This document shows positions 1-64,000 of a stretch of DNA of 64,000 bases, piece by piece. Origin of the DNA: Duncaniella sp. (GTDB taxonomy: Bacteria > Bacteroidota > Bacteroidia > Bacteroidales > Muribaculaceae); assembly GCA_029056055.1 (NCBI GenBank), contig JAIDCC010000095.1, positions 3,747-67,746 on the forward strand. Direction: 5' to 3'. The notes beneath the pieces were generated by a model. That model searched no databases, was not told where the DNA came from, and worked only from the letters and a program-made list of their open reading frames with translations. How positions within the stretch are numbered: the first letter of the stretch is position 1; every line of letters begins with the position of its first letter. A program made the translations under genes and the position numbers.

Positions 1-873
1 GCCAAAGAAATCGTGGTGCGCACGCCCGAGGCCGACAAAGCCACCGCGCCGCAGCTTGAGACAGGCCTGATACCCATCATGGCCGTAGAAAACGCCCCCC
101 TCGGACAGATGGCCGACGTGGTGCCCTCGCCCGGGGTAGGGCAGATAACCCACCTGAACGGCGTGCAGACCATCTACATCAATGCCGGAGTGCCTTACGA
201 GTATAACACCATCGACGCAAACAACGAGCTTGCCAAGAAAATCGACCGTCTCGACCTGCCTGAAGGAGTCACCGTCAGCTACGGCGGCGAACTGGAAAAC
301 ACCGAGACCATCCTGCCGCAGATAATGTCGGCACTCATGCTGTCGGTGGTCATCATCTTCATGATTCTGCTGTTCCACTACAAGAACGTGCGCCTGAGCC
401 TCGTCTTTCTCGGCTGCATCGTGTTCTGTATCCCCGGCGTGGGCTTCGGATTATGGATAAGCGACGTGGCCTTCTCGATAACGTGTACGCTCGGCATCAT
501 CAGCCTCATGGGTATTCTCGTGAGAAACGTGATAATCATGTTTGACTATGCCGCCGACCTGCAGGTGAGCGAAAACCTCAGTCTGAAAGACTCGATACTC
601 GAATCGGCCAAGCGCAGAATGCGTCCCATCTTCCTGACCTCGACGGCCGCCTCGACAGGCGTAATCCCTATGATGCTCGGCAAGAGCCCGCTCTGGATGC
701 CCATGGCAATGGTGATTTTCTGGGGCACAATCATTTCGTTTTTCTTCATCGTGACCATTATCCCGGTGGTCTACTGGAAGACACAGAAGCCGGTAGCCAA
801 GACATCGGCAGGAGACGACACCGACGATGCCGACGAGCCGGAAACCGTAGAACCTCAGACAGCACAACAATGA
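1..873 (+). CDS. RND (AcrB/HAE1-type) efflux permease, C-terminal part; the gene starts upstream of the window
   Basis: The frame is open from nt 1. The tail is rich in TM helices (SALMLSVVIIFMILLF, PMAMVIFWGTIISFFFIVTIIPVVYW), as in RND pump C-termini. Its stop overlaps (ATGA) the start of a TolC-like gene. Confidence 0.8.
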   Translation, partial: AKEIVVRTPEADKATAPQLETGLIPIMAVENAPLGQMADVVPSPGVGQITHLNGVQTIYINAGVPYEYNTIDANNELAKKIDRLDLPEGVTVSYGGELENTETILPQIMSALMLSVVIIFMILLFHYKNVRLSLVFLGCIVFCIPGVGFGLWISDVAFSITCTLGIISLMGILVRNVIIMFDYAADLQVSENLSLKDSILESAKRRMRPIFLTSTAASTGVIPMMLGKSPLWMPMAMVIFWGTIISFFFIVTIIPVVYWKTQKPVAKTSAGDDTDDADEPETVEPQTAQQ

Positions 874-2201
874 AACGCACCATCATAACATCAATCCTCT
901 GCGTGGCAGCCGTGGCCGGGCTGTCGGCGCAGCGGGTGCTCAGCCTCGACGAATGCCGCGAGCTCGCACTCGAAAACAACGTGGCCGTAAAAAACGCCCG
1001 CCTTTCGAGCCGCGCCGCGCAGGAGACCCGCAAGGAGGCCTTCACGAAATACTTCCCCAACGTGTCGGTCAACGCCATAGCCTTCACCACCGACAAAAGC
1101 CTGCTCCAGCATGATTTCAACGGCTCGGTGCCGCTCCCTGCTATCCCCGGGCTGACCGAGGGGGGCACCGTAGACTACAGCTACGACTTCAACCTCATCA
1201 AGAAGGGCATCGTGGCCGGCGCCACGCTTCTGCAACCGGTGTTCATGGGAGGCGAAATCGTCAACGGCAACAAACTTGCCGAAGTGGGCGAGGCCGTGGC
1301 CGAACTCCAGACGCGGCAGAGTCAGGAAGAAGTGCGGCAGACCGTAGAACAATACTACTGGCAGCTCGCCGTGCTCAAGGCCAAGCGCGCCACCGTCAGC
1401 GAGCTCATCACGCTGCTCGACACTCTTTCATATCAGGTGGAAGTGGCCGTCAACGCGGGCATCACGCTGCGCAACGACCTGCTCGAAGTGCAGCTGCGGC
1501 GCGGCGAGATGGAGACCGACTCGATAGAACTCTCTAACGGCATCAACATCATCTCGACCATGCTGGCCCAATACATCGGGCTCGGGCTCGAACCTATCGA
1601 CATAGCCGGAAGCATCTCGGCGACCGACTCGATAGCGTTGGCCGACGGCCTCTTCGTTAGCCCCGACGAGGCACTGACCGTCACCACCGACTACCGGCTG
1701 CTCTCGCAGGGAGTGAAGGCCGCCGAACTGACGCGGCGCATGACCCTCGGGGCAAATCTGCCCAAAGTGGCCATCGGAGCCGGATACACCGAGAGCAACC
1801 TGCTGAACCAATGGCACGGCACGGCCTCGCTTTTTGCCACAATCTCGGTGCCCATCACCGACTGGTGGGGCGGCTCGCACGCCATGAAGAAAAGCAAACT
1901 TCAGTTGCAGGCAGCGCGCAACAATCTCGACGACGGCTCGGAGCTGCTCAAAGTGAGAATGAAAAACGCATGGAACGACGTCGAGACCTCCTATCGCAAA
2001 ATCGGCGTGGCTCGCCTCTCGATAGAGCAAGCCAACGAAAATCTGCGTCTCAACCGCCTCTACTACAAGGCCGGGACGGTCACCATAACCGACCTGCTGA
2101 AGAGTCAGACCCTCTACCGCCAGTCGCACGACCGTTTCGTAGAGGCCGCCGGACAATATCAGATAGACCTGACGAAATATCTCATCGCCACCGGGCGGTG
2201 A
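870..2201 (+). CDS. TolC-family outer membrane efflux protein
   Basis: 443 aa with signal peptide MKRTIITSILCVAAVAGLSAQ. It has an OEP-like N-terminus (LSLDECRELALENNVAVKNARL) and is translationally coupled to the RND gene. Confidence 0.85.
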   Translation: MKRTIITSILCVAAVAGLSAQRVLSLDECRELALENNVAVKNARLSSRAAQETRKEAFTKYFPNVSVNAIAFTTDKSLLQHDFNGSVPLPAIPGLTEGGTVDYSYDFNLIKKGIVAGATLLQPVFMGGEIVNGNKLAEVGEAVAELQTRQSQEEVRQTVEQYYWQLAVLKAKRATVSELITLLDTLSYQVEVAVNAGITLRNDLLEVQLRRGEMETDSIELSNGINIISTMLAQYIGLGLEPIDIAGSISATDSIALADGLFVSPDEALTVTTDYRLLSQGVKAAELTRRMTLGANLPKVAIGAGYTESNLLNQWHGTASLFATISVPITDWWGGSHAMKKSKLQLQAARNNLDDGSELLKVRMKNAWNDVETSYRKIGVARLSIEQANENLRLNRLYYKAGTVTITDLLKSQTLYRQSHDRFVEAAGQYQIDLTKYLIATGR

Positions 2202-2213
2202 CGGAAAAAGAGG

Positions 2214-2249
2214 ATACCTCCTGCTACAGACATCTGTGGCAGGGGGTAT
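2214..2249. terminator. Bidirectional intrinsic terminator between convergent TolC and GH30 genes
   Basis: A 16-bp stem (ATACCTCCTGCTACAG / CTGTGGCAGGGGGTAT, two G-T wobbles) with loop ACAT. It is flanked by GAAAAAGAGG upstream and TTATTATT downstream. Confidence 0.7.
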
Positions 2250-2270
2250 TTATTATTCGGTAGTGCCGGC

Positions 2271-3722
2271 TTACCAGGCGAGCGTCACGATGCCGCCTGC
2301 GGGGATGGTGACGGGAAAGTGGCGGCTGCCGTCGTCGACCGCCGTGCTGACGGCCTCGGGATTGCTGTTGCTTAGCACGAGGGCAAAGGTGTTGTCGGGA
2401 TTGCGGAAGGCCGAATATGTCAGGCCGTCGGCCGTGAAGCCTTCGGTGGCGATGCGCTTCGCTCCGGGGCGCACTCCGGCCGACATCTGCGCCATGATGT
2501 AGTAGAACGAATTGCGGCGGATGGTCTTGAAATCGTCGGAGATATCCACGGCACCGAAACCTGTGGTGCAACCCTTCGGGCGGTTGGGGCCGCGGTTTGA
2601 GTCGAGCATGAGATTCCAGATTATGGCGCCGCGGCAATGGTTGTTGACGGTGCCGAGAGTAATCTGCTCCATGTCGGCCACGAGGCGTTTCTGAAGGTTG
2701 GCGCCGTCGTTCCAGTTTCCGGCGGTAGATTCGCTGAACACGAGTTCTTTGTCGGGATTGGCCTTGTTGATGGCGAGGAGTTCGTCGACGTGTCCGCCAT
2801 AGTTGTGATAGGCCGCGCCGGCTATATATTTCGAAGCTTCCTCGTCGGCATAGATTTTGGTGGGATAGCTCTGCTGCTCGGGCATGTTGTCGTAATTGTA
2901 GTTGTGGTCGAACACATAGATTTTGGTGTCGATGCCCTCACGGCTGAACGTCGGGCCGAGGGCGGTCTTGACGAAATCGCGCTGCTCGTCCCAGCCCATG
3001 AACATCGAGGCCGAGTTCTTGCGGTTGAGCGGCTCGTTCTGCGGGGTCATGGCGTAGATGGCTATCCCCTCCTTTTCGAAAGCCTTTATCCAAAGGGCGA
3101 AATAGGTGGCGTAGTCCTGATAAAACTTGGGATTGAGGTGGCCCGAGGTCCATGAGTCGAAGGGACGGAGGTCGGTGAGATTGTCAACCTTCATCCACTT
3201 CGGGGCAGTCCAGGGCGAGGCCATAATCTTGAGGTCGGGATTGTAGGCGAGAATTTCCTTGAGCACGGGAATGACATATTTCGTCTCCTCGTCGGTGAGG
3301 GCGAAGTTTTCTATTCCTTCGGCGTCGCAGCAGGTGTATTCGCTCAGCGAGAAGTCGGAGCAGCCTATGCAGATGCGGATATAGCTCATTCCGAATCCTT
3401 CGGTGGGCGAGAAGGTCTCTTTGAGGAAAGCGGCGCGGTCTTCCGGGGTCATCATTAGCAGATTGTATGCCGTCGAGCCTGTGATGGCCGCCCCGAAGCC
3501 GTCGATGGTCTGATATTCCGTTTCGGGCTTGAGCTTTATGGCGGCTGCGGGCGTCGTGCCTGAGGTGCCGAAGTCGATGAACGATGGGGTGAGGTCGGCC
3601 GAGAGGTCGGTTGTCGTGGTGAGCACTTTCACCTTTTCAGAGGGAAGTGAGGCGGAGGCCGCATGGCAGCCGAGGGCAGAGGCGGCGAGCAGTGCCGAGG
3701 CAAGAATTTTTGATGAAATCAT
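2271..3722 (-). CDS. Glycoside hydrolase family 30 (glucosylceramidase-like), secreted
   Basis: 483 aa with a signal peptide. GH30-like blocks are present: GFGAAITGSTAYNL, ASPWTAPKWMK, YAMTPQNEP, IYVFDHNYNYD. Confidence 0.8.
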   Translation of the reverse strand: MISSKILASALLAASALGCHAASASLPSEKVKVLTTTTDLSADLTPSFIDFGTSGTTPAAAIKLKPETEYQTIDGFGAAITGSTAYNLLMMTPEDRAAFLKETFSPTEGFGMSYIRICIGCSDFSLSEYTCCDAEGIENFALTDEETKYVIPVLKEILAYNPDLKIMASPWTAPKWMKVDNLTDLRPFDSWTSGHLNPKFYQDYATYFALWIKAFEKEGIAIYAMTPQNEPLNRKNSASMFMGWDEQRDFVKTALGPTFSREGIDTKIYVFDHNYNYDNMPEQQSYPTKIYADEEASKYIAGAAYHNYGGHVDELLAINKANPDKELVFSESTAGNWNDGANLQKRLVADMEQITLGTVNNHCRGAIIWNLMLDSNRGPNRPKGCTTGFGAVDISDDFKTIRRNSFYYIMAQMSAGVRPGAKRIATEGFTADGLTYSAFRNPDNTFALVLSNSNPEAVSTAVDDGSRHFPVTIPAGGIVTLAW

Positions 3723-3783
3723 GGTCGGGGATTGTGGGCAAGAATTATGTATTAAATAATTTCGAACACATACTTATTACTTG

Positions 3784-3791
3784 CAAAAGTA
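3784..3791 (-). promoter_or_regulatory. Bacteroidota -7 promoter box (TACTTTTG on minus strand) for the GH30 gene
   Basis: Plus strand CAAAAGTA is the reverse complement of TAnnTTTG. It lies 62 nt upstream of the ATG at 3722. Confidence 0.45.
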
Positions 3792-3981
3792 GTCAAAATT
3801 GTCGGCGGACAGATGGGTGTTGGCGCCTCTCGGTAATGCTTTACCAACCTCAACCCTCTATTTATCACACCACTACCCTACCGCCGAAGTAAACCAGCGG
3901 GGAGCCGGACGATGACGGAAATCGCCCGGAAAAATAGTTGCATTGTCAACCATTTTCGCCGCGCGTTGTTATAAAGACAGA

Positions 3982-4413
3982 ATGAAGAACTCAACGACAC
4001 ATATCGAAAGCCCCGCCGTGGGATGTATGCTCGGCAAAGCATATCAGACGCTCCTCAGCCGTCTGGCCGACGCTCTGGCCCAAGCCGGGCTCGACATCAC
4101 GACCACGGAATACCTCGTGCTCCGCGCGCTCTATTCGGCCGACGGTCTGCAACAATGCGAAATCGCCGGACTGACCGGCAAAGATAAGGCTTCGATATGC
4201 CGCTGCGTGGCCGGCCTTGCAAAGAAGGGACTCGTGACGACAGAGACGGTCAGTCACAAATGCCTGCGGGTCTACCTTTCCGACGAGGCCAAGGCCATCG
4301 AGGCAAGAGTGCTCGAGGTGGCCGCCGCACGCCACAACGCGCTGCTCGCCATCTCTTCGCCGCGAGAGGTTGAGGTCTTCGCCAACGTACTTGAAAAAAT
4401 CATAAGTAAGTGA
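3982..4413 (+). CDS. MarR-family transcriptional regulator
   Basis: 143 aa from the ATG at 3982 (the track ORF starts at a TTG at 3943). It shows a winged-helix pattern: TEYLVLRALY...QCEIAGLTGKDKASICRCVAGLAKKGLV. Its TGA stop lies inside the terminal repeat of the interspersed element. Confidence 0.8.
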   Translation: MKNSTTHIESPAVGCMLGKAYQTLLSRLADALAQAGLDITTTEYLVLRALYSADGLQQCEIAGLTGKDKASICRCVAGLAKKGLVTTETVSHKCLRVYLSDEAKAIEARVLEVAAARHNALLAISSPREVEVFANVLEKIISK

Positions 4414-4587
4414 GAAAAATAAATGAACAGATAAAAGGAAGTTATTTTTGAGATGATTTGAGATTTGAGTGAAGAAGCATAGCGAGCTATGCGCCTGAAC
4501 GAAAGGCTCAAAGCATCCAAAAAGAACGAGTTTTACTGTTCAAGAATTTTTTCTTACATATATCGTTTTATTTTTAGAACTTACTTA
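4403..4587. repeat. ~185-bp nested-palindromic interspersed repeat (MITE-like), copy 1
   Basis: Termini TAAGTAAGTGAGAAAAATAAA ... TTTATTTTTAGAACTTACTTA form an 18/21 inverted repeat. The central hairpin is GCATAG-CGAG-CTATGC. The element is near-identical to copies at 24539, 37265, 42933 and 54525. Confidence 0.9.
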
Positions 4588-4620
4588 CTCAATCATAATT
4601 TAATAGAAAGGAAAAACACA

Positions 4621-5340
4621 ATGATTACTCTTACCATCTGGAGCGATTTCGCCTGTCCATATTGCTACATCGGTGAAACGAGATTGCAGAACGCTATCGA
4701 ACAACTCGGTTTGCAAGATGATGTCACCGTAGATTTCCGAGCTTTCGAGCTCGACCCGACCACCCCGAAGGAGGTAGTCTCGTCGACCCCCGAACGATTC
4801 GCCAAGAAGTATCGTCTTTCGCTCGAAGGCGCCGAGCAGCAGATTGAGCAAATCTCGGCTCTCGGGCGCGAACTCGGCATCGACTTCAGATATGCCACGA
4901 CGCAGTATTCAAACACCCGCGACGCCCACCGGCTGATGAAACTCGCCGAGGCCAAGTATGACCGCGCCACCGTAGGGCGTCTGAACGAGGCTCTGTTCAA
5001 GGCCTACTTCGTTGAAAATCTCGTGCTCGCCGACCATGGCGTGCTGCTCGCCAAGGCTCTCGAAGCGGGCATGAACGAGGAGGAGGTCAAGGCCGTGCTT
5101 GAGTCTGACAAATATGACGACGAAGTGCGTTTCGACGAGCGTGAGGCCGCGATGCGTGGCGTGCATGGTGTGCCCTACATAGTGTTCAACGGCGAGTTTG
5201 CCGTGCCGGGCGCAATGTCGACCGAAGGTTTCAAGTCGGCTCTCGAACGCGAACTGCGCCGTCAGGGCACGGAGGCCGACATAAAGCCCGAAGGCGAACG
5301 CCCCCATCAGTGCGGACCCGACGGTTGTCAATTGCTGTAA
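4621..5340 (+). CDS. DsbA/FrnE-family thiol oxidoreductase
   Basis: Starts MITLTIWSDFACPYCYIGE, which contains a CxxC thioredoxin-fold motif. The upstream part of the track ORF (4489-4620) is repeat-derived. Confidence 0.8.
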   Translation: MITLTIWSDFACPYCYIGETRLQNAIEQLGLQDDVTVDFRAFELDPTTPKEVVSSTPERFAKKYRLSLEGAEQQIEQISALGRELGIDFRYATTQYSNTRDAHRLMKLAEAKYDRATVGRLNEALFKAYFVENLVLADHGVLLAKALEAGMNEEEVKAVLESDKYDDEVRFDEREAAMRGVHGVPYIVFNGEFAVPGAMSTEGFKSALERELRRQGTEADIKPEGERPHQCGPDGCQLL

Positions 5341-5402
5341 AACACTAAATCATGAGGTTTCCGCGCTGCCGCGGAGACCTCTTTCATCTGATACTCTCTC
5401 TC

Positions 5403-6029
5403 ATGATTAAGCAAATGCAGGTGGTAGGCGTATTCGCCGAAAACACCTATTTCTATATCGACGACCATTCAAAGGCCGGTTTTATCATCGACCCCGGCGC
5501 TCAGGCGGGGCTAATCTACGACGCCGTAAAGAGCAACGGCTGGAAGATAGAACGCATCCTGCTGACCCACGGACATTTCGACCACTTCGGAGCCGCAGAG
5601 GTACTTCGCGAGCGTCTTCACGCCCCGATTTTCGTCTACGAGGAGGAAGCCCCCTACCTCAACGACCCCTACCTGAATCTCAGCGAAAACTCGGGACACC
5701 CCATCACCGTATCCCACTACGAGGAGCTTCACGACGGCGAGACCATCCGCCTCAGGGAAAACAACGGGTTCTACCTGAAAGTGATTCACACCCCGGGGCA
5801 TACGCCCGGCTCGGTGACCTACTATTCGCCTGAAGAAGAGGCCGCTTTCGTGGGCGACCTGCTCTATCAGCACGGCCCCGGCCTGACCAACTTCCCCGGG
5901 GGCGACCGCCGCGTACTCGAAGACTCGATAGTCAACAAAATCCTTACCCTCCCCGACCGCACCCTCCTGCTTTCGGGCCACTCCTCGCCCATCACCGTAG
6001 CCGAAGAGCGCCGCCTGCTGTTGGGATGA
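5403..6029 (+). CDS. MBL-fold metallo-hydrolase (glyoxalase II-like)
   Basis: HxHxDH motif LTHGHFDHFG, and a later HTPGHTPG block. About 208 aa from the ATG at 5403. Confidence 0.8.
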   Translation: MIKQMQVVGVFAENTYFYIDDHSKAGFIIDPGAQAGLIYDAVKSNGWKIERILLTHGHFDHFGAAEVLRERLHAPIFVYEEEAPYLNDPYLNLSENSGHPITVSHYEELHDGETIRLRENNGFYLKVIHTPGHTPGSVTYYSPEEEAAFVGDLLYQHGPGLTNFPGGDRRVLEDSIVNKILTLPDRTLLLSGHSSPITVAEERRLLLG

Positions 6030-6056
6030 GGCTTTACAAGCAAAAAGATACATCTG

Positions 6057-7103
6057 ATGAAAAAAGACTGTTTCTCACCCTTTACACTCCGAGGCAAGAC
6101 CGCGCCCAACCGTTTTATCCGCAGCGCCACAAACAGCCACCTCGACAACACCGACGGCTCAATCAGCGAGGCCGAACTGCAAATGTATGACGCTTTAGGC
6201 CGTGGCCGCGTCGGCACCGTCATAACAGGACACTTGAGCGTAGCGCCCGACCTGAAATATCGTGCCGACGTTGCGCAGCCTTCTATCGGCAGTGACGACC
6301 GCATCGAAGGTCTGAAACGCGTTGCCGGGAAGATACATGAGTATGGTGCGATAGCCATCGCTCAGATTTCAATGGCGGGTCCGAAAGGGGTCACTCCCTT
6401 CGACTTCAACGAGCTTTCGACGGAGCAAATGGCTCAGACCGGCGAATGGTTTGTCGAGGCTGCTCGCCGGGCTAAGGAGGCGGGATTCGACGGTGTGCAG
6501 GTGCATATTGCCCATTGGTATATGTTGCAGGCGGTGGTCAACCGCGACCTCAACCACCGCACCGACCGCTATGGGGGGTCGGACGAAAACCTCATCCGCC
6601 TGCCGAAAGAGATTGTCGAGGGCATCCGCCGCGTGTGTGGCGACGATTTTCTCATCTACGTCAAACTCAACGCCCATAACACCGCCGAGGGTGTCGACGA
6701 TTACGGATTGCTGGCATTCTATGTCGGTGAGCTTGTCAGAAGTAGCGTCGACCTTGTAGAAATCAGCGGTTCCGACTTTACGCGTCGGGCCAAAACCGAC
6801 GAGTGCTACTATCTCGAGGCCGTGAAGTATCTGCGTGAGCAATTCCCGCAGTTACCGCTCTCGCTCGTCGGAGGCATCTACACGAAGGAGGCCATGGAAC
6901 GTGTGCTCGAAACCACGGATTTCGTTTCGATGGGGCGCGCGCTGCTGACTCAGCCCGATTTCATAACGCGGCTTGCCGAAGGCGAGACCGCCGCCTCGCG
7001 CTGCATACACTGCAACAAGTGTTTCGAGATTTTCGCCACGAAATACAAACGGTGCGTCTTCCTCGCCCCCAATCCTCAGCTTGAGGCCACATTCGAACAT
7101 TGA
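6057..7103 (+). CDS. NADH:flavin oxidoreductase (Old Yellow Enzyme family)
   Basis: 348 aa with OYE-like blocks: FDGVQVHIAHWYMLQAVVNRDLNHRTDRYGGS, and GGIYT near the C-terminus. Confidence 0.75.
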   Translation: MKKDCFSPFTLRGKTAPNRFIRSATNSHLDNTDGSISEAELQMYDALGRGRVGTVITGHLSVAPDLKYRADVAQPSIGSDDRIEGLKRVAGKIHEYGAIAIAQISMAGPKGVTPFDFNELSTEQMAQTGEWFVEAARRAKEAGFDGVQVHIAHWYMLQAVVNRDLNHRTDRYGGSDENLIRLPKEIVEGIRRVCGDDFLIYVKLNAHNTAEGVDDYGLLAFYVGELVRSSVDLVEISGSDFTRRAKTDECYYLEAVKYLREQFPQLPLSLVGGIYTKEAMERVLETTDFVSMGRALLTQPDFITRLAEGETAASRCIHCNKCFEIFATKYKRCVFLAPNPQLEATFEH

Positions 7104-7133
7104 ACGGCCTCTCAGCGCACTCCCTCCGACACG

Positions 7134-9527
7134 TCAGCGGATTACGATTTTGGCTGTCGTGGCGGGGGTGCGCACTATGTAGAGTCCCGCGGGGAGGGTC
7201 GGAAGCTCTGCGGCGAGGCCTGTGGCAAGAAGTCTGCCGTCGGGGGTGAAGACCTCCACGCGGCCATCGGCAACGATTCTTCCGTCGGCAACGCTTATTG
7301 CTTCGGCCTCCGTCTCGCCCTGCACCGCGTCGATGGCCGAAATCTGTCCGTCGCCCATGATGATGTAATGCTTCCAAGCCTCGTCGGCCTGGTAGAATTT
7401 CACATAGGAGGGCATCGTATGCACCTTCACGCGCGGCGGGAATGTGCAGAGGTCGGGATTGTTGTCGTCCCACACGATGGCCGGGGGCTCGATGGTCAGC
7501 GCCCACACGTCGGTGAGCTGTTCGCAGCGGGCGAACGCGCCTGCGTCTATGGTTTTGAGCGTGGCGGGCAGACGCAGTTTCTCAAACCGTGTTCCGGCAA
7601 ATGCCTCCCGTCCTACGTAGGCGAGTTTGTCGCCCCACGCGAAAGTGTCGAGATTCGTGCCCGAGAAGGCCTCATCCTCTATCGTGGTGAGGTTGGGCCA
7701 CGTGATGTCAAGCTTTTCAAGCGGCGCGTTCTTGAACGCTCGCTCTCTGATGGTGCTCACCTTACATTCGAAAGGTGTGCCGTCGGCACTCGCGATGCTC
7801 TTCAGTGACGAGTCTTCAAATGTTCCTTCATGAAGATAATCACAATTTCGTTTATCGGTGGTCAGGAAGCTGGGTTCCGTCTCAATTCCGGTTATTCCGG
7901 ATTTCTTCAAAGCCTCTGCGCCACAGATGTAGAGTTTGCCTGCAATATGCTCCAACAGAGGTGTGTCTCTCAACCCGCCTTCAAATACGTACGTCCAAAC
8001 CTTGTTTTTGATTTCCTTAAGGCCGCTGTTTTTGAAAGCATCAGCGTAGACATATATTAGGTTGGCGCTGATGCTCTCTATGGCCGTTTCCTCGAACGCT
8101 CCTTCTTCAAACAATACACTCGCATAGCCACCCGGCACGGTGGTGATGGTTTTGACTGCTTCTTTACCCGGGAAACTGTTTTTGGTAAACATCACGCTCA
8201 TGTAGGAATCGGGCGCGTCGTAGAAGAACGTGAGACCGCCGCCGGTATCGAAATTCAATGGCCCGCGCGCGATTTCTATCGTGGTGTCGTCGGCGTTGCG
8301 GGGTGTGAAACCCAAAATTTCGTAGCCGCTGAAGTCCTCTGATTCAGACTTGACTTTATCCTTGCTATAGATTACTCCCCTCCATTCCCACGAGCCGTCG
8401 GCGCGACGCGACGGGAGCGGCTGAATGTCGTAGTTGGCCCAGATTTTCGTGCCGTTGGCGTCGGTGAAATTCTTGTAGACTCCGACGGCATACGAGGGCA
8501 CGTAGATGCTCACTCCGGCTGGAAACGAGCAACGCGAGGGATTGGCGGCGTCCCACACGATGGCCGGTGGTTCGGGGTTGGAGATGTAGACGGCTGTAAG
8601 CCTGTCGCACCCCGCAAATGCGCCCTCGCCTATCGACTCGATGACCGGGGGCAGAAAGACTTCCTCCAGACGAGTACCGCGGAAGGCTCTCGCGCCTATG
8701 GTGCTAAGATTCGCCGACCATAATAATTCTTCAAGCGGCGTGCCGTCGAAGGCCTCTTCTTCAACGGTGACAGCCGACGAAAAGGGCAGCGTGGTGACCT
8801 TCGAATTCTTAAAACTGCGCTTCCCGAAATGAGTTATCTCCATAGTATTGCTCAAATTATACTCATAGGAAAAGGAGGTAAAATTTGAATTCTCAAACGC
8901 TCCCTCGGGAATAGTCTTCGAGATTAATTCGCTGATCCATACTCTCGTGACGGAAGACCCTTTGAATGCGTTTACACCCAATTCACTCACAGTGCCGAGA
9001 TATACACTCTCAAGGTTAGTGGTCCCCTCGGCAAAACTCTTGCCGACAGGCATTGTGACCCCGTTGGCCGTCCCTAAGTGAATTTTGCTGACATGACTAT
9101 TCATAAAAACACTGTCAGGAGTCTCAACATTCCGCCCATATGGTTCCCAATAAAAATTAAAGCATCCAAGTGACGATGCATTATAGAACGCTTTCGAGCC
9201 AAACCACCCTTTTGTATAGGCATTACTCGGATTAACGTCGGTGATAATATCATTATTGGCGAAAATCTCACGCGGCAGATACTTCTTCATTTCAGTGCCG
9301 GGATACTCTCCCCAGTTGTCGGGAGAATACTCTCGCAACACATAGGGTGTGATATACAAACTACGGTTTGGTATATCCGCCGTCAAAGTAGTTCCGACAA
9401 CAGTCCAATAATAAGAACCCACCTCATAAATCACATGGCGATATTCAATCGTAGAGGCACACCCGCTCATGGCCGCAACAAGCAGAAATATCCCGACGAT
9501 TATTCTGCGAAAGTGAATTGTTTTCAT
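7134..9527 (-). CDS. BspA-like leucine-rich-repeat surface protein with lipoprotein signal and T9SS C-terminal sorting domain
   Basis: 797 aa with a lipobox (LLVAAMSGCAS) and repeated blocks of the form xAFxxCxxLTxV. The C-terminus (VEVFTPDGRLLATG...LPAGLYIVRTPATTAKIVIR) looks like a Por secretion tail. Confidence 0.75.
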   Translation of the reverse strand: MKTIHFRRIIVGIFLLVAAMSGCASTIEYRHVIYEVGSYYWTVVGTTLTADIPNRSLYITPYVLREYSPDNWGEYPGTEMKKYLPREIFANNDIITDVNPSNAYTKGWFGSKAFYNASSLGCFNFYWEPYGRNVETPDSVFMNSHVSKIHLGTANGVTMPVGKSFAEGTTNLESVYLGTVSELGVNAFKGSSVTRVWISELISKTIPEGAFENSNFTSFSYEYNLSNTMEITHFGKRSFKNSKVTTLPFSSAVTVEEEAFDGTPLEELLWSANLSTIGARAFRGTRLEEVFLPPVIESIGEGAFAGCDRLTAVYISNPEPPAIVWDAANPSRCSFPAGVSIYVPSYAVGVYKNFTDANGTKIWANYDIQPLPSRRADGSWEWRGVIYSKDKVKSESEDFSGYEILGFTPRNADDTTIEIARGPLNFDTGGGLTFFYDAPDSYMSVMFTKNSFPGKEAVKTITTVPGGYASVLFEEGAFEETAIESISANLIYVYADAFKNSGLKEIKNKVWTYVFEGGLRDTPLLEHIAGKLYICGAEALKKSGITGIETEPSFLTTDKRNCDYLHEGTFEDSSLKSIASADGTPFECKVSTIRERAFKNAPLEKLDITWPNLTTIEDEAFSGTNLDTFAWGDKLAYVGREAFAGTRFEKLRLPATLKTIDAGAFARCEQLTDVWALTIEPPAIVWDDNNPDLCTFPPRVKVHTMPSYVKFYQADEAWKHYIIMGDGQISAIDAVQGETEAEAISVADGRIVADGRVEVFTPDGRLLATGLAAELPTLPAGLYIVRTPATTAKIVIR

Positions 9528-9530
9528 AAG

Positions 9531-11465
9531 CTAACCCAATTTAGTGAGAATCAAATCCCAATGGTTATTAAATGACAGGCCATATCGACCAGATTCCGAA
9601 ATCTTAACTTCAAATCGATTAATAAATGAAACCGATTTCAGTTCCTCTCCTACAAGGATACCACGTATAGAATCTGAACCGCCTGTAGTACTACTGTTTA
9701 CATCGGGGTTATAAAAACAATATCTGAGGATAATAAAACTACCTTCATCAATGTCCATTGTCATTTCTGACAACCAGTTTGTTAAAAGATGCAACCCTGA
9801 AAGATTAACGAACAGAGCTGGTTTACCCGTTTCAGCTTTTAGGCGAACTTGTCTTGGTAAAACAAGACAGGTGCTTTTATGCCTTTCTCCAGCTTTGTTT
9901 AGGTAAAGGGTATTATTAAGCGGCATTAAAGCTCCAAGCTCTATATGTGAATATGGATCTGTCGTAAGATAATATCCATCTGTGTAACGCACTTCTCTTT
10001 CCATATTGTACGGTTGAATAGAAGAGGTCATCACTTTCAAGTTCGATGAAGTGTATTGTCCATCGTAATTAAGTGGCAGAAAAGCCATTCTATCGAAATG
10101 GAAACGCGTAGCATCGTCCATGTCTGAGACCCAACCATTCACAATCACATGCGTACAATTTTCCGCCTTGAAATGGTTTGGTAAAAGACTTCCTTTAATA
10201 CTCATATTCACAGTGGCAACCTTCTTGAGATCCACCCATACAGCATCTGCATTATAGGGTTCCTTATCAAAAATCCCCGGAAGAGCTTCCATCATTCGAA
10301 GTGCTGTAAATTCTGAGGCATGTATTCCACGGAGATACAGCGGTATAGCACGGAGACCTTCGAAACCAATATTGGCAAATACATTTCCGTCTAATTTCCA
10401 TTCCATATCGGATGCATTCATTGAATGGTCTTCAATATAGATACCAAAACCACCCATGAGTCTGCCCCCGAGAATCAAATTCTCGTTGAAGTAACTTTTG
10501 ATACTACTATCGTCCGGATCATACAAATCAAAATAAAATCCATAATCAGCATCAATAATCTGAAACGAGAAACGAGTATATTGGACAGCTGCTAGATACT
10601 TTTTAGGATCTACAGATGCAGGGGGATTATAAATAACCGAAATACCTCTATAGAGATGTTGGAGATGACGAACAGTGATGTTGCTATTCTCGGTATAGCC
10701 TGAGAATTCAATACCTGTACCGAGGTATTGAAGTGTATAGCCCATAGTAGTAGAGCCCGCAGGCCGTTCTCCTCCTTTCAATCTATCAACATTAAGATTT
10801 ACAGACTGACATTTAATCTTGATAAGTGCGAAATTTGTATTTGAATCAGCAGATGAAATACAGCCAGGTGAGGTAAATCTTTGAAGAGAAAAGGTATGAA
10901 GCTCAACAGAACACTGTGTTTGCGTGGAGGTAGGCGAACTAAAAGAGAAACTATTATTAGGAAAGAAATATGCATTACATAATTCAATTGATGCCGTAAG
11001 ATGATATAATCGGTGCTGAAGAACTACTTCTGGGGCCGACCCATCATAATTGACGGAATCACCAACAGGTTCATCAGTTGAAGCAGCTGCGCACGCTAAT
11101 GCTTTATTAATATGAAAGTGATCCGAAGATGTCTTTGATTTTAAATCCGGATCATTAAACCACTCACTTTGTACTTGAGTGTTCCCACAGCCCCTGAAGT
11201 AGACATTCTTTCCCAAAATCCAAGTAGAGAGTGCTATAATTTGAGAACCTTGAAGATTCAGCACCACGTTGGTATTACACACAATGCGTCCTTCGCCTCG
11301 GAACTCAATAATACTATTCTCTGGAAAGGTGATCGATATGAATTTAGACGTCGGTACAGATTGAGTGTCAATTTCAATAATTGAGTCTATGATGTAACGA
11401 CCTTCGCTATCAGCTTCAATTACAGCATGATTCGTGAATTTCTTTTTTGTGAGTATTGTAGCCAT
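9531..11465 (-). CDS. Hypothetical 644-aa protein with no signal peptide and possible parallel beta-helix repeats; low-GC orphan
   Basis: A long uninterrupted ORF in an AT-rich tract. Its stop is 3 nt before the ATG of the LRR gene. I do not recognise the family; repetitive blocks like NITVRHL/GISVIY and GIYIEDHS hint at a beta-helix. Confidence 0.6.
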   Translation of the reverse strand: MATILTKKKFTNHAVIEADSEGRYIIDSIIEIDTQSVPTSKFISITFPENSIIEFRGEGRIVCNTNVVLNLQGSQIIALSTWILGKNVYFRGCGNTQVQSEWFNDPDLKSKTSSDHFHINKALACAAASTDEPVGDSVNYDGSAPEVVLQHRLYHLTASIELCNAYFFPNNSFSFSSPTSTQTQCSVELHTFSLQRFTSPGCISSADSNTNFALIKIKCQSVNLNVDRLKGGERPAGSTTMGYTLQYLGTGIEFSGYTENSNITVRHLQHLYRGISVIYNPPASVDPKKYLAAVQYTRFSFQIIDADYGFYFDLYDPDDSSIKSYFNENLILGGRLMGGFGIYIEDHSMNASDMEWKLDGNVFANIGFEGLRAIPLYLRGIHASEFTALRMMEALPGIFDKEPYNADAVWVDLKKVATVNMSIKGSLLPNHFKAENCTHVIVNGWVSDMDDATRFHFDRMAFLPLNYDGQYTSSNLKVMTSSIQPYNMEREVRYTDGYYLTTDPYSHIELGALMPLNNTLYLNKAGERHKSTCLVLPRQVRLKAETGKPALFVNLSGLHLLTNWLSEMTMDIDEGSFIILRYCFYNPDVNSSTTGGSDSIRGILVGEELKSVSFINRFEVKISESGRYGLSFNNHWDLILTKLG

Positions 11466-11623
11466 AAAAAATCAAATTGAGATATTTTTTCGAAAAGAAA
11501 AATTAAGAAAACACCAACAGACAGGCACATATACCAAATTATACACTGTATAATTTAAAATCGCACTAAAATAGTCTATTCTTATTGTCCAATCAAAAAA
11601 AACATATTCTTTTATACGTACGG

Positions 11624-11631
11624 CAAAGATA
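11624..11631 (-). promoter_or_regulatory. Candidate -7 box (TATCTTTG on minus strand) in the AT-rich region upstream of the 644-aa gene
   Basis: Plus strand CAAAGATA. It is ~160 nt upstream of the ATG at 11465, which would imply a long leader. Confidence 0.3.
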
Positions 11632-11897
11632 TAAAATATAATTTATATAAAAAAAGCCTCAATTACATTTTAACTATAATTAGTATTATTATACTATTAT
11701 TTAGATACATATCTAATATAAGCAGTAGGAAGATACCTTACAATAATAAATCGTAAGTAGATACTTGTTAGCGATTTTTTTACAAAAGACGAATGCATAC
11801 AGAGATGCTACCGGATGTCTTTATTGAGTGCCGTCTGATGGATATGGACTATATTAAAAGAGTGTGCGTTGCAGTAGCGCCAGAAACTTCAGAGTGG

Positions 11898-14396
11898 TCA
11901 GCTGATGAAGCGGCCGGTGATGCTTTCGGGGGTGGCGGCCACTTGGGCCGGGGTGCCTGCGGCGACCACGCGGCCGCCGTCCTGCCCTCCTCCGGGACCC
12001 ATGTCGATGATGTAGTCGGCGTTGCGTATCACGTCGAGGTCGTGCTCTATCACTATGACAGTCGCGCCGAGGTCGATGAGGCGCTGAAACACTTCGATGA
12101 GTTTGATGACGTCGAGGGGGTGGAGGCCGATGGTGGGTTCGTCGAACACAAAAAGCGTGTCGCCCTGCTCGCGGCCCATCTCGGTGGCGAGTTTGAGGCG
12201 CTGCGCTTCGCCGCCCGACAAACTCGGAGTGGCTTCGCCGAGGGTGAGGTAGCCGAGACCGAGGTCGTTGAGCGTGGTGAGCCGCGACGCCACGGTCTTG
12301 TGGGCGGCACATTCCTCGATGGCCTGCTCCACGTCGTCGTCCATCAGCTCGGGCAGCGAGACCTTGCGCCCCGAAGCGCCTTCGATTTTCACCGTCCACG
12401 CCTTGCGGCTGTAGCGCGAACCTTTACATTCTGGGCAAGGGATGTCGACGTCGGGCAGGAACTGCACGTCGAGGCTCACCGTGCCCGTGCCGTCGCAGAT
12501 GGGGCAACGCAGCGAGCCGGTGTTGTAGGAGAAATCGCCCGCTTTCAGGCTCTCGGCCTTGGCATCTTTGGAGCGACCGAAAATCTTGCGCAATTCGTCG
12601 TGGATGTTGGCGTAGGTGGCCACCGTTGAGCGCACGTTAGCGCCGATGGGGGTCGAGTCGATGAGTTTGACGTTGCGTATGCCGGGTGCGTTGACGGTTT
12701 TGACGTGCTCTGGCAGCGGCGTCGAGCCTGTGGCGGCGGTCAGTCCGGGCACGAGGCTTTCGAGCACCATGGTGGTTTTGCCCGAACCGGAGACCCCGGT
12801 CACAACTGTGAGCCGTCCTTTTGGGATAGCTATTTCGAGAGGGCGCACGGTGTGGATTTGCGAGGTGGTCATCTCGATGCTCCCTTCGTCAAACATTTCA
12901 AACATTTCGCCGGGCGCGACGACAGGGCGGAGGCGGCGCTCCCCTTTGCCCGAGAGGAAGGGGCCGATTTTCGAGTCGGGGTTGTTTTCGATTTGGGCGA
13001 TTGTGCCTTCGGCTATGATGCGGCCGCCGTTGGCGCCCGCGCCGGGACCGAGTTCCACCATCCAGTCGGCATCGCGGAGTATCTGCGTGTCGTGGTCTAC
13101 GAGCACTATCGAGTTGCCGTCGGCCATGAGGTCGTGCATCACTCCTTTCAAGCCGTTGATGTTGGCCGGGTGCAGGCCAATCGAGGGTTCGTCGAGCACG
13201 TAGAGAATGCCGGTGGTGCGGTTGCGCACCACGCGCGCCAACTGCATGCGCTGGCGCTCGCCTGTGGAGAGTGTGGCCGAGGCGCGGTCGAGACTGAGGT
13301 AGCCGAGACCGAGGTCTACGAGCCTGCGCGCCGTCAGCAGAAACGATTCGCCTATGTTTGCGGCCATCTGCCTCATCTCTTCGGGCAGCGTGGCGGGAAC
13401 GTTTTTCACCCATTCGATAGCGTCGGCGAGAGTCTTGGCCGTGGCTGTGTCGAGCCCGATGCCGTCGATGCGCGGGGCGCGTGCGGCTTCCGACAGGCGC
13501 GTGCCGTGGCAGCAGGGACACACGTCGCTCTTAAGAAATTTCTCTACTCGCTTCATGCCCTTCTCGTCGGTCACTTTGGCGAGGGCGTTCTCTACGGTGT
13601 AGACGGCATTGTAGTAGGTGAAGTCAAGCTCGGCCATGGTGTCGGTCTTCTTGGCTTTGTAGAGAATCTGTTTTTTCACGGCCGGCCCGTTGAACACTAT
13701 GTCGCGCTCCTCGGGTGTGAGTTGGTTGAATGGCACGTCGGTTCTCACTCCCATGGCGCGGCAGACATCGGTCATCAGCGACCACATGAGTGTCTTCCAG
13801 GGCACGACGGCGCCGTCGTCGATTGACAGCGTTTCGTCGGGCACGAGTGTCGAGCGGTCTACGGTCATCACCACACCCGTGCCGCCGCATTTCTCACACG
13901 CTCCGGTGCTGTTGAAAGCGAGCTCCTCGGCGCCCGGTCCGAAGAAATGTGTGCCGCAGTTGCCGCACACCAGCTCCTTCTCGGCGGCCACGTCGAGGGT
14001 GGGCGCGTGATAGGTGCCGCAGTGCGGGCAGCGGTGCGATGCCAGACGCGAGAACATCAGGCGCAGGCTGTTGAGCAGTTCGGTGCCGGTGCCGAACGTG
14101 CTTCTCACGCCCGGCACTCCCGGGCGCTGGTGGAGCGCGACGGCGGCGGGCACGTGGAGGATTTCGTCTACATCGGCTCGCGCCGTCTGCGAAATGCGGC
14201 GGCGGGTGTAGGTCGACAAGGCTTCGAGGTATCTCCGCGACCCTTCGGCGTAGAGCACTCCCAAGGCGAGCGACGATTTGCCCGACCCCGACACGCCGGC
14301 CACACCGACAATGCGGCCGAGCGGGATGTCGACGTTGACGTTCTTGAGGTTGTGCACTCTCGCGCCGCGTATTTCTATCTTTTCGCTTTCTTTCAT
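11898..14396 (-). CDS. uvrA: UvrA-family ABC ATPase, short paralogue (832 aa)
   Basis: UvrA-like N-terminus (IEIRGARVHNLKNVNVDIPLGRIVGVAGVSGSGKSSLA), two ABC modules, and Zn-finger CxxC pairs. It is about 100 aa shorter than canonical UvrA. Confidence 0.85.
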   Translation of the reverse strand: MKESEKIEIRGARVHNLKNVNVDIPLGRIVGVAGVSGSGKSSLALGVLYAEGSRRYLEALSTYTRRRISQTARADVDEILHVPAAVALHQRPGVPGVRSTFGTGTELLNSLRLMFSRLASHRCPHCGTYHAPTLDVAAEKELVCGNCGTHFFGPGAEELAFNSTGACEKCGGTGVVMTVDRSTLVPDETLSIDDGAVVPWKTLMWSLMTDVCRAMGVRTDVPFNQLTPEERDIVFNGPAVKKQILYKAKKTDTMAELDFTYYNAVYTVENALAKVTDEKGMKRVEKFLKSDVCPCCHGTRLSEAARAPRIDGIGLDTATAKTLADAIEWVKNVPATLPEEMRQMAANIGESFLLTARRLVDLGLGYLSLDRASATLSTGERQRMQLARVVRNRTTGILYVLDEPSIGLHPANINGLKGVMHDLMADGNSIVLVDHDTQILRDADWMVELGPGAGANGGRIIAEGTIAQIENNPDSKIGPFLSGKGERRLRPVVAPGEMFEMFDEGSIEMTTSQIHTVRPLEIAIPKGRLTVVTGVSGSGKTTMVLESLVPGLTAATGSTPLPEHVKTVNAPGIRNVKLIDSTPIGANVRSTVATYANIHDELRKIFGRSKDAKAESLKAGDFSYNTGSLRCPICDGTGTVSLDVQFLPDVDIPCPECKGSRYSRKAWTVKIEGASGRKVSLPELMDDDVEQAIEECAAHKTVASRLTTLNDLGLGYLTLGEATPSLSGGEAQRLKLATEMGREQGDTLFVFDEPTIGLHPLDVIKLIEVFQRLIDLGATVIVIEHDLDVIRNADYIIDMGPGGGQDGGRVVAAGTPAQVAATPESITGRFIS

Positions 14397-14425
14397 GTGT
14401 TTTTAGTCTTTGGATGTTTGCCAGT

Positions 14426-15196
14426 TCAATCCCTTGCCGCTACGGGGTGGTCGGCTTTGTGACGCTCGTCGCGGTACTCTTTCAGTTCTTCGAGGTAGCT
14501 CGCCGTAATGACGCCCGACGGGAGGGCGATGATGGCCACGCCGAAGAGCGACGACAGCATCGAGACCACTCGCCCGATGTCAGTCACGGGACAAAGGTCG
14601 CCGTAGCCCACGGTTGTGAGGGTCACCGTGGCCCAGTAGAGCGCATCGAAAAACGAGTGGAAGGTCTCTTCGCCGGTGTGGGGATTGATGTGGGGCTCGG
14701 CGTTAAACATCACGAGCGCCGTGATGAAGATGTAAAACAAGGCCAGCATGAGCACCGACAGAAGCACCTCTTTCTCCTTGCTCAACACCCGCAGGAAGAT
14801 GGTGATTTTCTCGGAATAGCGGAAAATCTTGAGCAGTCGCACTATTTTGAGCAGGCGCGTCAGGCGCAGCAGCTTGAACTCCGGACTGATGAGATTCAGC
14901 CCCGGCAATATCGACAGCAGGTCGATTATGGCCATCGGTGTGAAGGGATAGATGACAAACGACACCGCCCCGCGCTTCAACTGATAATCGGCCGTCGACC
15001 ATCGCAGGATGTAGTCGATGATGAACGCCGTCACCGTGACGGCCTCTATGACGCGAAACACCGGATAGTCTTCGATGAACATCAGCGGAACGACACTTGC
15101 GAGTATCATCACGAGCATATACCAGTCGTAGATGCGGCTGGCTATCATTCCTTTGTTGTCGCGGTTTACAAGGTCGTAGATTTTGTGGCGGAGCAT
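14426..15196 (-). CDS. Voltage-gated-type potassium channel (ion transport family)
   Basis: K+ selectivity filter TLTTVGYGD, and an S4-like segment RLTRLLKIVRLLKIFR. I take MLRHKIYD (15196) as the start; upstream of it the frame overlaps the divergent promoter region. Confidence 0.8.
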   Translation of the reverse strand: MLRHKIYDLVNRDNKGMIASRIYDWYMLVMILASVVPLMFIEDYPVFRVIEAVTVTAFIIDYILRWSTADYQLKRGAVSFVIYPFTPMAIIDLLSILPGLNLISPEFKLLRLTRLLKIVRLLKIFRYSEKITIFLRVLSKEKEVLLSVLMLALFYIFITALVMFNAEPHINPHTGEETFHSFFDALYWATVTLTTVGYGDLCPVTDIGRVVSMLSSLFGVAIIALPSGVITASYLEELKEYRDERHKADHPVAARD

Positions 15197-15292
15197 GGTC
15201 GAATTTTCTTTTGATTGCAAAAATACAAAATTACCTCCACGCCGCCAAAACAATCTGCTCCCTCCGGATTTTCGCGTGTTGCCGAAAAATCG

Positions 15293-15300
15293 TAATTTTG
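15293..15300 (+). promoter_or_regulatory. -7 promoter box TAATTTTG
   Basis: Exact TAnnTTTG, 24 nt upstream of the ATG at 15324. Confidence 0.55.
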
Positions 15301-15323
15301 CACTCCCGAATCTGTCACGACGC

Positions 15324-15875
15324 ATGAACTCTCTGCATTTCGAACGACTCACCACCTCCTCCGACCCGCGCTTTGCCCGGGCCATGACTCTCTACGCCCG
15401 AAGTTTTCCGCCTCACGAGCAGCGCGAAAGCGCGAGTCAACGCGCCATCATGGCCCACCCCGCCTATCATTTTCTCCTCGTCTGCGACGGCGACACGTTT
15501 GTCGGATTGATGCTCTGCTGGGAGACTGACGATTTCGTCTACGTGGAGCATTTCTGCATCGTCGCCGACCTGCGCAACCGCCACTACGGGGCGCGCGCCC
15601 TTTCCCTTCTGGCGCAGGGCGCAAAGAGGGTCATCCTCGAAATCGACCCGCCTGTCGACGACATCTCGCGCCGTCGCCGCGGCTTCTACGAGCGTGCCGG
15701 ATTTGTCGCAAATCCTTTCCGTCACGTCCATCCGCCCTACCATGCCGACTGCGGCGGACACGATTTGGTGGTGATGTCTCACCCCTCAGCCCTCTCCGCC
15801 CCCGACTACACCCGTTTCAACGAGTTTCTCTCTCAGACCGTGATGCGCGGCGCGACAGACTCAGCCCACTATTGA
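15324..15875 (+). CDS. GNAT-family N-acetyltransferase
   Basis: 183 aa from MNSLHFERL. Acetyl-CoA binding-like block RNRHYGARALSLL and C-terminal YERAGF. Confidence 0.7.
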   Translation: MNSLHFERLTTSSDPRFARAMTLYARSFPPHEQRESASQRAIMAHPAYHFLLVCDGDTFVGLMLCWETDDFVYVEHFCIVADLRNRHYGARALSLLAQGAKRVILEIDPPVDDISRRRRGFYERAGFVANPFRHVHPPYHADCGGHDLVVMSHPSALSAPDYTRFNEFLSQTVMRGATDSAHY

Positions 15876-16514
15876 CGCGAGTCGGTCGAAGGCATCCACT
15901 ATGTAGGTCGGAGCGGCCGCCTCGAGTTGCTCGCGCGTACCGTTGCCGTAGCTGACGGCACACGTCAGCGTCCCCGCCGCGCGCCCCATGAGGATGTCAA
16001 CGTTAGCATCGCCCACGGTGAGGGTTTCTTCCGGTCGCCACCCGCACGCCGCGAGGATTTTCTCGACAGGCTCGGCCGACGGCTTGCCGTGGGTCACATC
16101 GTTTCCCCCTACGAGCATTTCGAAATAGTCGGCCATGCCGAACATCGCGACGTATTCCTCCAGCGACGCCCGGCTGCGGCTGCTCGCTATGGCCATCCTC
16201 AGCCCGCGGCGGTGGAAATCGTCGAGCGTCGCCGCCACGCCGGGAAAAAGCGTCACGCTCAACGGACGTTTCAGTTCGTCGAAAATGCGACGATAGGCGG
16301 TGGCAAACTCCCTCTCGGCCACTTCATTTCCCGGCCAAAGCACCTTCGGTATCTCTTCGAGACGCAACCCGATGGTGGCGCGACACTCCGCCTCGGTCTT
16401 GGGCGCAAGTCCCAGCCGCTCGATGGCCGCCTGCATCGTAGCCACAATCAACGGCGCCGTATCCACCAGCGTCCCGTCGAAATCGAAAACTATATTTCTG
16501 ATGATATTTTTCAT
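15861..16514 (-). CDS. HAD-superfamily hydrolase (phosphoglycolate phosphatase-like)
   Basis: DxDGT motif VFDFDGTLVDT, and a later GDANVDILMG motif. Start MKNIIRN at 16514. Confidence 0.8.
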   Translation of the reverse strand: MKNIIRNIVFDFDGTLVDTAPLIVATMQAAIERLGLAPKTEAECRATIGLRLEEIPKVLWPGNEVAEREFATAYRRIFDELKRPLSVTLFPGVAATLDDFHRRGLRMAIASSRSRASLEEYVAMFGMADYFEMLVGGNDVTHGKPSAEPVEKILAACGWRPEETLTVGDANVDILMGRAAGTLTCAVSYGNGTREQLEAAAPTYIVDAFDRLASIVG

Positions 16515-16640
16515 TATCCGGTCATTTTTCAGCTCCAACCCGTACATTGTGCAAATTTAATGCATTTTTCCGAAAAGCCGATAGACCGCATGAAAGAAAT
16601 TTATCGTACCTTTGCCGACAAATATTCACTCACGTTCGTT

Positions 16641-17813
16641 ATGGCTACAGAATCCATACCCCTATCCTCAAAACCGAGGTTTGAAATCCTCGACGGGCTG
16701 CGCGGTGTGGCCGCGATGATTGTCGTGGCGTTCCACCTCTTCGAGACCTATTCCGCCGGGCCGATGCATCAGATACTCAACCACGGCTATCTGGCAGTCG
16801 ACTTTTTCTTCGTCCTCTCCGGCTTCGTCATCGGCTATGCCTACGACGACCGCTGGGGGCGCATGACCACATGGGACTTCTTCAAGCGCCGTCTGATAAG
16901 ACTTCAGCCCATGGTGGTGCTCGGCACCCTCATCGGAGCCTTCTGGTTCTACTTCGGCGCCGCTCCCGGTTTTGAACTGGTCATGCAGACTCCATGGTGG
17001 AAACTGCTGCTCATCATGGTGCTCGGTTGCATCATGTTTCCCACTCCTCCCTCGATGGACATCCGCGGCTGGCAGGAAATCAACTCGCTCAATGGTGCGC
17101 AATGGTCGCTGCTGTGGGAGTACGTGGCCAACATCCTCTACGCCCTCTTCGTGCGTCGTTTCTCCACACTGCTGCTCACCGTCTTCGTCTTCCTGTCGGC
17201 CCTGCTCACCATCGACCTTGCCATGGACCTTGACGTCACCGGCCTCCTCGCCCTGCGCTCTTATGCCCGCTACACAGTCATCGGCGGCTTCGGTCTCACA
17301 CCCGACCAAATCTACATAGCCATCTGCCGTCTGCTCTACCCCTTCTTCGGCGGACTACTCCTCTATCGCCTCAGTCGCTGCCGCATCCGCATCAATCGCG
17401 GGGCCATGACATGGTGCTCGCTTGCCGTGGCGGCAACGCTCGTCATGCCACACCTGGGAGGCACCGACCACCAGTGGGTCAACGGCCTCTACTGCGCCGC
17501 GGTCATCCTCTTCGTCTATCCCGCCGTCGTCGCCGCCGGAGCCGGGAGCCAACTGAAAGGCCGTCGCACCACCGCGCTTTGCAAATTTCTCGGAATGATT
17601 TCCTATCCCCTCTACATCACCCACTACCCCATGATTTACGTACAGATGAATTGGGCCGCCCAACACGCCGACGCCCCCCTCTCGACACACATTTGGGTGG
17701 CCGTCAGCATCTTCGTGGCCTCGATAGCCGTGGCCTACGCAAGCGTCAAAGTCTACGACCTCCCCCTCCGCACGTGGCTCTCAGCGAAATTTCTCCAAAT
17801 TTCAAAACAATAA
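16641..17813 (+). CDS. Acyltransferase family 3 membrane protein
   Basis: N-terminus RFEILDGLRGVAAMIVVAFHL is typical of acyltransferase_3, followed by about 10 hydrophobic segments. An alternative start is 16590. The long upstream part of the track ORF is antisense to the HAD gene. Confidence 0.75.
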   Translation: MATESIPLSSKPRFEILDGLRGVAAMIVVAFHLFETYSAGPMHQILNHGYLAVDFFFVLSGFVIGYAYDDRWGRMTTWDFFKRRLIRLQPMVVLGTLIGAFWFYFGAAPGFELVMQTPWWKLLLIMVLGCIMFPTPPSMDIRGWQEINSLNGAQWSLLWEYVANILYALFVRRFSTLLLTVFVFLSALLTIDLAMDLDVTGLLALRSYARYTVIGGFGLTPDQIYIAICRLLYPFFGGLLLYRLSRCRIRINRGAMTWCSLAVAATLVMPHLGGTDHQWVNGLYCAAVILFVYPAVVAAGAGSQLKGRRTTALCKFLGMISYPLYITHYPMIYVQMNWAAQHADAPLSTHIWVAVSIFVASIAVAYASVKVYDLPLRTWLSAKFLQISKQ

Positions 17814-17821
17814 AAGTCACT

Positions 17822-18682
17822 ATGGAAATTGAAATACGGAATTTGCGGGGGTGCGGTTTTGAGAGGGTGTTTCGGGGGTTTGAGAGGGCGTTTGGCGATT
17901 ATGAGATTCGGTTTGACAAGGAAGAGGTCAGGGGGATGCTTACCAGGCGGGGGTTTGACCCTGAGCTGTCGGCGGGGGCGTTTGATGCCGAGGGAGAAAT
18001 CGTAGGGTTCGTGTTCAATGGCGTCGGGATGTTCAACGACCGGCTCACGGCCTACGACACGGGCACGGGGACTGCCCCCGATTACCGCGGCGAGGGGCTT
18101 GCGGGCCGTGTGTTCGACCACGCTCTGGGGTTGCTGCGCGGGGCGGGCGTGGAGCAATACCTTCTCGAAGTGTTGCAGAACAACGAGAAGGCCATCCGCC
18201 TCTACGAAGGGGCGGGGTTCGAAATCTCCCGCGAATTTGACTGTTTCCGCAGCAGCATTGCCGAGGTAGAGCTCGCAACGTCGCAGGGCGGAGCGGCCTT
18301 CGAGGTGAGACGGATAGGTGTCGGGGAGGTGCGCGCGGCCTCCGACTTCTGCGATTTCAATCCGTCGTGGCAAAACTCCGTGCAATCCATCGAACGCGGC
18401 ATCGCGGGGCTGACCTGTCTGGGCGCTTTCGCCGACGGAGCCATGGTCGGCTACTGCGTCTTCGACCCAGCTACGGGCGACCTGACACAGATAGCGGTCA
18501 GTCCGGCGATGCGGCGCAAAGGGGTCGGTTCGCTGTTGCTTCGCGAGGCTTTGGGGGCTATGAAGACCCCCTTCATGAAGGTGCTCAACGTCGAGACGGG
18601 CACCGACTCGCTCACGGCCTTTCTCAAACACCGCAACATTAAGCCCGCCACCTCGCAATACGAGATGCTGCGCCGCCTGTGA
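17822..18682 (+). CDS. GNAT-family N-acetyltransferase (two-domain)
   Basis: 286 aa from MEIEIRNL. Two acetyltransferase-like halves (YRGEGLAGRVF...YEGAGF and MRRKGVGSLLL). Confidence 0.7.
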   Translation: MEIEIRNLRGCGFERVFRGFERAFGDYEIRFDKEEVRGMLTRRGFDPELSAGAFDAEGEIVGFVFNGVGMFNDRLTAYDTGTGTAPDYRGEGLAGRVFDHALGLLRGAGVEQYLLEVLQNNEKAIRLYEGAGFEISREFDCFRSSIAEVELATSQGGAAFEVRRIGVGEVRAASDFCDFNPSWQNSVQSIERGIAGLTCLGAFADGAMVGYCVFDPATGDLTQIAVSPAMRRKGVGSLLLREALGAMKTPFMKVLNVETGTDSLTAFLKHRNIKPATSQYEMLRRL

Positions 18683-18697
18683 GAGGCGACGTCCTCC

Positions 18698-20440
18698 TCA
18701 CCAGCCGGGGTTTTGCGTCAGATTGCGGTTGCGCTCAAGCTCGACGAGCGGAATCGGCCACAGCTCGTGACGCGACTGATAGGAGCGTGTGTACATGAGG
18801 TCGCCGAAAATGTCGGTGGCATCCTTGACCGAACTTTCGAGGAGTCCCCAACGGCGGAGGTCCCAGTAGCGCTGCCCTTCGCCCGCGAGTTCGAAAGCGC
18901 GTTCGCGCCTGATGCGCTGGGCCATTTCGTCTTTGGAGCCGACGGCAAGCCACTGCGGGCCGCTCGCGAGCAACGGCATCCCTGCGCGGGCGCGGATTTT
19001 GTTGACCTCGGCAATGGCCTCCGGGAGCCGCCCCGTCTCATTGTAGGCCTCGGCGAGCATCAGGATTACGTCGGCAAGACGAATGAGCGGAAATTCGTAG
19101 GGAGTGCGGTTGTATTCGCCCCAGTAGCCGTCAAGATTGCCGGTAGGAATCCACTTGCGCCAGAAGTAGGAGTTCCACCCTTCGGAGTTGCGGATGAAGG
19201 CCATAGCCTCCATGGGCGACCCCCCTTTCGACGGGTCGGCGAGCACGAATTGTTTGTCCATGGGGGTCGACCCCGCATCGGTGCCCAGATAGTGGGAGTA
19301 AGGGGTGATGACGTTGAGACAGAGGCGCGGGTCGCGCAGACGGTAGGCGTCCATCACCTTGGTGGTGTCACATTCGAGGAGGTCGGTCACCACGGTGCTT
19401 CCGGCGTCGATGGCCACCGACAACATCCGCCTTCTCGCCGCAGGGTCGGCTGCCGTGAAGCCCGGGAAACATGCGTCCCAGTCGAACGGCGACCCGTCGG
19501 CGTTCTCATACATGTCTACGAGCGTCGTCGAAGGCACGATGCTGTTGCCGGCGATGAGACGCATCGTCGACTTGTTGCCGAAATAGCCCACGATGTTGAG
19601 CGCATAGCCGGCCGTGTTGCCGTCGATGCTCTGAATTGAAAAAATCATCTCCTCGCTGCGACGGCCGTTGTAGAGCCTGAACAGCTCCTCGTAGTCGGGA
19701 TGCAGGGCATAACCGTAATCGGCGCTCCTGTCGTAGACAATCTCCTCGAAATCGGCGGCGGCTTCCTCCCATCTCCCCGCGAAGAGACAGACCTTGCCGC
19801 GCAAAGCATAGGCGGCGCCCTTCGTGGCGCGTCCGAGGTCGGCGTCGTCCCATTTCACCGGCAGTTTCGCGATAGCGTCGGTGAGGTCGTCGATGATGTG
19901 GCGGCGCAGCTCGTCGGGGGTGCAGCGGGGAGCGTCGAGGCGGGCAAACTCCTCGTTGATGTCGCACGTCTCGTCGTAGTAAGGCACCCCGCCCCAGCAG
20001 TTGAGCATACGGAAGTAGGCCATGGCCCTGAGAAACTTAGCCTCGCCGGTGACGCGCTCGATGGTCGTGGCGCTGACGGGCATCGCGGCGACATTGCGAA
20101 TCACGGTGTTGGCGCGGTGGACGAGTTCGTAGAGATACTGCCAGTGGTTTTGCACGCCAGCGCTCCCTGAGGCAAACGTCGAGCCGCGCGCGATGTCGGC
20201 CCACGGACTCACACCGTCGGCCAGGTCGCTGCACATGTCAAACGTAAACTCCATGCCGAAACACCAGTCGGCTTTCATGGCGGCATACATCCCTACGGCG
20301 GCCTGCCGCGCGTGGTCTTCTGTCTGCCAGAAGGTCTGGCCCGACAGTTGGTCGCCGGGCACGTAGTCGAGGCTTTCGCACGCGCTCGTCATGGCCGCGA
20401 GGGCGAGGATAGCCGCTTTTATTGAAAATGTCTTGTTCAC
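18698..20440 (-). CDS. SusD/RagB-family nutrient-binding outer membrane lipoprotein
   Basis: 580 aa with a lipobox (LAAMTSACES) and SusD-like blocks (RAMAYFRMLNCWGGVPYY, RFELAGEGQRYWDLRRWG). It lies immediately downstream of SusC. Confidence 0.9.
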   Translation of the reverse strand: MNKTFSIKAAILALAAMTSACESLDYVPGDQLSGQTFWQTEDHARQAAVGMYAAMKADWCFGMEFTFDMCSDLADGVSPWADIARGSTFASGSAGVQNHWQYLYELVHRANTVIRNVAAMPVSATTIERVTGEAKFLRAMAYFRMLNCWGGVPYYDETCDINEEFARLDAPRCTPDELRRHIIDDLTDAIAKLPVKWDDADLGRATKGAAYALRGKVCLFAGRWEEAAADFEEIVYDRSADYGYALHPDYEELFRLYNGRRSEEMIFSIQSIDGNTAGYALNIVGYFGNKSTMRLIAGNSIVPSTTLVDMYENADGSPFDWDACFPGFTAADPAARRRMLSVAIDAGSTVVTDLLECDTTKVMDAYRLRDPRLCLNVITPYSHYLGTDAGSTPMDKQFVLADPSKGGSPMEAMAFIRNSEGWNSYFWRKWIPTGNLDGYWGEYNRTPYEFPLIRLADVILMLAEAYNETGRLPEAIAEVNKIRARAGMPLLASGPQWLAVGSKDEMAQRIRRERAFELAGEGQRYWDLRRWGLLESSVKDATDIFGDLMYTRSYQSRHELWPIPLVELERNRNLTQNPGW

Positions 20441-20455
20441 AGGTTGATAGAGGAG

Positions 20456-23400
20456 TTAGAAGGTGACGTTAAGACCTACGGAGTACTGCCTTACGGCGGG
20501 ATAGCCTACCGTCGCGCCCACCTCGGGGTCGAGGCCGGGGAAGCGGGTCAGCGTGAAGAGATTGTCGATACTCGTGTAGACCTTGAGGTTTTCCACATAG
20601 AATTTGCGCGTCAGCTGCCGGGGCACGGTGTAGCCGAGGCGGATGTTCTTGCATCGCAGGTAGGCCGCGTTGTGGACGAACGCATCGCTGGCAATGTTGT
20701 TTTTCTCGTTGGCGCTGTTGCGCAGCACGGGATACTTCGAGGCGTAGGGATTTTCGGGTGTCCACGCATTGTCGGTGATGTCCTTGTTGAGCGACTGGCC
20801 CATGACGGTGACGAAACGGAAGGCCTGATTGTTGTAGTAGACCTGATGGGAGCCAACGCCCTGAAAGAGCACCCCGAAGTCAAATCCGTTCCACTCAAGG
20901 CCGAGGTTGGCGCCATACGAGAGGCGCGGCACGGTGCCGTGGCCTATCTCCACGCGGTCGTTGGCGTCGAGCTTGCCGTCGCCGTTGGCATCGCGATAGA
21001 GGAAATCGCCCAATTCGGGGCGCTGATAGGTGGCGAAGTAGTCGGGATTGCGCTCGACGAGACTCTCCACGTAGGCCAGGTCGGCCTCGTCGCGCACGAT
21101 GCGGTCTACGGTAATGACGTAGAGCTGATTGATGGGGCGACCCTCCTGCGTCTTGTAGACACCGTCGACCGAGGGCACGTCGCCCTGAAACTTCGTCACC
21201 TTGTTGGTGACAAATCCGAGGTTGAACCCTACGGAGTATGACACCTTGCCGATGCGGTCGTTCCAATGGAGGTCGACTTCGAAGCCCTTGTTGTTGACCT
21301 CGCCGGCGTTGCGGTTCGGCACGACGCTCGTGCCGTGCTCGAGCGGAGCGGGAAGAGAGATGAGGATGCCGCGGGTGTCTTTGGTATAGATGTCGACAGA
21401 GCCGCTCAGGCGGTTGTTGAGAAAAGCGAAGTCGAGTCCGGCGTTGGTCATGGCTGTCTTCTCCCACGTCAGGTCGGGGTTAGCGAGGATGGTCTGCGCG
21501 AGGCCCCCGGCTATCGAGCCGTTGAGGATGTAGTTGGCCGTGGCGAAGAGCGACTGATACATGTAATAGCTCGTCGTGGCGTTGTTGCCGAGCGTGCCGT
21601 AGGAGAAACGGAGTTTCAGATGGTTGAGCCACGCCGCCGCGCTTTCCATGAATCGCTCCTGCGAGATGCGCCACCCCGCCGAGACCGAGGGGAAGTAGCC
21701 GCGGCGGCGGCCGGGCGCGAACTTCGACGACGAATCGGCGCGCAGGTTGGCTTCGAGCAGGTATCGGTCGTCCCAATTGAGGTTGACACGTCCGAACACC
21801 GAGCGCATGGCCCATTCGTCATAATTGCCGGTGATGTTGCCGTTGGTGGTGCCGGCGTCGATAGCTCCGAGCGAGGGGTCGACGAGGTCGTATTTGATGT
21901 AGTAATCGTGGTCATACTTATTGTATTCCTGACTCATGCCGGCTAGGAGGTCGATTTGGAGCGCACCGGCTGTGATGCCGTAGCGGGCGGTCAGTTCCGA
22001 CTGCCGGAAATAGTTCTTGTAGTTGTAGCGGCGGATGTAGGTGCGCACCTTTCCCTCGCGTATCAGCACGGGGCCGTCGAAGGTGAAGCGGAAGAGGTCG
22101 CGGTCTGTGAGATGGTGCTCGACGTTTCGCTCCCAGTTGTTGAGCGAGAACGACCCTTCGATGACGAGGCGTTTGACAGGCTCCAGGCGTCCGTAAAGCT
22201 TCAGCACCGTGCGGCGCGTCTTCACGGGATAGTCGGTGTCGTAGAACCACTGACGGCGGTAGGGGTTGAAGTTGCTGACGTTTTCTTCCTCGGGGTTCTG
22301 AATGCCGCCGTAGAGACCTGTGGCGGGGTCGTAGAGCGTCATGCCGGGCACGGTGTTGAAGGCGCCCGACCCGAAAATCACGTCGCCGCCGGCTGCGGCG
22401 TTTTCCGACGAGGGGTTGTTGCGGTCGATGAAGCCGAAGATGTTTGCGCCCAGGGCGAGCCACGGTTTGACGTTGACCTCGAGATTGGAGCGCAGCTGAT
22501 AGCGGCGGTAGTCGGTGTAGTAAATCATGCCGGGATTGTCGACCAGGCCGAGCGAGAGATTGTATCTCACCAGAGCCGAGCCACCGGTGACCGAGAGATT
22601 GTGGGTCTGCACCACCGAGGGGTTGCGATAGATGTGGTCTTGCCAGTCGGTGTTGGGATAGATGGTGGGATTGCGTCCGGCGTCGTTGCGCCACTCGTCG
22701 ATTTTGCCCTGCGAGAAACGGGGAGCCTGGCCGTTGACTACGAGCGCGGCATTCTGTATGGTCATGAAGTCGGCATAGTCGGTGACGAGATTGAGGCGTT
22801 TGGCCACGGTCTCGAAAGAGACGTTGCCGCTGTATGTGACCCGCGGCGCGCGTTCGGCTCCGCGGCGCGTGGTGACGAGTATCACGCCGTTGGCGGCGCG
22901 CGAACCGTAAATGGCCGCCGAGGCGGCGTCCTTGAGCACCGAGACGTTCTCGATGTCTTGCGGATTGATGTCGCTCAGGGCTATTCCTGTCATGCCGTCG
23001 ACCACCACGAGCGGAGCGGCGTTGTTGAGCGTGCCCTGACCGCGCACGAGGATGCTCTGGGCTTCGAAACCGGGGGTGTTGCCGCCCGAATTGGTCACGG
23101 AGAGTCCGGGGGCGAGTCCGGCGAGGGCCGAGGTGATGTTTGTCACGGGGCGGTCGGCGAGGTCGCCTACGTTGACCGAGGCCACCGCTCCGGTCATGTC
23201 GACACGCTTCTGCGTGGCGTAGCCGACGACGACCACTTCGTCGAGCAAAGCGTCGTCGGTCTGCATCACGATGGAGTAGTCGCTCTGTCCGGCCACGACC
23301 TTGGCTTCGGCCGGCTTCATTCCGAGAAACGAGGCCTGCAGGGTGCTTCCCGCCGCGACACCGTCGATGGTGAAACGGCCGTCGGCATCGGTCATCGCGC

Positions 23401-23581
23401 TCTTCGACGTATCGCCCGCGATGGTGACTACAGCCCCGGCCACAGGCTGCCCGGCGGCGTCGGCCACAATGCCCGTCACCGCCCCGTCCCTATCCCCGGC
23501 GGCGTCACCGGCCGCAGCCGGCATCACCGCCGAGGCGAGGAGGCAGAGAATGAATAATGAAATTCTCAGAGTATTGCTCAT
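20456..23581 (-). CDS. SusC/RagA-family TonB-dependent outer membrane transporter
   Basis: A signal peptide is followed by a carboxypeptidase-regulatory-like domain (VTGIVADAAGQPVAGAVVTIAG), a plug (VVVGYATQKR, GSRAANGVILVTTRRG) and a terminal beta-strand ending in F. Start MSNTLRIS at 23581. Confidence 0.9.
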   Translation of the reverse strand: MSNTLRISLFILCLLASAVMPAAAGDAAGDRDGAVTGIVADAAGQPVAGAVVTIAGDTSKSAMTDADGRFTIDGVAAGSTLQASFLGMKPAEAKVVAGQSDYSIVMQTDDALLDEVVVVGYATQKRVDMTGAVASVNVGDLADRPVTNITSALAGLAPGLSVTNSGGNTPGFEAQSILVRGQGTLNNAAPLVVVDGMTGIALSDINPQDIENVSVLKDAASAAIYGSRAANGVILVTTRRGAERAPRVTYSGNVSFETVAKRLNLVTDYADFMTIQNAALVVNGQAPRFSQGKIDEWRNDAGRNPTIYPNTDWQDHIYRNPSVVQTHNLSVTGGSALVRYNLSLGLVDNPGMIYYTDYRRYQLRSNLEVNVKPWLALGANIFGFIDRNNPSSENAAAGGDVIFGSGAFNTVPGMTLYDPATGLYGGIQNPEEENVSNFNPYRRQWFYDTDYPVKTRRTVLKLYGRLEPVKRLVIEGSFSLNNWERNVEHHLTDRDLFRFTFDGPVLIREGKVRTYIRRYNYKNYFRQSELTARYGITAGALQIDLLAGMSQEYNKYDHDYYIKYDLVDPSLGAIDAGTTNGNITGNYDEWAMRSVFGRVNLNWDDRYLLEANLRADSSSKFAPGRRRGYFPSVSAGWRISQERFMESAAAWLNHLKLRFSYGTLGNNATTSYYMYQSLFATANYILNGSIAGGLAQTILANPDLTWEKTAMTNAGLDFAFLNNRLSGSVDIYTKDTRGILISLPAPLEHGTSVVPNRNAGEVNNKGFEVDLHWNDRIGKVSYSVGFNLGFVTNKVTKFQGDVPSVDGVYKTQEGRPINQLYVITVDRIVRDEADLAYVESLVERNPDYFATYQRPELGDFLYRDANGDGKLDANDRVEIGHGTVPRLSYGANLGLEWNGFDFGVLFQGVGSHQVYYNNQAFRFVTVMGQSLNKDITDNAWTPENPYASKYPVLRNSANEKNNIASDAFVHNAAYLRCKNIRLGYTVPRQLTRKFYVENLKVYTSIDNLFTLTRFPGLDPEVGATVGYPAVRQYSVGLNVTF

Positions 23582-23659
23582 GTAAAGAAAAGGTCTGAAA
23601 GAAAAAGTAATGTGTGATAAGGTGTGTGTGTTGTGAGACTGCAAAACTGTGAGAAATCA

Positions 23660-24526
23660 TTAGTCAATCTGCACGACGAGGTAGTTTGACAGGCTCCAGA
23701 ATTGCTCTGGATTGTTGATGGTGAGCAGGGCCGAATCGCCCTCGGCCGTCAGGACATACGAAGCTTCGGGATGGTTGGAGAGGATGCGGGCCTTGCGCGA
23801 ACCGAGCGGCAGCGACCTCAGCAGACGCTTGTCGCCCGTCTCGAATGTATCGTTGTCGAAGTGGCCTTTCATCAGTTTGGTGTTGCGCAGGAAGCCTGTC
23901 TCGATGATGTTGAGTTGCTTCAGGCGCGATTTCGGAGCCACGATGTAATAGCAGAGGTTGAGGCGGTTTTCGAGTCGTTCGGAGCGGAGTTTGGCTGTGT
24001 CGAGCTCGTTAGTGACGTTGACCACTTCGGTGTTGAGCGAGTCTACCTCGTCGGCCAGGGCGGCGATGTGGAGGTTTGCCGAGAGGAGTTGCTGCTTGAG
24101 CGTCTCGATTTTTGCCATCTGCGAGTCGATTTGTTTGCGCAGGGCGTTGACAATCTCCTTGAGCTCGGCATTGTTGAGCGTAGAGTTGGCCAGTTCCTGC
24201 TCTGTGGCGGCGAGACGCTCGCGGCGCTTCACCATAGTGTGCTTCATGACCTCTATGTCTTTCAGAATGTGCGAGCGCACGCTGTCGGCGCCTCCGGGGT
24301 GCGAGAAGGTAAGCGCCATCGAGTCGTCCATGTTTTTGATGTGGTCGAGGTCGGCCGAAATCTCCTTGACGAGCGCAAGCAGACGGTCGCGCTCCTGCAC
24401 GGCAAGGGCCAGCTCCTGCTTGGATGTCTCCATGAGGGTCTGCTGTCCGCTGTAGTTATTGCTCTCGCACGAGGCGAGGAGTGCAGCCGCGATGACTGCC
24501 GGGACGAATGAAAGCGTAATGCGCAT
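23660..24526 (-). CDS. Coiled-coil lipoprotein, family not recognised
   Basis: 288 aa with a lipobox (ALLASCES) and a long heptad-like central region (LKEIVNALRKQIDSQMAKIETLKQQLLSANLHIAALADEVDSLN). Confidence 0.6.
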   Translation of the reverse strand: MRITLSFVPAVIAAALLASCESNNYSGQQTLMETSKQELALAVQERDRLLALVKEISADLDHIKNMDDSMALTFSHPGGADSVRSHILKDIEVMKHTMVKRRERLAATEQELANSTLNNAELKEIVNALRKQIDSQMAKIETLKQQLLSANLHIAALADEVDSLNTEVVNVTNELDTAKLRSERLENRLNLCYYIVAPKSRLKQLNIIETGFLRNTKLMKGHFDNDTFETGDKRLLRSLPLGSRKARILSNHPEASYVLTAEGDSALLTINNPEQFWSLSNYLVVQID

Positions 24527-24538
24527 CTGTGTTCTGAA

Positions 24539-24720
24539 AAGTAAGTGAGAAAAATAAATGAACAGATAAAAGGAAGTTTTTTTGAGATGATTTGAGGTTT
24601 GAGTGAAGAAGCATAGCGAGCTATGCGACTGAACGAAAGGCTCAAAGCATCCAAAAAGAACGAGTTTTATTGTTCAAGAATTTTTTATCACATATATCGT
24701 TTTATTTTTTGAACTTACTT
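24539..24720. repeat. Interspersed nested-palindromic repeat, copy 2
   Basis: Same orientation as copy 1 and near-identical. It starts 12 nt upstream of the ATG (24526) of the minus-strand lipoprotein gene. Its flanking dinucleotides are AA/TT rather than TA/TA. Confidence 0.9.
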
Positions 24721-24841
24721 TTAATAGATTTGTGTGCAAATTTCCTTATAAAATTCGTAACGGCGCAAGGTTTGTCAATAAACGCCCGATAAGTGTCAAC
24801 CGAGGAAAGGCGTCAAATTTGGCGGCGTTTGAAAGATTGCG

Positions 24842-24849
24842 TAATTTTG
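24842..24849 (+). promoter_or_regulatory. -7 promoter box TAATTTTG
   Basis: Exact TAnnTTTG only 5 nt before the ATG at 24854. This implies a leaderless or very short-leader mRNA, or a downstream start. Confidence 0.4.
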
Positions 24850-24853
24850 CATC

Positions 24854-25882
24854 ATGAAATCTTTTGAAAATAAGACGAGTCTGATTTTAGACCTCTTCTT
24901 CTGCATAGTGCTTTGCCCGCTGCTCATGACGCTGGGGCCGATGCGCTACTGGTGGGGGCAGTATCCGGTGTTTGCCGCTATCGTGGCGGTCTACCTGTAT
25001 CTGTGCTATTTCGCCATCAAAAGAATTCGTCTGCCGCGGCTGATACTTTCGCGCTCCTACCTTCGCCTGGCGGGCGTGGTGGCGGGCTTCGTCGCGGCCA
25101 CCTACCTCATCACCCTCTACCCCCTGCCCGACGTAGATTTCGTGATACCTTCGATGAGCGAGTATCAGACGAGGGTGAGAAACTACAACATGGCTGTCTC
25201 GACATGGTTTATGGTCACCATCGTTCTGAGCTATTCGCTGACGGTGGTGTTCGTCGACGAACTCTATCACAAAATGCTGCTCCAGAGCATCGCCGAAAAC
25301 CAGCGTCAGAAAGCCGAGCTGGCCGCCTTCAAGGCTCAAATCAGTCCCCACTTTCTCTTCAACACGCTCAATTCGCTCTACAGTCTCGTCATCGGGACGT
25401 CGGAGAAAGCCGAGGATGCTTTCGTCAAATTCACCGAACTGCTCAAGTACACCTACGTCACCGTCGACAACGAGAGCGTGCCCCTGAGCGAAGAGATAGC
25501 CTACATCCGCAATTACATCGACCTGCAGATGATACGTCTCGACGACCACACGACAGTGGAATGGGACTGCCGAGTCGACGACCCCGACACGATGATTCCG
25601 CCCATGATTTTTCTCACTTTCGTAGAGAATGCCTTCAAATACGGCACGTCGACGAGCGTAGCCGCAAAGGTAGCAATCTCTCTCGAGCTGAAAGAAAAGG
25701 CGCTCACCTTCGCCACCTCAAACCGCATCCTGCGCCACCGCCGCGAATTTAACACCGACATGCCTGTGGGGCTTGTCAACTGCCGCAACCGTCTGGCCGG
25801 ACTCTTTCCCGGAAAACATTCGCTGACGAGCGAAGAGACCGACGGGACATACAGAGTGGAATTGAAAATCGACCTCAATTAA
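24854..25882 (+). CDS. LytS/YehU-type sensor histidine kinase
   Basis: Four or five N-terminal TM segments, then the His_kinase motif AQISPHFLFNTLNSLYSL and an ATPase N-box (FVENAFKYG). Confidence 0.85.
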   Translation: MKSFENKTSLILDLFFCIVLCPLLMTLGPMRYWWGQYPVFAAIVAVYLYLCYFAIKRIRLPRLILSRSYLRLAGVVAGFVAATYLITLYPLPDVDFVIPSMSEYQTRVRNYNMAVSTWFMVTIVLSYSLTVVFVDELYHKMLLQSIAENQRQKAELAAFKAQISPHFLFNTLNSLYSLVIGTSEKAEDAFVKFTELLKYTYVTVDNESVPLSEEIAYIRNYIDLQMIRLDDHTTVEWDCRVDDPDTMIPPMIFLTFVENAFKYGTSTSVAAKVAISLELKEKALTFATSNRILRHRREFNTDMPVGLVNCRNRLAGLFPGKHSLTSEETDGTYRVELKIDLN

Positions 25883-25912
25883 GTAAGTAAGCAAGTAAGC
25901 AAGTTCTATAAA
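25879..25912. repeat. Degenerate terminal-repeat remnant of the interspersed element
   Basis: TTAAGTAAGTAAGCAAGTAAGCAAGTTCTATAAA resembles the TAAGTAAGTTCTAAAAATAAA terminus. It supplies the TAA stop (25880-25882) of the kinase gene. Confidence 0.5.
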
Positions 25913-25922
25913 TCAACCGCCT

Positions 25923-26600
25923 ATGGGAGCTACAATCAAATGTGTCGCGATAGACGACGAACCCCTCGCGCTCGACATCATCAGAAACTTCTGTCAACGT
26001 CTGGGGGGAATTGAAATCACCACCTTCACACAGCCCCTCGAAGGCTTCAACCACATCGTCGACACCCGTCCCGACGTGGTGTTTCTCGACATCGAGATGG
26101 GCGACGTCGACGGGCTCTCGATAGCGCGGCGGCTGCCGGCGGAGACTTGCTTCATCTTCACCACCGCCTACCTGCGCTACGCGCTCGACGGGTTTGACCT
26201 CGACGCCGTAGACTATCTGCACAAGCCCTTCTCGTATGCCCGCTTTCAGGCGGCGTTCAACAAGGCCATCCGCCGCCTCGGGCAAAACCAGATTCAGTCG
26301 TCGGGGCAGAGCATCGTGGTCAAGCAGGACTACAACAACATCAGCATCCCCATCGACGACATCATCTATGTCGAGGCGATGGAAGGCTATTCCAAAATCT
26401 TCCGTCTGTCGGGCAACTGCGTCGTGACGCGACTGATTTTGAAAAACCTCCTGCAACTGCTCCCGGAAACCGATTTCGTGAGAGTGCATCGCTCGTTTGT
26501 GGTGAACCGCTCGAAAATCCGGACGTTCAGCCGCACGAAAATCACCCTCACCAACGGCGTCGAAATTCCTGTGGGCCGACTCTATGCGTCGACATTGTGA
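25923..26600 (+). CDS. LytR/AlgR-family response regulator (receiver + LytTR DNA-binding domain)
   Basis: Receiver domain (CVAIDDEPLAL...VVFLDIEMGDVDG) and C-terminal LytTR (IIYVEAMEGYSKIF...FVRVHRSFVVN). Confidence 0.9.
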   Translation: MGATIKCVAIDDEPLALDIIRNFCQRLGGIEITTFTQPLEGFNHIVDTRPDVVFLDIEMGDVDGLSIARRLPAETCFIFTTAYLRYALDGFDLDAVDYLHKPFSYARFQAAFNKAIRRLGQNQIQSSGQSIVVKQDYNNISIPIDDIIYVEAMEGYSKIFRLSGNCVVTRLILKNLLQLLPETDFVRVHRSFVVNRSKIRTFSRTKITLTNGVEIPVGRLYASTL

Positions 26601-26653
26601 CAGAAACCTATGACCCGTCGGGGAGGGTGATTTCAGAACGAGAGCGATGGATG

Positions 26654-27838
26654 TCAATCCGGGATTTTTTCTACGATTTTGTAGGCGGCGAGGCTGCCGA
26701 GGTCGGCGGCTTTGCGTGCATACTTGTCGGCCTTCGAGGCGTTGGCCGTGACGCCGTGACCATGACGATACATGTCGGCCATGCGCTCGTAGACGAGGGC
26801 CATTGCGGGTGCTGGGAGCGAGGTGTCGTGGTCAATGAGGTATTCGTAGCACTTGCGCACCAGCTCGTAATTTCGGTTGAGGAATTCGTCGTTGTAGCTC
26901 ATGCTGCCCAGATAGAACAGCGACCAGGGGTCGCCCTTCTCGGCGGCCTCGTCGCGTGCGGCGAGCCCCTGCTTGAAGCCTTCCTTGTAGATGGGAGTGG
27001 CTGCGATGTTGTTGCCATACTTGTCGTTCCACGAATTGGCCAAAGCAAACGAATTGAGCATGAAGGCCGTCTGCTTGTCGTCGCCGAAGCGCTCGCCGCG
27101 CAGGGGGAGCTGGAGGTTGGTGCGGGCGAAATCACTGCCGAGGTCGCCGGCTATGTAGGTCCAGACGAAGGCATCGGGCATGTTGACTTTGCCATACCAC
27201 TGTTTCTGAAGCGCTGCGCCATATTTCTGGGCACCGCTCGCATTGCCGCTCTGCGCGGCGCGGCGGTAGAAGTCGAGCGCTTTCGTGCGGTCTTTCTTCA
27301 CGCCGTGACCGTCGGCATACATTCCGCCGAGCATCGTGAGGGCAAGGGGAAGGTGGTCGGAGCCGGCGGCGTTGAAGGCTTTGAGCGCCTTGGCGTAATC
27401 GTCTTTGGAGGCGTAGTAGATGCCGAGGTAGTCGGAAGCATCGCGCGAGCCTGAGGAGGCGGCTGACTGGAGCAGGCTCACACCCTCGGCTTCCTTGCCG
27501 GGAAACATGTAGGCTGTGCGCGAGTAGGCGTAGAGGAAACCGAGTTCGGCCTTGGCGCGGTCGCTCTTGTCGGTCACGAGGCTGAGGCATTTGGCGGCCA
27601 GCTGCGGACTCCACACTTTGTGGTAGAGCGCTTTGTCGACCACGGCGTCGGGAGTGAGAGAGCCCTGCGCATAGGCTTTGCGCACCGATTCATAGAGGGC
27701 GTCGGCTTTCTGCTGCGCGGCGGGAGAGACGGTGACGTGGACTTCTTCGGGAGAGATGTATCGGCGTTGCGACGAAGTCTTGGCTTGGGCGGCTCCGGCG
27801 AGTGCCAGAACGGCGATGAGGAGGAAAATCTTTTTCAT
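26654..27838 (-). CDS. Sel1/TPR-repeat secreted protein
   Basis: Signal peptide, then repeated Sel1-like units (GxxYxxGxGVxKDxxKAxxYYRRAAxxG). Confidence 0.7.
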   Translation of the reverse strand: MKKIFLLIAVLALAGAAQAKTSSQRRYISPEEVHVTVSPAAQQKADALYESVRKAYAQGSLTPDAVVDKALYHKVWSPQLAAKCLSLVTDKSDRAKAELGFLYAYSRTAYMFPGKEAEGVSLLQSAASSGSRDASDYLGIYYASKDDYAKALKAFNAAGSDHLPLALTMLGGMYADGHGVKKDRTKALDFYRRAAQSGNASGAQKYGAALQKQWYGKVNMPDAFVWTYIAGDLGSDFARTNLQLPLRGERFGDDKQTAFMLNSFALANSWNDKYGNNIAATPIYKEGFKQGLAARDEAAEKGDPWSLFYLGSMSYNDEFLNRNYELVRKCYEYLIDHDTSLPAPAMALVYERMADMYRHGHGVTANASKADKYARKAADLGSLAAYKIVEKIPD

Positions 27839-28062
27839 TCTGTCAAGGAGGATGAGTGTGTGTGATGAATTAGCGTAGTGGAGGCGGAAAATGGTCGTTT
27901 CTACCTTATATCATGAAAACACCTGAAAATTAAGGAAAGTTCAGCGTTTTTTACATTTCTCAGCCGAACACTTCATCGAGCACGAGATGCTCCGCCAAAC
28001 GCTGTGACAGGATTGTTTTACCTTCCGCCAGAATTATGACACGAGTTGTAGGGATTTCCCGT

Positions 28063-28070
28063 TAATTTTG
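28063..28070 (+). promoter_or_regulatory. -7 promoter box TAATTTTG
   Basis: Exact TAnnTTTG, 50 nt upstream of the GH43 ATG. Confidence 0.5.
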
Positions 28071-28119
28071 CATCTGAATCAATCAACATCCATGACTAAC
28101 TAATCACAACTTCACAAGA

Positions 28120-29304
28120 ATGGAAATCAGACACCTTGGAATTGCTGTCGGCGTGGCCGGCACTCTGGCATGCGGCGCTTTGTCGGGCTGCAAGGGCAGT
28201 GACAAGAACTCGGCCGCGACTGCGGCAGCCGATTCGACCTACTGCAATCCGCTGCGCGATACCGATGGAAATTACGTCACTTTCGGCGACCCGTTCATCC
28301 TCAAGGCGAGCGACGGACGTTTCTACATGTATGGCACGACAGACTACACGTTTCTCGACCATCGCTGCTATTCGAGCGACGACCTGGTGAACTGGACCTA
28401 CGAGGGGGTATGCTACACACCTTCCGACTCGACGTGGACCACCGACACGTTCTGGGCGCCCGAGGTGTATGAGCACGACGGGAAGTTTTACATGTTCCAC
28501 AGCTCGAACTGGAAGGAAAACCCCGACGGCGACGAGGAAGTGTTCCGCATCGGTGTGGCCGTGGCCGACAAACCCACCGGTCCATTCAAGGAAATGTATG
28601 ACCACCCGATTTTCGATTCGAAGTATCCCATCATCGATGCCAATCTGCTCTTCGACGAGGATGGCAAAATCTATTTCTACTATTCGCGCTGCTGCTACAA
28701 GCACCCTGTTGACAGCGAACTTGCCGAGAAGCTGAAGAAAGAAGGCAAGGCCGACGAAGTGCAGGAAAGCTGGATTTACGGGGTGGAAATCAAACCCGAC
28801 TTCAGCGGCATCATCGGCGAGCCTAAGCTTCTGCTTCAACCCCCGCTGACTCTCGCCGACCCTCAGTCGAAATGGGAAGACAATTCGGCCAATGCGGGCG
28901 AGGGCGAGGCTATCCGCCGATGGAACGAGGGGTCGTACATCTTCAAGCACGGCGATAAGTATTACATGATGTATTCGTGCAACTACTGGCGCGGACAATA
29001 CTACGCCGTGGGTTACGCCACGTCTGACAACCCCCTCGGCCCCTTCGTCAAGGCTCCCGAAAATCCTATCCTCGAACGCAACAACGACAAGGGCGGCGAC
29101 GTCTATTGCACCGGCCACAACATGGTGGTGACCCTCGACGACGGCACGATGTATTGCGTCTATCACGGACGTACGGCGGAGACCGACAGCATCACGGGCG
29201 ATGCGAAACGTGTGGCTTTCATCGACAAGATGGAGATTACGCCCGACGGACGTCTGGTGGTCAACGGTCCGACAACTACGCCCCAGCCGCGCCCTGCGCT
29301 CTGA
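28120..29304 (+). CDS. Glycoside hydrolase family 43 lipoprotein
   Basis: Lipobox (ACGALSGCKG) and GH43-like blocks: DPFILKASDGRFYMYGT, FWAPEVYEHDGKFYMFHS, NEGSYIFKHGDKYYMMYS. Confidence 0.8.
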   Translation: MEIRHLGIAVGVAGTLACGALSGCKGSDKNSAATAAADSTYCNPLRDTDGNYVTFGDPFILKASDGRFYMYGTTDYTFLDHRCYSSDDLVNWTYEGVCYTPSDSTWTTDTFWAPEVYEHDGKFYMFHSSNWKENPDGDEEVFRIGVAVADKPTGPFKEMYDHPIFDSKYPIIDANLLFDEDGKIYFYYSRCCYKHPVDSELAEKLKKEGKADEVQESWIYGVEIKPDFSGIIGEPKLLLQPPLTLADPQSKWEDNSANAGEGEAIRRWNEGSYIFKHGDKYYMMYSCNYWRGQYYAVGYATSDNPLGPFVKAPENPILERNNDKGGDVYCTGHNMVVTLDDGTMYCVYHGRTAETDSITGDAKRVAFIDKMEITPDGRLVVNGPTTTPQPRPAL

Positions 29305-29328
29305 GGTCAAAAAAATAGAAAGAACTAT

Positions 29329-29371
29329 GTCGCAGCCGACACGGAAGTGTGTCAGCCGCGACTTTTCTTTT
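29329..29371 (+). terminator. Possible intrinsic terminator after the GH43 gene
   Basis: Imperfect stem GTCGCAGCCGACAC / GTGTCAGCCGCGAC (two mismatches), loop GGAA, followed by TTTTCTTTT. Confidence 0.4.
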
Positions 29372-29383
29372 CGGGGCGTTGTC

Positions 29384-30169
29384 TCAGCCGAGAACTACAT
29401 CGAGCACCATCATTAGGATGAATCCTGCCGTGAAACCGAGGGTGCCGACGTTGGAGTGGCGTCCCTCCTGTGTCTCGGGGATGAGTTCCTCGACCACCAC
29501 ATACATCATTGAGCCTGCGGCGAATGCGAGCAGGTAGGGAAGGATGGGCACGATGAACGAGGCGAGCAGGATGGTGAGGATGGCGCCGACGGGTTCGACC
29601 ACGCCGCTGAGGGTGCCCATCAGAAACGAGCGGCGGCGCGAATTGCCGGCGGCGCGCAGAGGCATAGCCACGATAGCCCCTTCGGGGAAATTCTGTATGG
29701 CCATGCCGATTGAGAGGGCCACGGCTCCGGCCATGGGCATGAACGAATTGTGCTCCAAGGCTCCGGCGAGCGCCACACCTACGGCCATGCCCTCGGGGAT
29801 ATTGTGGAGCGTCACCGAAAGGAAGAGTTTCGTGCTGCGCGAGAGTCCGGAGCGCGGGCCTTCGCTTTCAGGAGAATCGAGGTGCTGGTGGGGCACGAGA
29901 TTGTCGAGCAAGAGCAGGAAAAGTATGCCGGCGAGAAAACCGACGGCGGCCGGGACGACGCGCGCCACGCCATCGTGGCCCGACATTTCCATGGCCGGGA
30001 TAATCAGCGACCACACCGAGGCGGCCACCATCACACCGGCCGCAAAACCGGTGAGCCCTTTCTGCAACAACGCCGGAATGCGGTGTTTCATAAAGAGCAC
30101 GCAGGCCGCGCCGAGCGTCGTGCCCAGCATCGGCAAAAGTAGACCTATGTATAATCCGTTCATAATCAT
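29384..30169 (-). CDS. ZIP-family divalent metal transporter (ZupT-like)
   Basis: 261 aa and polytopic, with ZIP signature-like HNIPEGMAVG and QNFPEGAIV. Confidence 0.8.
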   Translation of the reverse strand: MIMNGLYIGLLLPMLGTTLGAACVLFMKHRIPALLQKGLTGFAAGVMVAASVWSLIIPAMEMSGHDGVARVVPAAVGFLAGILFLLLLDNLVPHQHLDSPESEGPRSGLSRSTKLFLSVTLHNIPEGMAVGVALAGALEHNSFMPMAGAVALSIGMAIQNFPEGAIVAMPLRAAGNSRRRSFLMGTLSGVVEPVGAILTILLASFIVPILPYLLAFAAGSMMYVVVEELIPETQEGRHSNVGTLGFTAGFILMMVLDVVLG

Positions 30170-30254
30170 TCAACACCGGCCGAGGCCGAAGGGTTCAGTG
30201 TAAACAAACTTGTTGCGGGGCGTGTTATTACTGAAAAACAAACTCTTCTTAATC

Positions 30255-30584
30255 ATGTTAGAATCAAACGTAAAATTCGGCGAGGTTCACACCCTTGCCT
30301 CACTGGTGAGCGCATCTGACGCACACGTAAGTTTCCAAAACATTTTCGGAAGTGCCAACGGTGGAGTCAACCTCGTGGCCTTCAAAGCGGGTCAGCGTCT
30401 CGACACCCACGTGGCTCCCGCCGACATCATGGTCTACGTCATGGAAGGCGAAATATCATTTACAGTCAACGACACTCCCCACACCATAGGCGCAGGACAA
30501 TTCCTGCTGCTCGGCGCAGGCGTGGCCCACAGGGTCGAGGCGAAGGCCGACTCAAAGATGATGCTCGTAAAGGTAAAGGCATGA
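30255..30584 (+). CDS. Cupin-domain protein
   Basis: 109 aa from MLESNVKF. Cupin-like GQRLDTHVAPADIMVYVMEGE...GAGVAHRVEA. Confidence 0.65.
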   Translation: MLESNVKFGEVHTLASLVSASDAHVSFQNIFGSANGGVNLVAFKAGQRLDTHVAPADIMVYVMEGEISFTVNDTPHTIGAGQFLLLGAGVAHRVEAKADSKMMLVKVKA

Positions 30585-30958
30585 CACGTCTTCGTCTGAG
30601 CCGGGCTTACGAACCCGCGACACCCGACGACGGCTACCGCGTCTACATCGACCGCCTCTGGCCGCGGGGATTATCGCACGAAACTTTTCACTACGATGCC
30701 TGGGACAAGGAGATAGCACCCTCCGACGCTCTGCGCCACCGTTTCCACTCCAACCCCGACGCACTGTGGGCCGATTTCGAGCGTGACTACCGCGCCGAGC
30801 TCGCGGCCAATCCCGACTTCGCAGCCTTCGTGGCCGAGCTGGCCGCGCATCCCGTAGTGACGCTGCTCTATTCGTCGCACAACGAGACGGAAAACAACGC
30901 CGTCGTTGTGGCCGACACTCTCGCCGGCACCTATCCCGACAAATTTACATTATCCTAA
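30581..30958 (+). CDS. DUF488-family protein
   Basis: 125 aa. [25 protein letters not shown] matches my memory of the DUF488/YeaO N-terminus. ATGA overlap with the cupin gene. Confidence 0.6.
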
Positions 30959-30995
30959 TCACCCTCTTCATACTCTTCACCCCCACTACCCTACT

Positions 30996-32642
30996 ATGGA
31001 TATGTTTTGCTATCAGTGTCAGGAGACCGCCAAAGGCTCCGGCTGCACATTGCGCGGAGTCTGCGGTAAATTGCCCGAGACGTCAGCCCGCATGGACCTT
31101 CTGCTCTACGCCACCCGCGGTGTCGCCATACTCAACACGCTTCTCCGCAAGAATGGCGAGGCCGACCGCGAGGCCGACCATCAAGTGATAGACGCCCTTT
31201 TCACGACAATCACCAACGCGAATTTCGACAATCCGTCGCTCGACGATTACATCCGTCGCGCCTTTGAGGTGAAACGCGAACTGAAGGCCAAATGCGAGAA
31301 GGCGGCCATTGCCTTGCCCGATGCCCCCGAGGTGGCACTCGAAGCCACTCCCGCCGACTATGAGAAGCTCGAAAGCGTCACCGGCGTGCTCGCCGAGCCT
31401 GACCCCGACAAGCGCGGATTGCGACAGCTTGCCATCTACGGAGCCAAAGGCGCGGCTGCCTACGCCCGCCACGCGGCTAATCTCAAATATGAAGACGATG
31501 AAGTCTATGCCATAATCGAAGAGGTGCTCGCCGACGTGAGCCGGGCCGACATCTCCGTCGACGAACTCGTCAAGGTGGTGCTCCGCATGGGCGAAGGTGG
31601 TGTGAAGGCAATGGCCCTGCTCGACTCGGCCAACACCGGCACCTACGGTAACCCCGAAATAACGAAAGTTGACATCGGCGTGCGCAAGAACCCCGGTATC
31701 CTCATCTCGGGCCACGACCTGCGCGACCTTGAAGAGCTACTCGAACAGACTGCGGGCACGGGCGTCGACGTCTACACCCATTCGGAAATGCTTCCGGGTC
31801 AATACTACCCCTACTTCAAGAAGTATCCCCACTTCGCGGGCAACTATGGCAACGCATGGTGGAAACAGGTAGACGAGTTCGAGACTTTCAACGGGTGTTT
31901 CGTCTTCACGTCGAACTGCATCGTGCCTCCGCGCCAAACAGCCACCTACACCGACCGCATCTATACGCTCGGCGTGGTGGGTATGCCCGGCACACACCAT
32001 ATCGAAGCTGATGCCGAAGGGCGTCACGACTTCTCGGAAGTGATAGCCAAAGCCAAGACCTGCCCTGCTCCAACCGAAATCGAGCATGGCGAAATCATCG
32101 GCGGCTTCGCACATCATCAGGTGGAGGAGCTTGCTCCGAAAATCGTCGACCTCATCAAGCGTGGCAAAATCAGAAAGTTTGTGGTGATGGCGGGCTGCGA
32201 CGGCCGTTTCCCCTCGCGCAACTACTACACGGAGTTTGCCGAGGCTCTCCCCGACGACTGCGTGATTCTCACCGCGGGATGTGCCAAGTATCGCTACAAC
32301 AAACTGCCGCTCGGCGACATCGAGGGAGTGCCCCGCGTGCTTGATGCCGGACAGTGTAACGACTCCTACTCGCTCGTGCGCATAGCCATGGCTCTTCAGG
32401 AGGCGTTCGGGCTTGAGTCGATAAATCAGCTGCCGCTGGTATTCAACATCGCATGGTATGAACAGAAAGCGGTCATCGTGCTTCTCGCGCTGCTCTACCT
32501 TGGCGTGCAGGGCATCCACACCGGGCCTACCCTCCCCGCATTCTTCACGCCCGACATCCTGAAAGTGCTTCAGGAGAAGTTTGCCATCGGCACAATCTCC
32601 ACCGTAGAAAACGACATCGCCACCCTCATCGGCGAAAAGTGA
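30996..32642 (+). CDS. hcp: Hydroxylamine reductase / hybrid-cluster protein
   Basis: Starts [25 protein letters not shown], the N-terminal Cys cluster of Hcp. 548 aa. The upstream 30 codons in the track overlap the DUF488 gene. Confidence 0.9.
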
Positions 32643-32672
32643 TTTTCCCCCCAACGGACGTCACAATAACAG

Positions 32673-32707
32673 AACCGCGCCGCAAGCATAAGTCTTGTGG
32701 CGCGGTT
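32673..32707. terminator. Hairpin terminator between convergent hcp and glycosyltransferase genes
   Basis: A 14-bp stem AACCGCGCCGCAAG / CTTGTGGCGCGGTT (one G-T wobble), loop CATAAGT, then TGAATTTCTT. Confidence 0.6.
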
Positions 32708-32736
32708 TGAATTTCTTCAGCCGGAAGTGCGGGGGG

Positions 32737-33858
32737 TCAGGAGGGGAGGCCGAGGGAGGCGAAGATGGGGTTGAGACGGTGCATCCAGGTGTGGCAGCTT
32801 TCGGCACGGCGACGGGCGGCGTCCTTCATGGCGCGCACCTCGCTGTCGCGGGCGGGCGAGAGGTAGTAGCGGCAGAGGTCGGCCATCTCTTCGCGGCTGT
32901 CGTAGAGCACGATTTCCTTGCGGTCGTCGAAGTAGGAGGCAATTTCGTCGTTGCGAGAGGTGAGCTGGAGGCCTCCGCACATCGGGATTTCGAACGTTCG
33001 CAGATGAATCTTGGGGATGGGATTGGCGAGCACGTAGGTGTCGCGCAGTTCGGTGATGTTGAGCGAGAGAGCGTGGGCCGAGTAGAGGGCGGTCATCTCG
33101 TCGAAGGGCACCGAGGGGTGGGCGTGAAACGCCGGAGCCTGGCGGTCGAGCGGCGCGTCGTGGTGGAATTTGTTGAGTATGGTCGAGGCAAGCACACGGC
33201 GCCCTATGGGAAAGCGGAGGTAGCGCGAGGCCTTGACGGCCACGTCGAGGGGATTGAATTTCTTGTGGCCGCCACGCACGGAATTGTTGACCGAGCTGTC
33301 GGCCAACGCATTAGAGTAGACATCGGTGTCGATGCCGGCGTGGACGAGGTCGTTGAGCTTGTTGGTGCGACTTCCGTAGGGCGAGCCGATGAACCCGACG
33401 CTGCGCAGGGTGTCGGTGTAGGGCGCGGGGCGATAGGTGAAAGGATTGGCGGCGTAGGTGGCGAAATGAATGTTTCGGCATCCCCAGCGCTCGAAGAGGT
33501 AGCGAGTCTCGTGAGAGGTGAGCCACACGGCGTCGAAGAGAGGGGCAATGCGACGCTGCTTGTAGGGGAGCTCGAGGTTGTCCCAGGCTATCATCAGCGA
33601 GGGGATACCAAGTTCGCGCACGCGCGTCATCGTGTCGGGCAGAAGCACGCTTTGGTCGTCGCAACTCATGAAGAGATTGTAGCCACCCTCGCGCAGGAGC
33701 GCGAGAGCTTTCTCGCCGGCCTCGGCAGCCGACTCGCAGAGGGCGGGATTGAACGTCACCACTTCGTGGCCGGCACGCTCAAGCTCATCTATCAGATTGG
33801 AGCGCTGCCACTGATACATGGGCGTGGGGTATTCCAGAAAGTAGTAGAAAATCTTCAT
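32737..33858 (-). CDS. Glycosyltransferase (CgeB/DUF3880-like family)
   Basis: 373 aa from MKIFYYFLEYPT. C-terminal block EIVLYDSREEMADLCRYYLSPARDSEVRAMKDAARRRAESCHTWMHRL resembles CgeB-type GTs. ATGA overlap with the upstream GT2 gene; the track ORF extension beyond 33858 is out-of-frame overlap. Confidence 0.65.
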   Translation of the reverse strand: MKIFYYFLEYPTPMYQWQRSNLIDELERAGHEVVTFNPALCESAAEAGEKALALLREGGYNLFMSCDDQSVLLPDTMTRVRELGIPSLMIAWDNLELPYKQRRIAPLFDAVWLTSHETRYLFERWGCRNIHFATYAANPFTYRPAPYTDTLRSVGFIGSPYGSRTNKLNDLVHAGIDTDVYSNALADSSVNNSVRGGHKKFNPLDVAVKASRYLRFPIGRRVLASTILNKFHHDAPLDRQAPAFHAHPSVPFDEMTALYSAHALSLNITELRDTYVLANPIPKIHLRTFEIPMCGGLQLTSRNDEIASYFDDRKEIVLYDSREEMADLCRYYLSPARDSEVRAMKDAARRRAESCHTWMHRLNPIFASLGLPS

Positions 33859-34919
33859 TTGAGCTTGTCGCGGCGCAGGCGCGAGAAAAGGGTGATGATG
33901 AGATAGCAGGTGGCAAACCTCCCGGCTAGCATGGCGCGCAGGAGGGTGCGCTGCTTGAAGGGGAGGGAGTCGATGTCGTAGTCCTCGCATCGGGCGCGGA
34001 ACACGGGGTCGGAAACACGCTCGTGAAACCAACGGCGCTTTTCGGCCATCGAGAGGGTCTTCGACATGAAGACGTGGCGCATGTTGGCGCGCAGGGCACG
34101 GATGTAGAAGCCCGTGGCGTAGTGCAGGGCTTCGGAGCCCATGCCGGCCTCGGTGAGCACCTCGGTGACGTGGCGCGAATAGGTCTCGACGCGGTCCATG
34201 ACATTGAGGTTGAGCCGCTGCGTGAGACTTCCGGGGGTGACGCGATAGTGGTAGTAGGTGCGGGGGAGCCACACCACGCGGCGTGCGTGCATGTAGAAGT
34301 CGAAGCTGAAGAGATAGTCTTCGCTCATGTACTGACGCTCGCTTTCGAAGCGAATGTGATGACGCTCGATGATGTCGCGGCGGTAGATGGCCATGCACGA
34401 TGAGCCGCCCATGTCATATCGTTCGTGAGCCGGGGTGGGGATGTCGAAGATGCAGAGGGCAATCGCGCGGATGTCTGCTTCGGAGTCGAACAACTGCGGC
34501 GCGCCGTCGTAGCTCTCGGGGGTGGATTGACCCGAATCTGTGAAACGGTTGCAGGTGTAGCGCACCATGTCGGCACCGGTCTCGTCGAGAATCGCAAGGG
34601 CGTCGGCAAATGTATCGGGCGAGATGGTGTCGTCGGAGTCAATGAAAGTGACATACTCGCCCCGCGCCGCTTCGAGGCCGGTGTTGCGCGCGTAGCCGAG
34701 GCCTTCGTTGAGCTTGTGGATGACGCGGAAACGCTTGTCTTCGGCAGCAATCCTGTCGCAGAGAGCGGGAGAGCCGTCGGGCGAACCGTCGTCGACGAGC
34801 ACCACTTCGAAATCGGTAAACGTCTGCGCCTTGAGCGACCTTACGATCTCCTCAAGGTAGCGCTCGGTGCGATAGACCGGCACAATGACACTTAGTTTCA
34901 CACGTTCGGATTGATGCAT
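33855..34919 (-). CDS. Glycosyltransferase family 2
   Basis: LSVIVPVYRTERYLEEIVRSLKAQTFTDFEVVLVDDGSPDGS and a DxD motif (FIDSDD). Confidence 0.85.
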   Translation of the reverse strand: MHQSERVKLSVIVPVYRTERYLEEIVRSLKAQTFTDFEVVLVDDGSPDGSPALCDRIAAEDKRFRVIHKLNEGLGYARNTGLEAARGEYVTFIDSDDTISPDTFADALAILDETGADMVRYTCNRFTDSGQSTPESYDGAPQLFDSEADIRAIALCIFDIPTPAHERYDMGGSSCMAIYRRDIIERHHIRFESERQYMSEDYLFSFDFYMHARRVVWLPRTYYHYRVTPGSLTQRLNLNVMDRVETYSRHVTEVLTEAGMGSEALHYATGFYIRALRANMRHVFMSKTLSMAEKRRWFHERVSDPVFRARCEDYDIDSLPFKQRTLLRAMLAGRFATCYLIITLFSRLRRDKLK

Positions 34920-35037
34920 AACGAGAGGCGGGTTACATTCTCTCTAATAACGCAGCCCACAGGCCGTCTATTGTGTAGCACCACTAAAAAACCTCCTGTT
35001 CCGGCGTTATCGCACCGTAATGGGGGCCGGGGTGGCG

Positions 35038-35045
35038 TATATTTG
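35038..35045 (+). promoter_or_regulatory. -7 promoter box TATATTTG
   Basis: Exact TAnnTTTG, 20 nt before the ATG at 35065. Confidence 0.45.
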
Positions 35046-35064
35046 CAGAAAAAACTCGTTACCT

Positions 35065-35523
35065 ATGCTTAACAAGAACGCTTTTCCTATGCTTAACAAA
35101 ATCATCATTTTCGCGGTCGGGCTGATGGTCGGCTTAATTGCAGGCCGTTCGCCACGGCAAACTGAAACGCCTTCCGGCTGCTCTCTGACGCTGAGCGTCG
35201 ACACCGTGGTGAAAATTGTAGAACGCCCCCGCCCGATAGCGGTGAGACACGCGCCGGAGACGCTGACCGTAGTGCGCCACGATACGCTCGTCGAAATGGT
35301 CAGGGAGGTAAAGACCTACACCGATTCGTCGAACTATCTGGCAGTGGTGAGCGGCTACGATGCTCGGCTCGACACGCTCCGCATTCTCAACACCGTGGTC
35401 ACGCAGACCGCGAGGAGCAGCGTTAGGCGGCGACACTGGGGCTTGGGCGTGACGGGAGGCATCGGTTTCTCTCAGCGAGGTGTCGCGCCAAGCGTCACAT
35501 TCGGGTTAACCTACATGTTTTAG
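35065..35523 (+). CDS. Hypothetical small membrane-anchored protein
   Basis: One N-terminal TM segment (IIIFAVGLMVGLIAG). There are two in-frame ATGs (35065, 35089) created by a 14-bp direct duplication, CCTATGCTTAACAA. I do not recognise the family. Confidence 0.45.
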   Translation: MLNKNAFPMLNKIIIFAVGLMVGLIAGRSPRQTETPSGCSLTLSVDTVVKIVERPRPIAVRHAPETLTVVRHDTLVEMVREVKTYTDSSNYLAVVSGYDARLDTLRILNTVVTQTARSSVRRRHWGLGVTGGIGFSQRGVAPSVTFGLTYMF

Positions 35524-36008
35524 GGCTTGCACTTCCCGACAGCCGGCTCGGTGAGGCTGACGCGAATGACAGTGGTGATGGCGAGACTGCGGGCGATGGC
35601 GGCGTCGAACCTATCCATGTGGGAGGGCAGAAATCGCTCGCAAAGAAGGCGGAGAGCCTTGATTTTCTCCTCATCGTCGGAGACGACTTCGGCCACGCCG
35701 AGAGCCACGGCCGAATGATAGTACTCGGTGAAATTGTCTTTTTCCTCCTCGAATTTCGGGGTGCAACGGCTGACGGCCGAGAGGCTCACAACGGGCGAAT
35801 GGCGCAGACAGTCGATTTTCTCGCCCTCGGCGGCGCAATGGAAATAGAACGTCCGCCGGTCGGAGCGCACGAGCGACAGAGGCAGCCCGTAGGGTGTTCC
35901 GTCGGGACGGGTGAAACTCACGGTGACGTAGGGAGCGCGGTCGAACACATCGAGAGCCCACTGCTCATCACGCTCCCGCTTTGATTTTCGCATTTGTTTC
36001 ATCTTCAC
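35520..36008 (-). CDS. Pyridoxamine 5'-phosphate oxidase-family protein (Nim-like split-barrel flavoprotein)
   Basis: 162 aa. MRKSKRERDEQWALDVFDRAPYVTVSF...YGLPLSLV...FYFHCAAEGEKIDCL follows the pattern of Pyridox_ox_2/NimA-type proteins. Confidence 0.65.
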   Translation of the reverse strand: MKMKQMRKSKRERDEQWALDVFDRAPYVTVSFTRPDGTPYGLPLSLVRSDRRTFYFHCAAEGEKIDCLRHSPVVSLSAVSRCTPKFEEEKDNFTEYYHSAVALGVAEVVSDDEEKIKALRLLCERFLPSHMDRFDAAIARSLAITTVIRVSLTEPAVGKCKP

Positions 36009-36019
36009 ATTTTTTCATG

Positions 36020-36027
36020 CAAAGTTA
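36020..36027 (-). promoter_or_regulatory. -7 box (TAACTTTG on minus strand) for the Nim-like gene
   Basis: Plus strand CAAAGTTA, 12 nt upstream of the first ATG (36008). Later in-frame ATGs at 36002 and 35993 may be the real start. Confidence 0.45.
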
Positions 36028-36486
36028 GTTACACTCCCCCAAACGGCCAAACATCCCCCGATGAAAAAATGAAAACAATGGATACCGTCGGTCTTGTTGA
36101 AGCCTGCGAAAAGCCCGCTGACCTTTGGAGACAGTGTTATTGGCAGACGTGAGGGCATAAAAAAAGCCCTTCCCTGCGGAATGGCGGATGCGAGTGGATG
36201 GATTGCGGGGGAGAGCGCGATTCAACTTGTTTTCAAATAACGCGCGGGCCGCGAATTAGATATGATAGATAAGTGCGGCCGAGCGACGATACCAATCGCC
36301 GAATTTGTGGATAAATCGTTTCATAATAATGTGGAATTTTGTTATTGTCAGGTGGATATGTTTTATCAACCTTTCGCTATTATAACGCCCTGCGATGAGA
36401 AAAGGTTCAAACACGGTCGGTATGCACATGTCTGTGAGTGGCAGTAATCATCCTAACCAAGACCTATACATACAAAACTGAACGAC

Positions 36487-36606
36487 CTACCCAGAAAGTT
36501 CAGAGAAAACTACCCGGAAAGTTCGGAGAAACTACCCGGAAAGTTCAGAGAAACTACCCGGAAAGGTTCAGAGAAACTACCCAGAAAACTACCCAGAGAA
36601 TTTCGG
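36487..36606. repeat. Tandem direct repeat, 22-23-bp unit CTACCCGGAAAGTTCAGAGAAA; 4 full + 2 partial units
   Basis: Units start at 36487, 36510, 36532 and 36554, with partial units at 36577 and 36589. The units differ by 1-2 substitutions or indels. Confidence 0.9.
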
Positions 36607-36760
36607 ATTTGGTAGCACTCTATTCTTATTTTGAAATTGTTGAACTTTCGGGGCGGCAGGGTGTTTTAATAGCAAAGGCGATACAGAATACAATAAGTAA
36701 CGTCTTTGAAAAGCACACCCTCACATTAACAACTCTTTATCATTTTCTATCTCACTCGCT

Positions 36761-37237
36761 ATGAAAAAATTACTCTCCCTTCTGCCCGCATTGCTTTTAG
36801 GACTCGCCGTGTCATCGTGTTCAGACCACGACGGAAAGGATATGCCTGACGTGAACATTTCGCTCGAATACTCAGGCGGCGCAACCGTGGATAACCACAT
36901 CGTTGTGGAGCAAGGGCAGACACTCTCTATAGACGGACTTTACGTGACCCCCGCCGAGGGCACCAAGAACGCCACGCTCGGACTTACGACTTACTATTGG
37001 GACTTCGTGCCGTTTGAAACGACAGCGATAGTGCCTTTCCAGGCTTCGATTTCAACGGAAGGCATGGAGCTTGGCCACCATGTGCTTCAAGTGCGCACAT
37101 CGATTTATCAGATAGACCGCGAAATGGCCTGGGGCGTATTCAGCTACGATGTCGAAGTGGTAGAACCCTCTTTGAGCAATCCCGAACCTGCAGGCGGGAC
37201 GCTCGTACCGGAGGCACGCATCACCTCGGCCGACTGA
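36761..37237 (+). CDS. Hypothetical small lipoprotein
   Basis: 158 aa with a lipobox (LLGLAVSSCSD). Family not recognised. Confidence 0.6.
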   Translation: MKKLLSLLPALLLGLAVSSCSDHDGKDMPDVNISLEYSGGATVDNHIVVEQGQTLSIDGLYVTPAEGTKNATLGLTTYYWDFVPFETTAIVPFQASISTEGMELGHHVLQVRTSIYQIDREMAWGVFSYDVEVVEPSLSNPEPAGGTLVPEARITSAD

Positions 37238-37264
37238 CGAGCAAACGCGACATACCGAATTCAT

Positions 37265-37449
37265 TAAGTAAGTTCAAAAAATAAAACGAAATATGTAAAG
37301 AAACAATCTTGAACAATAAAACTCGTTCTTTTTGGATGCTTCGGGCCTTTCGTTCAGGCGCATAGCTCGCTATGCTTCTTCACTCAAGACCCAAATCATC
37401 GCAAAAATAACTTCCTTTTATCTGTTCATTTATTTTTCTCACTTACTTA
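37265..37449. repeat. Interspersed nested-palindromic repeat, copy 3 (inverted orientation)
   Basis: Reverse complement of the copy 1 consensus. It lies between convergent genes, and its terminus contains the TAA stop (37443-37445, minus strand) of the ATPase-DUF4435 gene. Confidence 0.9.
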
Positions 37450-39200
37450 TCCAAAGAGAATGTACGGCGGATGGCGCGGCGTATAGCCGTGGCTGTCTCG
37501 CCGTTTTCTTTGAGTATGTCGAGGATTGCGCGGACGTAGGCGTCTTTGTCGTCGTGGCGCAGGCCACATTCGCGGGCAACGTGGCTTTCGGAAAGCATGG
37601 ATTTGCGATTGTAGACGCGGAGAATCGAGGCATAGTCGTCGGCAGCGGCGTAACCGTTGAATTCGGCGCAATAGCTCTCATACATGCCGCGGGGATTGAG
37701 CATTTCAGAGAGCGACTCAATGTGGTGTTCGAGGCCATCGATGTTGCTGAACCGTCCGTCGATGCGGTGTTCGACAAGGCGCTTCATGCGGTGGCGGGTA
37801 TGCTGGAGAGCCTGCGAGGCAATGTCGGCTGTGAAAAGTTTGACAATAGTGCGCTTGACTTTTGAAAAAGCAGTCTGCGGATTGCGACCGAAATGAGCGG
37901 CGACAGCCTTGATGACATCCTCGACCATGAAGATGTTTTCGATTTCGGCCACTTCGGGCACCATGATGTTTTTGTTACGCAGATAGCCCACTTCGCCATG
38001 GTCGCGGCGGTCGCGGTCGACGATGCCCCATGCGGCGAGGTTGTGGAACGAGCGGAGCGCATTGAAGGTGCGGGTAGACTCTATGACACGGTCGCACCCG
38101 CCGAGCGAACTGACTGTGAAATCGTCGAAAATCAGCGGATAGAGTTTGGCGTCGAGCGAATGGATGCCGTCGCCTTCGATGAAGAGCACAGGTTTGCGCG
38201 CTCCGAGAATGGCAAGGTAGGCTTCCTCGCTGAGACCTTCGGGGGTGGGCAGGAGTTCGTAGTCCCACTCCTGCGTGGCAGGGTTGCAGTCTTTCACCCA
38301 GATTGTGGCCGAGTTGCCGCGCGAAGTGGCAAACTGGAGGTCGTGGGTGGTGTAGACAAACGTGCAGTCGCGTCGCGCCAGCTCGATTTTGTCCCAGAGG
38401 GCGCGAGTGGACGACGGGTGGAGAAACATCGTGGGAGAGTCGACAAATATCACCGAATTGCGCGGAGCGAGCGCCGTGGCTCCTAGATAGTAGAGCACAG
38501 CCTTCTCGCCGTCAGACAGCTTGGCCGAATGGTAACGGTCGGGGCCGGAGAGCGCCTCCTCGTCGGCGGGACGGCTGAAAAGGAGCCGACCGTTTTCTAC
38601 GAGCACCCGATTGTCGGGGAAAATCTCGCGCCAGCGCCGCAGAGTGCGGTCAAGGTTGGTGGGGCGCTTCGAATCGGATTTCGAGGGGTCTTCGGAATAC
38701 TTGGTGTCGAGCAACCGGAGCATTTCCTCGCCGAGAAGGAGAGCCATCATGCGCTCAAACTCGCCTTTGAGGTCGGGGCGCAACAGAGGGAGGCGGCTGA
38801 CGGCGGCGTGGTAGGCCGCGTCGACCGACGTAGGGCTGGTGTCTTCCTTATCGGTGGCGTAGAGAGCTTTAAGCGCCGACACGCGAAAAGCGCGCAGTCC
38901 GAGCGACTCGGCCATGCGTCGGGCGAAACGAGTCTTACCGGCACCATTGGCACCGATAATCACAATCTGCCTATTGTGAGCGAGGTCAATTTTCAAAGGA
39001 GCCTCACCATCAAGGCGCGGAGGCAGGAGCAAGAGACTTTCTTTCGGCATGGCAGGCTTCGGTTTTGGCGATGAGTTGTGGACAGGGGTATCCTTGGCAG
39101 GCTCAACTACGGGAGCCGGGTCGACATGCCGACGACGGCGCGCATGGTGGCGCGACTCCGACTCGAACCGGTTGCGGGATACATGCTTAGACATTCCCAA
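37443..39200 (-). CDS. Fusion protein: ABC-type ATPase + DUF4435/Toprim-like domain (OLD/PARIS-like)
   Basis: Walker A IIGANGAGKTRF, signature-like LSDGEKAVL, Walker B VIFVDSPTMFLHP, H-loop YTTHD. This is followed by FIEGDGIHSLDAKLY...GIVDRDRRD...EIENIF (Toprim-type E...DxD). The start is uncertain (39200/39194 with an Arg-rich extension, or MPKESLL at 39050). Confidence 0.7.
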   Translation of the reverse strand: MGMSKHVSRNRFESESRHHARRRRHVDPAPVVEPAKDTPVHNSSPKPKPAMPKESLLLLPPRLDGEAPLKIDLAHNRQIVIIGANGAGKTRFARRMAESLGLRAFRVSALKALYATDKEDTSPTSVDAAYHAAVSRLPLLRPDLKGEFERMMALLLGEEMLRLLDTKYSEDPSKSDSKRPTNLDRTLRRWREIFPDNRVLVENGRLLFSRPADEEALSGPDRYHSAKLSDGEKAVLYYLGATALAPRNSVIFVDSPTMFLHPSSTRALWDKIELARRDCTFVYTTHDLQFATSRGNSATIWVKDCNPATQEWDYELLPTPEGLSEEAYLAILGARKPVLFIEGDGIHSLDAKLYPLIFDDFTVSSLGGCDRVIESTRTFNALRSFHNLAAWGIVDRDRRDHGEVGYLRNKNIMVPEVAEIENIFMVEDVIKAVAAHFGRNPQTAFSKVKRTIVKLFTADIASQALQHTRHRMKRLVEHRIDGRFSNIDGLEHHIESLSEMLNPRGMYESYCAEFNGYAAADDYASILRVYNRKSMLSESHVARECGLRHDDKDAYVRAILDILKENGETATAIRRAIRRTFSLDK

Positions 39201-39720
39201 TCGATTTGAAAAATTGCCAGATGGCTATTCCGGCCGACACGCTGACGTTGAGCGAATGTTTCGTGCCGCACTGGGGAATTTCGAGACATATGTCGCACTG
39301 GTCGACCACCTCCTGGCTCACGCCCTTCACCTCGTGGCCGAGCACGAGAGCGTAGCGGCGCCCGGGTTGCGGAGCAAAATCGCGGAGGTCCTCGCTCCCC
39401 TTGACCTGTTCGAGACAGCAGAGAGTGTAACCTTCGAGCTGGAGGCGGTTGATGGCCGCGAGGGTGTCGGGCTCGTAAACCCATTCGACCGACTCCTCGG
39501 CTCCGAGGGCAGTCTTATGGATTTCGGGCGAAGGGGGCGTCTGCGAAATGCCACACAAGACGATACGTTCTACGGCGAACGCGTCGCAGGTGCGGAAAAT
39601 CGCACCGATGTTATTGAGCGAGCGCACATTGTCGAGCACCACCGTGAGGCGCATTTTCTTCTGCCGGCGGTAGTGGTCGATGTCGGCTCGACCGAGGTCC
39701 CAGATACTTTTCTTTTCCAA
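39187..39720 (-). CDS. SpoU/TrmH-family RNA 2'-O-methyltransferase
   Basis: 177 aa with SpoU motifs: LDNVRSLNNIGAIFRTCDAF, LVLGHEVKGVS, EIPQCGTKHSLNVSVSAGIAIW. Confidence 0.8.
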   Translation of the reverse strand: MEKKSIWDLGRADIDHYRRQKKMRLTVVLDNVRSLNNIGAIFRTCDAFAVERIVLCGISQTPPSPEIHKTALGAEESVEWVYEPDTLAAINRLQLEGYTLCCLEQVKGSEDLRDFAPQPGRRYALVLGHEVKGVSQEVVDQCDICLEIPQCGTKHSLNVSVSAGIAIWQFFKSIGNV

Positions 39721-39728
39721 AGTTAAGT

Positions 39729-42887
<3,159 letters not shown>

Positions 42888-42888
42888 T

Positions 42889-42896
42889 TAACTTTG
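42889..42896 (+). promoter_or_regulatory. -7 promoter box TAACTTTG, upstream of repeat copy 4 and the GH2 gene
   Basis: Exact TAnnTTTG in the extended context TTTTTGCTTAACTTTGCA shared with other promoters here. The next plus-strand ATG with a gene is 43128, so repeat copy 4 would sit in the leader. Confidence 0.45.
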
Positions 42897-42932
42897 CAGT
42901 TGGTCTCCACACAACGGATTTCGCCAATCTCT

Positions 42933-43119
42933 TAAGTAAGTTCTAAAAACAAATCTATATATGTAAGGAAAAATTCTTGAACAGTAAATCTTGTTCTTTT
43001 TGGATGCTTTGAGACTTTCGTTCAGGCGCATAGGGAGACTATGCTTCTTAACTCAAATCTCAAAATCATCTCAAAAACAACTTTCTTTTATCCGTTCATT
43101 GATTTTTCTCACTTACTTA
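42933..43119. repeat. Interspersed nested-palindromic repeat, copy 4 (inverted orientation)
   Basis: The most diverged copy that still has the standard centre. Its central hairpin is GCATAG-GGAGA-CTATGC on the plus strand. It ends 8 nt before the GH2 ATG. Confidence 0.9.
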
Positions 43120-43127
43120 CCACTCAC

Positions 43128-45545
43128 ATGAAACACCATATCGCCATACTAACAGGTCTATGCCTCGCGTCGCTTTCAGCAGGCGCGCAACGCACGACTA
43201 CCACCCTCAACGACGGCTGGACGTTCAGCCGCGGCAATTCAGACACCCGGGAGCAAGTGCGCGTGCCCCACGACTGGGCCATCACCGGTCCGTTCTCACG
43301 CGACAATGACCTTCAGGTGGTGGCCGTGGAGCAGAACGGCGAGACCGAAAAGACAGCCAAGACAGGGCGTACAGGCGGCCTGCCGTTCATAGGCAAGGGC
43401 ACCTACACCACGACATTTGAAGTGGCCGACACGGCGGGGCGCGACATCACGCTGCTCTTTGACGGCGCGATGAGCAACGCCCGCGTGTTTCTCAACGACT
43501 CGCTCGTGGGCTACTGGCCTTACGGCTACAACTCGTTTACGGTCGATACCCGCGGAGTGGTCAGACCCGGCACGAACTCGCTGCGCGTGGAGCTGGAAAA
43601 CTTCGAACGTGCCTCGCGGTGGTATCCCGGCGCCGGGCTTTACCGCAACGTACACGTAATCAACACCTCGCGCGTTCACATTCCCGTGTGGGGCACCTAT
43701 GTGACCACGCCGTCGGTCAGCGCCGAGCGAGCTTCGGTGAGTCTGCAAATCGAAGTGGCCGGAGCTGCCAAAAACGAAAAAATCGAGGTGAGCACGCGCA
43801 TCCTCTCGCCCGACGGCCGCGAAGTGGCGCAGTCGAGCGGACAATACGTGGCCCGCGGCCAGAACTACACACAGAATTTCCTCGTGGAACACCCCGAACT
43901 CTGGAGTCCCGCCAACCCGACTCTCTATCGCGCCGTCACCACCCTCAGCGTCGGCGGCGAGGAGGTAGACAGCTATGTGACGCGCTTCGGAATACGCAGA
44001 CTCGACTACCTGCCGGAACTCGGATTCAGCCTCAACGGCGTACCCACGAAGTTTAAGGGCGTATGCCTCCACCACGACCTCGGCCCTCTGGGGGCAGCGG
44101 TCAACCGCTCGGCCATAGCCCGACAGTTAGAATTGCTCAAAGACATGGGGGCGAACGCCATCCGCACGTCCCACAACATGCCCGCGCCAGAACTCGTGGA
44201 ACTGTGCGATTCGCTCGGCATGATGCTCATGGTAGAACCCTTCGACGACTGGGGACATCGCCCGAAGTCGCCCAACGGCTACGGACGTTTCTTCAACGAA
44301 TGGGCCGAACGCGACATCACCAATATGGTGCGCCACTACCGCAACGCTCCCTCGGTGGTGATGTGGTCGATAGGCAACGAAGTGCCGAGTCAGGGGGCCG
44401 ACGTAGGCATGGCCGAACTGACGATGCTTCAGGACCTCGTGCACCGTCTTGACCCGACGCGCCCCGTGTCCTGCGGAATGGACCGCATCAACACCGTGTT
44501 GCCCAACGGGTTTGCCGCCGCGCTCGACATCCCCGGCTTCAACTACAAACCGCAGCACTATGAAAAAGCCTATGCACAGCTACCGCAGAAAATGATACTC
44601 GGGTCGGAGACAGCCTCGACCGTTTCTTCGCGTGGAGTCTATCATTTTCCGCTCTCGTTTGAGAACGAGCACAGCACCGTCATTACCCCCGACCACCAAT
44701 CGTCGTCGTATGACAATGAGACATGTCCCTGGAGCAATACCCCCGACATTGATTTCCTGATGGACGAAAAGCCGTGGGTGCTGGGCCAATTTGTCTGGAC
44801 CGGCTTCGACTATCTGGGCGAACCGTCGCCCTACGACACCGACGCATGGCCCAACCACTCGTCGCTCTTCGGAATAATCGACCTGGCCTCGCTGCCGAAA
44901 GACAGATATTACCTCTATCGCTCGCAGTGGAACGAGGATGCCCCGACTCTCCACGTGCTGCCCCACTGGAACTGGCCCGGACGCGAGGGCGAGACCACTC
45001 CCGTGATGGTCTACACCTCCTATCCGGCCGCCGAACTCTTTGTCAACGGAGTGAGCCAAGGCAAGCGCGAGAAGAACGATTCAACGCTCCAAAGCCGCTA
45101 TCGTCTTATCTGGCCCGACGTGGTCTATGCCCCCGGCGAACTGAAAGCGGTGGCCTACGATGCGGCAGGGAATGCCGTTGAGGAAACCACGGTGCGCACG
45201 CCCGGCCAGCCTCATCATCTGGTGCTGACACCTTCGCGCACTACTCTCAAGGCCGATGGTGACGAATTGGTCTACATCACGGTCAGTGTGGCCGACAGCG
45301 AGGGCAATCCCGTGGCCACCGACTCGCGCCGCGTGAAATTCGCCGTCAAGGGAGCGGGGGCGTTTGAAGCCACAGCCAACGGCGACCCCACATGCCTCCT
45401 CCCCTTCCAAAACCCCGAAATGGACCTCTTCAGCGGTGCGGCCACGGCCATCGTGCGAAGCGGCAAAGAGCCGGGAACGATGACGTTCACCGCCTCAGCC
45501 AAAGGGGTAAAGCCTGCAACGATAACAATAAATGTAACGGAATAA
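43128..45545 (+). CDS. Glycoside hydrolase family 2 (beta-galactosidase/beta-glucuronidase-like), secreted
   Basis: 805 aa from MKHHIAILTGLCLASLSAGAQ. GH2 blocks NAIRTSHNMPAPELVELCDSLGMMLMVE and WSIGNEV. Confidence 0.85.
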   Translation: MKHHIAILTGLCLASLSAGAQRTTTTLNDGWTFSRGNSDTREQVRVPHDWAITGPFSRDNDLQVVAVEQNGETEKTAKTGRTGGLPFIGKGTYTTTFEVADTAGRDITLLFDGAMSNARVFLNDSLVGYWPYGYNSFTVDTRGVVRPGTNSLRVELENFERASRWYPGAGLYRNVHVINTSRVHIPVWGTYVTTPSVSAERASVSLQIEVAGAAKNEKIEVSTRILSPDGREVAQSSGQYVARGQNYTQNFLVEHPELWSPANPTLYRAVTTLSVGGEEVDSYVTRFGIRRLDYLPELGFSLNGVPTKFKGVCLHHDLGPLGAAVNRSAIARQLELLKDMGANAIRTSHNMPAPELVELCDSLGMMLMVEPFDDWGHRPKSPNGYGRFFNEWAERDITNMVRHYRNAPSVVMWSIGNEVPSQGADVGMAELTMLQDLVHRLDPTRPVSCGMDRINTVLPNGFAAALDIPGFNYKPQHYEKAYAQLPQKMILGSETASTVSSRGVYHFPLSFENEHSTVITPDHQSSSYDNETCPWSNTPDIDFLMDEKPWVLGQFVWTGFDYLGEPSPYDTDAWPNHSSLFGIIDLASLPKDRYYLYRSQWNEDAPTLHVLPHWNWPGREGETTPVMVYTSYPAAELFVNGVSQGKREKNDSTLQSRYRLIWPDVVYAPGELKAVAYDAAGNAVEETTVRTPGQPHHLVLTPSRTTLKADGDELVYITVSVADSEGNPVATDSRRVKFAVKGAGAFEATANGDPTCLLPFQNPEMDLFSGAATAIVRSGKEPGTMTFTASAKGVKPATITINVTE

Positions 45546-46054
45546 TGCGTTTTTCACTCTTTTTGCTCATGCTGTCGGTGGTGGCGGCTATGGCCTCGGC
45601 CCAGACCGTGCGCGGCGACAAATCTATCGGCGTGACAGCCGGCTATGCCTCTCACAACAAATCGGCTTCGGCCGGATTGAGCTTCGACTACGCCTTCTCG
45701 CGCTATGTCGTAGTGGCTCCGTCGGTCGACATCGTGTTTCCCCACCACGGCGCGTCGGCCGGACTCTTCAACTTCGACCTGCGCGTGCCCCTGAGATTTT
45801 CTTCGCCTGCCACGGTGGAGTTTTTTCCAATCGTCGGTGTCAATTTCAATTCATGGAAGTACACCTCGCACGACACTGACCCAATTACGGGCGACACTAC
45901 TTCATGGCGCTCCTCTCATCTGGGACTCAATCTCGGAGCAGGATTGCAGTGGCGCATCAAACCGACGCTGAAGGTCTACTTTCAGGCGCGCTACACCTCA
46001 ACCCCCGACAATCCGAACACCCTCCTGCTTCTGGGCATCTCGCGTGTGTTCTGA
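45545..46054 (+). CDS. Small outer-membrane beta-barrel protein (OmpW/porin-like)
   Basis: 169 aa with a signal peptide (MRFSLFLLMLSVVAAMASAQ), alternating amphipathic strands and a terminal F. The start overlaps the GH2 stop (TAATG). Confidence 0.6.
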   Translation: MRFSLFLLMLSVVAAMASAQTVRGDKSIGVTAGYASHNKSASAGLSFDYAFSRYVVVAPSVDIVFPHHGASAGLFNFDLRVPLRFSSPATVEFFPIVGVNFNSWKYTSHDTDPITGDTTSWRSSHLGLNLGAGLQWRIKPTLKVYFQARYTSTPDNPNTLLLLGISRVF

Positions 46055-46105
46055 TGCCGTCGGAGCAGGAAGGTGTTCCTTGAAAATCAATGTAATTCAA
46101 GAGGG

Positions 46106-47539
46106 TTATTCCTCTTCGGGTACGGCCTCACTCTCTGCCGGGAGTGTGCGCCGCAACATGAGGTAGCCTATCACGCCCGAAAGCAACGAGCCCACCACGA
46201 TGCCGAGTTTGGCGTCGTTGAGCATGGCCAATGACTTGGGTGTGGCGCCGTCGAATGTAAGGTTGGCTATAAAGAGCGAAACCGTAAATCCGATGCCGCC
46301 GAGGAAGGCCACGGAAGCCATCTGCGCCCAGGTGGAGCGGTCGGGCATTGGCGCGAGGTTGAGCTTCACCGTCAGCCATGAGAAGAGCAGGATACCTACC
46401 GACTTGCCGACAACGAGACCGATGATGATGGCGAGCGAGATGCCCGACACTATCGTGAGCGGGTCAACGCCGAGCAGCGAAATTCCGGCGTTGGCGAAGG
46501 CGAAGAGAGGAATAATGAGATAGTTGGTCAACGGATGGAGCGAGTCTTCCATGTCCTGAAGAGGAGAAATGACGCGGTCTGACGCCGATTCGATTTGCTT
46601 GAGGTTGTCCATCTGCTCGTGGGTCAGAATGGTGCGACGTTCGAGGAGTTCGTCGTCTTCCTCATTGAAGCGACGGATGTTGGCGCGTATCACCTTGATG
46701 TAGTGCTTCGGCTCGTAGACAGGCACCGCGGGGACGCAGAACGCCACGAGCACACCGGCAATCGTGGGATGAATGCCCGAATTGAGCACCAGAAACCACA
46801 CCACGATGCCTACGATGGAATAAAACATCTTCGACTGGATTTTGAGCCACGCACCGCCGGCTATGAGCACCAGCAGACCAATGGCCGCGTAGCCCAGATA
46901 GGCAGCCTCGAAATGAGTGGAATAGCAGGTGGCGATGACAATGATGCCGCCGATGTCGTCGACCACGGCGAGAGTAGTCAGAAAAATCTTGAGCGACAGC
47001 GGCACTCTCGACCCGAGGAGCGCAAGGATGCCGAGCGAGAAGGCAATGTCTGTGGCCATAGGGATGGCGGCGCCGTCGGCGTAGGCTGTGCCACGGGCAA
47101 GAAGCATGAAAAGCCCGACAGGTACAATCATGCCGCCAATCGCGGCCATGATGGGGAGGAGCGCTTGACGTATCGACGAGAGTTCGCCCACGAGCACTTC
47201 GCGTTTTATCTCAAGGCCAATCGTAAAGAAGAATATCGCCATGAGCGCGTCGTTGATAAACTGCAGGACGGTCATGGGGTGGCCGGCATGGCTGAAAAGA
47301 TTGAAATTTCCTATCTGCAACCGCATAGGCAGATTCCAGAAGCCATTATAGACCGCCGCCCACGAGGGCACGTTAGCCACGATGAGAGCCAACACCGTGG
47401 CCAGAATCAGCACGTTGCCGCCCGATGCGTGCGAGGCTATGGCCCGGCGGGCTGAGAAAAATATGTGGTGAGCAAAGCCGCCGCGCTCGAAGTCGGGCGG
47501 GTTGAGATTGTTGTGGTGTGAGGAGAATGATGCTGACAT
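46106..47539 (-). CDS. nhaA: Na+/H+ antiporter NhaA
   Basis: 477 aa from MSASFSSH. NhaA-like blocks INDALMAIFFFTIGLEIKRE, AVVDDIGGIIVIA and GGIGFTVSLFI. Confidence 0.85.
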   Translation of the reverse strand: MSASFSSHHNNLNPPDFERGGFAHHIFFSARRAIASHASGGNVLILATVLALIVANVPSWAAVYNGFWNLPMRLQIGNFNLFSHAGHPMTVLQFINDALMAIFFFTIGLEIKREVLVGELSSIRQALLPIMAAIGGMIVPVGLFMLLARGTAYADGAAIPMATDIAFSLGILALLGSRVPLSLKIFLTTLAVVDDIGGIIVIATCYSTHFEAAYLGYAAIGLLVLIAGGAWLKIQSKMFYSIVGIVVWFLVLNSGIHPTIAGVLVAFCVPAVPVYEPKHYIKVIRANIRRFNEEDDELLERRTILTHEQMDNLKQIESASDRVISPLQDMEDSLHPLTNYLIIPLFAFANAGISLLGVDPLTIVSGISLAIIIGLVVGKSVGILLFSWLTVKLNLAPMPDRSTWAQMASVAFLGGIGFTVSLFIANLTFDGATPKSLAMLNDAKLGIVVGSLLSGVIGYLMLRRTLPAESEAVPEEE

Positions 47540-47649
47540 AACGTGAGAATAGGTGAAGTTATGTAATATCTGTTTTAGGTTATAACTATTTTTCACCGCG
47601 AAAAGTTTCCATAAGCCAACAATGATTTTGAAGTATGCGAGAAAATTCG

Positions 47650-47657
47650 TAACTTTG
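47650..47657 (+). promoter_or_regulatory. -7 promoter box TAACTTTG
   Basis: Exact TAnnTTTG, 25 nt upstream of the ATG at 47682. Confidence 0.55.
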
Positions 47658-47681
47658 GACTTTCTCTCGCCACCCCCCGAC

Positions 47682-48548
47682 ATGACAAAGTTAATTCTTA
47701 CAATAATCATAGCCCTCGCGGCCTCGTTTTCAGCCTCGGCCCAACGCCTCAAAGCCATGACCGGCGTAGTCAACGGCAGCTACGATTTCTGGCTCTACAC
47801 CCCCGACGCTTCGAAAGAGGCCGAAGTGGAGCCTAAACCGGTGATAATCTTTCTCCACGGTGCTTCGCTCTGCGGGCGCGACCTCAACAAGGTGAAGCGC
47901 TACGGCACCATCGATGCAATCGAAATGGGGCGCAAGCTCGATGCCTATGTCATCGCTCCCCAGAATCCCGGCGGCGCGTGGAGCCCCGACAAGGTGATGG
48001 CACTTCTCGACTATGTGGCCGACGAACACAACATCGACTACGACCGCGTCTATGTGCTCGGAATGAGCCTCGGCGGCTATGGCACGGTCGACGTGGCCGC
48101 ACGCTATCCCGACCGTATCGCCGCCGCGATAGCGATGTGCGGAGGTGCTTCGGCCAAAGACCTCTCCGGACTCAACGACGTGCCCCTCTGGCTAATCCAC
48201 GGCACAGCCGACCGCGCCGTGAGCATCAAGCAGAGCGACAACGTGGCGGCAGCCATCAGCCGTGTCGACCCTGAGACTCCCCGTCTTGCCTACGACCGCG
48301 TGGCCGGTTGGGGTCACGGCACTCCCGCCCGACTTCTCTATCACCCCGATTTCTACAAATGGCTGTTCAAGCATTCGCTCAAAGACCATGAGCGCCCCAT
48401 CGCTCCGGTGTTTGACGTCGACAATTCTCTGCTCAAGGAAGCCTATCAGGGTCTGACGTTCAAGAAACGCTCGAAATCTTCCTCGGCCAAACGCAAGACC
48501 AAAGCTAAATCTAAAACCCGCCGCAAGAAAACATCAGCCAAGCGATGA
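47682..48548 (+). CDS. Secreted alpha/beta hydrolase (esterase/peptidase S9-like) with Lys/Arg-rich tail
   Basis: Signal peptide, nucleophile elbow GMSLGG, and HG box IIFLHGASL. The C-terminal 30 aa are KKRSKSSSAKRKTKAKSKTRRKKTSAKR. Confidence 0.7.
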   Translation: MTKLILTIIIALAASFSASAQRLKAMTGVVNGSYDFWLYTPDASKEAEVEPKPVIIFLHGASLCGRDLNKVKRYGTIDAIEMGRKLDAYVIAPQNPGGAWSPDKVMALLDYVADEHNIDYDRVYVLGMSLGGYGTVDVAARYPDRIAAAIAMCGGASAKDLSGLNDVPLWLIHGTADRAVSIKQSDNVAAAISRVDPETPRLAYDRVAGWGHGTPARLLYHPDFYKWLFKHSLKDHERPIAPVFDVDNSLLKEAYQGLTFKKRSKSSSAKRKTKAKSKTRRKKTSAKR

Positions 48549-49117
48549 CCGACTACATCCTCAGTCTCGACCAACAGTTCCTACTCTGGGCCAACGGCTC
48601 CCACACTCCGTTGATGGACACGGTGTGGTGGGTCATATCCTACCGCTTCACCTGGATACCGCTCTACTGTGTTTTCGCGTGGATGCTCTTCCGCCGCTTC
48701 ACTGTCAAAAGCGCCGTAGCCATTCTGCTGACAATCGGACTGATGATTACGCTCTGCGACCAAATCAGTTCCCACGTCATCCGCGACGCCGTCTGCCGCC
48801 TGCGTCCGTCAAACCCCGACAATCCGCTCTCGGCCTGCATCACCCTCGTCGATGGCTATCGAAGCGGTCGCTACGGATTTCCGTCAAGCCATGCCGCCAA
48901 CACCATAGGGCTTGCCACGATGCTCTCGCTCGTGATGCGTCGCCGATGGTTTACGGGCGCCATCTTCGTCTGGGCTGTCATAGTCTGCTATTCACGACTT
49001 TACCTCGGGGTCCACTACCCCACCGACCTCCTTGCCGGCGGGTGTCTCGGCGCTGCCATAGCCCTCACCTGCTACATGCTGCTGCTCCGTTTCTATCCCC
49101 CGCAACCACGACGCTAA
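48545..49117 (+). CDS. PAP2-family phosphatase (membrane)
   Basis: PAP2 motifs KxxxxRxRP (CRLRPSNP), PSSH (FPSSHAAN) and SRxxxxxHxxxD (SRLYLGVHYPTD). ATGA overlap with the hydrolase gene. Confidence 0.8.
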   Translation: MTDYILSLDQQFLLWANGSHTPLMDTVWWVISYRFTWIPLYCVFAWMLFRRFTVKSAVAILLTIGLMITLCDQISSHVIRDAVCRLRPSNPDNPLSACITLVDGYRSGRYGFPSSHAANTIGLATMLSLVMRRRWFTGAIFVWAVIVCYSRLYLGVHYPTDLLAGGCLGAAIALTCYMLLLRFYPPQPRR

Positions 49118-49129
49118 CCTTAAGTAAGT

Positions 49130-50170
49130 ATGCAACGTTTTCTTTCACTTTTCCTGCTTCCGCTCCTTTGTCTCACCGCCTTTGCGCAGACTTCCGACAC
49201 CGAACGTCCCGCCCTCTATTGGAGCGCGGCCTTCAACTCGGTGTTTGACAACCGTGAGGGCGACGCCACCTACGCGCAGGCACAGACTTTCTTCTTCGCC
49301 CAGCTCGCGCCCGAGGTTGGCCTCACTCTTTCCGGGGGGACACACCGCATTGCCGCCGGAGCCGTATGGACCCAGCCCGTCACCGACCATTTCCGTGATG
49401 CCACGCTCACTCCCACCCTCTACTATCGCTTCGGACGTCAAGGTCTGACATTCGCCATGGGCATGTTTGCCAAAGAGATGCTCTACCGCCCCATGCCAAA
49501 CTACATCTGGAGCGACTCGGCCAACTACGTGCAGCGCAACGTCCGCGGCGCAATGGTCTCGTCGGTTGGAAGGTGCGGTTTCTTTCAGGCCATGATTGAC
49601 TGGCGCGGAATGCAGTCTGACACCCGTCGCGAAGCTTTCAACATTGTAGCGATGGGCGAGTATCAGAAACGGACCTCGCCGTGGCTGGCGGGTGGACTTG
49701 CCATGATGAACCACCTCGCCCGCACTTCCAACGCCCCCGAAGATGAGCGCGTTGTCGACAACCTTCTCTACAATCCCTACGTCGGCGTTGATTTCCGTGG
49801 TGGAGTCGGCGCACTCGACTCGCTCGGCGTGCGTGTAGGTATTCTCGGCGCACTCTGCCGCGACCGTTTCGTCGGGTCGTGGGACTGCCCCGTCGGTCTT
49901 TGGCTTGACGCCGCCGCCTCATGGCGTTGGCTTGAACTCAAGAACACTCTCTACGCCGGGTCGTCGCCGCTCTATCCCTACTTCCGCAAGTTTGGCGCCC
50001 TCCTCGACCAAGGCGCTCCCTATTACGCCTCATCCTGGTATAACCACACCACTGTTGCCGCCCGACTCATCCGCACCCGCAACGTCTCCCTTCAGGCATC
50101 GCTTGACTTCAACTTCGCCCAATCGAACTTCAACTTCTACCAGCGCCTAATCCTCCGCGTTACAATCTGA
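49130..50170 (+). CDS. Hypothetical secreted/outer-membrane protein
   Basis: 346 aa with a signal peptide (LLCLTAFAQ) and an aromatic-rich, beta-strand-like sequence ending RLILRVTI. Family not recognised. Confidence 0.55.
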   Translation: MQRFLSLFLLPLLCLTAFAQTSDTERPALYWSAAFNSVFDNREGDATYAQAQTFFFAQLAPEVGLTLSGGTHRIAAGAVWTQPVTDHFRDATLTPTLYYRFGRQGLTFAMGMFAKEMLYRPMPNYIWSDSANYVQRNVRGAMVSSVGRCGFFQAMIDWRGMQSDTRREAFNIVAMGEYQKRTSPWLAGGLAMMNHLARTSNAPEDERVVDNLLYNPYVGVDFRGGVGALDSLGVRVGILGALCRDRFVGSWDCPVGLWLDAAASWRWLELKNTLYAGSSPLYPYFRKFGALLDQGAPYYASSWYNHTTVAARLIRTRNVSLQASLDFNFAQSNFNFYQRLILRVTI

Positions 50171-50201
50171 CACTTCTCATTTCTCAAATCTATACCAAAG
50201 A

Positions 50202-50597
50202 TGAAAGGCTGCCTAACCATAATAGGGATGCTATTCCTTTTAACGTGGTTCTATGAGATATCTCCACTATTATTTTGGGGTTGGATAGCTATTACGCTGA
50301 TATACGCAATTGGGGTATTCTCGTTTCAAAAGGAGTAAACCGAACAAAAGGCTGAAGCAGACCTTGTAAGGCAGAAAAGAATAGAAGAGAAAGCCAAAGA
50401 GAAGGAAGAGTTCGACCGTGGCTATTGGCACGGATTTCAAGATGGAATGCGGGATAGCCGCAACATCGCCATGAAAAGTCTTTACGATCGCGACGGAAAC
50501 GAGTTATACATGCAAGGCTATAAGAAAGGCTACCCCGAAGGCTTCAATTTCAACGAGAATGAAGACGACGATGACGAAGAGAATGACAAAGACTAAA
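50202..50597 (+). pseudogene. Small membrane-protein ORF interrupted by an in-frame TAA (50337-50339), followed by an open charged/acidic continuation
   Basis: ATG 50202 ... FQKE-TAA, then the same frame stays open to the TAA at 50595: TEQKAEADLVRQKRIEEKAKEKEEFDRGYWHGFQDGMRD...NENEDDDDEENDKD. Hand-translated. Confidence 0.3.
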
Positions 50598-50747
50598 CCT
50601 AAGTCTAAGCTCCGCGAAATCTTTTCTTGAACATTCCTCCTCGCCCACGCAAAACTCCCCATCAGCCCATCCCGCCGCATACATTCCCCTGAATCCCCCA
50701 AATATCCAGCCGGACGCTTCTGCCTAAAAATGGTTGTCCACTGTCCC

Positions 50748-51025
50748 AATGCGGTTCAAATAGAGGATTGACCACATCCACGGAGGGTATGTTGCGCGCT
50801 CTAATCGTCTGATTAGCAGGTAGGGACGCGCCATGGCGCGTCCACGCAGACCCACGACTACGAATTACCCCCTCTCGCCGCGCCAACGTCTCTGCGGACG
50901 CGCCATGGCGCGTCCCTACCTGCTAATCAATCGGTTATCTTGATTCGGAGGCGCTGCTATCTTTTGGGGAAGTGCCGGTAGGAATTTCTGATGTCTTCCT
51001 CAATTCTTTATTTGAACCGCATTGT
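50748..51025. repeat. 16-bp perfect inverted repeat pair (CAATGCGGTTCAAATA / TATTTGAACCGCATTG) flanking a 246-bp segment
   Basis: Arms at 50748-50763 and 51010-51025. Each arm overlaps a 15-bp direct repeat TTGTCCACTGTCCCA (50735-50749, 51023-51037). Confidence 0.85.
50812..50929. repeat. Perfect 33-bp inverted repeat (GATTAGCAGGTAGGGACGCGCCATGGCGCGTCC) with a 52-nt spacer
   Basis: Arms at 50812-50844 and 50897-50929 are exact reverse complements. Each arm ends in the 20-bp perfect palindrome GGACGCGCCATGGCGCGTCC. Confidence 0.9.
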
Positions 51026-51387
51026 CCACTGTCCCATTGTCCCACGAACCTTATGCCTGATAGTGGTTGTCCCAACTGTCCCAATCCCTTGAGTACAGTG
51101 GTGACGTGGCGACAGCCATCAATTAAGGCGACATTCGCAGTCGCTCTTTGTGTTTACGCTAAAGCGTTGGTGCTTACGGGCGCTAACGCTTCGTTTTATG
51201 TATAGAGAGTAATTATGCGACAGCATAATTACGAATATTCTCTCCCCCTCCCTCTCTCTTCTCTCTTATATCTTAGAAAGAAGAGGGAGCGGGAGCCTAT
51301 CCGTCCTGCATTTACATTGCAAAGATACGCCAAAATCAGGGCGTTGGTAGTGCGATAACGGCGAAAACGTAGTTATGCCTGGAAATG

Positions 51388-51455
51388 TTGTCCCAATTGT
51401 CCCACTGTCCCAAGGGACGCTATCGAGTGGGACAATGGGACAGCATGGGACAACT
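51388..51455. repeat. Hairpin built from TGTCCCA arrays (3 units per arm)
   Basis: GTTGTCCCAATTGTCCCACTGTCCCA ... TGGGACAATGGGACAGCATGGGACAAC forms three 6-9-bp helices separated by small internal loops. Confidence 0.8.
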
Positions 51456-51520
51456 TATGTCGGGGAGGCTGTGCTCTTGGGGGGTGGAGGAAAACTTTTG
51501 GGGGATGTCTGTACACACCA

Positions 51521-51560
51521 AAGGACCGCCTTCACTCGTAGGAGCAAGTGCGGTCCTTTT
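51521..51560. terminator. Terminator-like hairpin 30 nt beyond the L31 stop; strand ambiguous
   Basis: A 10-bp stem AAAGGACCGC / GCGGTCCTTT with a 20-nt loop. The T-run is better placed for plus-strand termination (CCTTTTATGG) than for the minus-strand L31 transcript. Confidence 0.4.
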
Positions 51561-51589
51561 ATGGTATGGTTTGCGTCGTGCGAGGACGA

Positions 51590-51844
51590 TTATTTCTTTT
51601 TGCGGTTGCCGTAGCGGCTCATGAACTTGTCAACGCGACCTGCGGTGTCGACGAGCTTCTGCTTACCGGTGAAGAAGGGGTGTGACGACGAGGTGATTTC
51701 GAGCTTCACGAGGGGATAGGTCACGCCATCTACTTCGATGGTTTCCTTAGAGGCAACGGTAGAGCGGGTGATGAAGATTTCGTCGTTAGACATATCTTTG
51801 AACACCACTTCGCGGTAGTTAGAAGGATGGAGATCTGCTTTCAT
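51590..51844 (-). CDS. rpmE: 50S ribosomal protein L31, type B (no CxxC)
   Basis: [29 protein letters not shown]...[28 protein letters not shown], 84 aa. The upstream part of the track ORF is not needed. Confidence 0.9.
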
Positions 51845-51949
51845 TGTGTTGAGTGTCAGGGTCTGTGGATTGTTGTTACGTTGAAATATGCGTTGGTAAG
51901 ACGCCGGGCACGCGTTTGCACACTCTGCCCGCATTTCGTAATGGCGCTG

Positions 51950-51957
51950 CAAAATTA
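51950..51957 (-). promoter_or_regulatory. -7 box (TAATTTTG on minus strand) upstream of rpmE
   Basis: Plus strand CAAAATTA, ~106 nt upstream of the ATG at 51844. Confidence 0.4.
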
Positions 51958-52051
51958 CAACTTTTTTTTTACACATCCCAATTTTTCCGACTTTTTTTCA
52001 CATTTAAAAAACTATTTACCGAAAAAAATTGGTGGGGCATCAAATTTTTGC

Positions 52052-52059
52052 TACCTTTG
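52052..52059 (+). promoter_or_regulatory. -7 promoter box TACCTTTG for pta-ackA
   Basis: Exact TAnnTTTG in the context ATTTTTGCTACCTTTGCA. It lies 143 nt upstream of the pta ATG, which implies a long leader. Confidence 0.5.
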
Positions 52060-52201
52060 CAGGGATAAGCTATGAGGGGAATTAGCGCGTCGTCATAACT
52101 GACATGGCCTTCTATCCCCTCAGCCTTGCTATGGTCTCTCTTAGAGAGAGTCAGGCCTCTTCACGTCAACTTACATAAAAATACCATACACACATCTCAA
52201 A

Positions 52202-53212
52202 ATGGGACTTTTTGAAAAACTTACAGAGCGCGCCAAAGCATCGCGCCAGCGCATCGTGCTTCCCGAAGGCACCGAACCCCGTACCCTCAAAGCCGCCGAC
52301 CGCATCATAGCCGACGAAATAGCCGACATCATCCTCATCGGTAACCGTGAGGAAATCCTCGGCATGGCCGGTGAACTCGAGCTCAAAAATATCGAGCGCG
52401 CCACCATCGTTGACCCCGCCGACGAAAAGGTAATCGACAAATACGCTCCCCTCTTCTTCGACCTGCGCAAGAGCAAAGGTATCTCGATGGAAGAGGCTCG
52501 TCTGACCACGGCCAATCCTCTCTATCTCGGCTGTCTGATGGTGAAAGCCGGCGACGCCGACGGTCAGGTGGCAGGTGCCCGCAACACTACAGGCAACGTG
52601 CTCCGCGCCGCTTTCCAGGTCATCAAGACCAAACCCGGCATCTCGGTAGTATCGGGTGCGTTCGTCATGGTGCTCCCCGCCGATTCGCCCTACGGCACCA
52701 ACGGTCTGCTGATTTTCGCCGACTGCGCCGTTGTGCCTGACCCCACTGCTGCCGAACTCGCTCAGATAGCCGTTTCGGCTGCTCAGACCGCCCGCGACGT
52801 GGCCGGTATCGAGCCCCGCGTTGCCATGCTCAGCTTCTCAACCAAGGGTTCGGCCAAGCATGACCGCGTCCAGAAGGTGATTGACGCTCTCGCCATCGCC
52901 AAGACCATGGAGCCCAGCCTCATCATCGACGGCGAGCTTCAGGCCGACGCCGCTCTCGTGCCCTCGGTGGCCAACTCGAAGGCTCCCGAATCGCCTCTGT
53001 CGGGTCGTGCCAACGTGCTTGTCTTCCCCTCGCTCGAAGTGGGCAACATCGCCTACAAGCTCGTGCAGCGTCTGGCCGGTGTCGAGGCTGTGGGTCCCGT
53101 GCTTCAGGGTCTCGCCGCTCCCGTCAACGACCTCTCGCGCGGCTGCTATCCCGAAGACATCTACAAGACCATCATCCTCACCTGCAACCAGGCCATCGGT
53201 CTTAAAAAGTAA
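52202..53212 (+). CDS. pta: Phosphate acetyltransferase
   Basis: 336 aa. [32 protein letters not shown]..., later [10 protein letters not shown] and [17 protein letters not shown]. Followed by ackA. Confidence 0.9.
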
Positions 53213-53234
53213 CCAACATTAAGATTCTCAAGCA

Positions 53235-54437
53235 ATGAAAATCCTCGTTCTCAACTGCGGAAGCAGCTCTGTGAAATACAAACTCATCGACACCACCGAC
53301 GACGCAGTACTCGCTGAAGGCGGTGCCGAAAAGGTAGGACTCGAAGGCGGCTTCATCAAATATAAGAAAGCCGACGGCGAAAAGGCTATCCTCGAACTTG
53401 GCAAGACCGACCACAAAGGAGCCGTAGAAGCTATCCTCGGCCTCCTCACAAGCCCCGAAGACGGTTGCATCAAGAGCTTCGACGAAATCGATGCCGTCGG
53501 CCACCGCGTGGTACACGGTGCAGAAAAGTTCTCTAAGAGCGTACTCATCACCGAGCCTGTCAAGGAGATGATACGTCAGTGCTACGACATCGCACCCCTC
53601 CACAACCCCGCCAACATGACCGGCATCGAGGCTATCGACGCCCTCATGCCGAACGTGCCTCAGGTGGCGGTGTTCGACACGGCCTTCCATCAGACCATGC
53701 CGGCCAAGGCTTTCATGTATGCCCTCCCCTACAAGTATTACGCAGAAGACGGCGTGCGTCGCTACGGCTTCCACGGCACGAGCCACCGCTACGTATCGGG
53801 ACGCGTGTGCGAATTTCTCGGCATCAAGCCCGAAGGCACCAAAATCATCACTTGCCACGTGGGCAACGGCGGTTCGATTACGGCAGTTGTCGACGGCAAG
53901 AGTGTAGACACCTCGATGGGTCTCACACCCACCGAAGGCCTGATGATGGGCACCCGTGTGGGCGACGTCGACCCCGGCGCTCTCGTCTACCTCATGCTCA
54001 AGCATCATCTATCGGCCGAAGAGCTCCAGAAGATTGTCAACAAGGAGAGCGGTCTGCTCGGCGTCTCGGGCGTTTCGAGCGACATGCGCGAAATCGACGC
54101 CGCCATCAGCGCCGGCAACGAACGCGCCGCCCTGGCTCAGGAAATGTATGAAAACCGCATCCTCAAATACATCGGCGCATACGCAGCCGAAATGGGAGGC
54201 GTCGACATCATCGTCTTCACCGGAGGCGTAGGCGAAAATCAGGCCGTCATCCGTTCGAAAGTCTGCAAGCCCCTCGGCTTCATGGGCGTCGAACTCGACG
54301 AAGCTGTCAATGCCGAAATCCACGGCAAAGAGGCCGTCATCTCCTCGGCCGCATCGAAAGTCAAGGTGGTGGTCATCCCCACCGACGAGGAGCTGATGAT
54401 TGCCCGCGACACCGAAGCCATCGCCAAAGAAAAATAA
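53235..54437 (+). CDS. ackA: Acetate kinase
   Basis: MKILVLNCGSSSVKYKL, HRVVHGAEKF, FDTAFHQTMP, YGFHGTSHRYV, VFTGGVGEN. 400 aa. Confidence 0.95.
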   Translation: MKILVLNCGSSSVKYKLIDTTDDAVLAEGGAEKVGLEGGFIKYKKADGEKAILELGKTDHKGAVEAILGLLTSPEDGCIKSFDEIDAVGHRVVHGAEKFSKSVLITEPVKEMIRQCYDIAPLHNPANMTGIEAIDALMPNVPQVAVFDTAFHQTMPAKAFMYALPYKYYAEDGVRRYGFHGTSHRYVSGRVCEFLGIKPEGTKIITCHVGNGGSITAVVDGKSVDTSMGLTPTEGLMMGTRVGDVDPGALVYLMLKHHLSAEELQKIVNKESGLLGVSGVSSDMREIDAAISAGNERAALAQEMYENRILKYIGAYAAEMGGVDIIVFTGGVGENQAVIRSKVCKPLGFMGVELDEAVNAEIHGKEAVISSAASKVKVVVIPTDEELMIARDTEAIAKEK

Positions 54438-54483
54438 TCCGTCAGCCGGGTTGAACCTTTTCGGCCCGTCAAACGTTATTTCC

Positions 54484-54521
54484 GACGGGGGATGCCATGG
54501 GCGCATCTCCCGTCACTTTTT
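54484..54521 (+). terminator. Intrinsic terminator after ackA
   Basis: A 12-bp stem GACGGGGGATGC / GCATCTCCCGTC (one G-T wobble), a 7-nt loop, then ACTTTTT. Confidence 0.7.
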
Positions 54522-54524
54522 CAA

Positions 54525-54710
54525 TAAGTAAGTGATAAAAATAAATGGACAAATAAGACGAAGTTATTTTTGAGATGATTTGTGCGCGGAACGAAGGAGT
54601 GTAGCCTGCTACACAACTGAGTGACAAACACAAAACATCCAAAAAGAACGAGTTTTATTGTTCAAGAATTTTTCCTTTACATATATCGTTTTATTTTTAG
54701 AACTTACTTA
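54525..54710. repeat. Interspersed nested-palindromic repeat, copy 5 (variant centre)
   Basis: The termini match copy 1. The central hairpin is GTGTAG-CCTG-CTACAC and the outer stem GATGATTTGTG / CACAAAACATC, both with compensatory changes relative to copies 1-4. Confidence 0.9.
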
Positions 54711-54755
54711 CATCCATCTTCCTTCCCGATTACACAATTACACATTATTATATCC

Positions 54756-55652
54756 ATGCAGAAAATCCGTGCAGCCGTCGTAGGTTACGGCAACATCGGC
54801 CGCTTCACCATCGAAGCCCTTCAGGCCGCTCCCGACTTTGAAATCGCAGGCGTAGTGCGCCGCAATGTCACTGAAATTCCCTCCGAACTGGCTTCCTACA
54901 AAGTGGTCACCGACATCAAAGAGCTCGGCCACGTCGACGTAGCTATCCTTTGCACCCCCACACGAGAAGTAGAAAAGTATGCCCTGCAATACCTCGCGAT
55001 GGGCATCAACACCGTCGACTCCTTCGACATCCATACCTCTATCGTCGCTCTTCGCCGCTCGCTTGGCGAGGCCGCACGCAAGGCAGGCCGCGTGGCCGTC
55101 ATCTCGGCCGGATGGGACCCGGGCAGCGACTCGGTGGTGCGCACCCTTCTCGAAGCAGCCGCTCCCAAGGGACTCACCTACACCAACTTCGGTCCCGGTA
55201 TGAGCATGGGCCACACCGTGTGTGTCAAGTCGAAACCGGGTGTCAAGAACGCTCTCTCGATGACCATGCCCAAAGGCGACGGAATGCACCGCCGCATGGT
55301 CTACGTCGAGCTGCTCCCCGGTGCCAAGCTTGAAGACGTAGCCGCAGCCGTCAAGGCCGACCCCTACTTCGCCTCCGACGAAACCCACGTCATGGCCGTC
55401 GAAAGCGTTGACGCTGTCAAAGACATGGGCCACGGTGTCCACATGGTGCGCAAAGGTGTCAGCGGCGCAACGCAAAACCAGCGTTTCGAGTTTAACATGT
55501 CAATCAACAACCCTGCTCTCACCGCTCAGCTCCTCGTAGGTGTAGCCCGCGCCTCGATGCGTCTGGCTCCCGGAGCATACACGATGGTGGAAATCCCCGT
55601 AATCGACCTTCTCCCCGGCGAACGCGAAGACCTCATCGCCCACCTCGTCTGA
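54756..55652 (+). CDS. ddh: meso-Diaminopimelate D-dehydrogenase
   Basis: 298 aa from MQKIRAAVVGYGNIGRFTIEALQAAPDFEIAGVVRRN, then SAGWDPGSDS and GPGMSMGHT blocks typical of Ddh. Confidence 0.8.
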   Translation: MQKIRAAVVGYGNIGRFTIEALQAAPDFEIAGVVRRNVTEIPSELASYKVVTDIKELGHVDVAILCTPTREVEKYALQYLAMGINTVDSFDIHTSIVALRRSLGEAARKAGRVAVISAGWDPGSDSVVRTLLEAAAPKGLTYTNFGPGMSMGHTVCVKSKPGVKNALSMTMPKGDGMHRRMVYVELLPGAKLEDVAAAVKADPYFASDETHVMAVESVDAVKDMGHGVHMVRKGVSGATQNQRFEFNMSINNPALTAQLLVGVARASMRLAPGAYTMVEIPVIDLLPGEREDLIAHLV

Positions 55653-55697
55653 TTGCCGGCTCTTCTCTGACAATTCACACTCAATTCACCCCATTCT

Positions 55698-55741
55698 GAT
55701 GCGGGAAACAAGTGCTCCACCCGGGCCTTGCTTCCCGCATC
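55698..55741 (+). terminator. Hairpin after ddh (no clear U-tract)
   Basis: A 15-bp stem GATGCGGGAAACAAG / CTTGCTTCCCGCATC (one mismatch) with a 14-nt loop. Confidence 0.45.
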
Positions 55742-55811
55742 GTCTTACCCTGCGGTTTCGGCTCGCTTTTCCGTCAATCGCAACGCACTGTTTCACATTA
55801 ACTTGAGTCAC

Positions 55812-55933
55812 TTCAAAACAATTTACGCAGTGCATTGCGTATTTTTACGCAGCGGGCTGAGGAAAATGTTCTATGCATCCTCAGAACAATTTCCCGAGGT
55901 GCATGACTTTCAGGAATTTTTTGTAACTTTGCA
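55812..55933 (+). repeat. Left copy of the imperfect direct repeat bracketing the ATPase/nuclease cassette (includes a promoter)
   Basis: Blocks shared with 57800-57889: TTCAAA(A)CAATTTACGCAGTG, CTGAGGAA, CAATTTC..GG, GGAATTTTT(T/C)GTAACTTTGC. Confidence 0.7.
55924..55931 (+). promoter_or_regulatory. -7 promoter box TAACTTTG for the ATPase cassette
   Basis: Exact TAnnTTTG, 24 nt upstream of the ATG at 55955. Confidence 0.6.
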
Positions 55934-55954
55934 AAGGTTATAGAAATCATAATT

Positions 55955-57154
55955 ATGAAACATAAAACTCTTCATGTAGAGAATTTTGGTCCCGTCAGCA
56001 ATGCCACGGTAGAACTCCGCTCCATCAACATGTTGATAGGCGAACAATCTGTAGGCAAAAGCACACTGGCAAAGCTGATAACAATTTTCACCGATTACCT
56101 GAGCCTGTGCAAATTGATAATGGGTGGAGAGAGCATGTGGCACAATCTGCTGAAAGAGTATAACCTCGAAATCTATAAGGACGATGATTATTTCATTGCC
56201 TTTGATATGAGTGAGGATGACGGACGTTTTCATATTGAGTTCCGTCACCACGAAATTTCATATTATCTGACTGTGGGCGGAGAAACCATCACCACACCAG
56301 AGAGTATAGTTGACCATATTCTCAACCTGAGACTGGATAAAATCTACCATGCCGAAGAGGTCAGGAAAGCCATGCAAGGAGGTGAGAACAAGGCGATACT
56401 TGAAGTGCTGACTAACTCCATCTACATTCCCGCCGAGCGAATCATCTATTCTGTCCTGACCAACCTTATGCCGGCCTTGGCGTTGGCCAATTCTACTATT
56501 CCCAAGATTTTGTTGCGGTTTATGGTAGAACTCGGGAATGCCAAGTCGGAATTTCCCGCCTTTCACATTCAGATGCTCGACGTCACATTCCGACATGAGG
56601 CATCTGAAGACTCCATCCTCATCGGCCCTGACGACAGAAATATTCCGATGAATGCTGCGTCGTCAGGCATCCAGTCGCTTGTCCCGCTGCTGTTCGTGCT
56701 CCATTACGCCATAACCAAGCGTGAGTATTCCTCATATGTCATCGAAGAACCTGAGTGTAATCTGTTTCCCACCAAGCAGGTTGAACTTCTTCAGTATATC
56801 CTTAAAGCCGTCAAGCACCCCACGCGCACGTTGACCATCACCACGCATAGTCCCTACTTGCTGTCGGCGATGAACAACATGCTGTTTGCAGGAATGCTGA
56901 TAGAAAAATACGGTGAAGGAATCAAGCCATTCGTTGACAAAGTGATGCCCGAAGCACACAGCCTCAAGGCATCCGATTGCTCGGTCTATTCGTTGGGCGA
57001 AGAGATTAACGGAGGCGACTATTGCCGTTCGCTTATGGATGCCTCAACCGGAATGATTGATTTCAATTCTTTGGATGAGGTTTCCGAATTGTTAGCCGGT
57101 GAGTTTGAATCTCTTCAGGAAGCCGCCGCCGACTACATGCGCGAGAACCGATGA
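55955..57154 (+). CDS. ABC-type (AAA_15/AAA_21-like) ATPase with no fused effector domain
   Basis: 399 aa. Walker A IGEQSVGKSTLAK, Q-loop-like YIPAER, signature-like NAASSGIQSL, Walker B SSYVIEEPECNLFP, H-loop TITTHSPYLL. Low GC. Confidence 0.8.
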   Translation: MKHKTLHVENFGPVSNATVELRSINMLIGEQSVGKSTLAKLITIFTDYLSLCKLIMGGESMWHNLLKEYNLEIYKDDDYFIAFDMSEDDGRFHIEFRHHEISYYLTVGGETITTPESIVDHILNLRLDKIYHAEEVRKAMQGGENKAILEVLTNSIYIPAERIIYSVLTNLMPALALANSTIPKILLRFMVELGNAKSEFPAFHIQMLDVTFRHEASEDSILIGPDDRNIPMNAASSGIQSLVPLLFVLHYAITKREYSSYVIEEPECNLFPTKQVELLQYILKAVKHPTRTLTITTHSPYLLSAMNNMLFAGMLIEKYGEGIKPFVDKVMPEAHSLKASDCSVYSLGEEINGGDYCRSLMDASTGMIDFNSLDEVSELLAGEFESLQEAAADYMRENR

Positions 57155-57167
57155 TTTCAAGCAAATT

Positions 57168-57767
57168 ATGATGAATTTCAATCCTATTAAACGGCTCAGG
57201 CTTAAAGCTGCCTATGAGGATGCGAAAGCGTTTGCCGACGTAGTCCGCGACGAGGATTTTCTCGTGGAATTGTTTGAATGGTCTGAACGGGGAACTATTT
57301 TCATCGTTGACGACGCTGAGGCAGGCTTTTCCCGATTTGTCACAGATACAAACGGGTTGGGATTCGACAAGGCCTTAAAGGTGGTCAACCGAGACCACAA
57401 AGACATGTTCCTTTGGCATATCGACGGTCTCATCTATAAGAAAGACAGCAAATGCGACTGCGCACTGCTGACGGATGAGAGCATTCGTTTTATCGAATTC
57501 AAGTCGAATGCCGCCAATAAGACGCGTGAGGCGATTATCGAGAATTACGATAAAGCCAAAAATCAACTGAAGCTCACCTTTGACGACGTCAACGAAAGGT
57601 GTCGGAAGGTCGGCATAGATTTGAAAACCAGTGCCCGACCGAGAGCATACGCAGTCTTCAACCGCACGGTGCCTTCTCTCAATGCCTATCAGAAGAAACT
57701 TGCTGCGCAGTTTCTGTTAGAGACAGACGGCGTTTCGCTTGAATTTAAGAACGAAACCATAATCTGA
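57168..57767 (+). CDS. Hypothetical 199-aa protein with a PD-(D/E)xK-like nuclease motif
   Basis: Starts MMNFNPIKR, 13 nt after the ATPase stop (the track ORF starts at a GTG at 57099 inside the ATPase gene). The candidate core is FLWHIDGLIYKKDSKCDCALLTDESIRFIEFKSN (D ... D ... ExK). Family not recognised. Confidence 0.6.
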   Translation: MMNFNPIKRLRLKAAYEDAKAFADVVRDEDFLVELFEWSERGTIFIVDDAEAGFSRFVTDTNGLGFDKALKVVNRDHKDMFLWHIDGLIYKKDSKCDCALLTDESIRFIEFKSNAANKTREAIIENYDKAKNQLKLTFDDVNERCRKVGIDLKTSARPRAYAVFNRTVPSLNAYQKKLAAQFLLETDGVSLEFKNETII

Positions 57768-57799
57768 CTGCGCCCTCTCTCAAACCGCCTTGCGTTAAA

Positions 57800-57889
57800 T
57801 TCAAACAATTTACGCAGTGGACTGAGGAATGATGCTTGGCGCAAAGGTAAGCAAATTTTCGCAATTTCGGGAATTTTTCGTAACTTTGC
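57800..57889 (+). repeat. Right copy of the imperfect direct repeat bracketing the cassette (includes the PL11 promoter)
   Basis: See 55812-55933. It carries the TAACTTTG box at 57881-57888. Confidence 0.7.
57881..57888 (+). promoter_or_regulatory. -7 promoter box TAACTTTG for the PL11 gene
   Basis: Exact TAnnTTTG, 30 nt upstream of the GTG at 57918. Confidence 0.55.
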
Positions 57890-57917
57890 TCTCCGAATCA
57901 ACCTTAATCATCAATCC

Positions 57918-59756
57918 GTGAAATCTACTTTTCTAAGCATACTGACCGCCGGGCTGGCCTTCATGGCGTCGGCCGCTCCGAAAACCGAATTTCTCAACCG
58001 CGGCGTTGTGGCCCTTCCCACCGAGGAGGGCGTTTTCGTGTCGTGGCGCTCGCTCTCGCGTGATGGGGCCGACGCGTCTTTCGACGTCTACCGCAACGGC
58101 GTGAAAATCAATCTTACTTCCCTCTCAGGAGGCACGAACTACGTTGACCCGCAAGGACACCCGGGCGACACCTACGAGGTGCGCACCGCCGCGGGAGCCG
58201 GCGAGACAGGCAGCTGCGTGGCATGGGAGGCGCCTTACCTGAAAATCCATCTTGACCGTCCCGAGGGAGACACGCTGCCCGGACGCGAGGGAGAGCCTCG
58301 ACCCTTCACCTACTCGCCCAACGATATGTCTGTGGGCGATGTCGACGGTGACGGGGTCTACGAGCTCTTCGTGAAATGGGAACCTTCGAATGCTCACGAC
58401 CCTTCGCATCAGGGCTACACGGGCGAGACCATTTTCGACTGCTACCGACTCGACGGTACACGTTTGTGGCGCGTCAACCTCGGTCAAAACATCCGCTCCG
58501 GAGCCCACTACACCCAATTCGTGGTGGAAGACTTCGATGGCGACGGGTGTGCTGAAATGATTTGCAAGACAGCCCCCGGCACTATCGACGGAACCGGCAC
58601 ACCGGTGCTTCTCGGCAACGACCGCGCAGACGAAGACCATCGCGTCCACGACCGCGGCAAAGCGTTCGGCCACATCCGCGGGGGGAGCGAATACCTCACC
58701 GTGTTCAGCGGCAAGACGGGCAAGGCTCTGAGCACCATTCCCTACCGTCCCGCCTACTACGACGTCACCGAAGAAATCTGGGGCGACGACCACTGCAACC
58801 GCGCCGACCGCTATCTGGCCGGAGCCGCCTGCCTCGACGGCGTGCTACCCTCGGCCATAATGTGCCGCGGCTACTACTCCGGCTCGTTTGTGTGGGCCGT
58901 AGATTTCCGCGACGGCGAGCTGCGCGAAGTGTGGCTTCACAAATCCGACCGTCCCATGGAAGGACTCTGGGGCGAAGGCGCCCACTCGGTGGTGATGGGC
59001 GATGTCGACGGCGACGGCAAGGACGAAATCATGTACGGAGCTTCGGCTCTCGACCATGACGGCTCGCTGCTCTACCGCACCGGCGGCGGCCACGGCGACG
59101 CTCTCCATCTCGGCCAATTCCTCCCCGAACGTCCGGGGCTTCAGGTCTACATGCCCCACGAAGAGGAATATGCCCCCTACCCCTACGACTCGACCATGCG
59201 CGACGCTGCAACAGGCGAAATCATCTATTCGAAACCGCAGACAGGCACCGACGTGGGTCGCGGTCTCACGGCCAACATCACGCCTCTCTATCCCGGGCAT
59301 GAGTATTGGGCGTCTGACTCGCGCAAAATCTACAACCACGGTCGCCCCGTGGGCGAAGTCGAGGGACGCCTTCCCATCAATTTCCGCATCTACTGGGACG
59401 GCGACCTCTACGACGAACTGCTCGACGGATCTCAGATTACCAAACCTGACCCCGAGCTGACCCGCCTCGACACAATAGCCGACTTCCGTGCCTACGGCGA
59501 CATCCGCGCCTGCAACGGCACCAAAAACACCCCCTGCCTGCAAGCCGACATCCTCGGCGACTGGCGCGAAGAGGTAATCCTGCGCGACGCCTCAACCGAC
59601 AGCGACATCTACATCTTCACCACCACAATCCCCTCGGCTCACCGTCTGCCCTGCCTCATGGAAGACCACCAGTATCGTCTGGCCATCGTCTCGCAGAACA
59701 CCTGCTATAACCAACCCCCTCACCTCAGCTACGACCCCGCCGAATCTCAACGATGA
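57918..59756 (+). CDS. Rhamnogalacturonan lyase, polysaccharide lyase family 11 (YesW/YesX-like)
   Basis: 612 aa with a GTG start and signal peptide. DVDGDGVYELFVKWEPSNAHDPSHQGYTGETIFDCYRLDGTRLWRVNLGQNIRSGAHYTQFVVEDFDGDGCAEMICKTAPGT matches the beta-propeller core I remember for YesW. Confidence 0.8.
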   Translation: MKSTFLSILTAGLAFMASAAPKTEFLNRGVVALPTEEGVFVSWRSLSRDGADASFDVYRNGVKINLTSLSGGTNYVDPQGHPGDTYEVRTAAGAGETGSCVAWEAPYLKIHLDRPEGDTLPGREGEPRPFTYSPNDMSVGDVDGDGVYELFVKWEPSNAHDPSHQGYTGETIFDCYRLDGTRLWRVNLGQNIRSGAHYTQFVVEDFDGDGCAEMICKTAPGTIDGTGTPVLLGNDRADEDHRVHDRGKAFGHIRGGSEYLTVFSGKTGKALSTIPYRPAYYDVTEEIWGDDHCNRADRYLAGAACLDGVLPSAIMCRGYYSGSFVWAVDFRDGELREVWLHKSDRPMEGLWGEGAHSVVMGDVDGDGKDEIMYGASALDHDGSLLYRTGGGHGDALHLGQFLPERPGLQVYMPHEEEYAPYPYDSTMRDAATGEIIYSKPQTGTDVGRGLTANITPLYPGHEYWASDSRKIYNHGRPVGEVEGRLPINFRIYWDGDLYDELLDGSQITKPDPELTRLDTIADFRAYGDIRACNGTKNTPCLQADILGDWREEVILRDASTDSDIYIFTTTIPSAHRLPCLMEDHQYRLAIVSQNTCYNQPPHLSYDPAESQR

Positions 59757-60532
59757 AGCATCTTTTTCTGAACCTTCTGCTCCTGCTGACGGCTACGTTG
59801 GCCGCAGCCGAAACTCCCTCCGACTTCGACGTCTACCTTCTCATCGGCCAATCAAACATGGCCGGACGCGGGCCGCTCGAAGCCCGTGACACCACCGAAA
59901 TCATCGACGGCGTCTGGCTGCTCAACGCCGAGGGCGTGCCCGAACCTGCCGTCGCTCCCCTCAACAAATATTCCACCATACGCAAAGACCTCTCCATGCA
60001 GGGCTACAATCCCGGCAACGAATTCGGAGCTGTGATGCACCGCGAGACGGGACGCCCCATTCTGCTCGTGGTCAATGCCCGCGGAGGCTCGCACATCGCC
60101 GAGTGGCAACCCGACAAAGCCAACAGCTATTTCAGCGATGCCGTCAAGCGCACCCGTCAGGCCTTGGAGTGCGGCACTCTCAAAGGCATCCTCTGGAATC
60201 AGGGTGAAACCGATGTGCAGCGCAAGACCCCCGACTATCCCGGCCAATTCCTCACCATGATAACGGCCCTTCGCACGGCACTCGCAGCCGACAGCGTGCC
60301 CGTGGTCATCGGGCAGGTTGGACGTTGGAATTGGGCACCCGAAGAGGACATCGCCCGGTTTAACGACTCGATTGTTCCCGCCACGACCCGACTCGTGCCG
60401 CTCTGCAGCTACGTCAATAGCGAAGGGCTCGAACGCCGCTTCAAAAACGAGCGCGACCCACACTACAGCCGTGCCGCACAGATAGAACTCGGAAGAAGAT
60501 ACTCCGAAGCCATCCTGCGCAGAGACAAATGA
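59753..60532 (+). CDS. SGNH/DUF303 carbohydrate esterase (sialate O-acetylesterase-like)
   Basis: Signal peptide, then DVYLLIGQSNMAGRG and GILWNQGETD blocks. ATGA overlap with the PL11 gene. Confidence 0.75.
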   Translation: MKHLFLNLLLLLTATLAAAETPSDFDVYLLIGQSNMAGRGPLEARDTTEIIDGVWLLNAEGVPEPAVAPLNKYSTIRKDLSMQGYNPGNEFGAVMHRETGRPILLVVNARGGSHIAEWQPDKANSYFSDAVKRTRQALECGTLKGILWNQGETDVQRKTPDYPGQFLTMITALRTALAADSVPVVIGQVGRWNWAPEEDIARFNDSIVPATTRLVPLCSYVNSEGLERRFKNERDPHYSRAAQIELGRRYSEAILRRDK

Positions 60533-60575
60533 CGCATCGGCTCCTCCACGGTCGAGTCCGCCCCACCACGTTCTG

Positions 60576-63137
60576 TCAGAAACTGAGGGCTATGCCTATT
60601 CTCACCATTCCCCGGCACGCACCCGGAGTGTCGCGATAGGTGAGACGCCAAACATAGTCAACCCTGAAGAGACGCATGATGTTTTCCACTCCGACGAAGG
60701 CCTCCATGTAGGGTCGGCTGCCCATGCGCGTGGCGCGGGCCACGTCGGGAAACGCAAACAAATCGGGGTGAAGCTCAGGGCGGTTGCGCTCCGAGAGGTG
60801 TCCCATCAGCCCTTTCCACCCGACAACCTCGCGCAGTTTCAGAAGCCGCAGGAAAGGCACCTGCCCGAGCAGCGCCCCCTCGGCGTGATAGGTCAAGTCG
60901 AGACGCACGTAGGAGTCGTTGATAAATTCGAGCGGACTCAGACACCCGAAAGACGACGTGCCCCTGAAATAGGACAGACTCGCGGGAGGAATGAAAAGCA
61001 CCGGATAGGGCGAGCGGGTCCAGATGTGTCCCCCCTTGAGGCGTGCGGCTATGGAGCCGAAAGCCGGCAGACGGAAACGGCGAGCTACGTCGAGCGTGGT
61101 CGAGGCATAGGCGAAACGGTTGCCCGCCACCCCTTTCGGAGCCACGGTCTGGCTAAGCACGAAGAGCGGACTTTCCGAGGGGAGGATGGTGCGCCCCATG
61201 CGAGTTTCGAGCAATCTCTCGCCGGGAGCGAACCGCAGTTGCAGAGTGGCCGAATTGAGCAGGAAGTGCGAAAACTCGCGCCCATGCCCGTCGCGGAACG
61301 CCATCAGTGGGGTTGCCTCGCGGTCAGCGCGGTCGAGGCGGAGCGTCAAAGCAAGCCGCCGGGGTGTCTCGAGTGTGTAGACCAGACTCTGACGATTGTT
61401 GTAGATTATCTGCGTCTCGCGCTCGAAACGGGTTGAAAACCACATGGCATCCACCGCGCCGTGCATCGTCTCGTCGCCGAGCCATTCAGTGTCGAACGTA
61501 GACTCCACCCTCAGCGAATGCACCGGAAATTCGCGCGCGTTATACTTTTTGTCGCGGAACGAATACTCCACCTCCGCGCCATACTTGAAACGGCGGTCCT
61601 TGAAACCGTAGGCCACGTAGCCGCTCCCGAACCAACGTCGCGACAGCTGCGCCGTGGTCATGCCCCCCACTCGCATACGAAATCCTTCGAGCGAATTGAG
61701 TCCCACCGAGTTGATTACAGGCCCGTAGGCCACCTTTGCCTCCTTGCCTCCTATCCCGACATAGCCTTCCGAGATGATGCGCAGCCCTCCCTCGGCCAGA
61801 CGGAAAAGGCGTTCGCGGCGCAGACGCGCCATCATGCGCTCCACTTCGAGTTCGCCGCGCGAAATGGCCGCCGTGCGTCGCTGCTGCCAGAAAAGCGAGT
61901 CGCGGTCGGTGGCATCCGGCGCTGTCACCGAGGGCATCTGCGAGGCGGAAAAAAGCGAATCGAGTTGCGCCGACCTCACAAACGAATGTCCCGTGTGGGT
62001 GCTGATGCGTCGGGCATAGATGCCGGGGGTGCCGGGCATGAGACGCGCCTCCACCACGAGGTCGTCGGAGAGTTTGAGTCGGCTCCCGTCGGGCGATGTG
62101 GCATAGTCCTGAGCAATGCGCAGATTGTCGACGAAATTGAGGTTGACCTCGCGCGGCACACTCATCTCGATGCGGCGCACACGCATTTCAGGGTCGGTCA
62201 GTCCGACGTAGAGCCGACCGCGGAAACCGGGCAAAGCCGTGTTGCGGGGCACAAACGACAGCTCGATGCACGAGTCGGCCCCGAGACGCACCGTGTCGGT
62301 CAGATAAAACCTGTAGAAATCGGGGGCAACCCTCGCCAACGGGCTCACGAAACTGCGCCGCAGCAGCGAAATCTCCGAGTCGTAGATGTCTATTTCGCCC
62401 AGAATTTCGTCATAAAACGTTTGCAGACTTTCAGGGGGAAGCACCTCGTCGACACCTGCGCCCGAGAGGCCCTCCACCAGTTCGCGGTGCTCGCCTCCCG
62501 AATAGCCCACCGTCGAAGCCTTCTCCCTCATGGCCACGTTGAGGATAGGGCGGCCGGTCACTTCCGACGTGTCGACATACTCGTCCATCCATCCGAAGCG
62601 GCGCGATGCTCGACCCAGCGAGTCGGCCATATCAGGCGTATAGTCATTGAGCGCCAGAGTGATACGTTCATATTTATCGTAATGATAGCCGTCGTGGCGG
62701 CGAGGGTCGGAGGCTGCGGCTTTCTCACGGATGCGCCGCGCAAACTCTACGGCGGGATTGTCACGCTTCGAGTAGCGCGACTTCCGCCCATGTTTCTCCA
62801 CTTCGCCAAGCTCCACGCTTTGAGGCCTCAGCGCGATGTCGAGCCTCATACCCTGTCGGAGGGAGTCGACGGCAATCACACGGGTTTCATATCCCATCAG
62901 CGCAGCCCTCACTGACGTAAACGGCGCGGACGCCGACAGATGATAGCGCCCCTCCTCGTCGGTCAGTCCCCCGATGCGTGCACCTTGCAGATAGACAGTG
63001 GCATATGGCAGCGGCTCCCCGGTCAGAGAGTCGGTCACCGTGCCTCCTACGTCAAACCATTCGGCGGCAGCGAGCCGTGCCCCTGTCAGAACGACAAGCA
63101 GCAACGCAGCGATAATTCTCATCAGGCCGTAGCGCAT
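60576..63137 (-). CDS. Carboxypeptidase-regulatory-like domain + DUF5686-type large protein
   Basis: N-terminal GTVTDSLTGEPLPYATVYLQGARIGGLTDEEGRYHL, and a long beta-rich C-terminal part ending ...GIALSF. I chose MRYGLMRII (63137) as the start; the track start is 63164. Confidence 0.7.
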   Translation of the reverse strand: MRYGLMRIIAALLLVVLTGARLAAAEWFDVGGTVTDSLTGEPLPYATVYLQGARIGGLTDEEGRYHLSASAPFTSVRAALMGYETRVIAVDSLRQGMRLDIALRPQSVELGEVEKHGRKSRYSKRDNPAVEFARRIREKAAASDPRRHDGYHYDKYERITLALNDYTPDMADSLGRASRRFGWMDEYVDTSEVTGRPILNVAMREKASTVGYSGGEHRELVEGLSGAGVDEVLPPESLQTFYDEILGEIDIYDSEISLLRRSFVSPLARVAPDFYRFYLTDTVRLGADSCIELSFVPRNTALPGFRGRLYVGLTDPEMRVRRIEMSVPREVNLNFVDNLRIAQDYATSPDGSRLKLSDDLVVEARLMPGTPGIYARRISTHTGHSFVRSAQLDSLFSASQMPSVTAPDATDRDSLFWQQRRTAAISRGELEVERMMARLRRERLFRLAEGGLRIISEGYVGIGGKEAKVAYGPVINSVGLNSLEGFRMRVGGMTTAQLSRRWFGSGYVAYGFKDRRFKYGAEVEYSFRDKKYNAREFPVHSLRVESTFDTEWLGDETMHGAVDAMWFSTRFERETQIIYNNRQSLVYTLETPRRLALTLRLDRADREATPLMAFRDGHGREFSHFLLNSATLQLRFAPGERLLETRMGRTILPSESPLFVLSQTVAPKGVAGNRFAYASTTLDVARRFRLPAFGSIAARLKGGHIWTRSPYPVLFIPPASLSYFRGTSSFGCLSPLEFINDSYVRLDLTYHAEGALLGQVPFLRLLKLREVVGWKGLMGHLSERNRPELHPDLFAFPDVARATRMGSRPYMEAFVGVENIMRLFRVDYVWRLTYRDTPGACRGMVRIGIALSF

Positions 63138-63153
63138 TGTGGCGAAAAGTTTG

Positions 63154-63161
63154 TAATTTTG
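63154..63161 (+). promoter_or_regulatory. Possible -7 box TAATTTTG upstream of the CYTH gene
   Basis: Exact TAnnTTTG, 89 nt upstream of the ATG at 63250. Confidence 0.35.
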
Positions 63162-63249
63162 CATTGGTGTTCATTCTGCCGGGAGTCTCGCCCGACCGAA
63201 AGCAATTCCATCCCGTAAAGTAACGCATCCGCACACATCTTTATTACTC

Positions 63250-63711
63250 ATGGCCACCGAAATCGAAAGAAAATTTCTCCTCACCACCGCCGACTGGCGT
63301 CCCTTCGTGGTGCGCTCCTACCCAATCCGCCAAGCCTACCTCTCCGATAATCCAGAAGCCACCGTAAGGGTGCGCGTCAAAGCCGACCGCGCCTTTCTCA
63401 CCGTCAAAGGCATCAACCGCGGCATCAGCCGGGCCGAATGGGAATACGAAATCCCCGTGGCCGACGCCGACGAAATGGCCGAACGCCTCGCCGGAGGTTG
63501 GGCCATATCGAAAACACGCCACATCGTAGAAGCCCCCGATGGTCTTTGCTGGGAAATAGACGAATTTCACGGGCGACACGCACCCCTCATCCTCGCCGAA
63601 ATCGAACTCCCCACGGCCACGACCCCGCTCCCGCCGTGCCCCTTCACCCTCGGCACCGACGTCAGCACCGACCCACGCTACTACAACTCCACCCTCGCCA
63701 AAACCCGCTGA
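63250..63711 (+). CDS. CYTH-domain protein (CyaB/ThTPase-like triphosphate tunnel enzyme)
   Basis: Starts MATEIERKFLL (ExExK signature). 153 aa, with a later EIDEFHG...ILAEIEL block. Confidence 0.85.
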   Translation: MATEIERKFLLTTADWRPFVVRSYPIRQAYLSDNPEATVRVRVKADRAFLTVKGINRGISRAEWEYEIPVADADEMAERLAGGWAISKTRHIVEAPDGLCWEIDEFHGRHAPLILAEIELPTATTPLPPCPFTLGTDVSTDPRYYNSTLAKTR

Positions 63712-63713
63712 CC

Positions 63714-63767
63714 TTGTCCCGGTGTCCCACTGTCCCACGGACGCCTTCGCTTGGGACACTTGGGACA
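63714..63767 (+). terminator. TGTCCCA-array hairpin 3 nt after the CYTH stop; probable terminator
   Basis: TTGTCCCGGTGTCCCACTGTCCCA ... TTGGGACACTTGGGACA, followed by TCTGTGACTTTTG. Same motif family as 51388-51455. Confidence 0.55.
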
Positions 63768-63798
63768 TCTGTGACTTTTGCGGAATTAAATTTTTTTG

Positions 63799-63806
63799 TA
63801 ACTTTG
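63799..63806 (+). promoter_or_regulatory. -7 promoter box TAACTTTG
   Basis: TTTTTTTGTAACTTTGCA, 51 nt upstream of the ATG at 63857. Confidence 0.5.
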
Positions 63807-63856
63807 CAACAATATTATTGTTATCACATTTTCAACTACACAAAACTACTTTTCTG

Positions 63857-64000
63857 ATGTCATCCCGCCTATCTTATTATCTCGGTGTCGCGCTGGCGTT
63901 GAGTCCGCTCGCCGCTGCCGCCGAAGGTTTTTCAGACGGAACACTGCTCTACGGCTACAAGGAAGGAGTGTTCTACGAACTCTCGCCCGAAGGCGCTACC
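63857..64000 (+). CDS. Secreted protein, N-terminal fragment (continues past the window)
   Basis: MSSRLSYYLGVALALSPLAAAAEG signal peptide. Open to the end of the window. Confidence 0.5.
   Translation, partial: MSSRLSYYLGVALALSPLAAAAEGFSDGTLLYGYKEGVFYELSPEGAT

Follow-up and report, generated by a model that had tools for sequence, protein, structure and literature searches.

A palindromic repeat family of Muribaculaceae that probably represents a TA-duplicating, non-autonomous DNA transposon

The DNA analysed here is a 64-kb stretch (the window) of an uncultured Muribaculaceae genome, with ~58% G+C overall and a few A+T-rich islands. Five A+T-rich repeats of ~185 bp (copies c1 to c5, Table 1) were confirmed in it, each at the position given in the original prediction, and they could be aligned over their full length with a mean column identity of 83%. 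Similarity ends abruptly at TAAGTA...TACTTA, and the flanks of the five copies are mutually unrelated. The genes that adjoin them are ordinary chromosomal genes (MarR, DsbA-like, LytS-type kinase, LytTR, two GH2, ackA, ddh and DUF4435/AAA_21), and promoter boxes of the Bacteroidota type (TAnnTTTG) are visible upstream of window genes. The diaminopimelate dehydrogenase encoded beside c5 is 93% identical to Duncaniella proteins.

Table 1. Repeat copies, their parts and remnants, insertion sites that differ between strains, and copies of the distant subfamily B. Positions are those of the window unless a contig is named; the last two columns list the sequences in which a site is occupied or unoccupied.
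Feature	Position	Strand	Location or sequence	Filled	Empty
Copy c1	4403-4587	+	Flanking TA on each side included; spacer between MarR-family gene and DsbA-like gene	window, L141, L142, L146	L138, L139, L140, L143, L144, L145
c1 left terminal inverted repeat	4403-4424	+	TA + AGTAAGTGAGAAAAATAAAT; stops in 3/3 frames within 11 nt		
c1 central stem-loop	4457-4512	+	Tandem G·A internal loops and apical hairpin GCATAG/CTATGC		
c1 right terminal inverted repeat	4566-4587	+	TTTATTTTTAGAACTTACT + TA		
Strain-specific insertion site	~5389 (5386-5393)		CATCTGATACTC	L138, L143 (188-bp copy of c5 subtype)	window
Copy c2	24538-24721	+	Spacer between divergent genes for a 288-aa protein and a LytS-type histidine kinase		
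Degenerate terminus remnant	25879-25915		TTAAGTAAGTAAGCAAGTAAGCAAGTTCTATAAATC; between histidine kinase and LytTR regulator genes		
Strain-specific insertion site	~36005 (36000-36012)		GTTTCATCTTCACATTT; start codon of PNPOx-like gene	L147, L154	window
Copy c3	37265-37449	-	Spacer between convergent genes; in stop codon of DUF4435/AAA_21 gene	window, L147, L148, L150, L155	L149, L151, L152
Copy c4	42933-43119	-	Spacer between two divergent GH2 glycosidase genes	window and four other strains examined (internal deletions there, 170-181 bp)	none
Short terminus-like remnant	49118-49129		TTAAGTAAGT; directly 5' of ATG start codon		
Copy c5	54525-54710	+	Spacer between ackA and diaminopimelate dehydrogenase gene (ddh)	eight contigs	L160, L161, L162
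Subfamily B copy	L002 1036-1219				
Subfamily B copy	L024 2002-2185				
Subfamily B copy (interrupted)	L018 2334-2701				

Both ends of the element are inverted repeats that start with AGTA(A/G)(G/T)T, and the whole element is an imperfect palindrome. The termini agree at 18 of 21 positions, as originally reported, and the GATGATTTGAG/CTCAAAGCATC stem and the central GCATAG/CTATGC hairpin were likewise found, the whole unit folding as a single hairpin. The tandem G·A loops of the c1 central stem place GA at 4467-4468 and 4471-4472 opposite GA at 4501-4502 and 4497-4498. The most divergent subtype in the window is c5 (83% identical to c1), and where the two differ in the apical stem the differences are compensatory changes. 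Four of the copies have TA on both sides, as had been claimed, and c2 has AA on the left (24538-24539) and TT on the right (24720-24721). This AA/TT relationship is inverted, not direct, and the same flanks are present in a strain contig (L027); the two changes are mutually complementary, as would be seen if the hairpin's outermost pair had been preserved. The 21-nt terminus has eight matches in the window at three or fewer mismatches, compared with none expected from shuffles, and AAGTAAGT has 12 matches against 0.56 expected. The two additional AAGTAAGT matches are the terminus-like remnants near 25879 and 49118, whose earlier identification they bear out, and the stop codon of the histidine kinase gene lies inside the first of these.

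Some other features of the window were recorded. A low-GC island at 9531-11465 (39-47% against ~58% G+C) encodes a 644-aa protein without a Pfam match, and its neighbour is the gene of a BspA-type leucine-rich-repeat protein (7134-9527). At 36464-36610, about six 22-23-bp units (CTACCCGGAAAGTTCAGAGAAA) form a tandem array that lies upstream of, or overlaps, the ORF at 36438-36764, and the spacer around it (36002-36633) varies in length between conspecific strains. The low-GC spacer beside the ribosomal protein L31 gene contains a nested inverted repeat (50747-51024), with 50-nt arms (50802-50851/50888-50937) that are 88% complementary and G+C-rich at the centre, enclosed by outer arms of 25 nt (50747-50771/51000-51024); gene calls in this spacer vary by strain (122-136-aa ORFs). 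Two regions carry candidate defence-type genes: 37443-39200, which encodes a DUF4435 + AAA_21 protein whose stop has been replaced by c3, and the low-GC region 55955-57767, near one of the repeat copies, where the gene of a 399-aa AAA_15/AAA_21 ATPase precedes that of a 198-aa protein.

One genome per species was scanned with an exact pattern, which located 26 loci in MAGs of six Muribaculaceae species (Sangeribacter spp., 'Muribaculaceae bacterium', and two rodent-gut MAGs labelled Bacteroides/Bacteroidales), and the left-terminus pattern retrieved 47 metagenome loci. By profile searches, ~100 copies were found in 73 loci outside the window, 48 of them distinct and full length. The element was found in Muribaculaceae assemblies only. 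Its length is conserved at 183-187 bp, and it forms species-specific subfamilies with 70-97% identity to the window copies, the terminal pairs 7/188 and 8/187 co-varying between subfamilies. A more distant subfamily, B (TAAGT(A/T)GCTCG...GTGAGCTACTTA), matches subfamily A in length and hairpin plan; the two co-occur in Sangeribacter genomes, where each has inserted into the other. No flank is common to the window copies and those of other genomes or metagenomes. Eight contigs end inside a copy (L008, L011, L021, L023, L025, L027 (inside c2), L146 and L154), a pattern typical of multi-copy repeats, at which assemblies break. The element lacks coding capacity: stops occur in all frames at both ends, and overlapping ORFs simply run in from flanking genes. 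As read from the sequences of the window and Sangeribacter subfamilies, three-frame stops lie within 14 nt at both termini.

The family had not been recognised in the original prediction, and the wider searches agree with this. Rfam gave no matches at gathering score across the whole window and chance-level matches only in E-value mode, there was no match in PLSDB plasmids, INPHARED phages or IMG/VR viral contigs, and a literature search turned up no publication on this repeat family.

Several loci show unusual arrangements of the element. Copies and fragments are clustered, with as many as five or six of them in 3.9 kb (L094 1-3900; other clusters are in L103/L130 and L107). The arrangement of one copy within the right terminus of another recurs in L097 (1-360) and L123 (2396-2753) with different outer flanks, and could represent a hot spot or a dimer moving as a unit. 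There is also a solo 25-bp right terminus directly upstream of a gene start (L022 184-208), a 47-bp mini-copy with two ends (L010 3436-3481) and a solo 30-bp left terminus between two genes (L095 2298-2330), derivatives that suggest decay by internal deletion.

Copies occur in all kinds of spacer, and many abut or enter the 3' ends of genes. Because the termini contain stops in three frames, a reading frame interrupted by the element ends at once. Copy c1 inserted four codons before the stop of the MarR-family gene, and its left terminus now supplies the stop codon (TGA at 4411-4413), giving a protein that ends in ...IISK* compared with ...IITQS*. Copy c3 lies in the TA of the DUF4435 gene stop, with a replacement stop (TAA, 37443-37445, minus strand) and a protein end of ...FSLDK* compared with ...FSLE*. 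The element thus alters gene ends, having replaced the stops of a MarR-family and a DUF4435/AAA gene, and it also sits in the promoter regions of divergent glycosidase genes.

Contigs of conspecific strains, ~97% identical to the window, were retrieved by exact-protein look-ups; with long proteins, these look-ups matched only the window's own genome. The contigs of ENA assembly ERZ14208457 are 100% identical to the window. Five of the seven sites in the 64-kb region are polymorphic within one species, and three of the five window copies are lacking in some strains (Table 1). The empty c1 allele reads ATCATTACTC in all six contigs that lack this copy, and the empty c3 allele reads CATTATTCC in the three that lack c3. 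A comparison of sister strains for empty sites was the test of mobility put forward in the original prediction, and the polymorphism at five of seven sites answers it positively. Rather than being restricted to a few loci without polymorphism, the copies are widespread and differ in presence between strains. As insertions differ between ~97%-identical strains, and copies have inserted into other copies, the element is, or recently was, active. Copy c5 is also absent from Duncaniella relatives, where the ackA-ddh spacer measures 97-152 nt compared with 318 nt in the window; this spacer was dropped as an empty site, being too diverged to align.

These observations bear on whether the repeat could be an intergenic sequence that is maintained by the host, as a bidirectional terminator or protein-binding site, and spread by recombination. 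Its intergenic location, often directly at gene 3' ends, and its very stable hairpin would fit such a role. However, its presence varies between near-identical strains, it has exact ends, it duplicates TA and it has inserted into its own copies, all of which argue for transposition; the assembly breaks at the repeat indicate many dispersed copies, and the hairpin is without a conserved U-tract after it. We consider maintenance by the host a very improbable explanation.

Two strain contigs differ from the window in other ways near c1. L139 and L140, both of which lack c1, have 20 bp (AATCATAATTTAATAGACTA) duplicated in tandem at ~1440-1500 (window ~4590-4615), upstream of the dsbA-like gene. 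In L143, the extra repeat copy is directly followed by additional sequence (2457-2600) that neither the window nor L138 has, apparently a larger insertion or rearrangement.

The clearest evidence for target-site duplication comes from nested insertions, since there the uninterrupted sequence is known from paralogues. In L103, a subfamily A element lies within a B copy, and the intact B sequence GAA-TA-GAT has become GAA-TA[core]TA-GAT. In L024, where B has inserted into A, the sequence with the insertion removed and one TA kept aligns without gaps (185/185) to four intact A copies. L097 and L123 each have an A copy in the right terminus of another A, at AATTTT-TA-ACAACTACTTA, with TA on both sides. 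TA is therefore exactly duplicated in four nested insertions; a fifth, in L018, fits by length, with exactly 2 nt present at the site in four intact B copies. Across the family, 43 of the 48 full copies start with TAAG and end with CTTA, i.e., have TA...TA flanks.

The strain-level junctions are less tidy than this model, as three of the five empty sites are off by one base. At the c5 and L138 sites a 2-bp duplication fits by length, with substitutions adjoining the junction, and at c1 (TTA), c3 (TAT) and the L147 site the empty allele exceeds by one base the length expected from a clean TA duplication. At the L147 site and at c5 (L160), the empty allele lacks TA at the junction. The duplication of TA claimed in the original prediction is thus established by the nested cases, with additional small changes at some junctions, namely the three strain-level sites that are off by one base and the AA/TT flanks of c2.

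Other interpretations of the junctions were considered. The empty alleles of c1 and c3 could be excision products in which the two TA copies have lost one base, a reading that does not fit c5 or the L147 site. Targets of 3 bp (TNA) or TTAA, or a 3-bp duplication outside TAAGT...ACTTA, were rejected because the flanks fit none of them.

The one-base discrepancy at three strain-level sites, which gain the element length minus 3 and not minus 2, would also be compatible with movement as single-stranded DNA by an HUH/Y1 enzyme, in the manner of IS200/IS605-type PATEs or REP/RAYT systems, where the hairpin is read on one strand and there is no true target duplication. The strand-specific conservation of the hairpin (see below) points the same way, and on the minus strand the c1 site is consistent with a clean insertion of 182 nt 3' of GAGTAA. 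Such a 182-nt insertion does not fit c5, however, and at c3 and the L147 site it fits only if substitutions are assumed; left-flank tetranucleotides show no consensus that would indicate a one-sided target. The exact TA duplication in the four nested insertions and the co-variation of the long terminal inverted repeats are equally at odds with it, and no Y1 transposase was seen. Such a mode of movement is highly unlikely.

Taken together, the family has the properties of a MITE: small size, no coding capacity, inverted termini, target duplication, dispersed copies and insertion polymorphism. With a probability of about 0.8, we interpret the repeats as a Muribaculaceae-specific, non-autonomous DNA transposon of ~181 bp plus the duplicated TA, presumably moved in trans by an enzyme of the IS630/Tc1-mariner DDE type. 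The MITE interpretation, already offered in the original prediction, is strengthened by the strain polymorphism at five sites and by the nested insertions with TA duplication. A 2-bp TA duplication combined with terminal inverted repeats is the signature of IS630/Tc1-mariner transposases, and movement in trans follows from the lack of coding capacity. The presumed DDE transposase would recognise the co-evolving terminal repeats, and possibly an inner conserved block. The element inserts at TA dinucleotides and duplicates the TA, and most copies lie in intergenic DNA or interrupt the last codons of a gene.

The assignment to the IS630 type is an inference, since no partner was found. The window had been described as free of transposases, and none was present among the window genes scanned or the Pfam hits of called genes; neither the window nor the fetched loci contained a transposase, or any longer element that shared the termini. 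A metagenome scan with the left terminus for a parent IS yielded nothing but MITEs, truncated ends and, in L095 and L111, two solo or chance termini that were rejected as IS ends. In viral contigs, a 17-base terminus pattern gave 55 single matches and no paired termini, as by chance. Clustering of ORFs across the loci recovered syntenic orthologues only, and no multi-copy transposase.

Each strand of the element folds as one long hairpin (z ~ -7.5). An alignment of 40 diverse copies (A4) was folded with RNAalifold, giving a consensus of a single hairpin with 56 pairs, of which 29 have changes on both sides, compared with 13.9 +/- 1.6 in column shuffles and at most 13 in slid controls. The proportion of paired cells is 96.9%, compared with 87.6% in column shuffles and 36-51% in slid controls, and none of 500 shuffles reached the observed value of either measure. 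Covariation extends beyond the termini through the inner block and the central stem, an example being the change from TTTTTG/CAAAAA to TTTCGG/CCGAAA, and asymmetries between the arms are conserved, such as a segment of ~25 unpaired nt in the right arm. Simple re-palindromisation is therefore an inadequate explanation.

The conservation is also strand-specific. RNA of the plus strand is more stable than that of the minus strand in 43 of the 48 copies, by ~9 kcal/mol on average, and with DNA parameters the plus and minus strands of c1 give -34.1 and -29.7 kcal/mol. Within pairs, G·T occupies 89 cells at 25 positions and A·C only 10 cells at 10 positions. The three 2x2 internal loops of the central stem are GA/GA in 30-35 of the 40 copies, and the Watson-Crick steps between them co-vary. 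Double-strand cut-and-paste movement does not require the G·T excess, the GA loops or the strand-biased folding. Compensatory changes along the whole length, together with the better folding of one strand, suggest that the hairpin is under selection, which could act on the chemistry of transposition or on the behaviour of the element in transcripts.

These features raise the question of whether the element is first and foremost a structured RNA, acting in cis at mRNA 3' ends or on mRNA stability or forming an sRNA family, its hairpin then being selected as RNA and its mobility being secondary. The covariation along the hairpin is strong, and the better folding of the plus strand, the excess of G·T over A·C and the three tandem GA/GA loops all count in favour of such a module. 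Between co-directional genes, the plus strand is sense in 19 cases and not sense in eight, but with duplicate loci removed the ratio is ~17:8 and not significant. Copies occur in both orientations, including between divergent genes, no promoter or U-tract is conserved across subfamilies, and there is no match in Rfam; moreover, TA duplication and strain polymorphism show that the element spreads as a transposon does. A primary role in RNA is therefore unlikely.

Two candidate signals within the element were rejected. In the window copies the left arm contains TATTTTTG, a match to the Bacteroidota -7 box (TAnnTTTG) that was discarded as an internal promoter because other subfamilies replace the box (TGTTTTTG; TTTCGG with compensating CCGAAA; TTATTTTGA) with pairing kept. 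A T-run 3' of the inner hairpin in the window copies, which would suggest an intrinsic terminator, is not conserved in other subfamilies.

A narrower proposal can be reconciled with the transposon interpretation. The helix of one strand, with its three tandem sheared G·A pairs and co-varying steps, may have been selected as a gene-end RNA module or as a single-strand transposition intermediate, which would make the element more than a selfish palindrome. We advance this tentatively and regard it as doubtful. If the first variant were true, the element would affect transcript stability or processing in Bacteroidota, for which signals of this kind are poorly known; if the second were, a folded strand would be needed for the transposition of a TA-duplicating element. 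With its strand-specific and unusually well conserved hairpin, the element lends itself to asking whether selection on MITE structure serves transposition or acts through transcripts.

As dominant gut bacteria of rodents, Muribaculaceae are still mostly uncultured, and their mobile elements have barely been described. An abundant, active MITE explains assembly breaks in Muribaculaceae MAGs, and because its insertions differ between ~97%-identical strains, they can serve as strain-level markers.

Among known intergenic repeats, REP sequences (and BIMEs) are similar in being abundant hairpins with strand-specific mismatches. REPs measure ~35 bp, lack both terminal inverted repeats and a TA duplication, and are linked to a RAYT gene. 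None of these traits was seen in the Muribaculaceae element, which has terminal inverted repeats and a duplication and so is not REP/RAYT-like or IS200/IS605-like. The MITEs of Porphyromonas gingivalis (e.g., BrickBuilt) likewise belong to the order Bacteroidales; BrickBuilt appears to be a different family without sequence relationship.

Parallels in how the element works are found in other phyla. RUP of Streptococcus pneumoniae and other MITEs linked to IS630-family elements are non-autonomous, target TA and are believed to depend on an IS630-family transposase acting in trans. RUP has a candidate parent whose termini are similar (IS630-Spn1), whereas none was found for the Muribaculaceae element. 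ERIC/IRU of Enterobacteria and YPAL of Yersinia are imperfect palindromes of 127-170 bp that lie at TA, in either orientation, in transcribed intergenic regions. They share with the present family a whole-length imperfect palindrome inserted at TA, but the sequences are unrelated and the hosts here are Muribaculaceae, where clear strain-level polymorphism and nested insertions indicate recent activity. Correia elements (NEMIS) of Neisseria are MITEs of 100-160 bp with terminal inverted repeats and TA duplication, present in many intergenic copies; their transcripts form a hairpin, and they encode no transposase. The Muribaculaceae element is likewise a TA-duplicating, hairpin-forming intergenic MITE without its own transposase, but it occurs in another phylum, has no sequence similarity to Correia elements, is longer (~185 bp) and palindromic throughout, and no IHF site or outward promoter was identified in it. 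It is an undescribed family of a well-known type of element, one that resembles Correia/NEMIS, ERIC/YPAL and RUP in how it works and shares no common sequence with them.

Follow-up and report, generated by a model that had tools for sequence, protein, structure and literature searches.

A recently mobile TA-flanked MITE family of Muribaculaceae with a covarying rod-like fold and tandem G·A mismatches

An AT-rich repeat occurs five times in a 64-kb segment of a Muribaculaceae genome (64,000 nucleotides, the whole stretch of DNA that was analyzed, referred to as the window). The initial annotation of the copy at positions 54525–54710 drew attention to paired base changes in two stems of the repeat and to a rearranged center, and proposed that the secondary structure, rather than the primary sequence, is under selection, so that the repeat would be a functional element and not inert debris. 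The locus thus raises the question of what kind of element this is, and in which molecule its structure would matter. Muribaculaceae form a major family of bacteria in the rodent gut that has been little studied. The acetate kinase of this host shares at most 83% identity with any other in the collection, with the nearest ones coming from Duncaniella.

The repeat is an interspersed element of approximately 181 nt, ranging from 181 to 190 nt across the copies, and its GC content of 31–32% compares with 56.4% for the window. The 14-nucleotide block CATCCAAAAAGAAC, which is invariant across the main family, occurs five times in the window, against an expectation of 0.37. The five copies are positioned as follows.

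4403–4587, forward strand: copy 1, subfamily 1; TA at 4403–4404 and 4586–4587; hairpin at 4445–4523.
24538–24721, forward strand: copy 2, subfamily 1; hairpin at 24579–24657; flanked by AA...TT, not TA...TA.
37265–37449, reverse strand: copy 3, subfamily 1; hairpin at 37329–37407; outer stem with a G-C pair and a U·G wobble.
42933–43119, reverse strand: copy 4, subfamily 1, the most divergent in the window; hairpin at 42997–43077; loop UCUCC.
54525–54710 including the TAs, forward strand: copy 5, subfamily 2; element proper at 54527–54708, 182 nt, GC content 31.9%.

Each copy in the window terminates in inverted repeats of about 21 nt, AGTAAGT...ACTTACT (AGTAAGTGAGAAAAATAAATG compared with the reverse complement AGTAAGTTCTAAAAATAAAAC). 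At locus L010, the terminal inverted repeats (TIRs) match in 22 of 22 positions once the TA is included, and both ends read AGTAGTTGCTAAAAATTAAT. The dinucleotide TA is present on both sides of four of the five copies in the window and of all copies with readable ends in metagenome-assembled genomes (MAGs); in copy 2, pair 1–198 of the full-length alignment is A-U. Six-frame translation gives stops and short open stretches only, and the element is without a long open reading frame. Translation entering the element meets stop codons in all three frames at each end, and outward promoter-like TAnnTTT boxes, as read from the sequence, are located about 12 nt from the tip at both ends.

Four sites, A–D, are represented among related strains by exact pairs of empty and occupied alleles, with one TA in the empty allele and a TA on both sides of the element in the occupied one. 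Site A is empty in L029, where it reads TTCCATATTACTTAAG, and occupied in L012 and L030, where it reads TTCCA-TA[AGTAAGT...ACTTACT]TA-TTACTTAAG; the protein encoded in the flank is 97% identical in this comparison. Sites B, C, and D, each compared among members of one 90%-identity protein cluster, have a single TA when empty and TA on either side when occupied, and the insertion at site C is into a solo remnant of the right end of another copy. Because the four sites differ in presence and absence among near-identical strains, the element moved recently. At the sites of two copies in the window, relatives lack the element: the spacer between ackA and the DAPDH gene, which contains copy 5, is 320 nt long here and 79–92 nt in relatives without the element, whereas the spacer between the MarR and DsbA genes at copy 1 is 207 nt long here and 23 nt in the element-free L030 and L037. 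Each site pair is read as a duplication of TA; strictly, a TA-specific insertion without duplication would give the identical sequence.

Duplication of TA is the hallmark of IS630/Tc1-mariner transposases. No transposase or full-length parent insertion sequence with matching ends was found in the window and about 0.5 Mb of related loci; the assignment of a transposase type therefore comes from the TA duplication, and the element is probably mobilized by one of the IS630/Tc1-mariner-type DDE enzymes. REP/RAYT and IS200/IS605-derived elements have neither TIRs nor target duplication, and their short subterminal hairpins are recognized by a Y1 transposase. An origin from such elements was rejected, since TIRs of about 21 nt and TA on both sides are present. 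An integron attC site was rejected because there is no array. The small size, below about 300 bp, lack of coding capacity, TIRs, target duplication, multiple copies, and polymorphism make the element a MITE, and the five conspicuous AT-rich repeats are explained as one active MITE family in Muribaculaceae. The family itself is new, in a new host group, and falls outside every named family. MITEs as such are abundant in Bacteroidota, with 81,380 distinct ones in 46,051 genomes (PMC11602168).

The positions 54525–54710 of copy 5 run exactly from TA to TA. The parts of this copy, all on the forward strand, are listed below.

54525–54526, forward strand: left TA, read as target-site duplication from the four empty and occupied site pairs in related strains.
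54527–54547, forward strand: left TIR, AGTAAGTGATAAAAATAAATG, which together with the preceding TA gives stops in all three frames reading inward.
54567–54645, forward strand: central 79-nt hairpin, predicted from a covariance-model match of 96.3 bits, the fold, and the pair counts.
54574–54584 with 54629–54639, forward strand: outer stem, in which pair 10 is T-A.
54588–54598, forward strand: purine-rich 5' side, G-GA-AC-GA-AG-GA, in which GA faces GA of the 3' side, and AC and AG are in Watson-Crick pairs.
54599–54614, forward strand: apical stem-loop, GTGTAG-CCTG-CTACAC, with two pairs (35–49 and 36–48) compensated relative to GCATAG/CTATGC.
54615–54625, forward strand: purine-rich 3' side, AA-CU-GA-GU-GA-C, which includes pairs 26–58 and 27–57.
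54688–54708, forward strand: right TIR, an inverted-repeat match to the left end.
54709–54710, forward strand: right TA, read as target-site duplication from the same site pairs.

The whole element is an imperfect palindrome that is predicted to fold into one long rod, with an asymmetric loop or insert of about 25 nt on the 3' arm. Because this insert is common to all subfamilies, they go back to a single asymmetric ancestor, and none of them arose separately as a perfect foldback. The full copy 5 folds with a z-score of -7.5 as RNA and -5.9 as DNA. The center of the rod is a continuous 79-nt hairpin. It consists, from base to tip, of UUUUUG/CAAAAA, a bulged A, GAUG/CAUC, an A·G mismatch, UUUGAG/CUCAAA, the G·A steps, and a 6-bp apical stem. 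The corresponding parts of copy 5 are the basal UUUUUG/CAAAAA, GAUG/CAUC, UUUGUG/CACAAA, the G·A array, and the apical stem. In the G·A region, short Watson-Crick steps are split by 2 × 2 loops, in which 5'-GA-3' faces 5'-GA-3' to form tandem G·A/A·G mismatches. Across the family, Watson-Crick steps of 1–2 bp alternate with two or three such tandem mismatches, and the apical stem is 6–10 bp long. The G·A dinucleotides are almost fixed, while the Watson-Crick pairs along the rod change on both sides together. An intrinsic terminator was rejected as an explanation of the hairpin, because the U-run precedes it and pairs with the A-run that follows it.

The base changes from which the annotation started agree with the sequences of the five copies. 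Copies 1–4 share the central stem GCATAG/CTATGC, with the loop CGAG in copies 1–3 and TCTCC in copy 4, in place of which copy 5 has GTGTAG-CCTG-CTACAC. At pair 10 of the outer stem, copies 1, 2, and 4 have A-T, copy 3 has G-C accompanied by a T-G wobble, and copy 5 has T-A. The outer stem, which had been described as 11 bp long, is in fact made of segments of 4 and 6 bp separated by a fixed A·G mismatch, which is A·A in copy 5; copy 4 has an extra T at this point. The purine-rich segments on the two sides of the central stem do differ between copies 1 and 5; however, they have not been exchanged as blocks. Only the dinucleotide NN in GA-NN-GA changes, so that two G·A loops are separated by GU/AC in copies 1–4 and by AC/GU in copy 5. 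A block swap or inversion would have placed a pyrimidine-rich reverse complement in the center, and it was rejected in favor of a 2-bp covariation. The swapped center of copy 5 is, as the alignment reads, two more compensatory pairs between near-invariant tandem G·A/A·G mismatches. In total, copy 5 differs from copies 1–4 by five compensated pairs and no uncompensated one in these stems. It had been considered that copy 5 might belong to a separate subfamily with a different fold. It does represent a separate subfamily, subfamily 2, which is marked by ...GCGGAA...GACAA... and is the commonest type in related MAGs, but its fold is identical to that of copies 1–4.

Compensation of base changes extends beyond the copies in the window. 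In 13 distinct hairpins, 96.4% of the cells are paired, and six pairs are changed on both sides, which none of 500 shuffles reproduced, with relatedness ignored. In 20 distinct hairpins, aligned by MAFFT without the use of structure, 95.2% of the cells are paired, and 11 of 28 pairs have double-sided changes. The shuffled controls of this set contained 4.2 ± 1.3 double-changed pairs and reached 11 in 0 of 500 cases, again with relatedness ignored, whereas controls with slid partners gave at most five double-changed pairs and at most 45% pairing. Adding two distant relatives in a model-fitted alignment raises the number of pairs with double changes to 16 of 28. With 14 full-length copies, RNAalifold yields a single predicted rod of 62 pairs, of which 23 are compensated; compensated pairs are also located in the terminal repeats, outer stems, inner arms, and central stem. 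One inner-arm pair is G-C in copy 1, G-U in copies 2 and 3, and A-U in subfamily 2, and G-U intermediates between the A-U and G-C states also occur elsewhere, for example in L018 and copy 3. In subfamily 3, the sequences of the inner arms are wholly unlike those of the main family, yet the two arms are still complementary. The sampling comprises approximately six independent lineages from a few gut-metagenome assemblies and MAGs.

The proposal that secondary structure, not primary sequence, is conserved is borne out by the compensation in the central, outer, inner-arm, and TIR pairs, and by the recurrence of the architecture in distant relatives. Nevertheless, uncompensated mismatches are present in individual copies (L030b and L037b with A·C; L037b, L010, and L004 with A·A; L030a with C·U), and therefore not every insertion is constrained. 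Selection on the propagating lineage accounts for these hits no less well than selection on each insertion does. The view of the repeat as a functional element rather than inert debris is accordingly upheld in part: structural constraint is supported, but a host function is not, the element being a selfish, recently mobile MITE. The constraint may serve the element's own propagation or tolerability rather than a function of the host.

The fold also identifies relatives outside the main family. A pattern scan of genomes for GATGATTT-N40-70-CATCCAAAAAGAAC returned 18 loci, 11 of which are real; the other seven matched neither the nhmmer profile nor the covariance model and were treated as chance. 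Among one-genome-per-species contigs, the element was found only in three MAGs of one study, Mgla_MAG_1-bin_27, Mgla_MAG_33-bin_10, and Mgla_MAG_19-bin_13, and the metagenome scan gave one partial copy only (L019). Contigs around the DNA-alkylation-repair gene that adjoins one of the MAG copies include many strain variants. A third subfamily is represented by L029:1460-1646 and L042:16327-16512. The covariance model of the hairpin retrieved two distant elements with different terminal repeats.

L009:3990-4068: distant element, 43.9 bits, with the ends GAAGTTGCTTAAACTAATTT.
L048:2580-2658: distant element, 39.8 bits, with the ends AGAAACTGTTTAAATTTATG.

Both distant elements have the basal UUUUUG/CAAAAA, two or three tandem G·A loops with 1–2 Watson-Crick pairs between them, and an apical stem with a tetraloop. 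Searches of other collections returned no further members. The whole window gave no match to Rfam 15 at the gathering threshold, and copies 1 and 5 searched at E-values up to 10 gave only chance-level matches, with E-values of at least 0.15. Peptides derived from the element were used to search the protein collection for mis-called open reading frames, and none of the 54 candidates scored. Scans of viral contigs with the hairpin and terminal repeats gave nothing, or chance matches in AT-rich phages, BLAST against plasmids and phages gave no match, and a look-up beyond the left edge of the window gave no new copy. One speculative interpretation of the distant relatives, which is possible although the odds are against it, is that the G·A-array rod is a functional structured module spread through Muribaculaceae by several MITE families with different TIRs. 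The module would be a protein-binding or processing signal in RNA, or an ssDNA hairpin of an unusual TA-targeting transposition pathway. If so, the hairpin, and not the terminal repeats, would be the oldest and most constrained part of the superfamily. Recognition of the G·A-rich rod as an RNA or ssDNA signal, if established, would make the element a clear example of a structured module spread by a mobile element.

The two strands of the hairpin are not equivalent. In every one of 22 distinct hairpins, the predicted fold of the purine-rich forward strand is more stable than that of the complementary strand, on average by -6.9 kcal/mol under RNA and -3.4 kcal/mol under DNA parameters. In the complement, the G·A pairs become U·C/C·U mismatches. 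A·C cells, which are G·U on the opposite strand, are also present, for example in pair 26–58. The predicted strand asymmetry points to a single-stranded, strand-specific form, either RNA or ssDNA, and, together with the G-U intermediates, it argues against plain double-stranded protein sites. The best explanation overall, and a likely one, is a mobile TA-duplicating MITE that is mobilized in trans and whose rod is kept by selection on the single-stranded purine-rich strand. RNA is tentatively preferred as the molecule, by analogy with other MITEs, with a probability somewhat short of even. A DDE transposase acting in trans would recognize the terminal repeats. The element would be co-transcribed with its neighbors into a stable rod RNA, to be processed or bound as in the Correia elements of Neisseria. 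The inward stop codons and the outward TAnnTTT boxes, as putative promoters, would make insertions next to genes tolerable.

The main competitor of an RNA rod, and nearly as probable, is a rod that acts as ssDNA or as a cruciform in the life cycle of the element, during excision, integration, replication-linked amplification, or transfer, with selection on a "master" lineage only. This would explain why lineages differ by compensated changes and single inserted copies by uncompensated ones. The fold spans the entire element including the TIRs and TA, so that its RNA version would need read-through from outside, and the orientation relative to neighboring genes is without significant bias. Tandem G·A pairs are stable in DNA too, and DNA parameters also favor the purine-rich strand in 22 of 22 hairpins. 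However, cut-and-paste DDE transposases of the TA-duplicating kind work on double-stranded ends and require no internal hairpin, and as DNA the 79-nt hairpin has modest predicted energies, between -11 and -17 kcal/mol. Pairing could alternatively be kept without selection, if template switching, or the correction of mismatches in a transient hairpin, homogenized the arms, so that a change on one side was copied to the other. Correction of quasipalindromes is established as a mutational process, and the inner arms of subfamily 3, which are unlike those of the main family yet near-perfect complements of each other, resemble a replacement of both arms more than stepwise compensation. Such mechanical homogenization is disfavored, and we consider it improbable, because the tandem G·A/A·G mismatches, the A·G mismatch, and the asymmetric insert (about 25 nt) are conserved across subfamilies, whereas copying between the arms should have removed them. 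The G·A array is conserved even in elements with other terminal repeats, and both G-U intermediates and persistent single mismatches exist.

Two further readings place the signal in the DNA duplex or in a dedicated transcript. The apparent covariation could reflect DNA-protein recognition, if the parents were insertion sequences with very long TIRs, both contacted by one transposase, and each MITE subfamily were an internal deletion of a different parent; the arms would then match on account of binding and not of pairing. The terminal 21 nt or so co-vary between subfamilies as transposase sites would, for example in L010, and the loop of the central hairpin could be the deletion junction. The reading is nonetheless as improbable as homogenization, since it leaves unexplained the G-U intermediates, the consistently better folding of one strand, and the presence, at two or three fixed positions in every lineage, of a left-arm GA opposite a TC of the reverse complement of the right arm. 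The element could also be a small-RNA gene in its own right, in which a Bacteroidota -7 box (TAnnTTTG, here TATTTTTG) would drive an RNA of about 100 nt that contains the hairpin, an invariant single-stranded stretch (CAUCCAAAAAGAAC), and, as a weak terminator, GAACGAGUUUUAUUGUUC with U's after it. The box is present in the main family and both distant relatives, the CATCCAAAAAGAAC block is invariant in the main family, and multicopy small-RNA families such as FopS exist in Bacteroides (PMC11697453). This is slightly the least probable of the readings; a small RNA from an internal promoter is unlikely because the start site, about 5 nt past the TATTTTTG box, would fall inside the GAUG stem, in which the basal pairs, GAUG/CAUC and G/C, show covariation in subfamily 3 and L048, and because the supposed terminator pairs with the left inner arm and is replaced by unrelated sequence in subfamily 3. 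The element shows no conserved -33 TTTG box and is not FopS or any Rfam family; FopS and GibS small RNAs were ruled out on structure and by the Rfam result.

Many of the insertions lie close to genes. Copy 1 occupies the 3' end of the MarR gene, 33 nt upstream of the DsbA gene, and supplies the last MarR codons, AGT AAG TGA; the insertion changes the tail of the protein from ...KIIKNKTR* to ...KIISK*. A divergent gene has its start codon about 13 nt from the left end of copy 2, and a GH2 gene has its ATG (43128) 8 nt from the left end of copy 4. Copy 3 contains the stop codon (37443–37445) of the upstream AAA_21/DUF4435 gene, and copy 5 is positioned between ackA and the DAPDH gene. Many copies are located 8–50 nt upstream of start codons or overlap stop codons. 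By manual count, 21 flanks are co-oriented with the element and 12 are opposed, a weak bias that is not significant. The insertions reshape gene ends and upstream regions, as in the replaced C-terminal tail of MarR and the stop codons supplied to flanking genes. Since the element breaks metagenome assemblies and varies between strains, it is a strain marker and a source of regulatory variation.

The closest known systems, likened by mode of action, are the TA-flanked bacterial MITEs Correia/NEMIS, RUP, and ERIC, transcripts of which form long stem-loops (PMC2229807, PMC2649163). The multicopy FopS and GibS small RNAs of Bacteroides are a non-coding Bacteroidales family with sigma-ABfr-type promoter boxes (PMC11697453). 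In FopS, by contrast with the rod, a terminator follows a single-stranded seed at the 5' end. Rfam includes FopS, whereas the window has no Rfam match; neither terminal inverted repeats nor target duplications are described for FopS genes. The ERIC/IRU elements of enterobacteria are intergenic imperfect palindromes with TA termini, and their stem-loop transcripts affect neighboring mRNAs (PMC2229807). Copies of ERIC are mostly old and fixed, whereas the Muribaculaceae element is polymorphic between strains, in keeping with its recent movement. RUP of Streptococcus pneumoniae and IS630-derived MITEs such as Nezha are likewise small, have inverted-repeat ends, insert at TA, and are proposed to be mobilized in trans by an end-matched IS630-family transposase; RUP is thought to be mobilized by IS630-Spn1 (PMC2229807). 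This matching insertion sequence is known for RUP, whereas no parent was found for the Muribaculaceae element. To our knowledge, no internal structural motif conserved via covariation has been reported for RUP.

The Correia elements (CREE/NEMIS) of Neisseria are similar in being non-coding MITEs of 100–155 bp with TIRs, TA at both termini, promoter-like ends, positions tight against genes, and no identified transposase (PMC2229807, PMC2649163). From end to end, the transcript of a Correia element folds into one long stem-loop, which is proposed as a substrate of RNase III that the enzyme can cut or bind (PMC2229807, PMC2649163). The Correia elements belong to another phylum and have no evident sequence relationship to the Muribaculaceae element, so that the likeness is one of mode of action and not of consensus; an IHF-binding core, which is a Correia feature alongside a Neisseria-type repeat of 24–26 bp, was not identified in the Muribaculaceae element. 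We know of no description of a hairpin with periodic tandem G·A mismatches in Correia elements. As it stands, the Muribaculaceae element is a well-documented example of a known phenomenon. Its unusual feature is the periodic array of tandem G·A mismatches, of putative function, which is kept via covariation even in elements with different terminal repeats.

Copies of the element are 87–97% identical to one another between genomes that lie more than 10 points apart in GC content; the value is 44% at locus L012, which carries the element at site A, 54% at locus L018, and 56% in the window. By contrast, the ribosomal-protein L31 gene regions of the window and of the related MAG locus L004 are only 75% identical. 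The high similarity of the copies, despite the differences in GC content and the divergence of the L31 region, suggests that the element has recently spread horizontally between co-resident members of the Muribaculaceae.

Numerous contigs from metagenomes and MAGs terminate within copies of the element (L005, L006, L014, L016, L018, L019, L032, L035, L036, L039, L043, L044, L047, and L055), which shows that it breaks short-read assemblies. In short contigs, the copy found at one and the same site varies from strain to strain (L040 and L041 versus L012); this variation may reflect assembly chimerism or exchange between copies.

Neighbouring genes have stop codons that are either contributed by the ends of the element or directly adjoin them. 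At copy 1 (window 4405–4413), the MarR protein has the tail ...KIISK*, supplied by this copy, in place of the ...KIIKNKTR* found in relatives, and the AAA_21/DUF4435 gene uses the second TAA of copy 3 as its stop codon (window 37443–37445). In L012 (6110–6115) the element separates two convergent genes, between which the empty site leaves only 7 nt. A solo remnant of the right end of the element, 25–27 nt long (GTAAGTAAGTTCTAAAAATAAAACGA), is present at 16322–16348 of the related locus L037, and also in L038, L045, L046, and L017; it immediately precedes the start codon (ATG) of a WYL-domain gene. In L042, the TA within the remnant has served as the insertion point of a subfamily-3 copy.

Copy 2 is flanked by AA...TT (window 24538–24539 and 24720–24721) rather than TA...TA, with no direct repeat. 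Nevertheless, the outermost pair of the rod formed by the whole element (pair 1–198 of the full-length alignment) stays complementary, changing from U-A to A-U. The flanks of copy 2 may have arisen through two mutations or an atypical insertion, or may be due to chance.

The window contains other repeats. A GC-rich inverted repeat at 50802–50937, unrelated to the MITE, has 50-nt arms that are 88% complementary, each including the palindrome GGACGCGCCATGGCGCGTCC, and a 36-nt spacer; a same-species ENA contig begins about 30 nt downstream, near 50970. An intergenic tandem array of about six 22–23-nt units (CTACCCGGAAAGTTCAGAGAAA) at 36464–36610 precedes the gene starting at 36761. Two 54-nt segments that are 70% alike and share CAAACAATTTACGCAGTG lie upstream of an AAA_15/AAA_21 gene (55784–55837) and a rhamnogalacturonan-lyase gene (57771–57824), and may represent a shared regulatory site.

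Two types of small inverted-repeat elements have ends that differ from those of the main family:

L009, about 3947–4138, plus strand: small inverted-repeat element with the ends GAAGTTGCTTAAACTAATTT
L048, about 2500–2698, minus strand: small inverted-repeat element with the ends AGAAACTGTTTAAATTTATG; also in L049 and L050

Neither the L009 nor the L048 element shows a clean TA duplication at its ends. Like the main family, both contain the TATTTTTG...CCAAAAAG hairpin, in which tandem G·A loops occur.

Follow-up and report, generated by a model that had tools for sequence, protein, structure and literature searches.

Among the 145 predicted 'phage defence candidates' described by Payne et al. 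2024 (bioRxiv 10.1101/2024.01.29.577857) is PDC-M29, which PADLOC-DB v2 lists as cassette CAS_00123 (FAM_00005>>FAM_02872) and whose defining examples lay inside BREX, DISARM or type I RM systems (bioRxiv 10.1101/2024.01.29.577857). The same study reports phage protection by HEC-02, in which an ABC ATPase is combined with a NERD PD-(D/E)xK protein, and finds that both genes are needed (bioRxiv 10.1101/2024.01.29.577857). For PDC-M29 itself, or for a validated equivalent, our search of the literature found nothing.

Here we describe a two-gene operon, composed of the co-directional genes A and B, in a 64-kb stretch of DNA from a Muribaculaceae gut bacterium (the window). The pair is a divergent Bacteroidales member of the PDC-M29 kind, and our favoured interpretation, to which we attach a probability of roughly 0.6, is that it is a horizontally acquired operon from a divergent Bacteroidales branch of this candidate defence system, in which, by analogy with other ATPase-effector pairs, an ATPase sensor would be coupled to a nuclease effector.

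Genomic setting and acquisition

Gene A (55955..57154, forward strand) encodes a protein of 399 aa and gene B (57168..57767, forward strand) one of 199 aa, limits that agree with those first given for the two reading frames, and 13 nt separate the stop codon of A from the start of B. The upstream neighbour is ddh (DAPDH_C) and the downstream neighbour a PL11 rhamnogalacturonan lyase (RGI_lyase/RGL11_C); with pta, ackA, ddh, PL11 and SASA around it, the pair sits 'solo' amid housekeeping and pectin-degradation genes, with no defence island and no embedding in RM or BREX systems. Rfam and tRNA scans revealed no RNA genes in the region. An inverted repeat with 15-nt arms that are 93% complementary (55698..55741, forward strand) follows the ddh stop codon and is kept in conspecific contigs; it is likely to be the ddh terminator, and the insert begins downstream of it, with this repeat as its boundary on the ddh side.

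The initial annotation had perceived a lower GC content in the insert than in its flanks, counting 24 G+C in the first 60 nt of A, and this count is correct. A and B together have a GC content of 0.47 and a GC3 of 0.57, against 0.58-0.62 and 0.72-0.75 respectively for pta, ackA, ddh, PL11 and SASA, and of the segments of equal size in the 64 kb only 4.8% are as GC-poor. In a scan of ddh loci with one representative genome per species, pta-ackA-ddh was found to be conserved in related species without the A-B pair 3' of ddh, and A, B or PL11 occurred there at none of 80 loci. Homologous A-B pairs are spread over 21 genomic contexts that are unrelated to one another. The horizontal acquisition that had been proposed for the pair is therefore supported by its foreign composition, by its absence 3' of ddh in 80 related species and by the diversity of contexts in which its homologues reside.

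All six contigs having A at 98% or an identical ddh protein contain the cassette, one of them being truncated a short way into A; every conspecific contig recovered possesses it, and the species therefore showed no presence/absence polymorphism. An empty site at the ddh-PL11 junction, carrying a single copy of the flanking repeat, was looked for at the 80 related-species loci and in the six conspecific contigs and did not appear in either. Homologues of PL11 (72-75% identity) were in unrelated contexts and had no similar promoter region.

Direct repeats and promoters

The operon is bracketed by imperfect direct repeats, with an upstream copy at 55784..55932 and a downstream copy at 57771..57889 (both forward strand) that are about 73% identical overall. 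Within the window, CAAACAATTTACGCAGTG is found only at 55815-55832 and 57802-57819 (expected 0.01) and exact copies of GGAATTTTTnGTAACTTTGC are confined to 55913-55932 and 57870-57889; there is a third collinear block at 55844-55864 and 57809-57829. Among 116 control pairs of equally spaced 400-nt segments none matched at E<=1e-4, and the repeats noticed initially are real, with the qualification that their proximal block is partly a generic promoter consensus, since it holds the Bacteroidota -7 promoter box TAnnTTTG that is common in the window (28 sites against 5 expected); two further promoters resemble this block at 3 mismatches. The upstream copy contains an extra internal palindromic duplication of about 22 nt (hairpin 55824-55841) and ends in the -7 box TAACTTTG at 55924-55931, 23 nt 5' of the gene A ATG. 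The same box in the downstream copy, at 57881-57888, is 29 nt 5' of the PL11 GTG start (57918), and hence this is likely to be the PL11-SASA promoter. A sigma-70 promoter and terminator scan was uninformative on the present Bacteroidota sequence.

The repeat motifs of this locus occur only in conspecific loci, and in 5 of the 21 independent contexts the A-B pair is flanked by repeats specific to its own locus, compared with 1 of 304 control segment pairs. They range in size from the blocks of about 20-30 nt in the window up to 117-153 nt at 94-99% identity at two other loci (L105 and L116), where the repeats are also found ahead of the following defence-candidate cassette and contain a conserved hairpin, GTGTCAGGAACCTGTCCCTTGACAC (hairpin motif GAACCTGTCCC), with compensatory changes in the stem. 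One speculative proposal, which we would not expect to be correct, is that these repeats are the footprint of an integrase-free process by which small 'solo' defence operons insert and stack in Bacteroidales, for example if circularised cassettes were captured by a single (Campbell-type) crossover within a shared promoter, leader or hairpin sequence, an event that would duplicate the target.

Linkage and distribution of the pair

The two genes are strictly linked, have diverged together and are mobile between loci. Gene A is directly upstream of B and on the same strand at all 58 of the 58 loci having upstream DNA, with a gap of approximately 2-67 nt, and members that are only 20-25% identical preserve this order with 4-nt overlaps; the identities of A and B co-vary (r=0.93, n=31). 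The adjacency and common direction by which PDC-M29 is recognised are therefore found both in the window and throughout the related loci. In other contexts the tandem neighbours of A-B pairs include PDC-M31A/B, a second PDC-M29-like pair and PDC-S56, and ThsB_TIR and SocA_Panacea genes are also located nearby.

The pair is a compact two-gene operon and changes locus without an accompanying integrase, and it might alternatively be a toxin-antitoxin or addiction-type selfish module, in which B would be a toxin and A its ATP-dependent neutraliser, and whose main role would be to maintain itself or stabilise the DNA that carries it, not to defend against phages. Its presence in all sampled conspecific contigs is what an addictive element could display, SocA_Panacea antitoxins and DUF3990/DUF3791 pairs are repeatedly encoded nearby, and the Pfam label of AAA_21, one of the domains matched by A, is 'putative AbiEii toxin' domain. 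We consider this explanation unlikely, however, since an addiction module should be enriched on mobile elements and homologues of B were found in none of the IMG/VR contigs, 50,697 INPHARED phages and 72,556 PLSDB plasmids searched; moreover, those pairs of ABC ATPase and effector that have been tested (PARIS, Septu and HEC-02) are defence systems, though TA-like in logic. Addiction and defence are not mutually exclusive roles.

Gene B, a putative nuclease

No Pfam family was matched by B, and the absence of a membrane segment suggested by its initial reading is confirmed by a hydropathy profile with no hydrophobic stretch (maximum Kyte-Doolittle 19-mer score 0.45), as befits a soluble protein. 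Clustered at 50% identity, its family has 355 representatives, and the best 150 of these 355 are all short, single-domain proteins, of about 180-220 aa when full-length. An AF2 model (pLDDT 92) gives, by DSSP, the order beta80-84, beta98-101, beta106-112, alpha120-147 and beta159-164, and residues ~76-199 follow an alpha-beta-beta-beta-alpha-beta arrangement that is PD-(D/E)xK-like. In this predicted model D97 stands at the N-terminus of beta98-101 and E110 and K112 fall within beta106-112, which are the canonical beta2 and beta3 positions of the PD-(D/E)xK core. Across the family, down to 19% identity, D48, E110, K112 and Q133 never vary and D86 and D97 rarely do (D97 is conserved in at least 90%), and the conservation of D97, E110 and K112 with Q133 is the pattern that catalytic residues would be expected to leave. 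We agree with the initial annotation that B is neither an HNH nor a Toprim protein; its D...ExK residues, conserved family-wide, occupy fitting secondary-structure positions.

Structural comparison with known nucleases gave a mixed outcome, in that the predicted order of elements is PD-(D/E)xK-like and no significant structural match was obtained. Foldseek against PDB returned only non-significant matches (best E 0.07, to Mus81; highest probability 0.77, to Nt.BspD6I; TM 0.25-0.34), as it did against BFVD (best E 0.017), and the top non-significant matches are mostly PD-(D/E)xK nucleases: Mus81, Nt.BspD6I, Can2, FokI, Shedu and Hef. Members of the B family have weak Pfam or PADLOC matches to SduA_C, HSDR_N_2, PDDEXK_9, SfsA, HEC-02B and Cas4, the best Pfam score being to SduA_C at 1.2e-3. 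Searches of PDB sequences with B-family profiles brought up spurious coiled-coil-like matches only (AvrM and coronavirus spike HR). Among the neighbouring partners compared with the B family by hhalign, the second partner at L105 was the only homologue; there was no relationship with a PDC-M31B-like partner or the L141 partner, nor with a neighbouring PDDEXK_3 protein, of which the ExK heptad alone aligned.

That no characterised nuclease was matched significantly in structure or sequence, that TM-scores are low and that the N-terminal ~75 residues, which include the invariant D48, form a separate region could instead indicate that B is not a nuclease but a catalytically inert restriction-endonuclease-like or novel-fold adaptor, which would bind nucleic acid or a phage protein while the output came from A or from a recruited host factor. 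This seems doubtful to us, given that D97, E110, K112 and Q133 persist, invariant or nearly so, in such remote relatives, that the first three are modelled at canonical core positions, and that sub-threshold matches repeatedly concern PD-(D/E)xK families and no other fold. On the strength of the predicted model we infer that B is a putative PD-(D/E)xK-type nuclease.

Gene A, a stand-alone ABC ATPase

Gene A matches AAA_15 at 7.6e-26 and AAA_21 at 2.9e-11 in Pfam. The motifs quoted in the initial annotation (GEQSVGKST, YIPAER, ASSGIQS, YVIEEPE and TTHSP in A; HIDG, KCDCALL and IRFIEFK in B) are all found, and A possesses each feature of an ABC protein, namely Walker A, a Q-loop equivalent, the ABC signature, Walker B, the H-loop and the ABC head fold. 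Invariant among 50 homologues of A are Walker A K35, PAER159-162, the signature SSGxQ236-240, Walker B EE264-265 and H298. The AF2 model (pLDDT 90) consists of an ABC head alone, extended at the C-terminus by a helical/beta segment and lacking both a long coiled coil and a fused nuclease, and with it Foldseek retrieves Rad50 and SMC heads first (5e-11, with probability 1.0 for Rad50), followed by the retron-Eco8 effector, GajA, PtuA and AriA. As modelled, A folds as a Rad50/SMC-type ABC head, and its description as a stand-alone ABC ATPase, with an intact motif set and no fused nuclease or Toprim domain, was apt. That its closest solved folds are Rad50 and SMC heads, and that it accompanies a putative nuclease, might recall a native housekeeping module for DNA repair of the SbcCD or Mre11-Rad50 kind, but this is most improbable for a 399-aa protein without coiled coil or zinc hook, in a pair of foreign composition that is missing from the locus in 80 related species, is spread patchily over 21 unrelated contexts and has homologues that neighbour other defence candidates.

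Relationship to PDC-M29

PDC-M29A (PDLC04562) is the best of 106 PADLOC matches to A (E 1.3e-37, 128 bits, in three stretches), ahead of 'AriA' at 2e-26, PtuA and GajA at about 1e-11 and HEC-02A at 4.2e-10. B matches PDC-M29B (PDLC04563) at E 1.3e-8 (33 bits), with residues 71-196 aligned to positions 43-160 of the 164 in the profile, and PDC-M29B models match 32 of 34 sampled members of the B family, the best at 1.1e-17; these matches were judged by E-value and not by PADLOC's own thresholds for each model. PDC-M29 and the pair also have in common their organisation, in which the gene for an ABC ATPase precedes one for a small unannotated protein, while they differ in setting, since the PDC-M29 discovery set came from within BREX, DISARM or type I RM systems and the pair in the window stands alone between ddh and a pectin lyase. 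Because both genes match a catalogued candidate, the pair is not a new kind of system, and the suggestion that it represented an undescribed family, which was to fall if the pair matched a named system, must be abandoned. The distance of the match (128 bits for A, 33 bits for B) indicates rather that the Bacteroidales clade of ~198-aa B proteins is a divergent branch. Reading motifs from sequence alone had recognised the architecture correctly, and comparison with PADLOC shows that this architecture was already catalogued as a candidate.

Proposed function and significance

Defence by an ATPase and its effector is a plausible reading of the pair and the best available. Points against it are the solo setting in the window, the occurrence of the cassette in every conspecific contig recovered, the distance of the match to the PDC-M29 models and the non-significant fold matches of B. 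We propose that the operon would be transcribed from the Bacteroidota -7 promoter that it possesses 23 nt 5' of A; no terminator is predicted after B, and transcripts may therefore extend into PL11, a gene that has likewise retained a copy of the promoter region. A would be an ATP-binding ABC head of Rad50/SMC/OLD type that dimerises or oligomerises and acts as infection sensor and regulator, and B a small Mg2+-dependent nuclease of PD-(D/E)xK type with D97, E110 and K112 as catalytic residues. A might keep B inactive, or activate it, until a phage-derived trigger altered the nucleotide state of A, whereupon B would cut nucleic acid, whether phage or host DNA or possibly tRNA or other RNA, and the infection would be aborted. 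It is by analogy that we infer the nuclease activity, the physical interaction between A and B, the trigger and the anti-phage phenotype.

Muribaculaceae, and Bacteroidales in general, are dominant gut bacteria, and their phage-defence repertoire has largely been inferred from models in Proteobacteria and Firmicutes. Were the A-B pair active, an experimental basis would be gained for PDC-M29, which is among the many predicted ABC-ATPase defence candidates that have been catalogued, and this basis would come from within Muribaculaceae and Bacteroidales; the B family, to which no Pfam family corresponds, would become a newly defined effector family. The residues D97, E110 and K112 of B offer a clear target for mutagenesis.

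Comparison with other ATPase-effector systems

Several described systems resemble the pair in combining an ATPase with an effector. Lamassu consists of an SMC ATPase with a long coiled coil (LmuB), the effector LmuA and LmuC, whereas the pair has two genes only, there is no long coiled coil in the model of A, and LmuB is not among its top PADLOC matches. Septu and Gabija/OLD are closer, in that their ATPases belong to the same ABC ATPase clade as A and both PtuA and GajA are among its structural neighbours. The pair is not Septu, however, since B has neither an HNH motif nor a Pfam match to one, its PADLOC match to 'HNH_I-A' reaches only E 0.0077 and the PtuA models match A at only ~1e-11; nor is it Gabija or a class 2 OLD system, given that A has no fused Toprim domain and no GajB-like helicase gene is nearby.

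In PARIS, too, the gene for a separate effector follows one for a stand-alone AAA_15 ATPase of comparable size, and AriA is both a structural neighbour of A (8ux9_B, E 6.6e-8) and one of its weak PDB sequence matches. The PADLOC 'AriA' match shares its coordinates with the Pfam AAA_15 match and so appears to be generic, and B has no Toprim or DUF4435 match in Pfam or PADLOC, which sets the pair apart from PARIS.

HEC-02 is likewise an ABC ATPase with a separate small protein of the PD-(D/E)xK superfamily bearing a (D/E/Q)xK motif, although for B this assignment is a predicted one. The two are not the same system: the E-value for HEC-02A is far weaker than that for PDC-M29A, and B has no match to HEC-02B or NERD, with only 3 of 34 distant members of its family matching HEC-02B (3e-4). 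Nevertheless, HEC-02 is the closest experimentally supported analogue for how the A-B pair might work.

Results

Genes A (55955-57154, + strand; an ORF of 399 aa) and B (57168-57767, + strand; an ORF of 199 aa, or 198 aa in gene callers, which take the second ATG as start) lie exactly where the initial annotation had placed them, reading in the same direction with 13 nt between them, and every motif it quoted for either protein is present. Its description of an insert of lower GC than its flanks is borne out: A and B have a GC of 0.47 and a GC3 of 0.57, against 0.58-0.62 and 0.72-0.75 for pta, ackA, ddh, PL11 and SASA, and GC is as low in only 4.8% of windows of equal size across the 64 kb. 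Nothing in the cassette region was matched by Rfam or tRNA scans, and in the window itself the pair stands solo.

At 7134-11465 (- strand; GC 0.37-0.45) lies the window's strongest low-GC island, which encodes two proteins, one of 797 aa with BspA-type leucine-rich repeats and one of 644 aa that matches nothing in Pfam or PADLOC. At 11898-14396 (- strand) there is an 832-aa UvrA-like double ABC protein (ABC_tran, UvrA_DNA-bind), whose scores against the PADLOC MADS models (mad3, 8.5e-65; mad8, 3.6e-29) probably reflect a UvrA paralogue's generic similarity to ABC proteins.

A is an intact ABC ATPase by its motifs and predicted fold. It matches AAA_15 (7.6e-26) and AAA_21 (2.9e-11) in Pfam, and the Walker A, PAER, SSGxQ, Walker B EE and H-loop histidine are invariant in 50 homologues. 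In the AF2 model (pLDDT 90) an ABC head carries inserts, both beta and helical, and is extended at the C-terminus; the model contains neither a coiled coil nor a nuclease domain, in agreement with the earlier view that no nuclease is fused to A. Foldseek places Rad50/SMC heads first (5e-11), and the retron-Eco8 effector, GajA, PtuA and AriA come next; as the TM-scores are only 0.37-0.47, no solved defence ATPase stands out as specifically close to A.

B matches nothing in Pfam or NCBIfam and nothing meaningful in PHROG and, as first reported of transmembrane segments, no hydrophobic segment was found in it. A word-indexed search returned 61 relatives, nearly all of about 198 aa and, where any source is named, only from Bacteroidales. 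An exhaustive profile search gave 355 representatives of clusters at 50% identity; the 150 scoring best are without exception short proteins of one domain, with lengths of about 180-220 aa where complete. In members down to 19% identity, no substitution is seen at D48, E110, K112 or Q133, and D86 and D97 are almost invariant. The AF2 model is confident (pLDDT 92, pTM 0.90) and has the element order beta80-84, beta98-101, beta106-112, alpha120-147, beta159-164, with D97 at the start of the second strand and E110-x-K112 in the third, which is the canonical PD-(D/E)xK arrangement. The top PDB Foldseek matches are mostly PD-(D/E)xK nucleases (Mus81-Eme1, Nt.BspD6I, Can2, FokI, Shedu, Hef), but the best E-values (0.07 in PDB, 0.017 in BFVD) give no statistical support, and profile searches of PDB sequences with the B family found nothing meaningful. 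Sub-threshold Pfam/PADLOC matches of family members include SduA_C, HSDR_N_2, PDDEXK_9, SfsA, HEC-02B and Cas4. The PD-(D/E)xK-like character first attributed to B thus holds for the conserved D...ExK at canonical positions in the model, but not as a significant match, and for this reason a nuclease fold is only likely.

B is obligately linked to A and co-diverges with it while retaining conserved acidic and lysine residues. A is directly upstream on the same strand at 58/58 related loci with upstream DNA, and the identities of A rise and fall with those of B (r=0.93); even in two members that share as little as 20-25% identity with B, an AAA_15 ATPase precedes the gene, with 4-nt overlaps.

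The pair behaves as an accessory, mobile unit. It occurs in 21 distinct flanking contexts, which include positions following rpoBC, between genes for GH81 and a GerE regulator, and within capsule loci; in nearly every case it is GC-poorer than its flanks. The ddh of the window has a best identity of 92% to any species representative (Duncaniella/Sangeribacter-like; host Muribaculaceae), and pta-ackA-ddh is conserved in 80 related species, in none of which A, B or PL11 follows ddh. In all six conspecific contigs recovered, the cassette occupies the same position, one contig ending just inside A, and PL11 homologues of other species are located elsewhere. The empty ddh-PL11 site that had been proposed as a check was therefore found neither in these species and contigs nor at the PL11 homologue loci. 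No B homologues were detected in IMG/VR, INPHARED or PLSDB.

The 21 contexts supplied 143 neighbouring proteins, in which the families seen most often are further AAA_15/AAA_21 ATPases, enzymes of capsule biosynthesis, ThsB_TIR, SocA_Panacea, PDDEXK_3/9, DUF3990/DUF3791 and FRG. Directly downstream of the pair at four related loci in other genomes are the PADLOC candidates PDC-M31A/B (L116:2865-4712) and PDC-S56 (L140:7822-9768), a second, very divergent PDC-M29-like pair (L105:7661-9619; partner hhalign probability 97%), and a PDC-M29A-like ATPase whose partner, of 194 aa, is unrelated (L141:4069-5527). These tandem candidates support a defence-island-like association at other loci. RVT_1 reverse-transcriptase genes lie near two different A-B loci (L088:15431-16606 and L154:898-2679), one of them after a DnaG-type primase gene, with SocA_Panacea and PDDEXK_3 genes in the same capsule locus; they may be further defence or mobile elements.

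In the window, 55784-55932 and 57771-57889 have three collinear blocks in common (control segment pairs of the same spacing, 0/116 at E<=1e-4), and the distal 18-mer and exact proximal 20-mer do not recur in the window. The proximal block includes TAACTTTG, matching TAnnTTTG, the Bacteroidota -7 promoter box, 23 nt upstream of the ATG of A and 29 nt upstream of the PL11 GTG start. Since the box precedes both genes, it is fair to say that each has a copy of one promoter region, but the two copies are only about 73% identical and their similarity is partly generic promoter consensus. The TAnnTTTG(C) box is enriched across the window (28 sites, 5.0 expected); TAnnTTTGC sites from the motif scan, such as 16607-16615, 42889-42897 and 63799-63807, are usable for placing promoters throughout. 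Read from the GTG at 57918, PL11 has a plausible signal peptide (MKSTFLSILTAGLAFMASA); gene calls on related contigs begin 15 codons later, with the ATG at 57963 (stretch 57918-57965). In one conspecific contig the ddh-to-A intergenic region (L151:3808-4129) has a 19-nt insertion directly after the upstream-repeat block CTGAGGAAAAT and several substitutions, indicating that this region is still changing.

Direct repeats also immediately bracket the pair at L105 (117 nt, 94%), L116 (153 nt, 98.7%), L140 (31 and 21 nt) and L096 (18 nt), with controls of 0/116 and 1/188; they are locus-specific, with no element common to the loci. In those of L105 and L115/L116 there is a hairpin whose loop, GAACCTGTCCC, is conserved and whose stem changes are compensatory, in the forms GTGTCAGGAACCTGTCCCTTGACAC and GGTGACACGAACCTGTCCCCTGTCACC. 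Five copies lie between and around two tandem ATPase-partner cassettes (L105:4181-10110), and copies occur on either side of the A-B pair at L116:777-2835 and L115:735-2790; the hairpin is absent from the window and has no Rfam match.

Discussion

While the observation of the initial annotation is confirmed, its interpretation stands only in part, since the pair is not an undescribed system. The best PADLOC-DB v2 models are PDC-M29A for A (1.3e-37) and PDC-M29B for B (1.3e-8), and PDC-M29B is matched by 32/34 diverse B-family members (best 1.1e-17); within this already catalogued candidate system, the pair is a divergent member from Bacteroidales. PDC-M29 corresponds to cassette CAS_00123 (FAM_00005>>FAM_02872), number 110 in the supplementary cassette table, and is one among 145 'phage defence candidates' derived from guilt-by-embedding in BREX, DISARM and type I RM (Payne et al. 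2024, bioRxiv 10.1101/2024.01.29.577857). A literature search found no mention of PDC-M29.

We propose, with a probability of roughly 0.6, that the pair functions in defence, in which A would sense infection and control B through its nucleotide state, and B would be the nuclease effector. Infection would then be aborted, or the nucleic acid of the invader degraded directly. The rival explanations are that B is non-catalytic, that the pair is a toxin-antitoxin or addiction module, and that it is a repair module. The sensor-effector mechanism is proposed by analogy with PARIS, Septu, Gabija/OLD and HEC-02. The last of these, an ABC ATPase with a NERD (PD-(D/E)xK) protein that protects against phages and needs both genes (Payne et al. 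2024), is the nearest validated analogue of the A-B pair.
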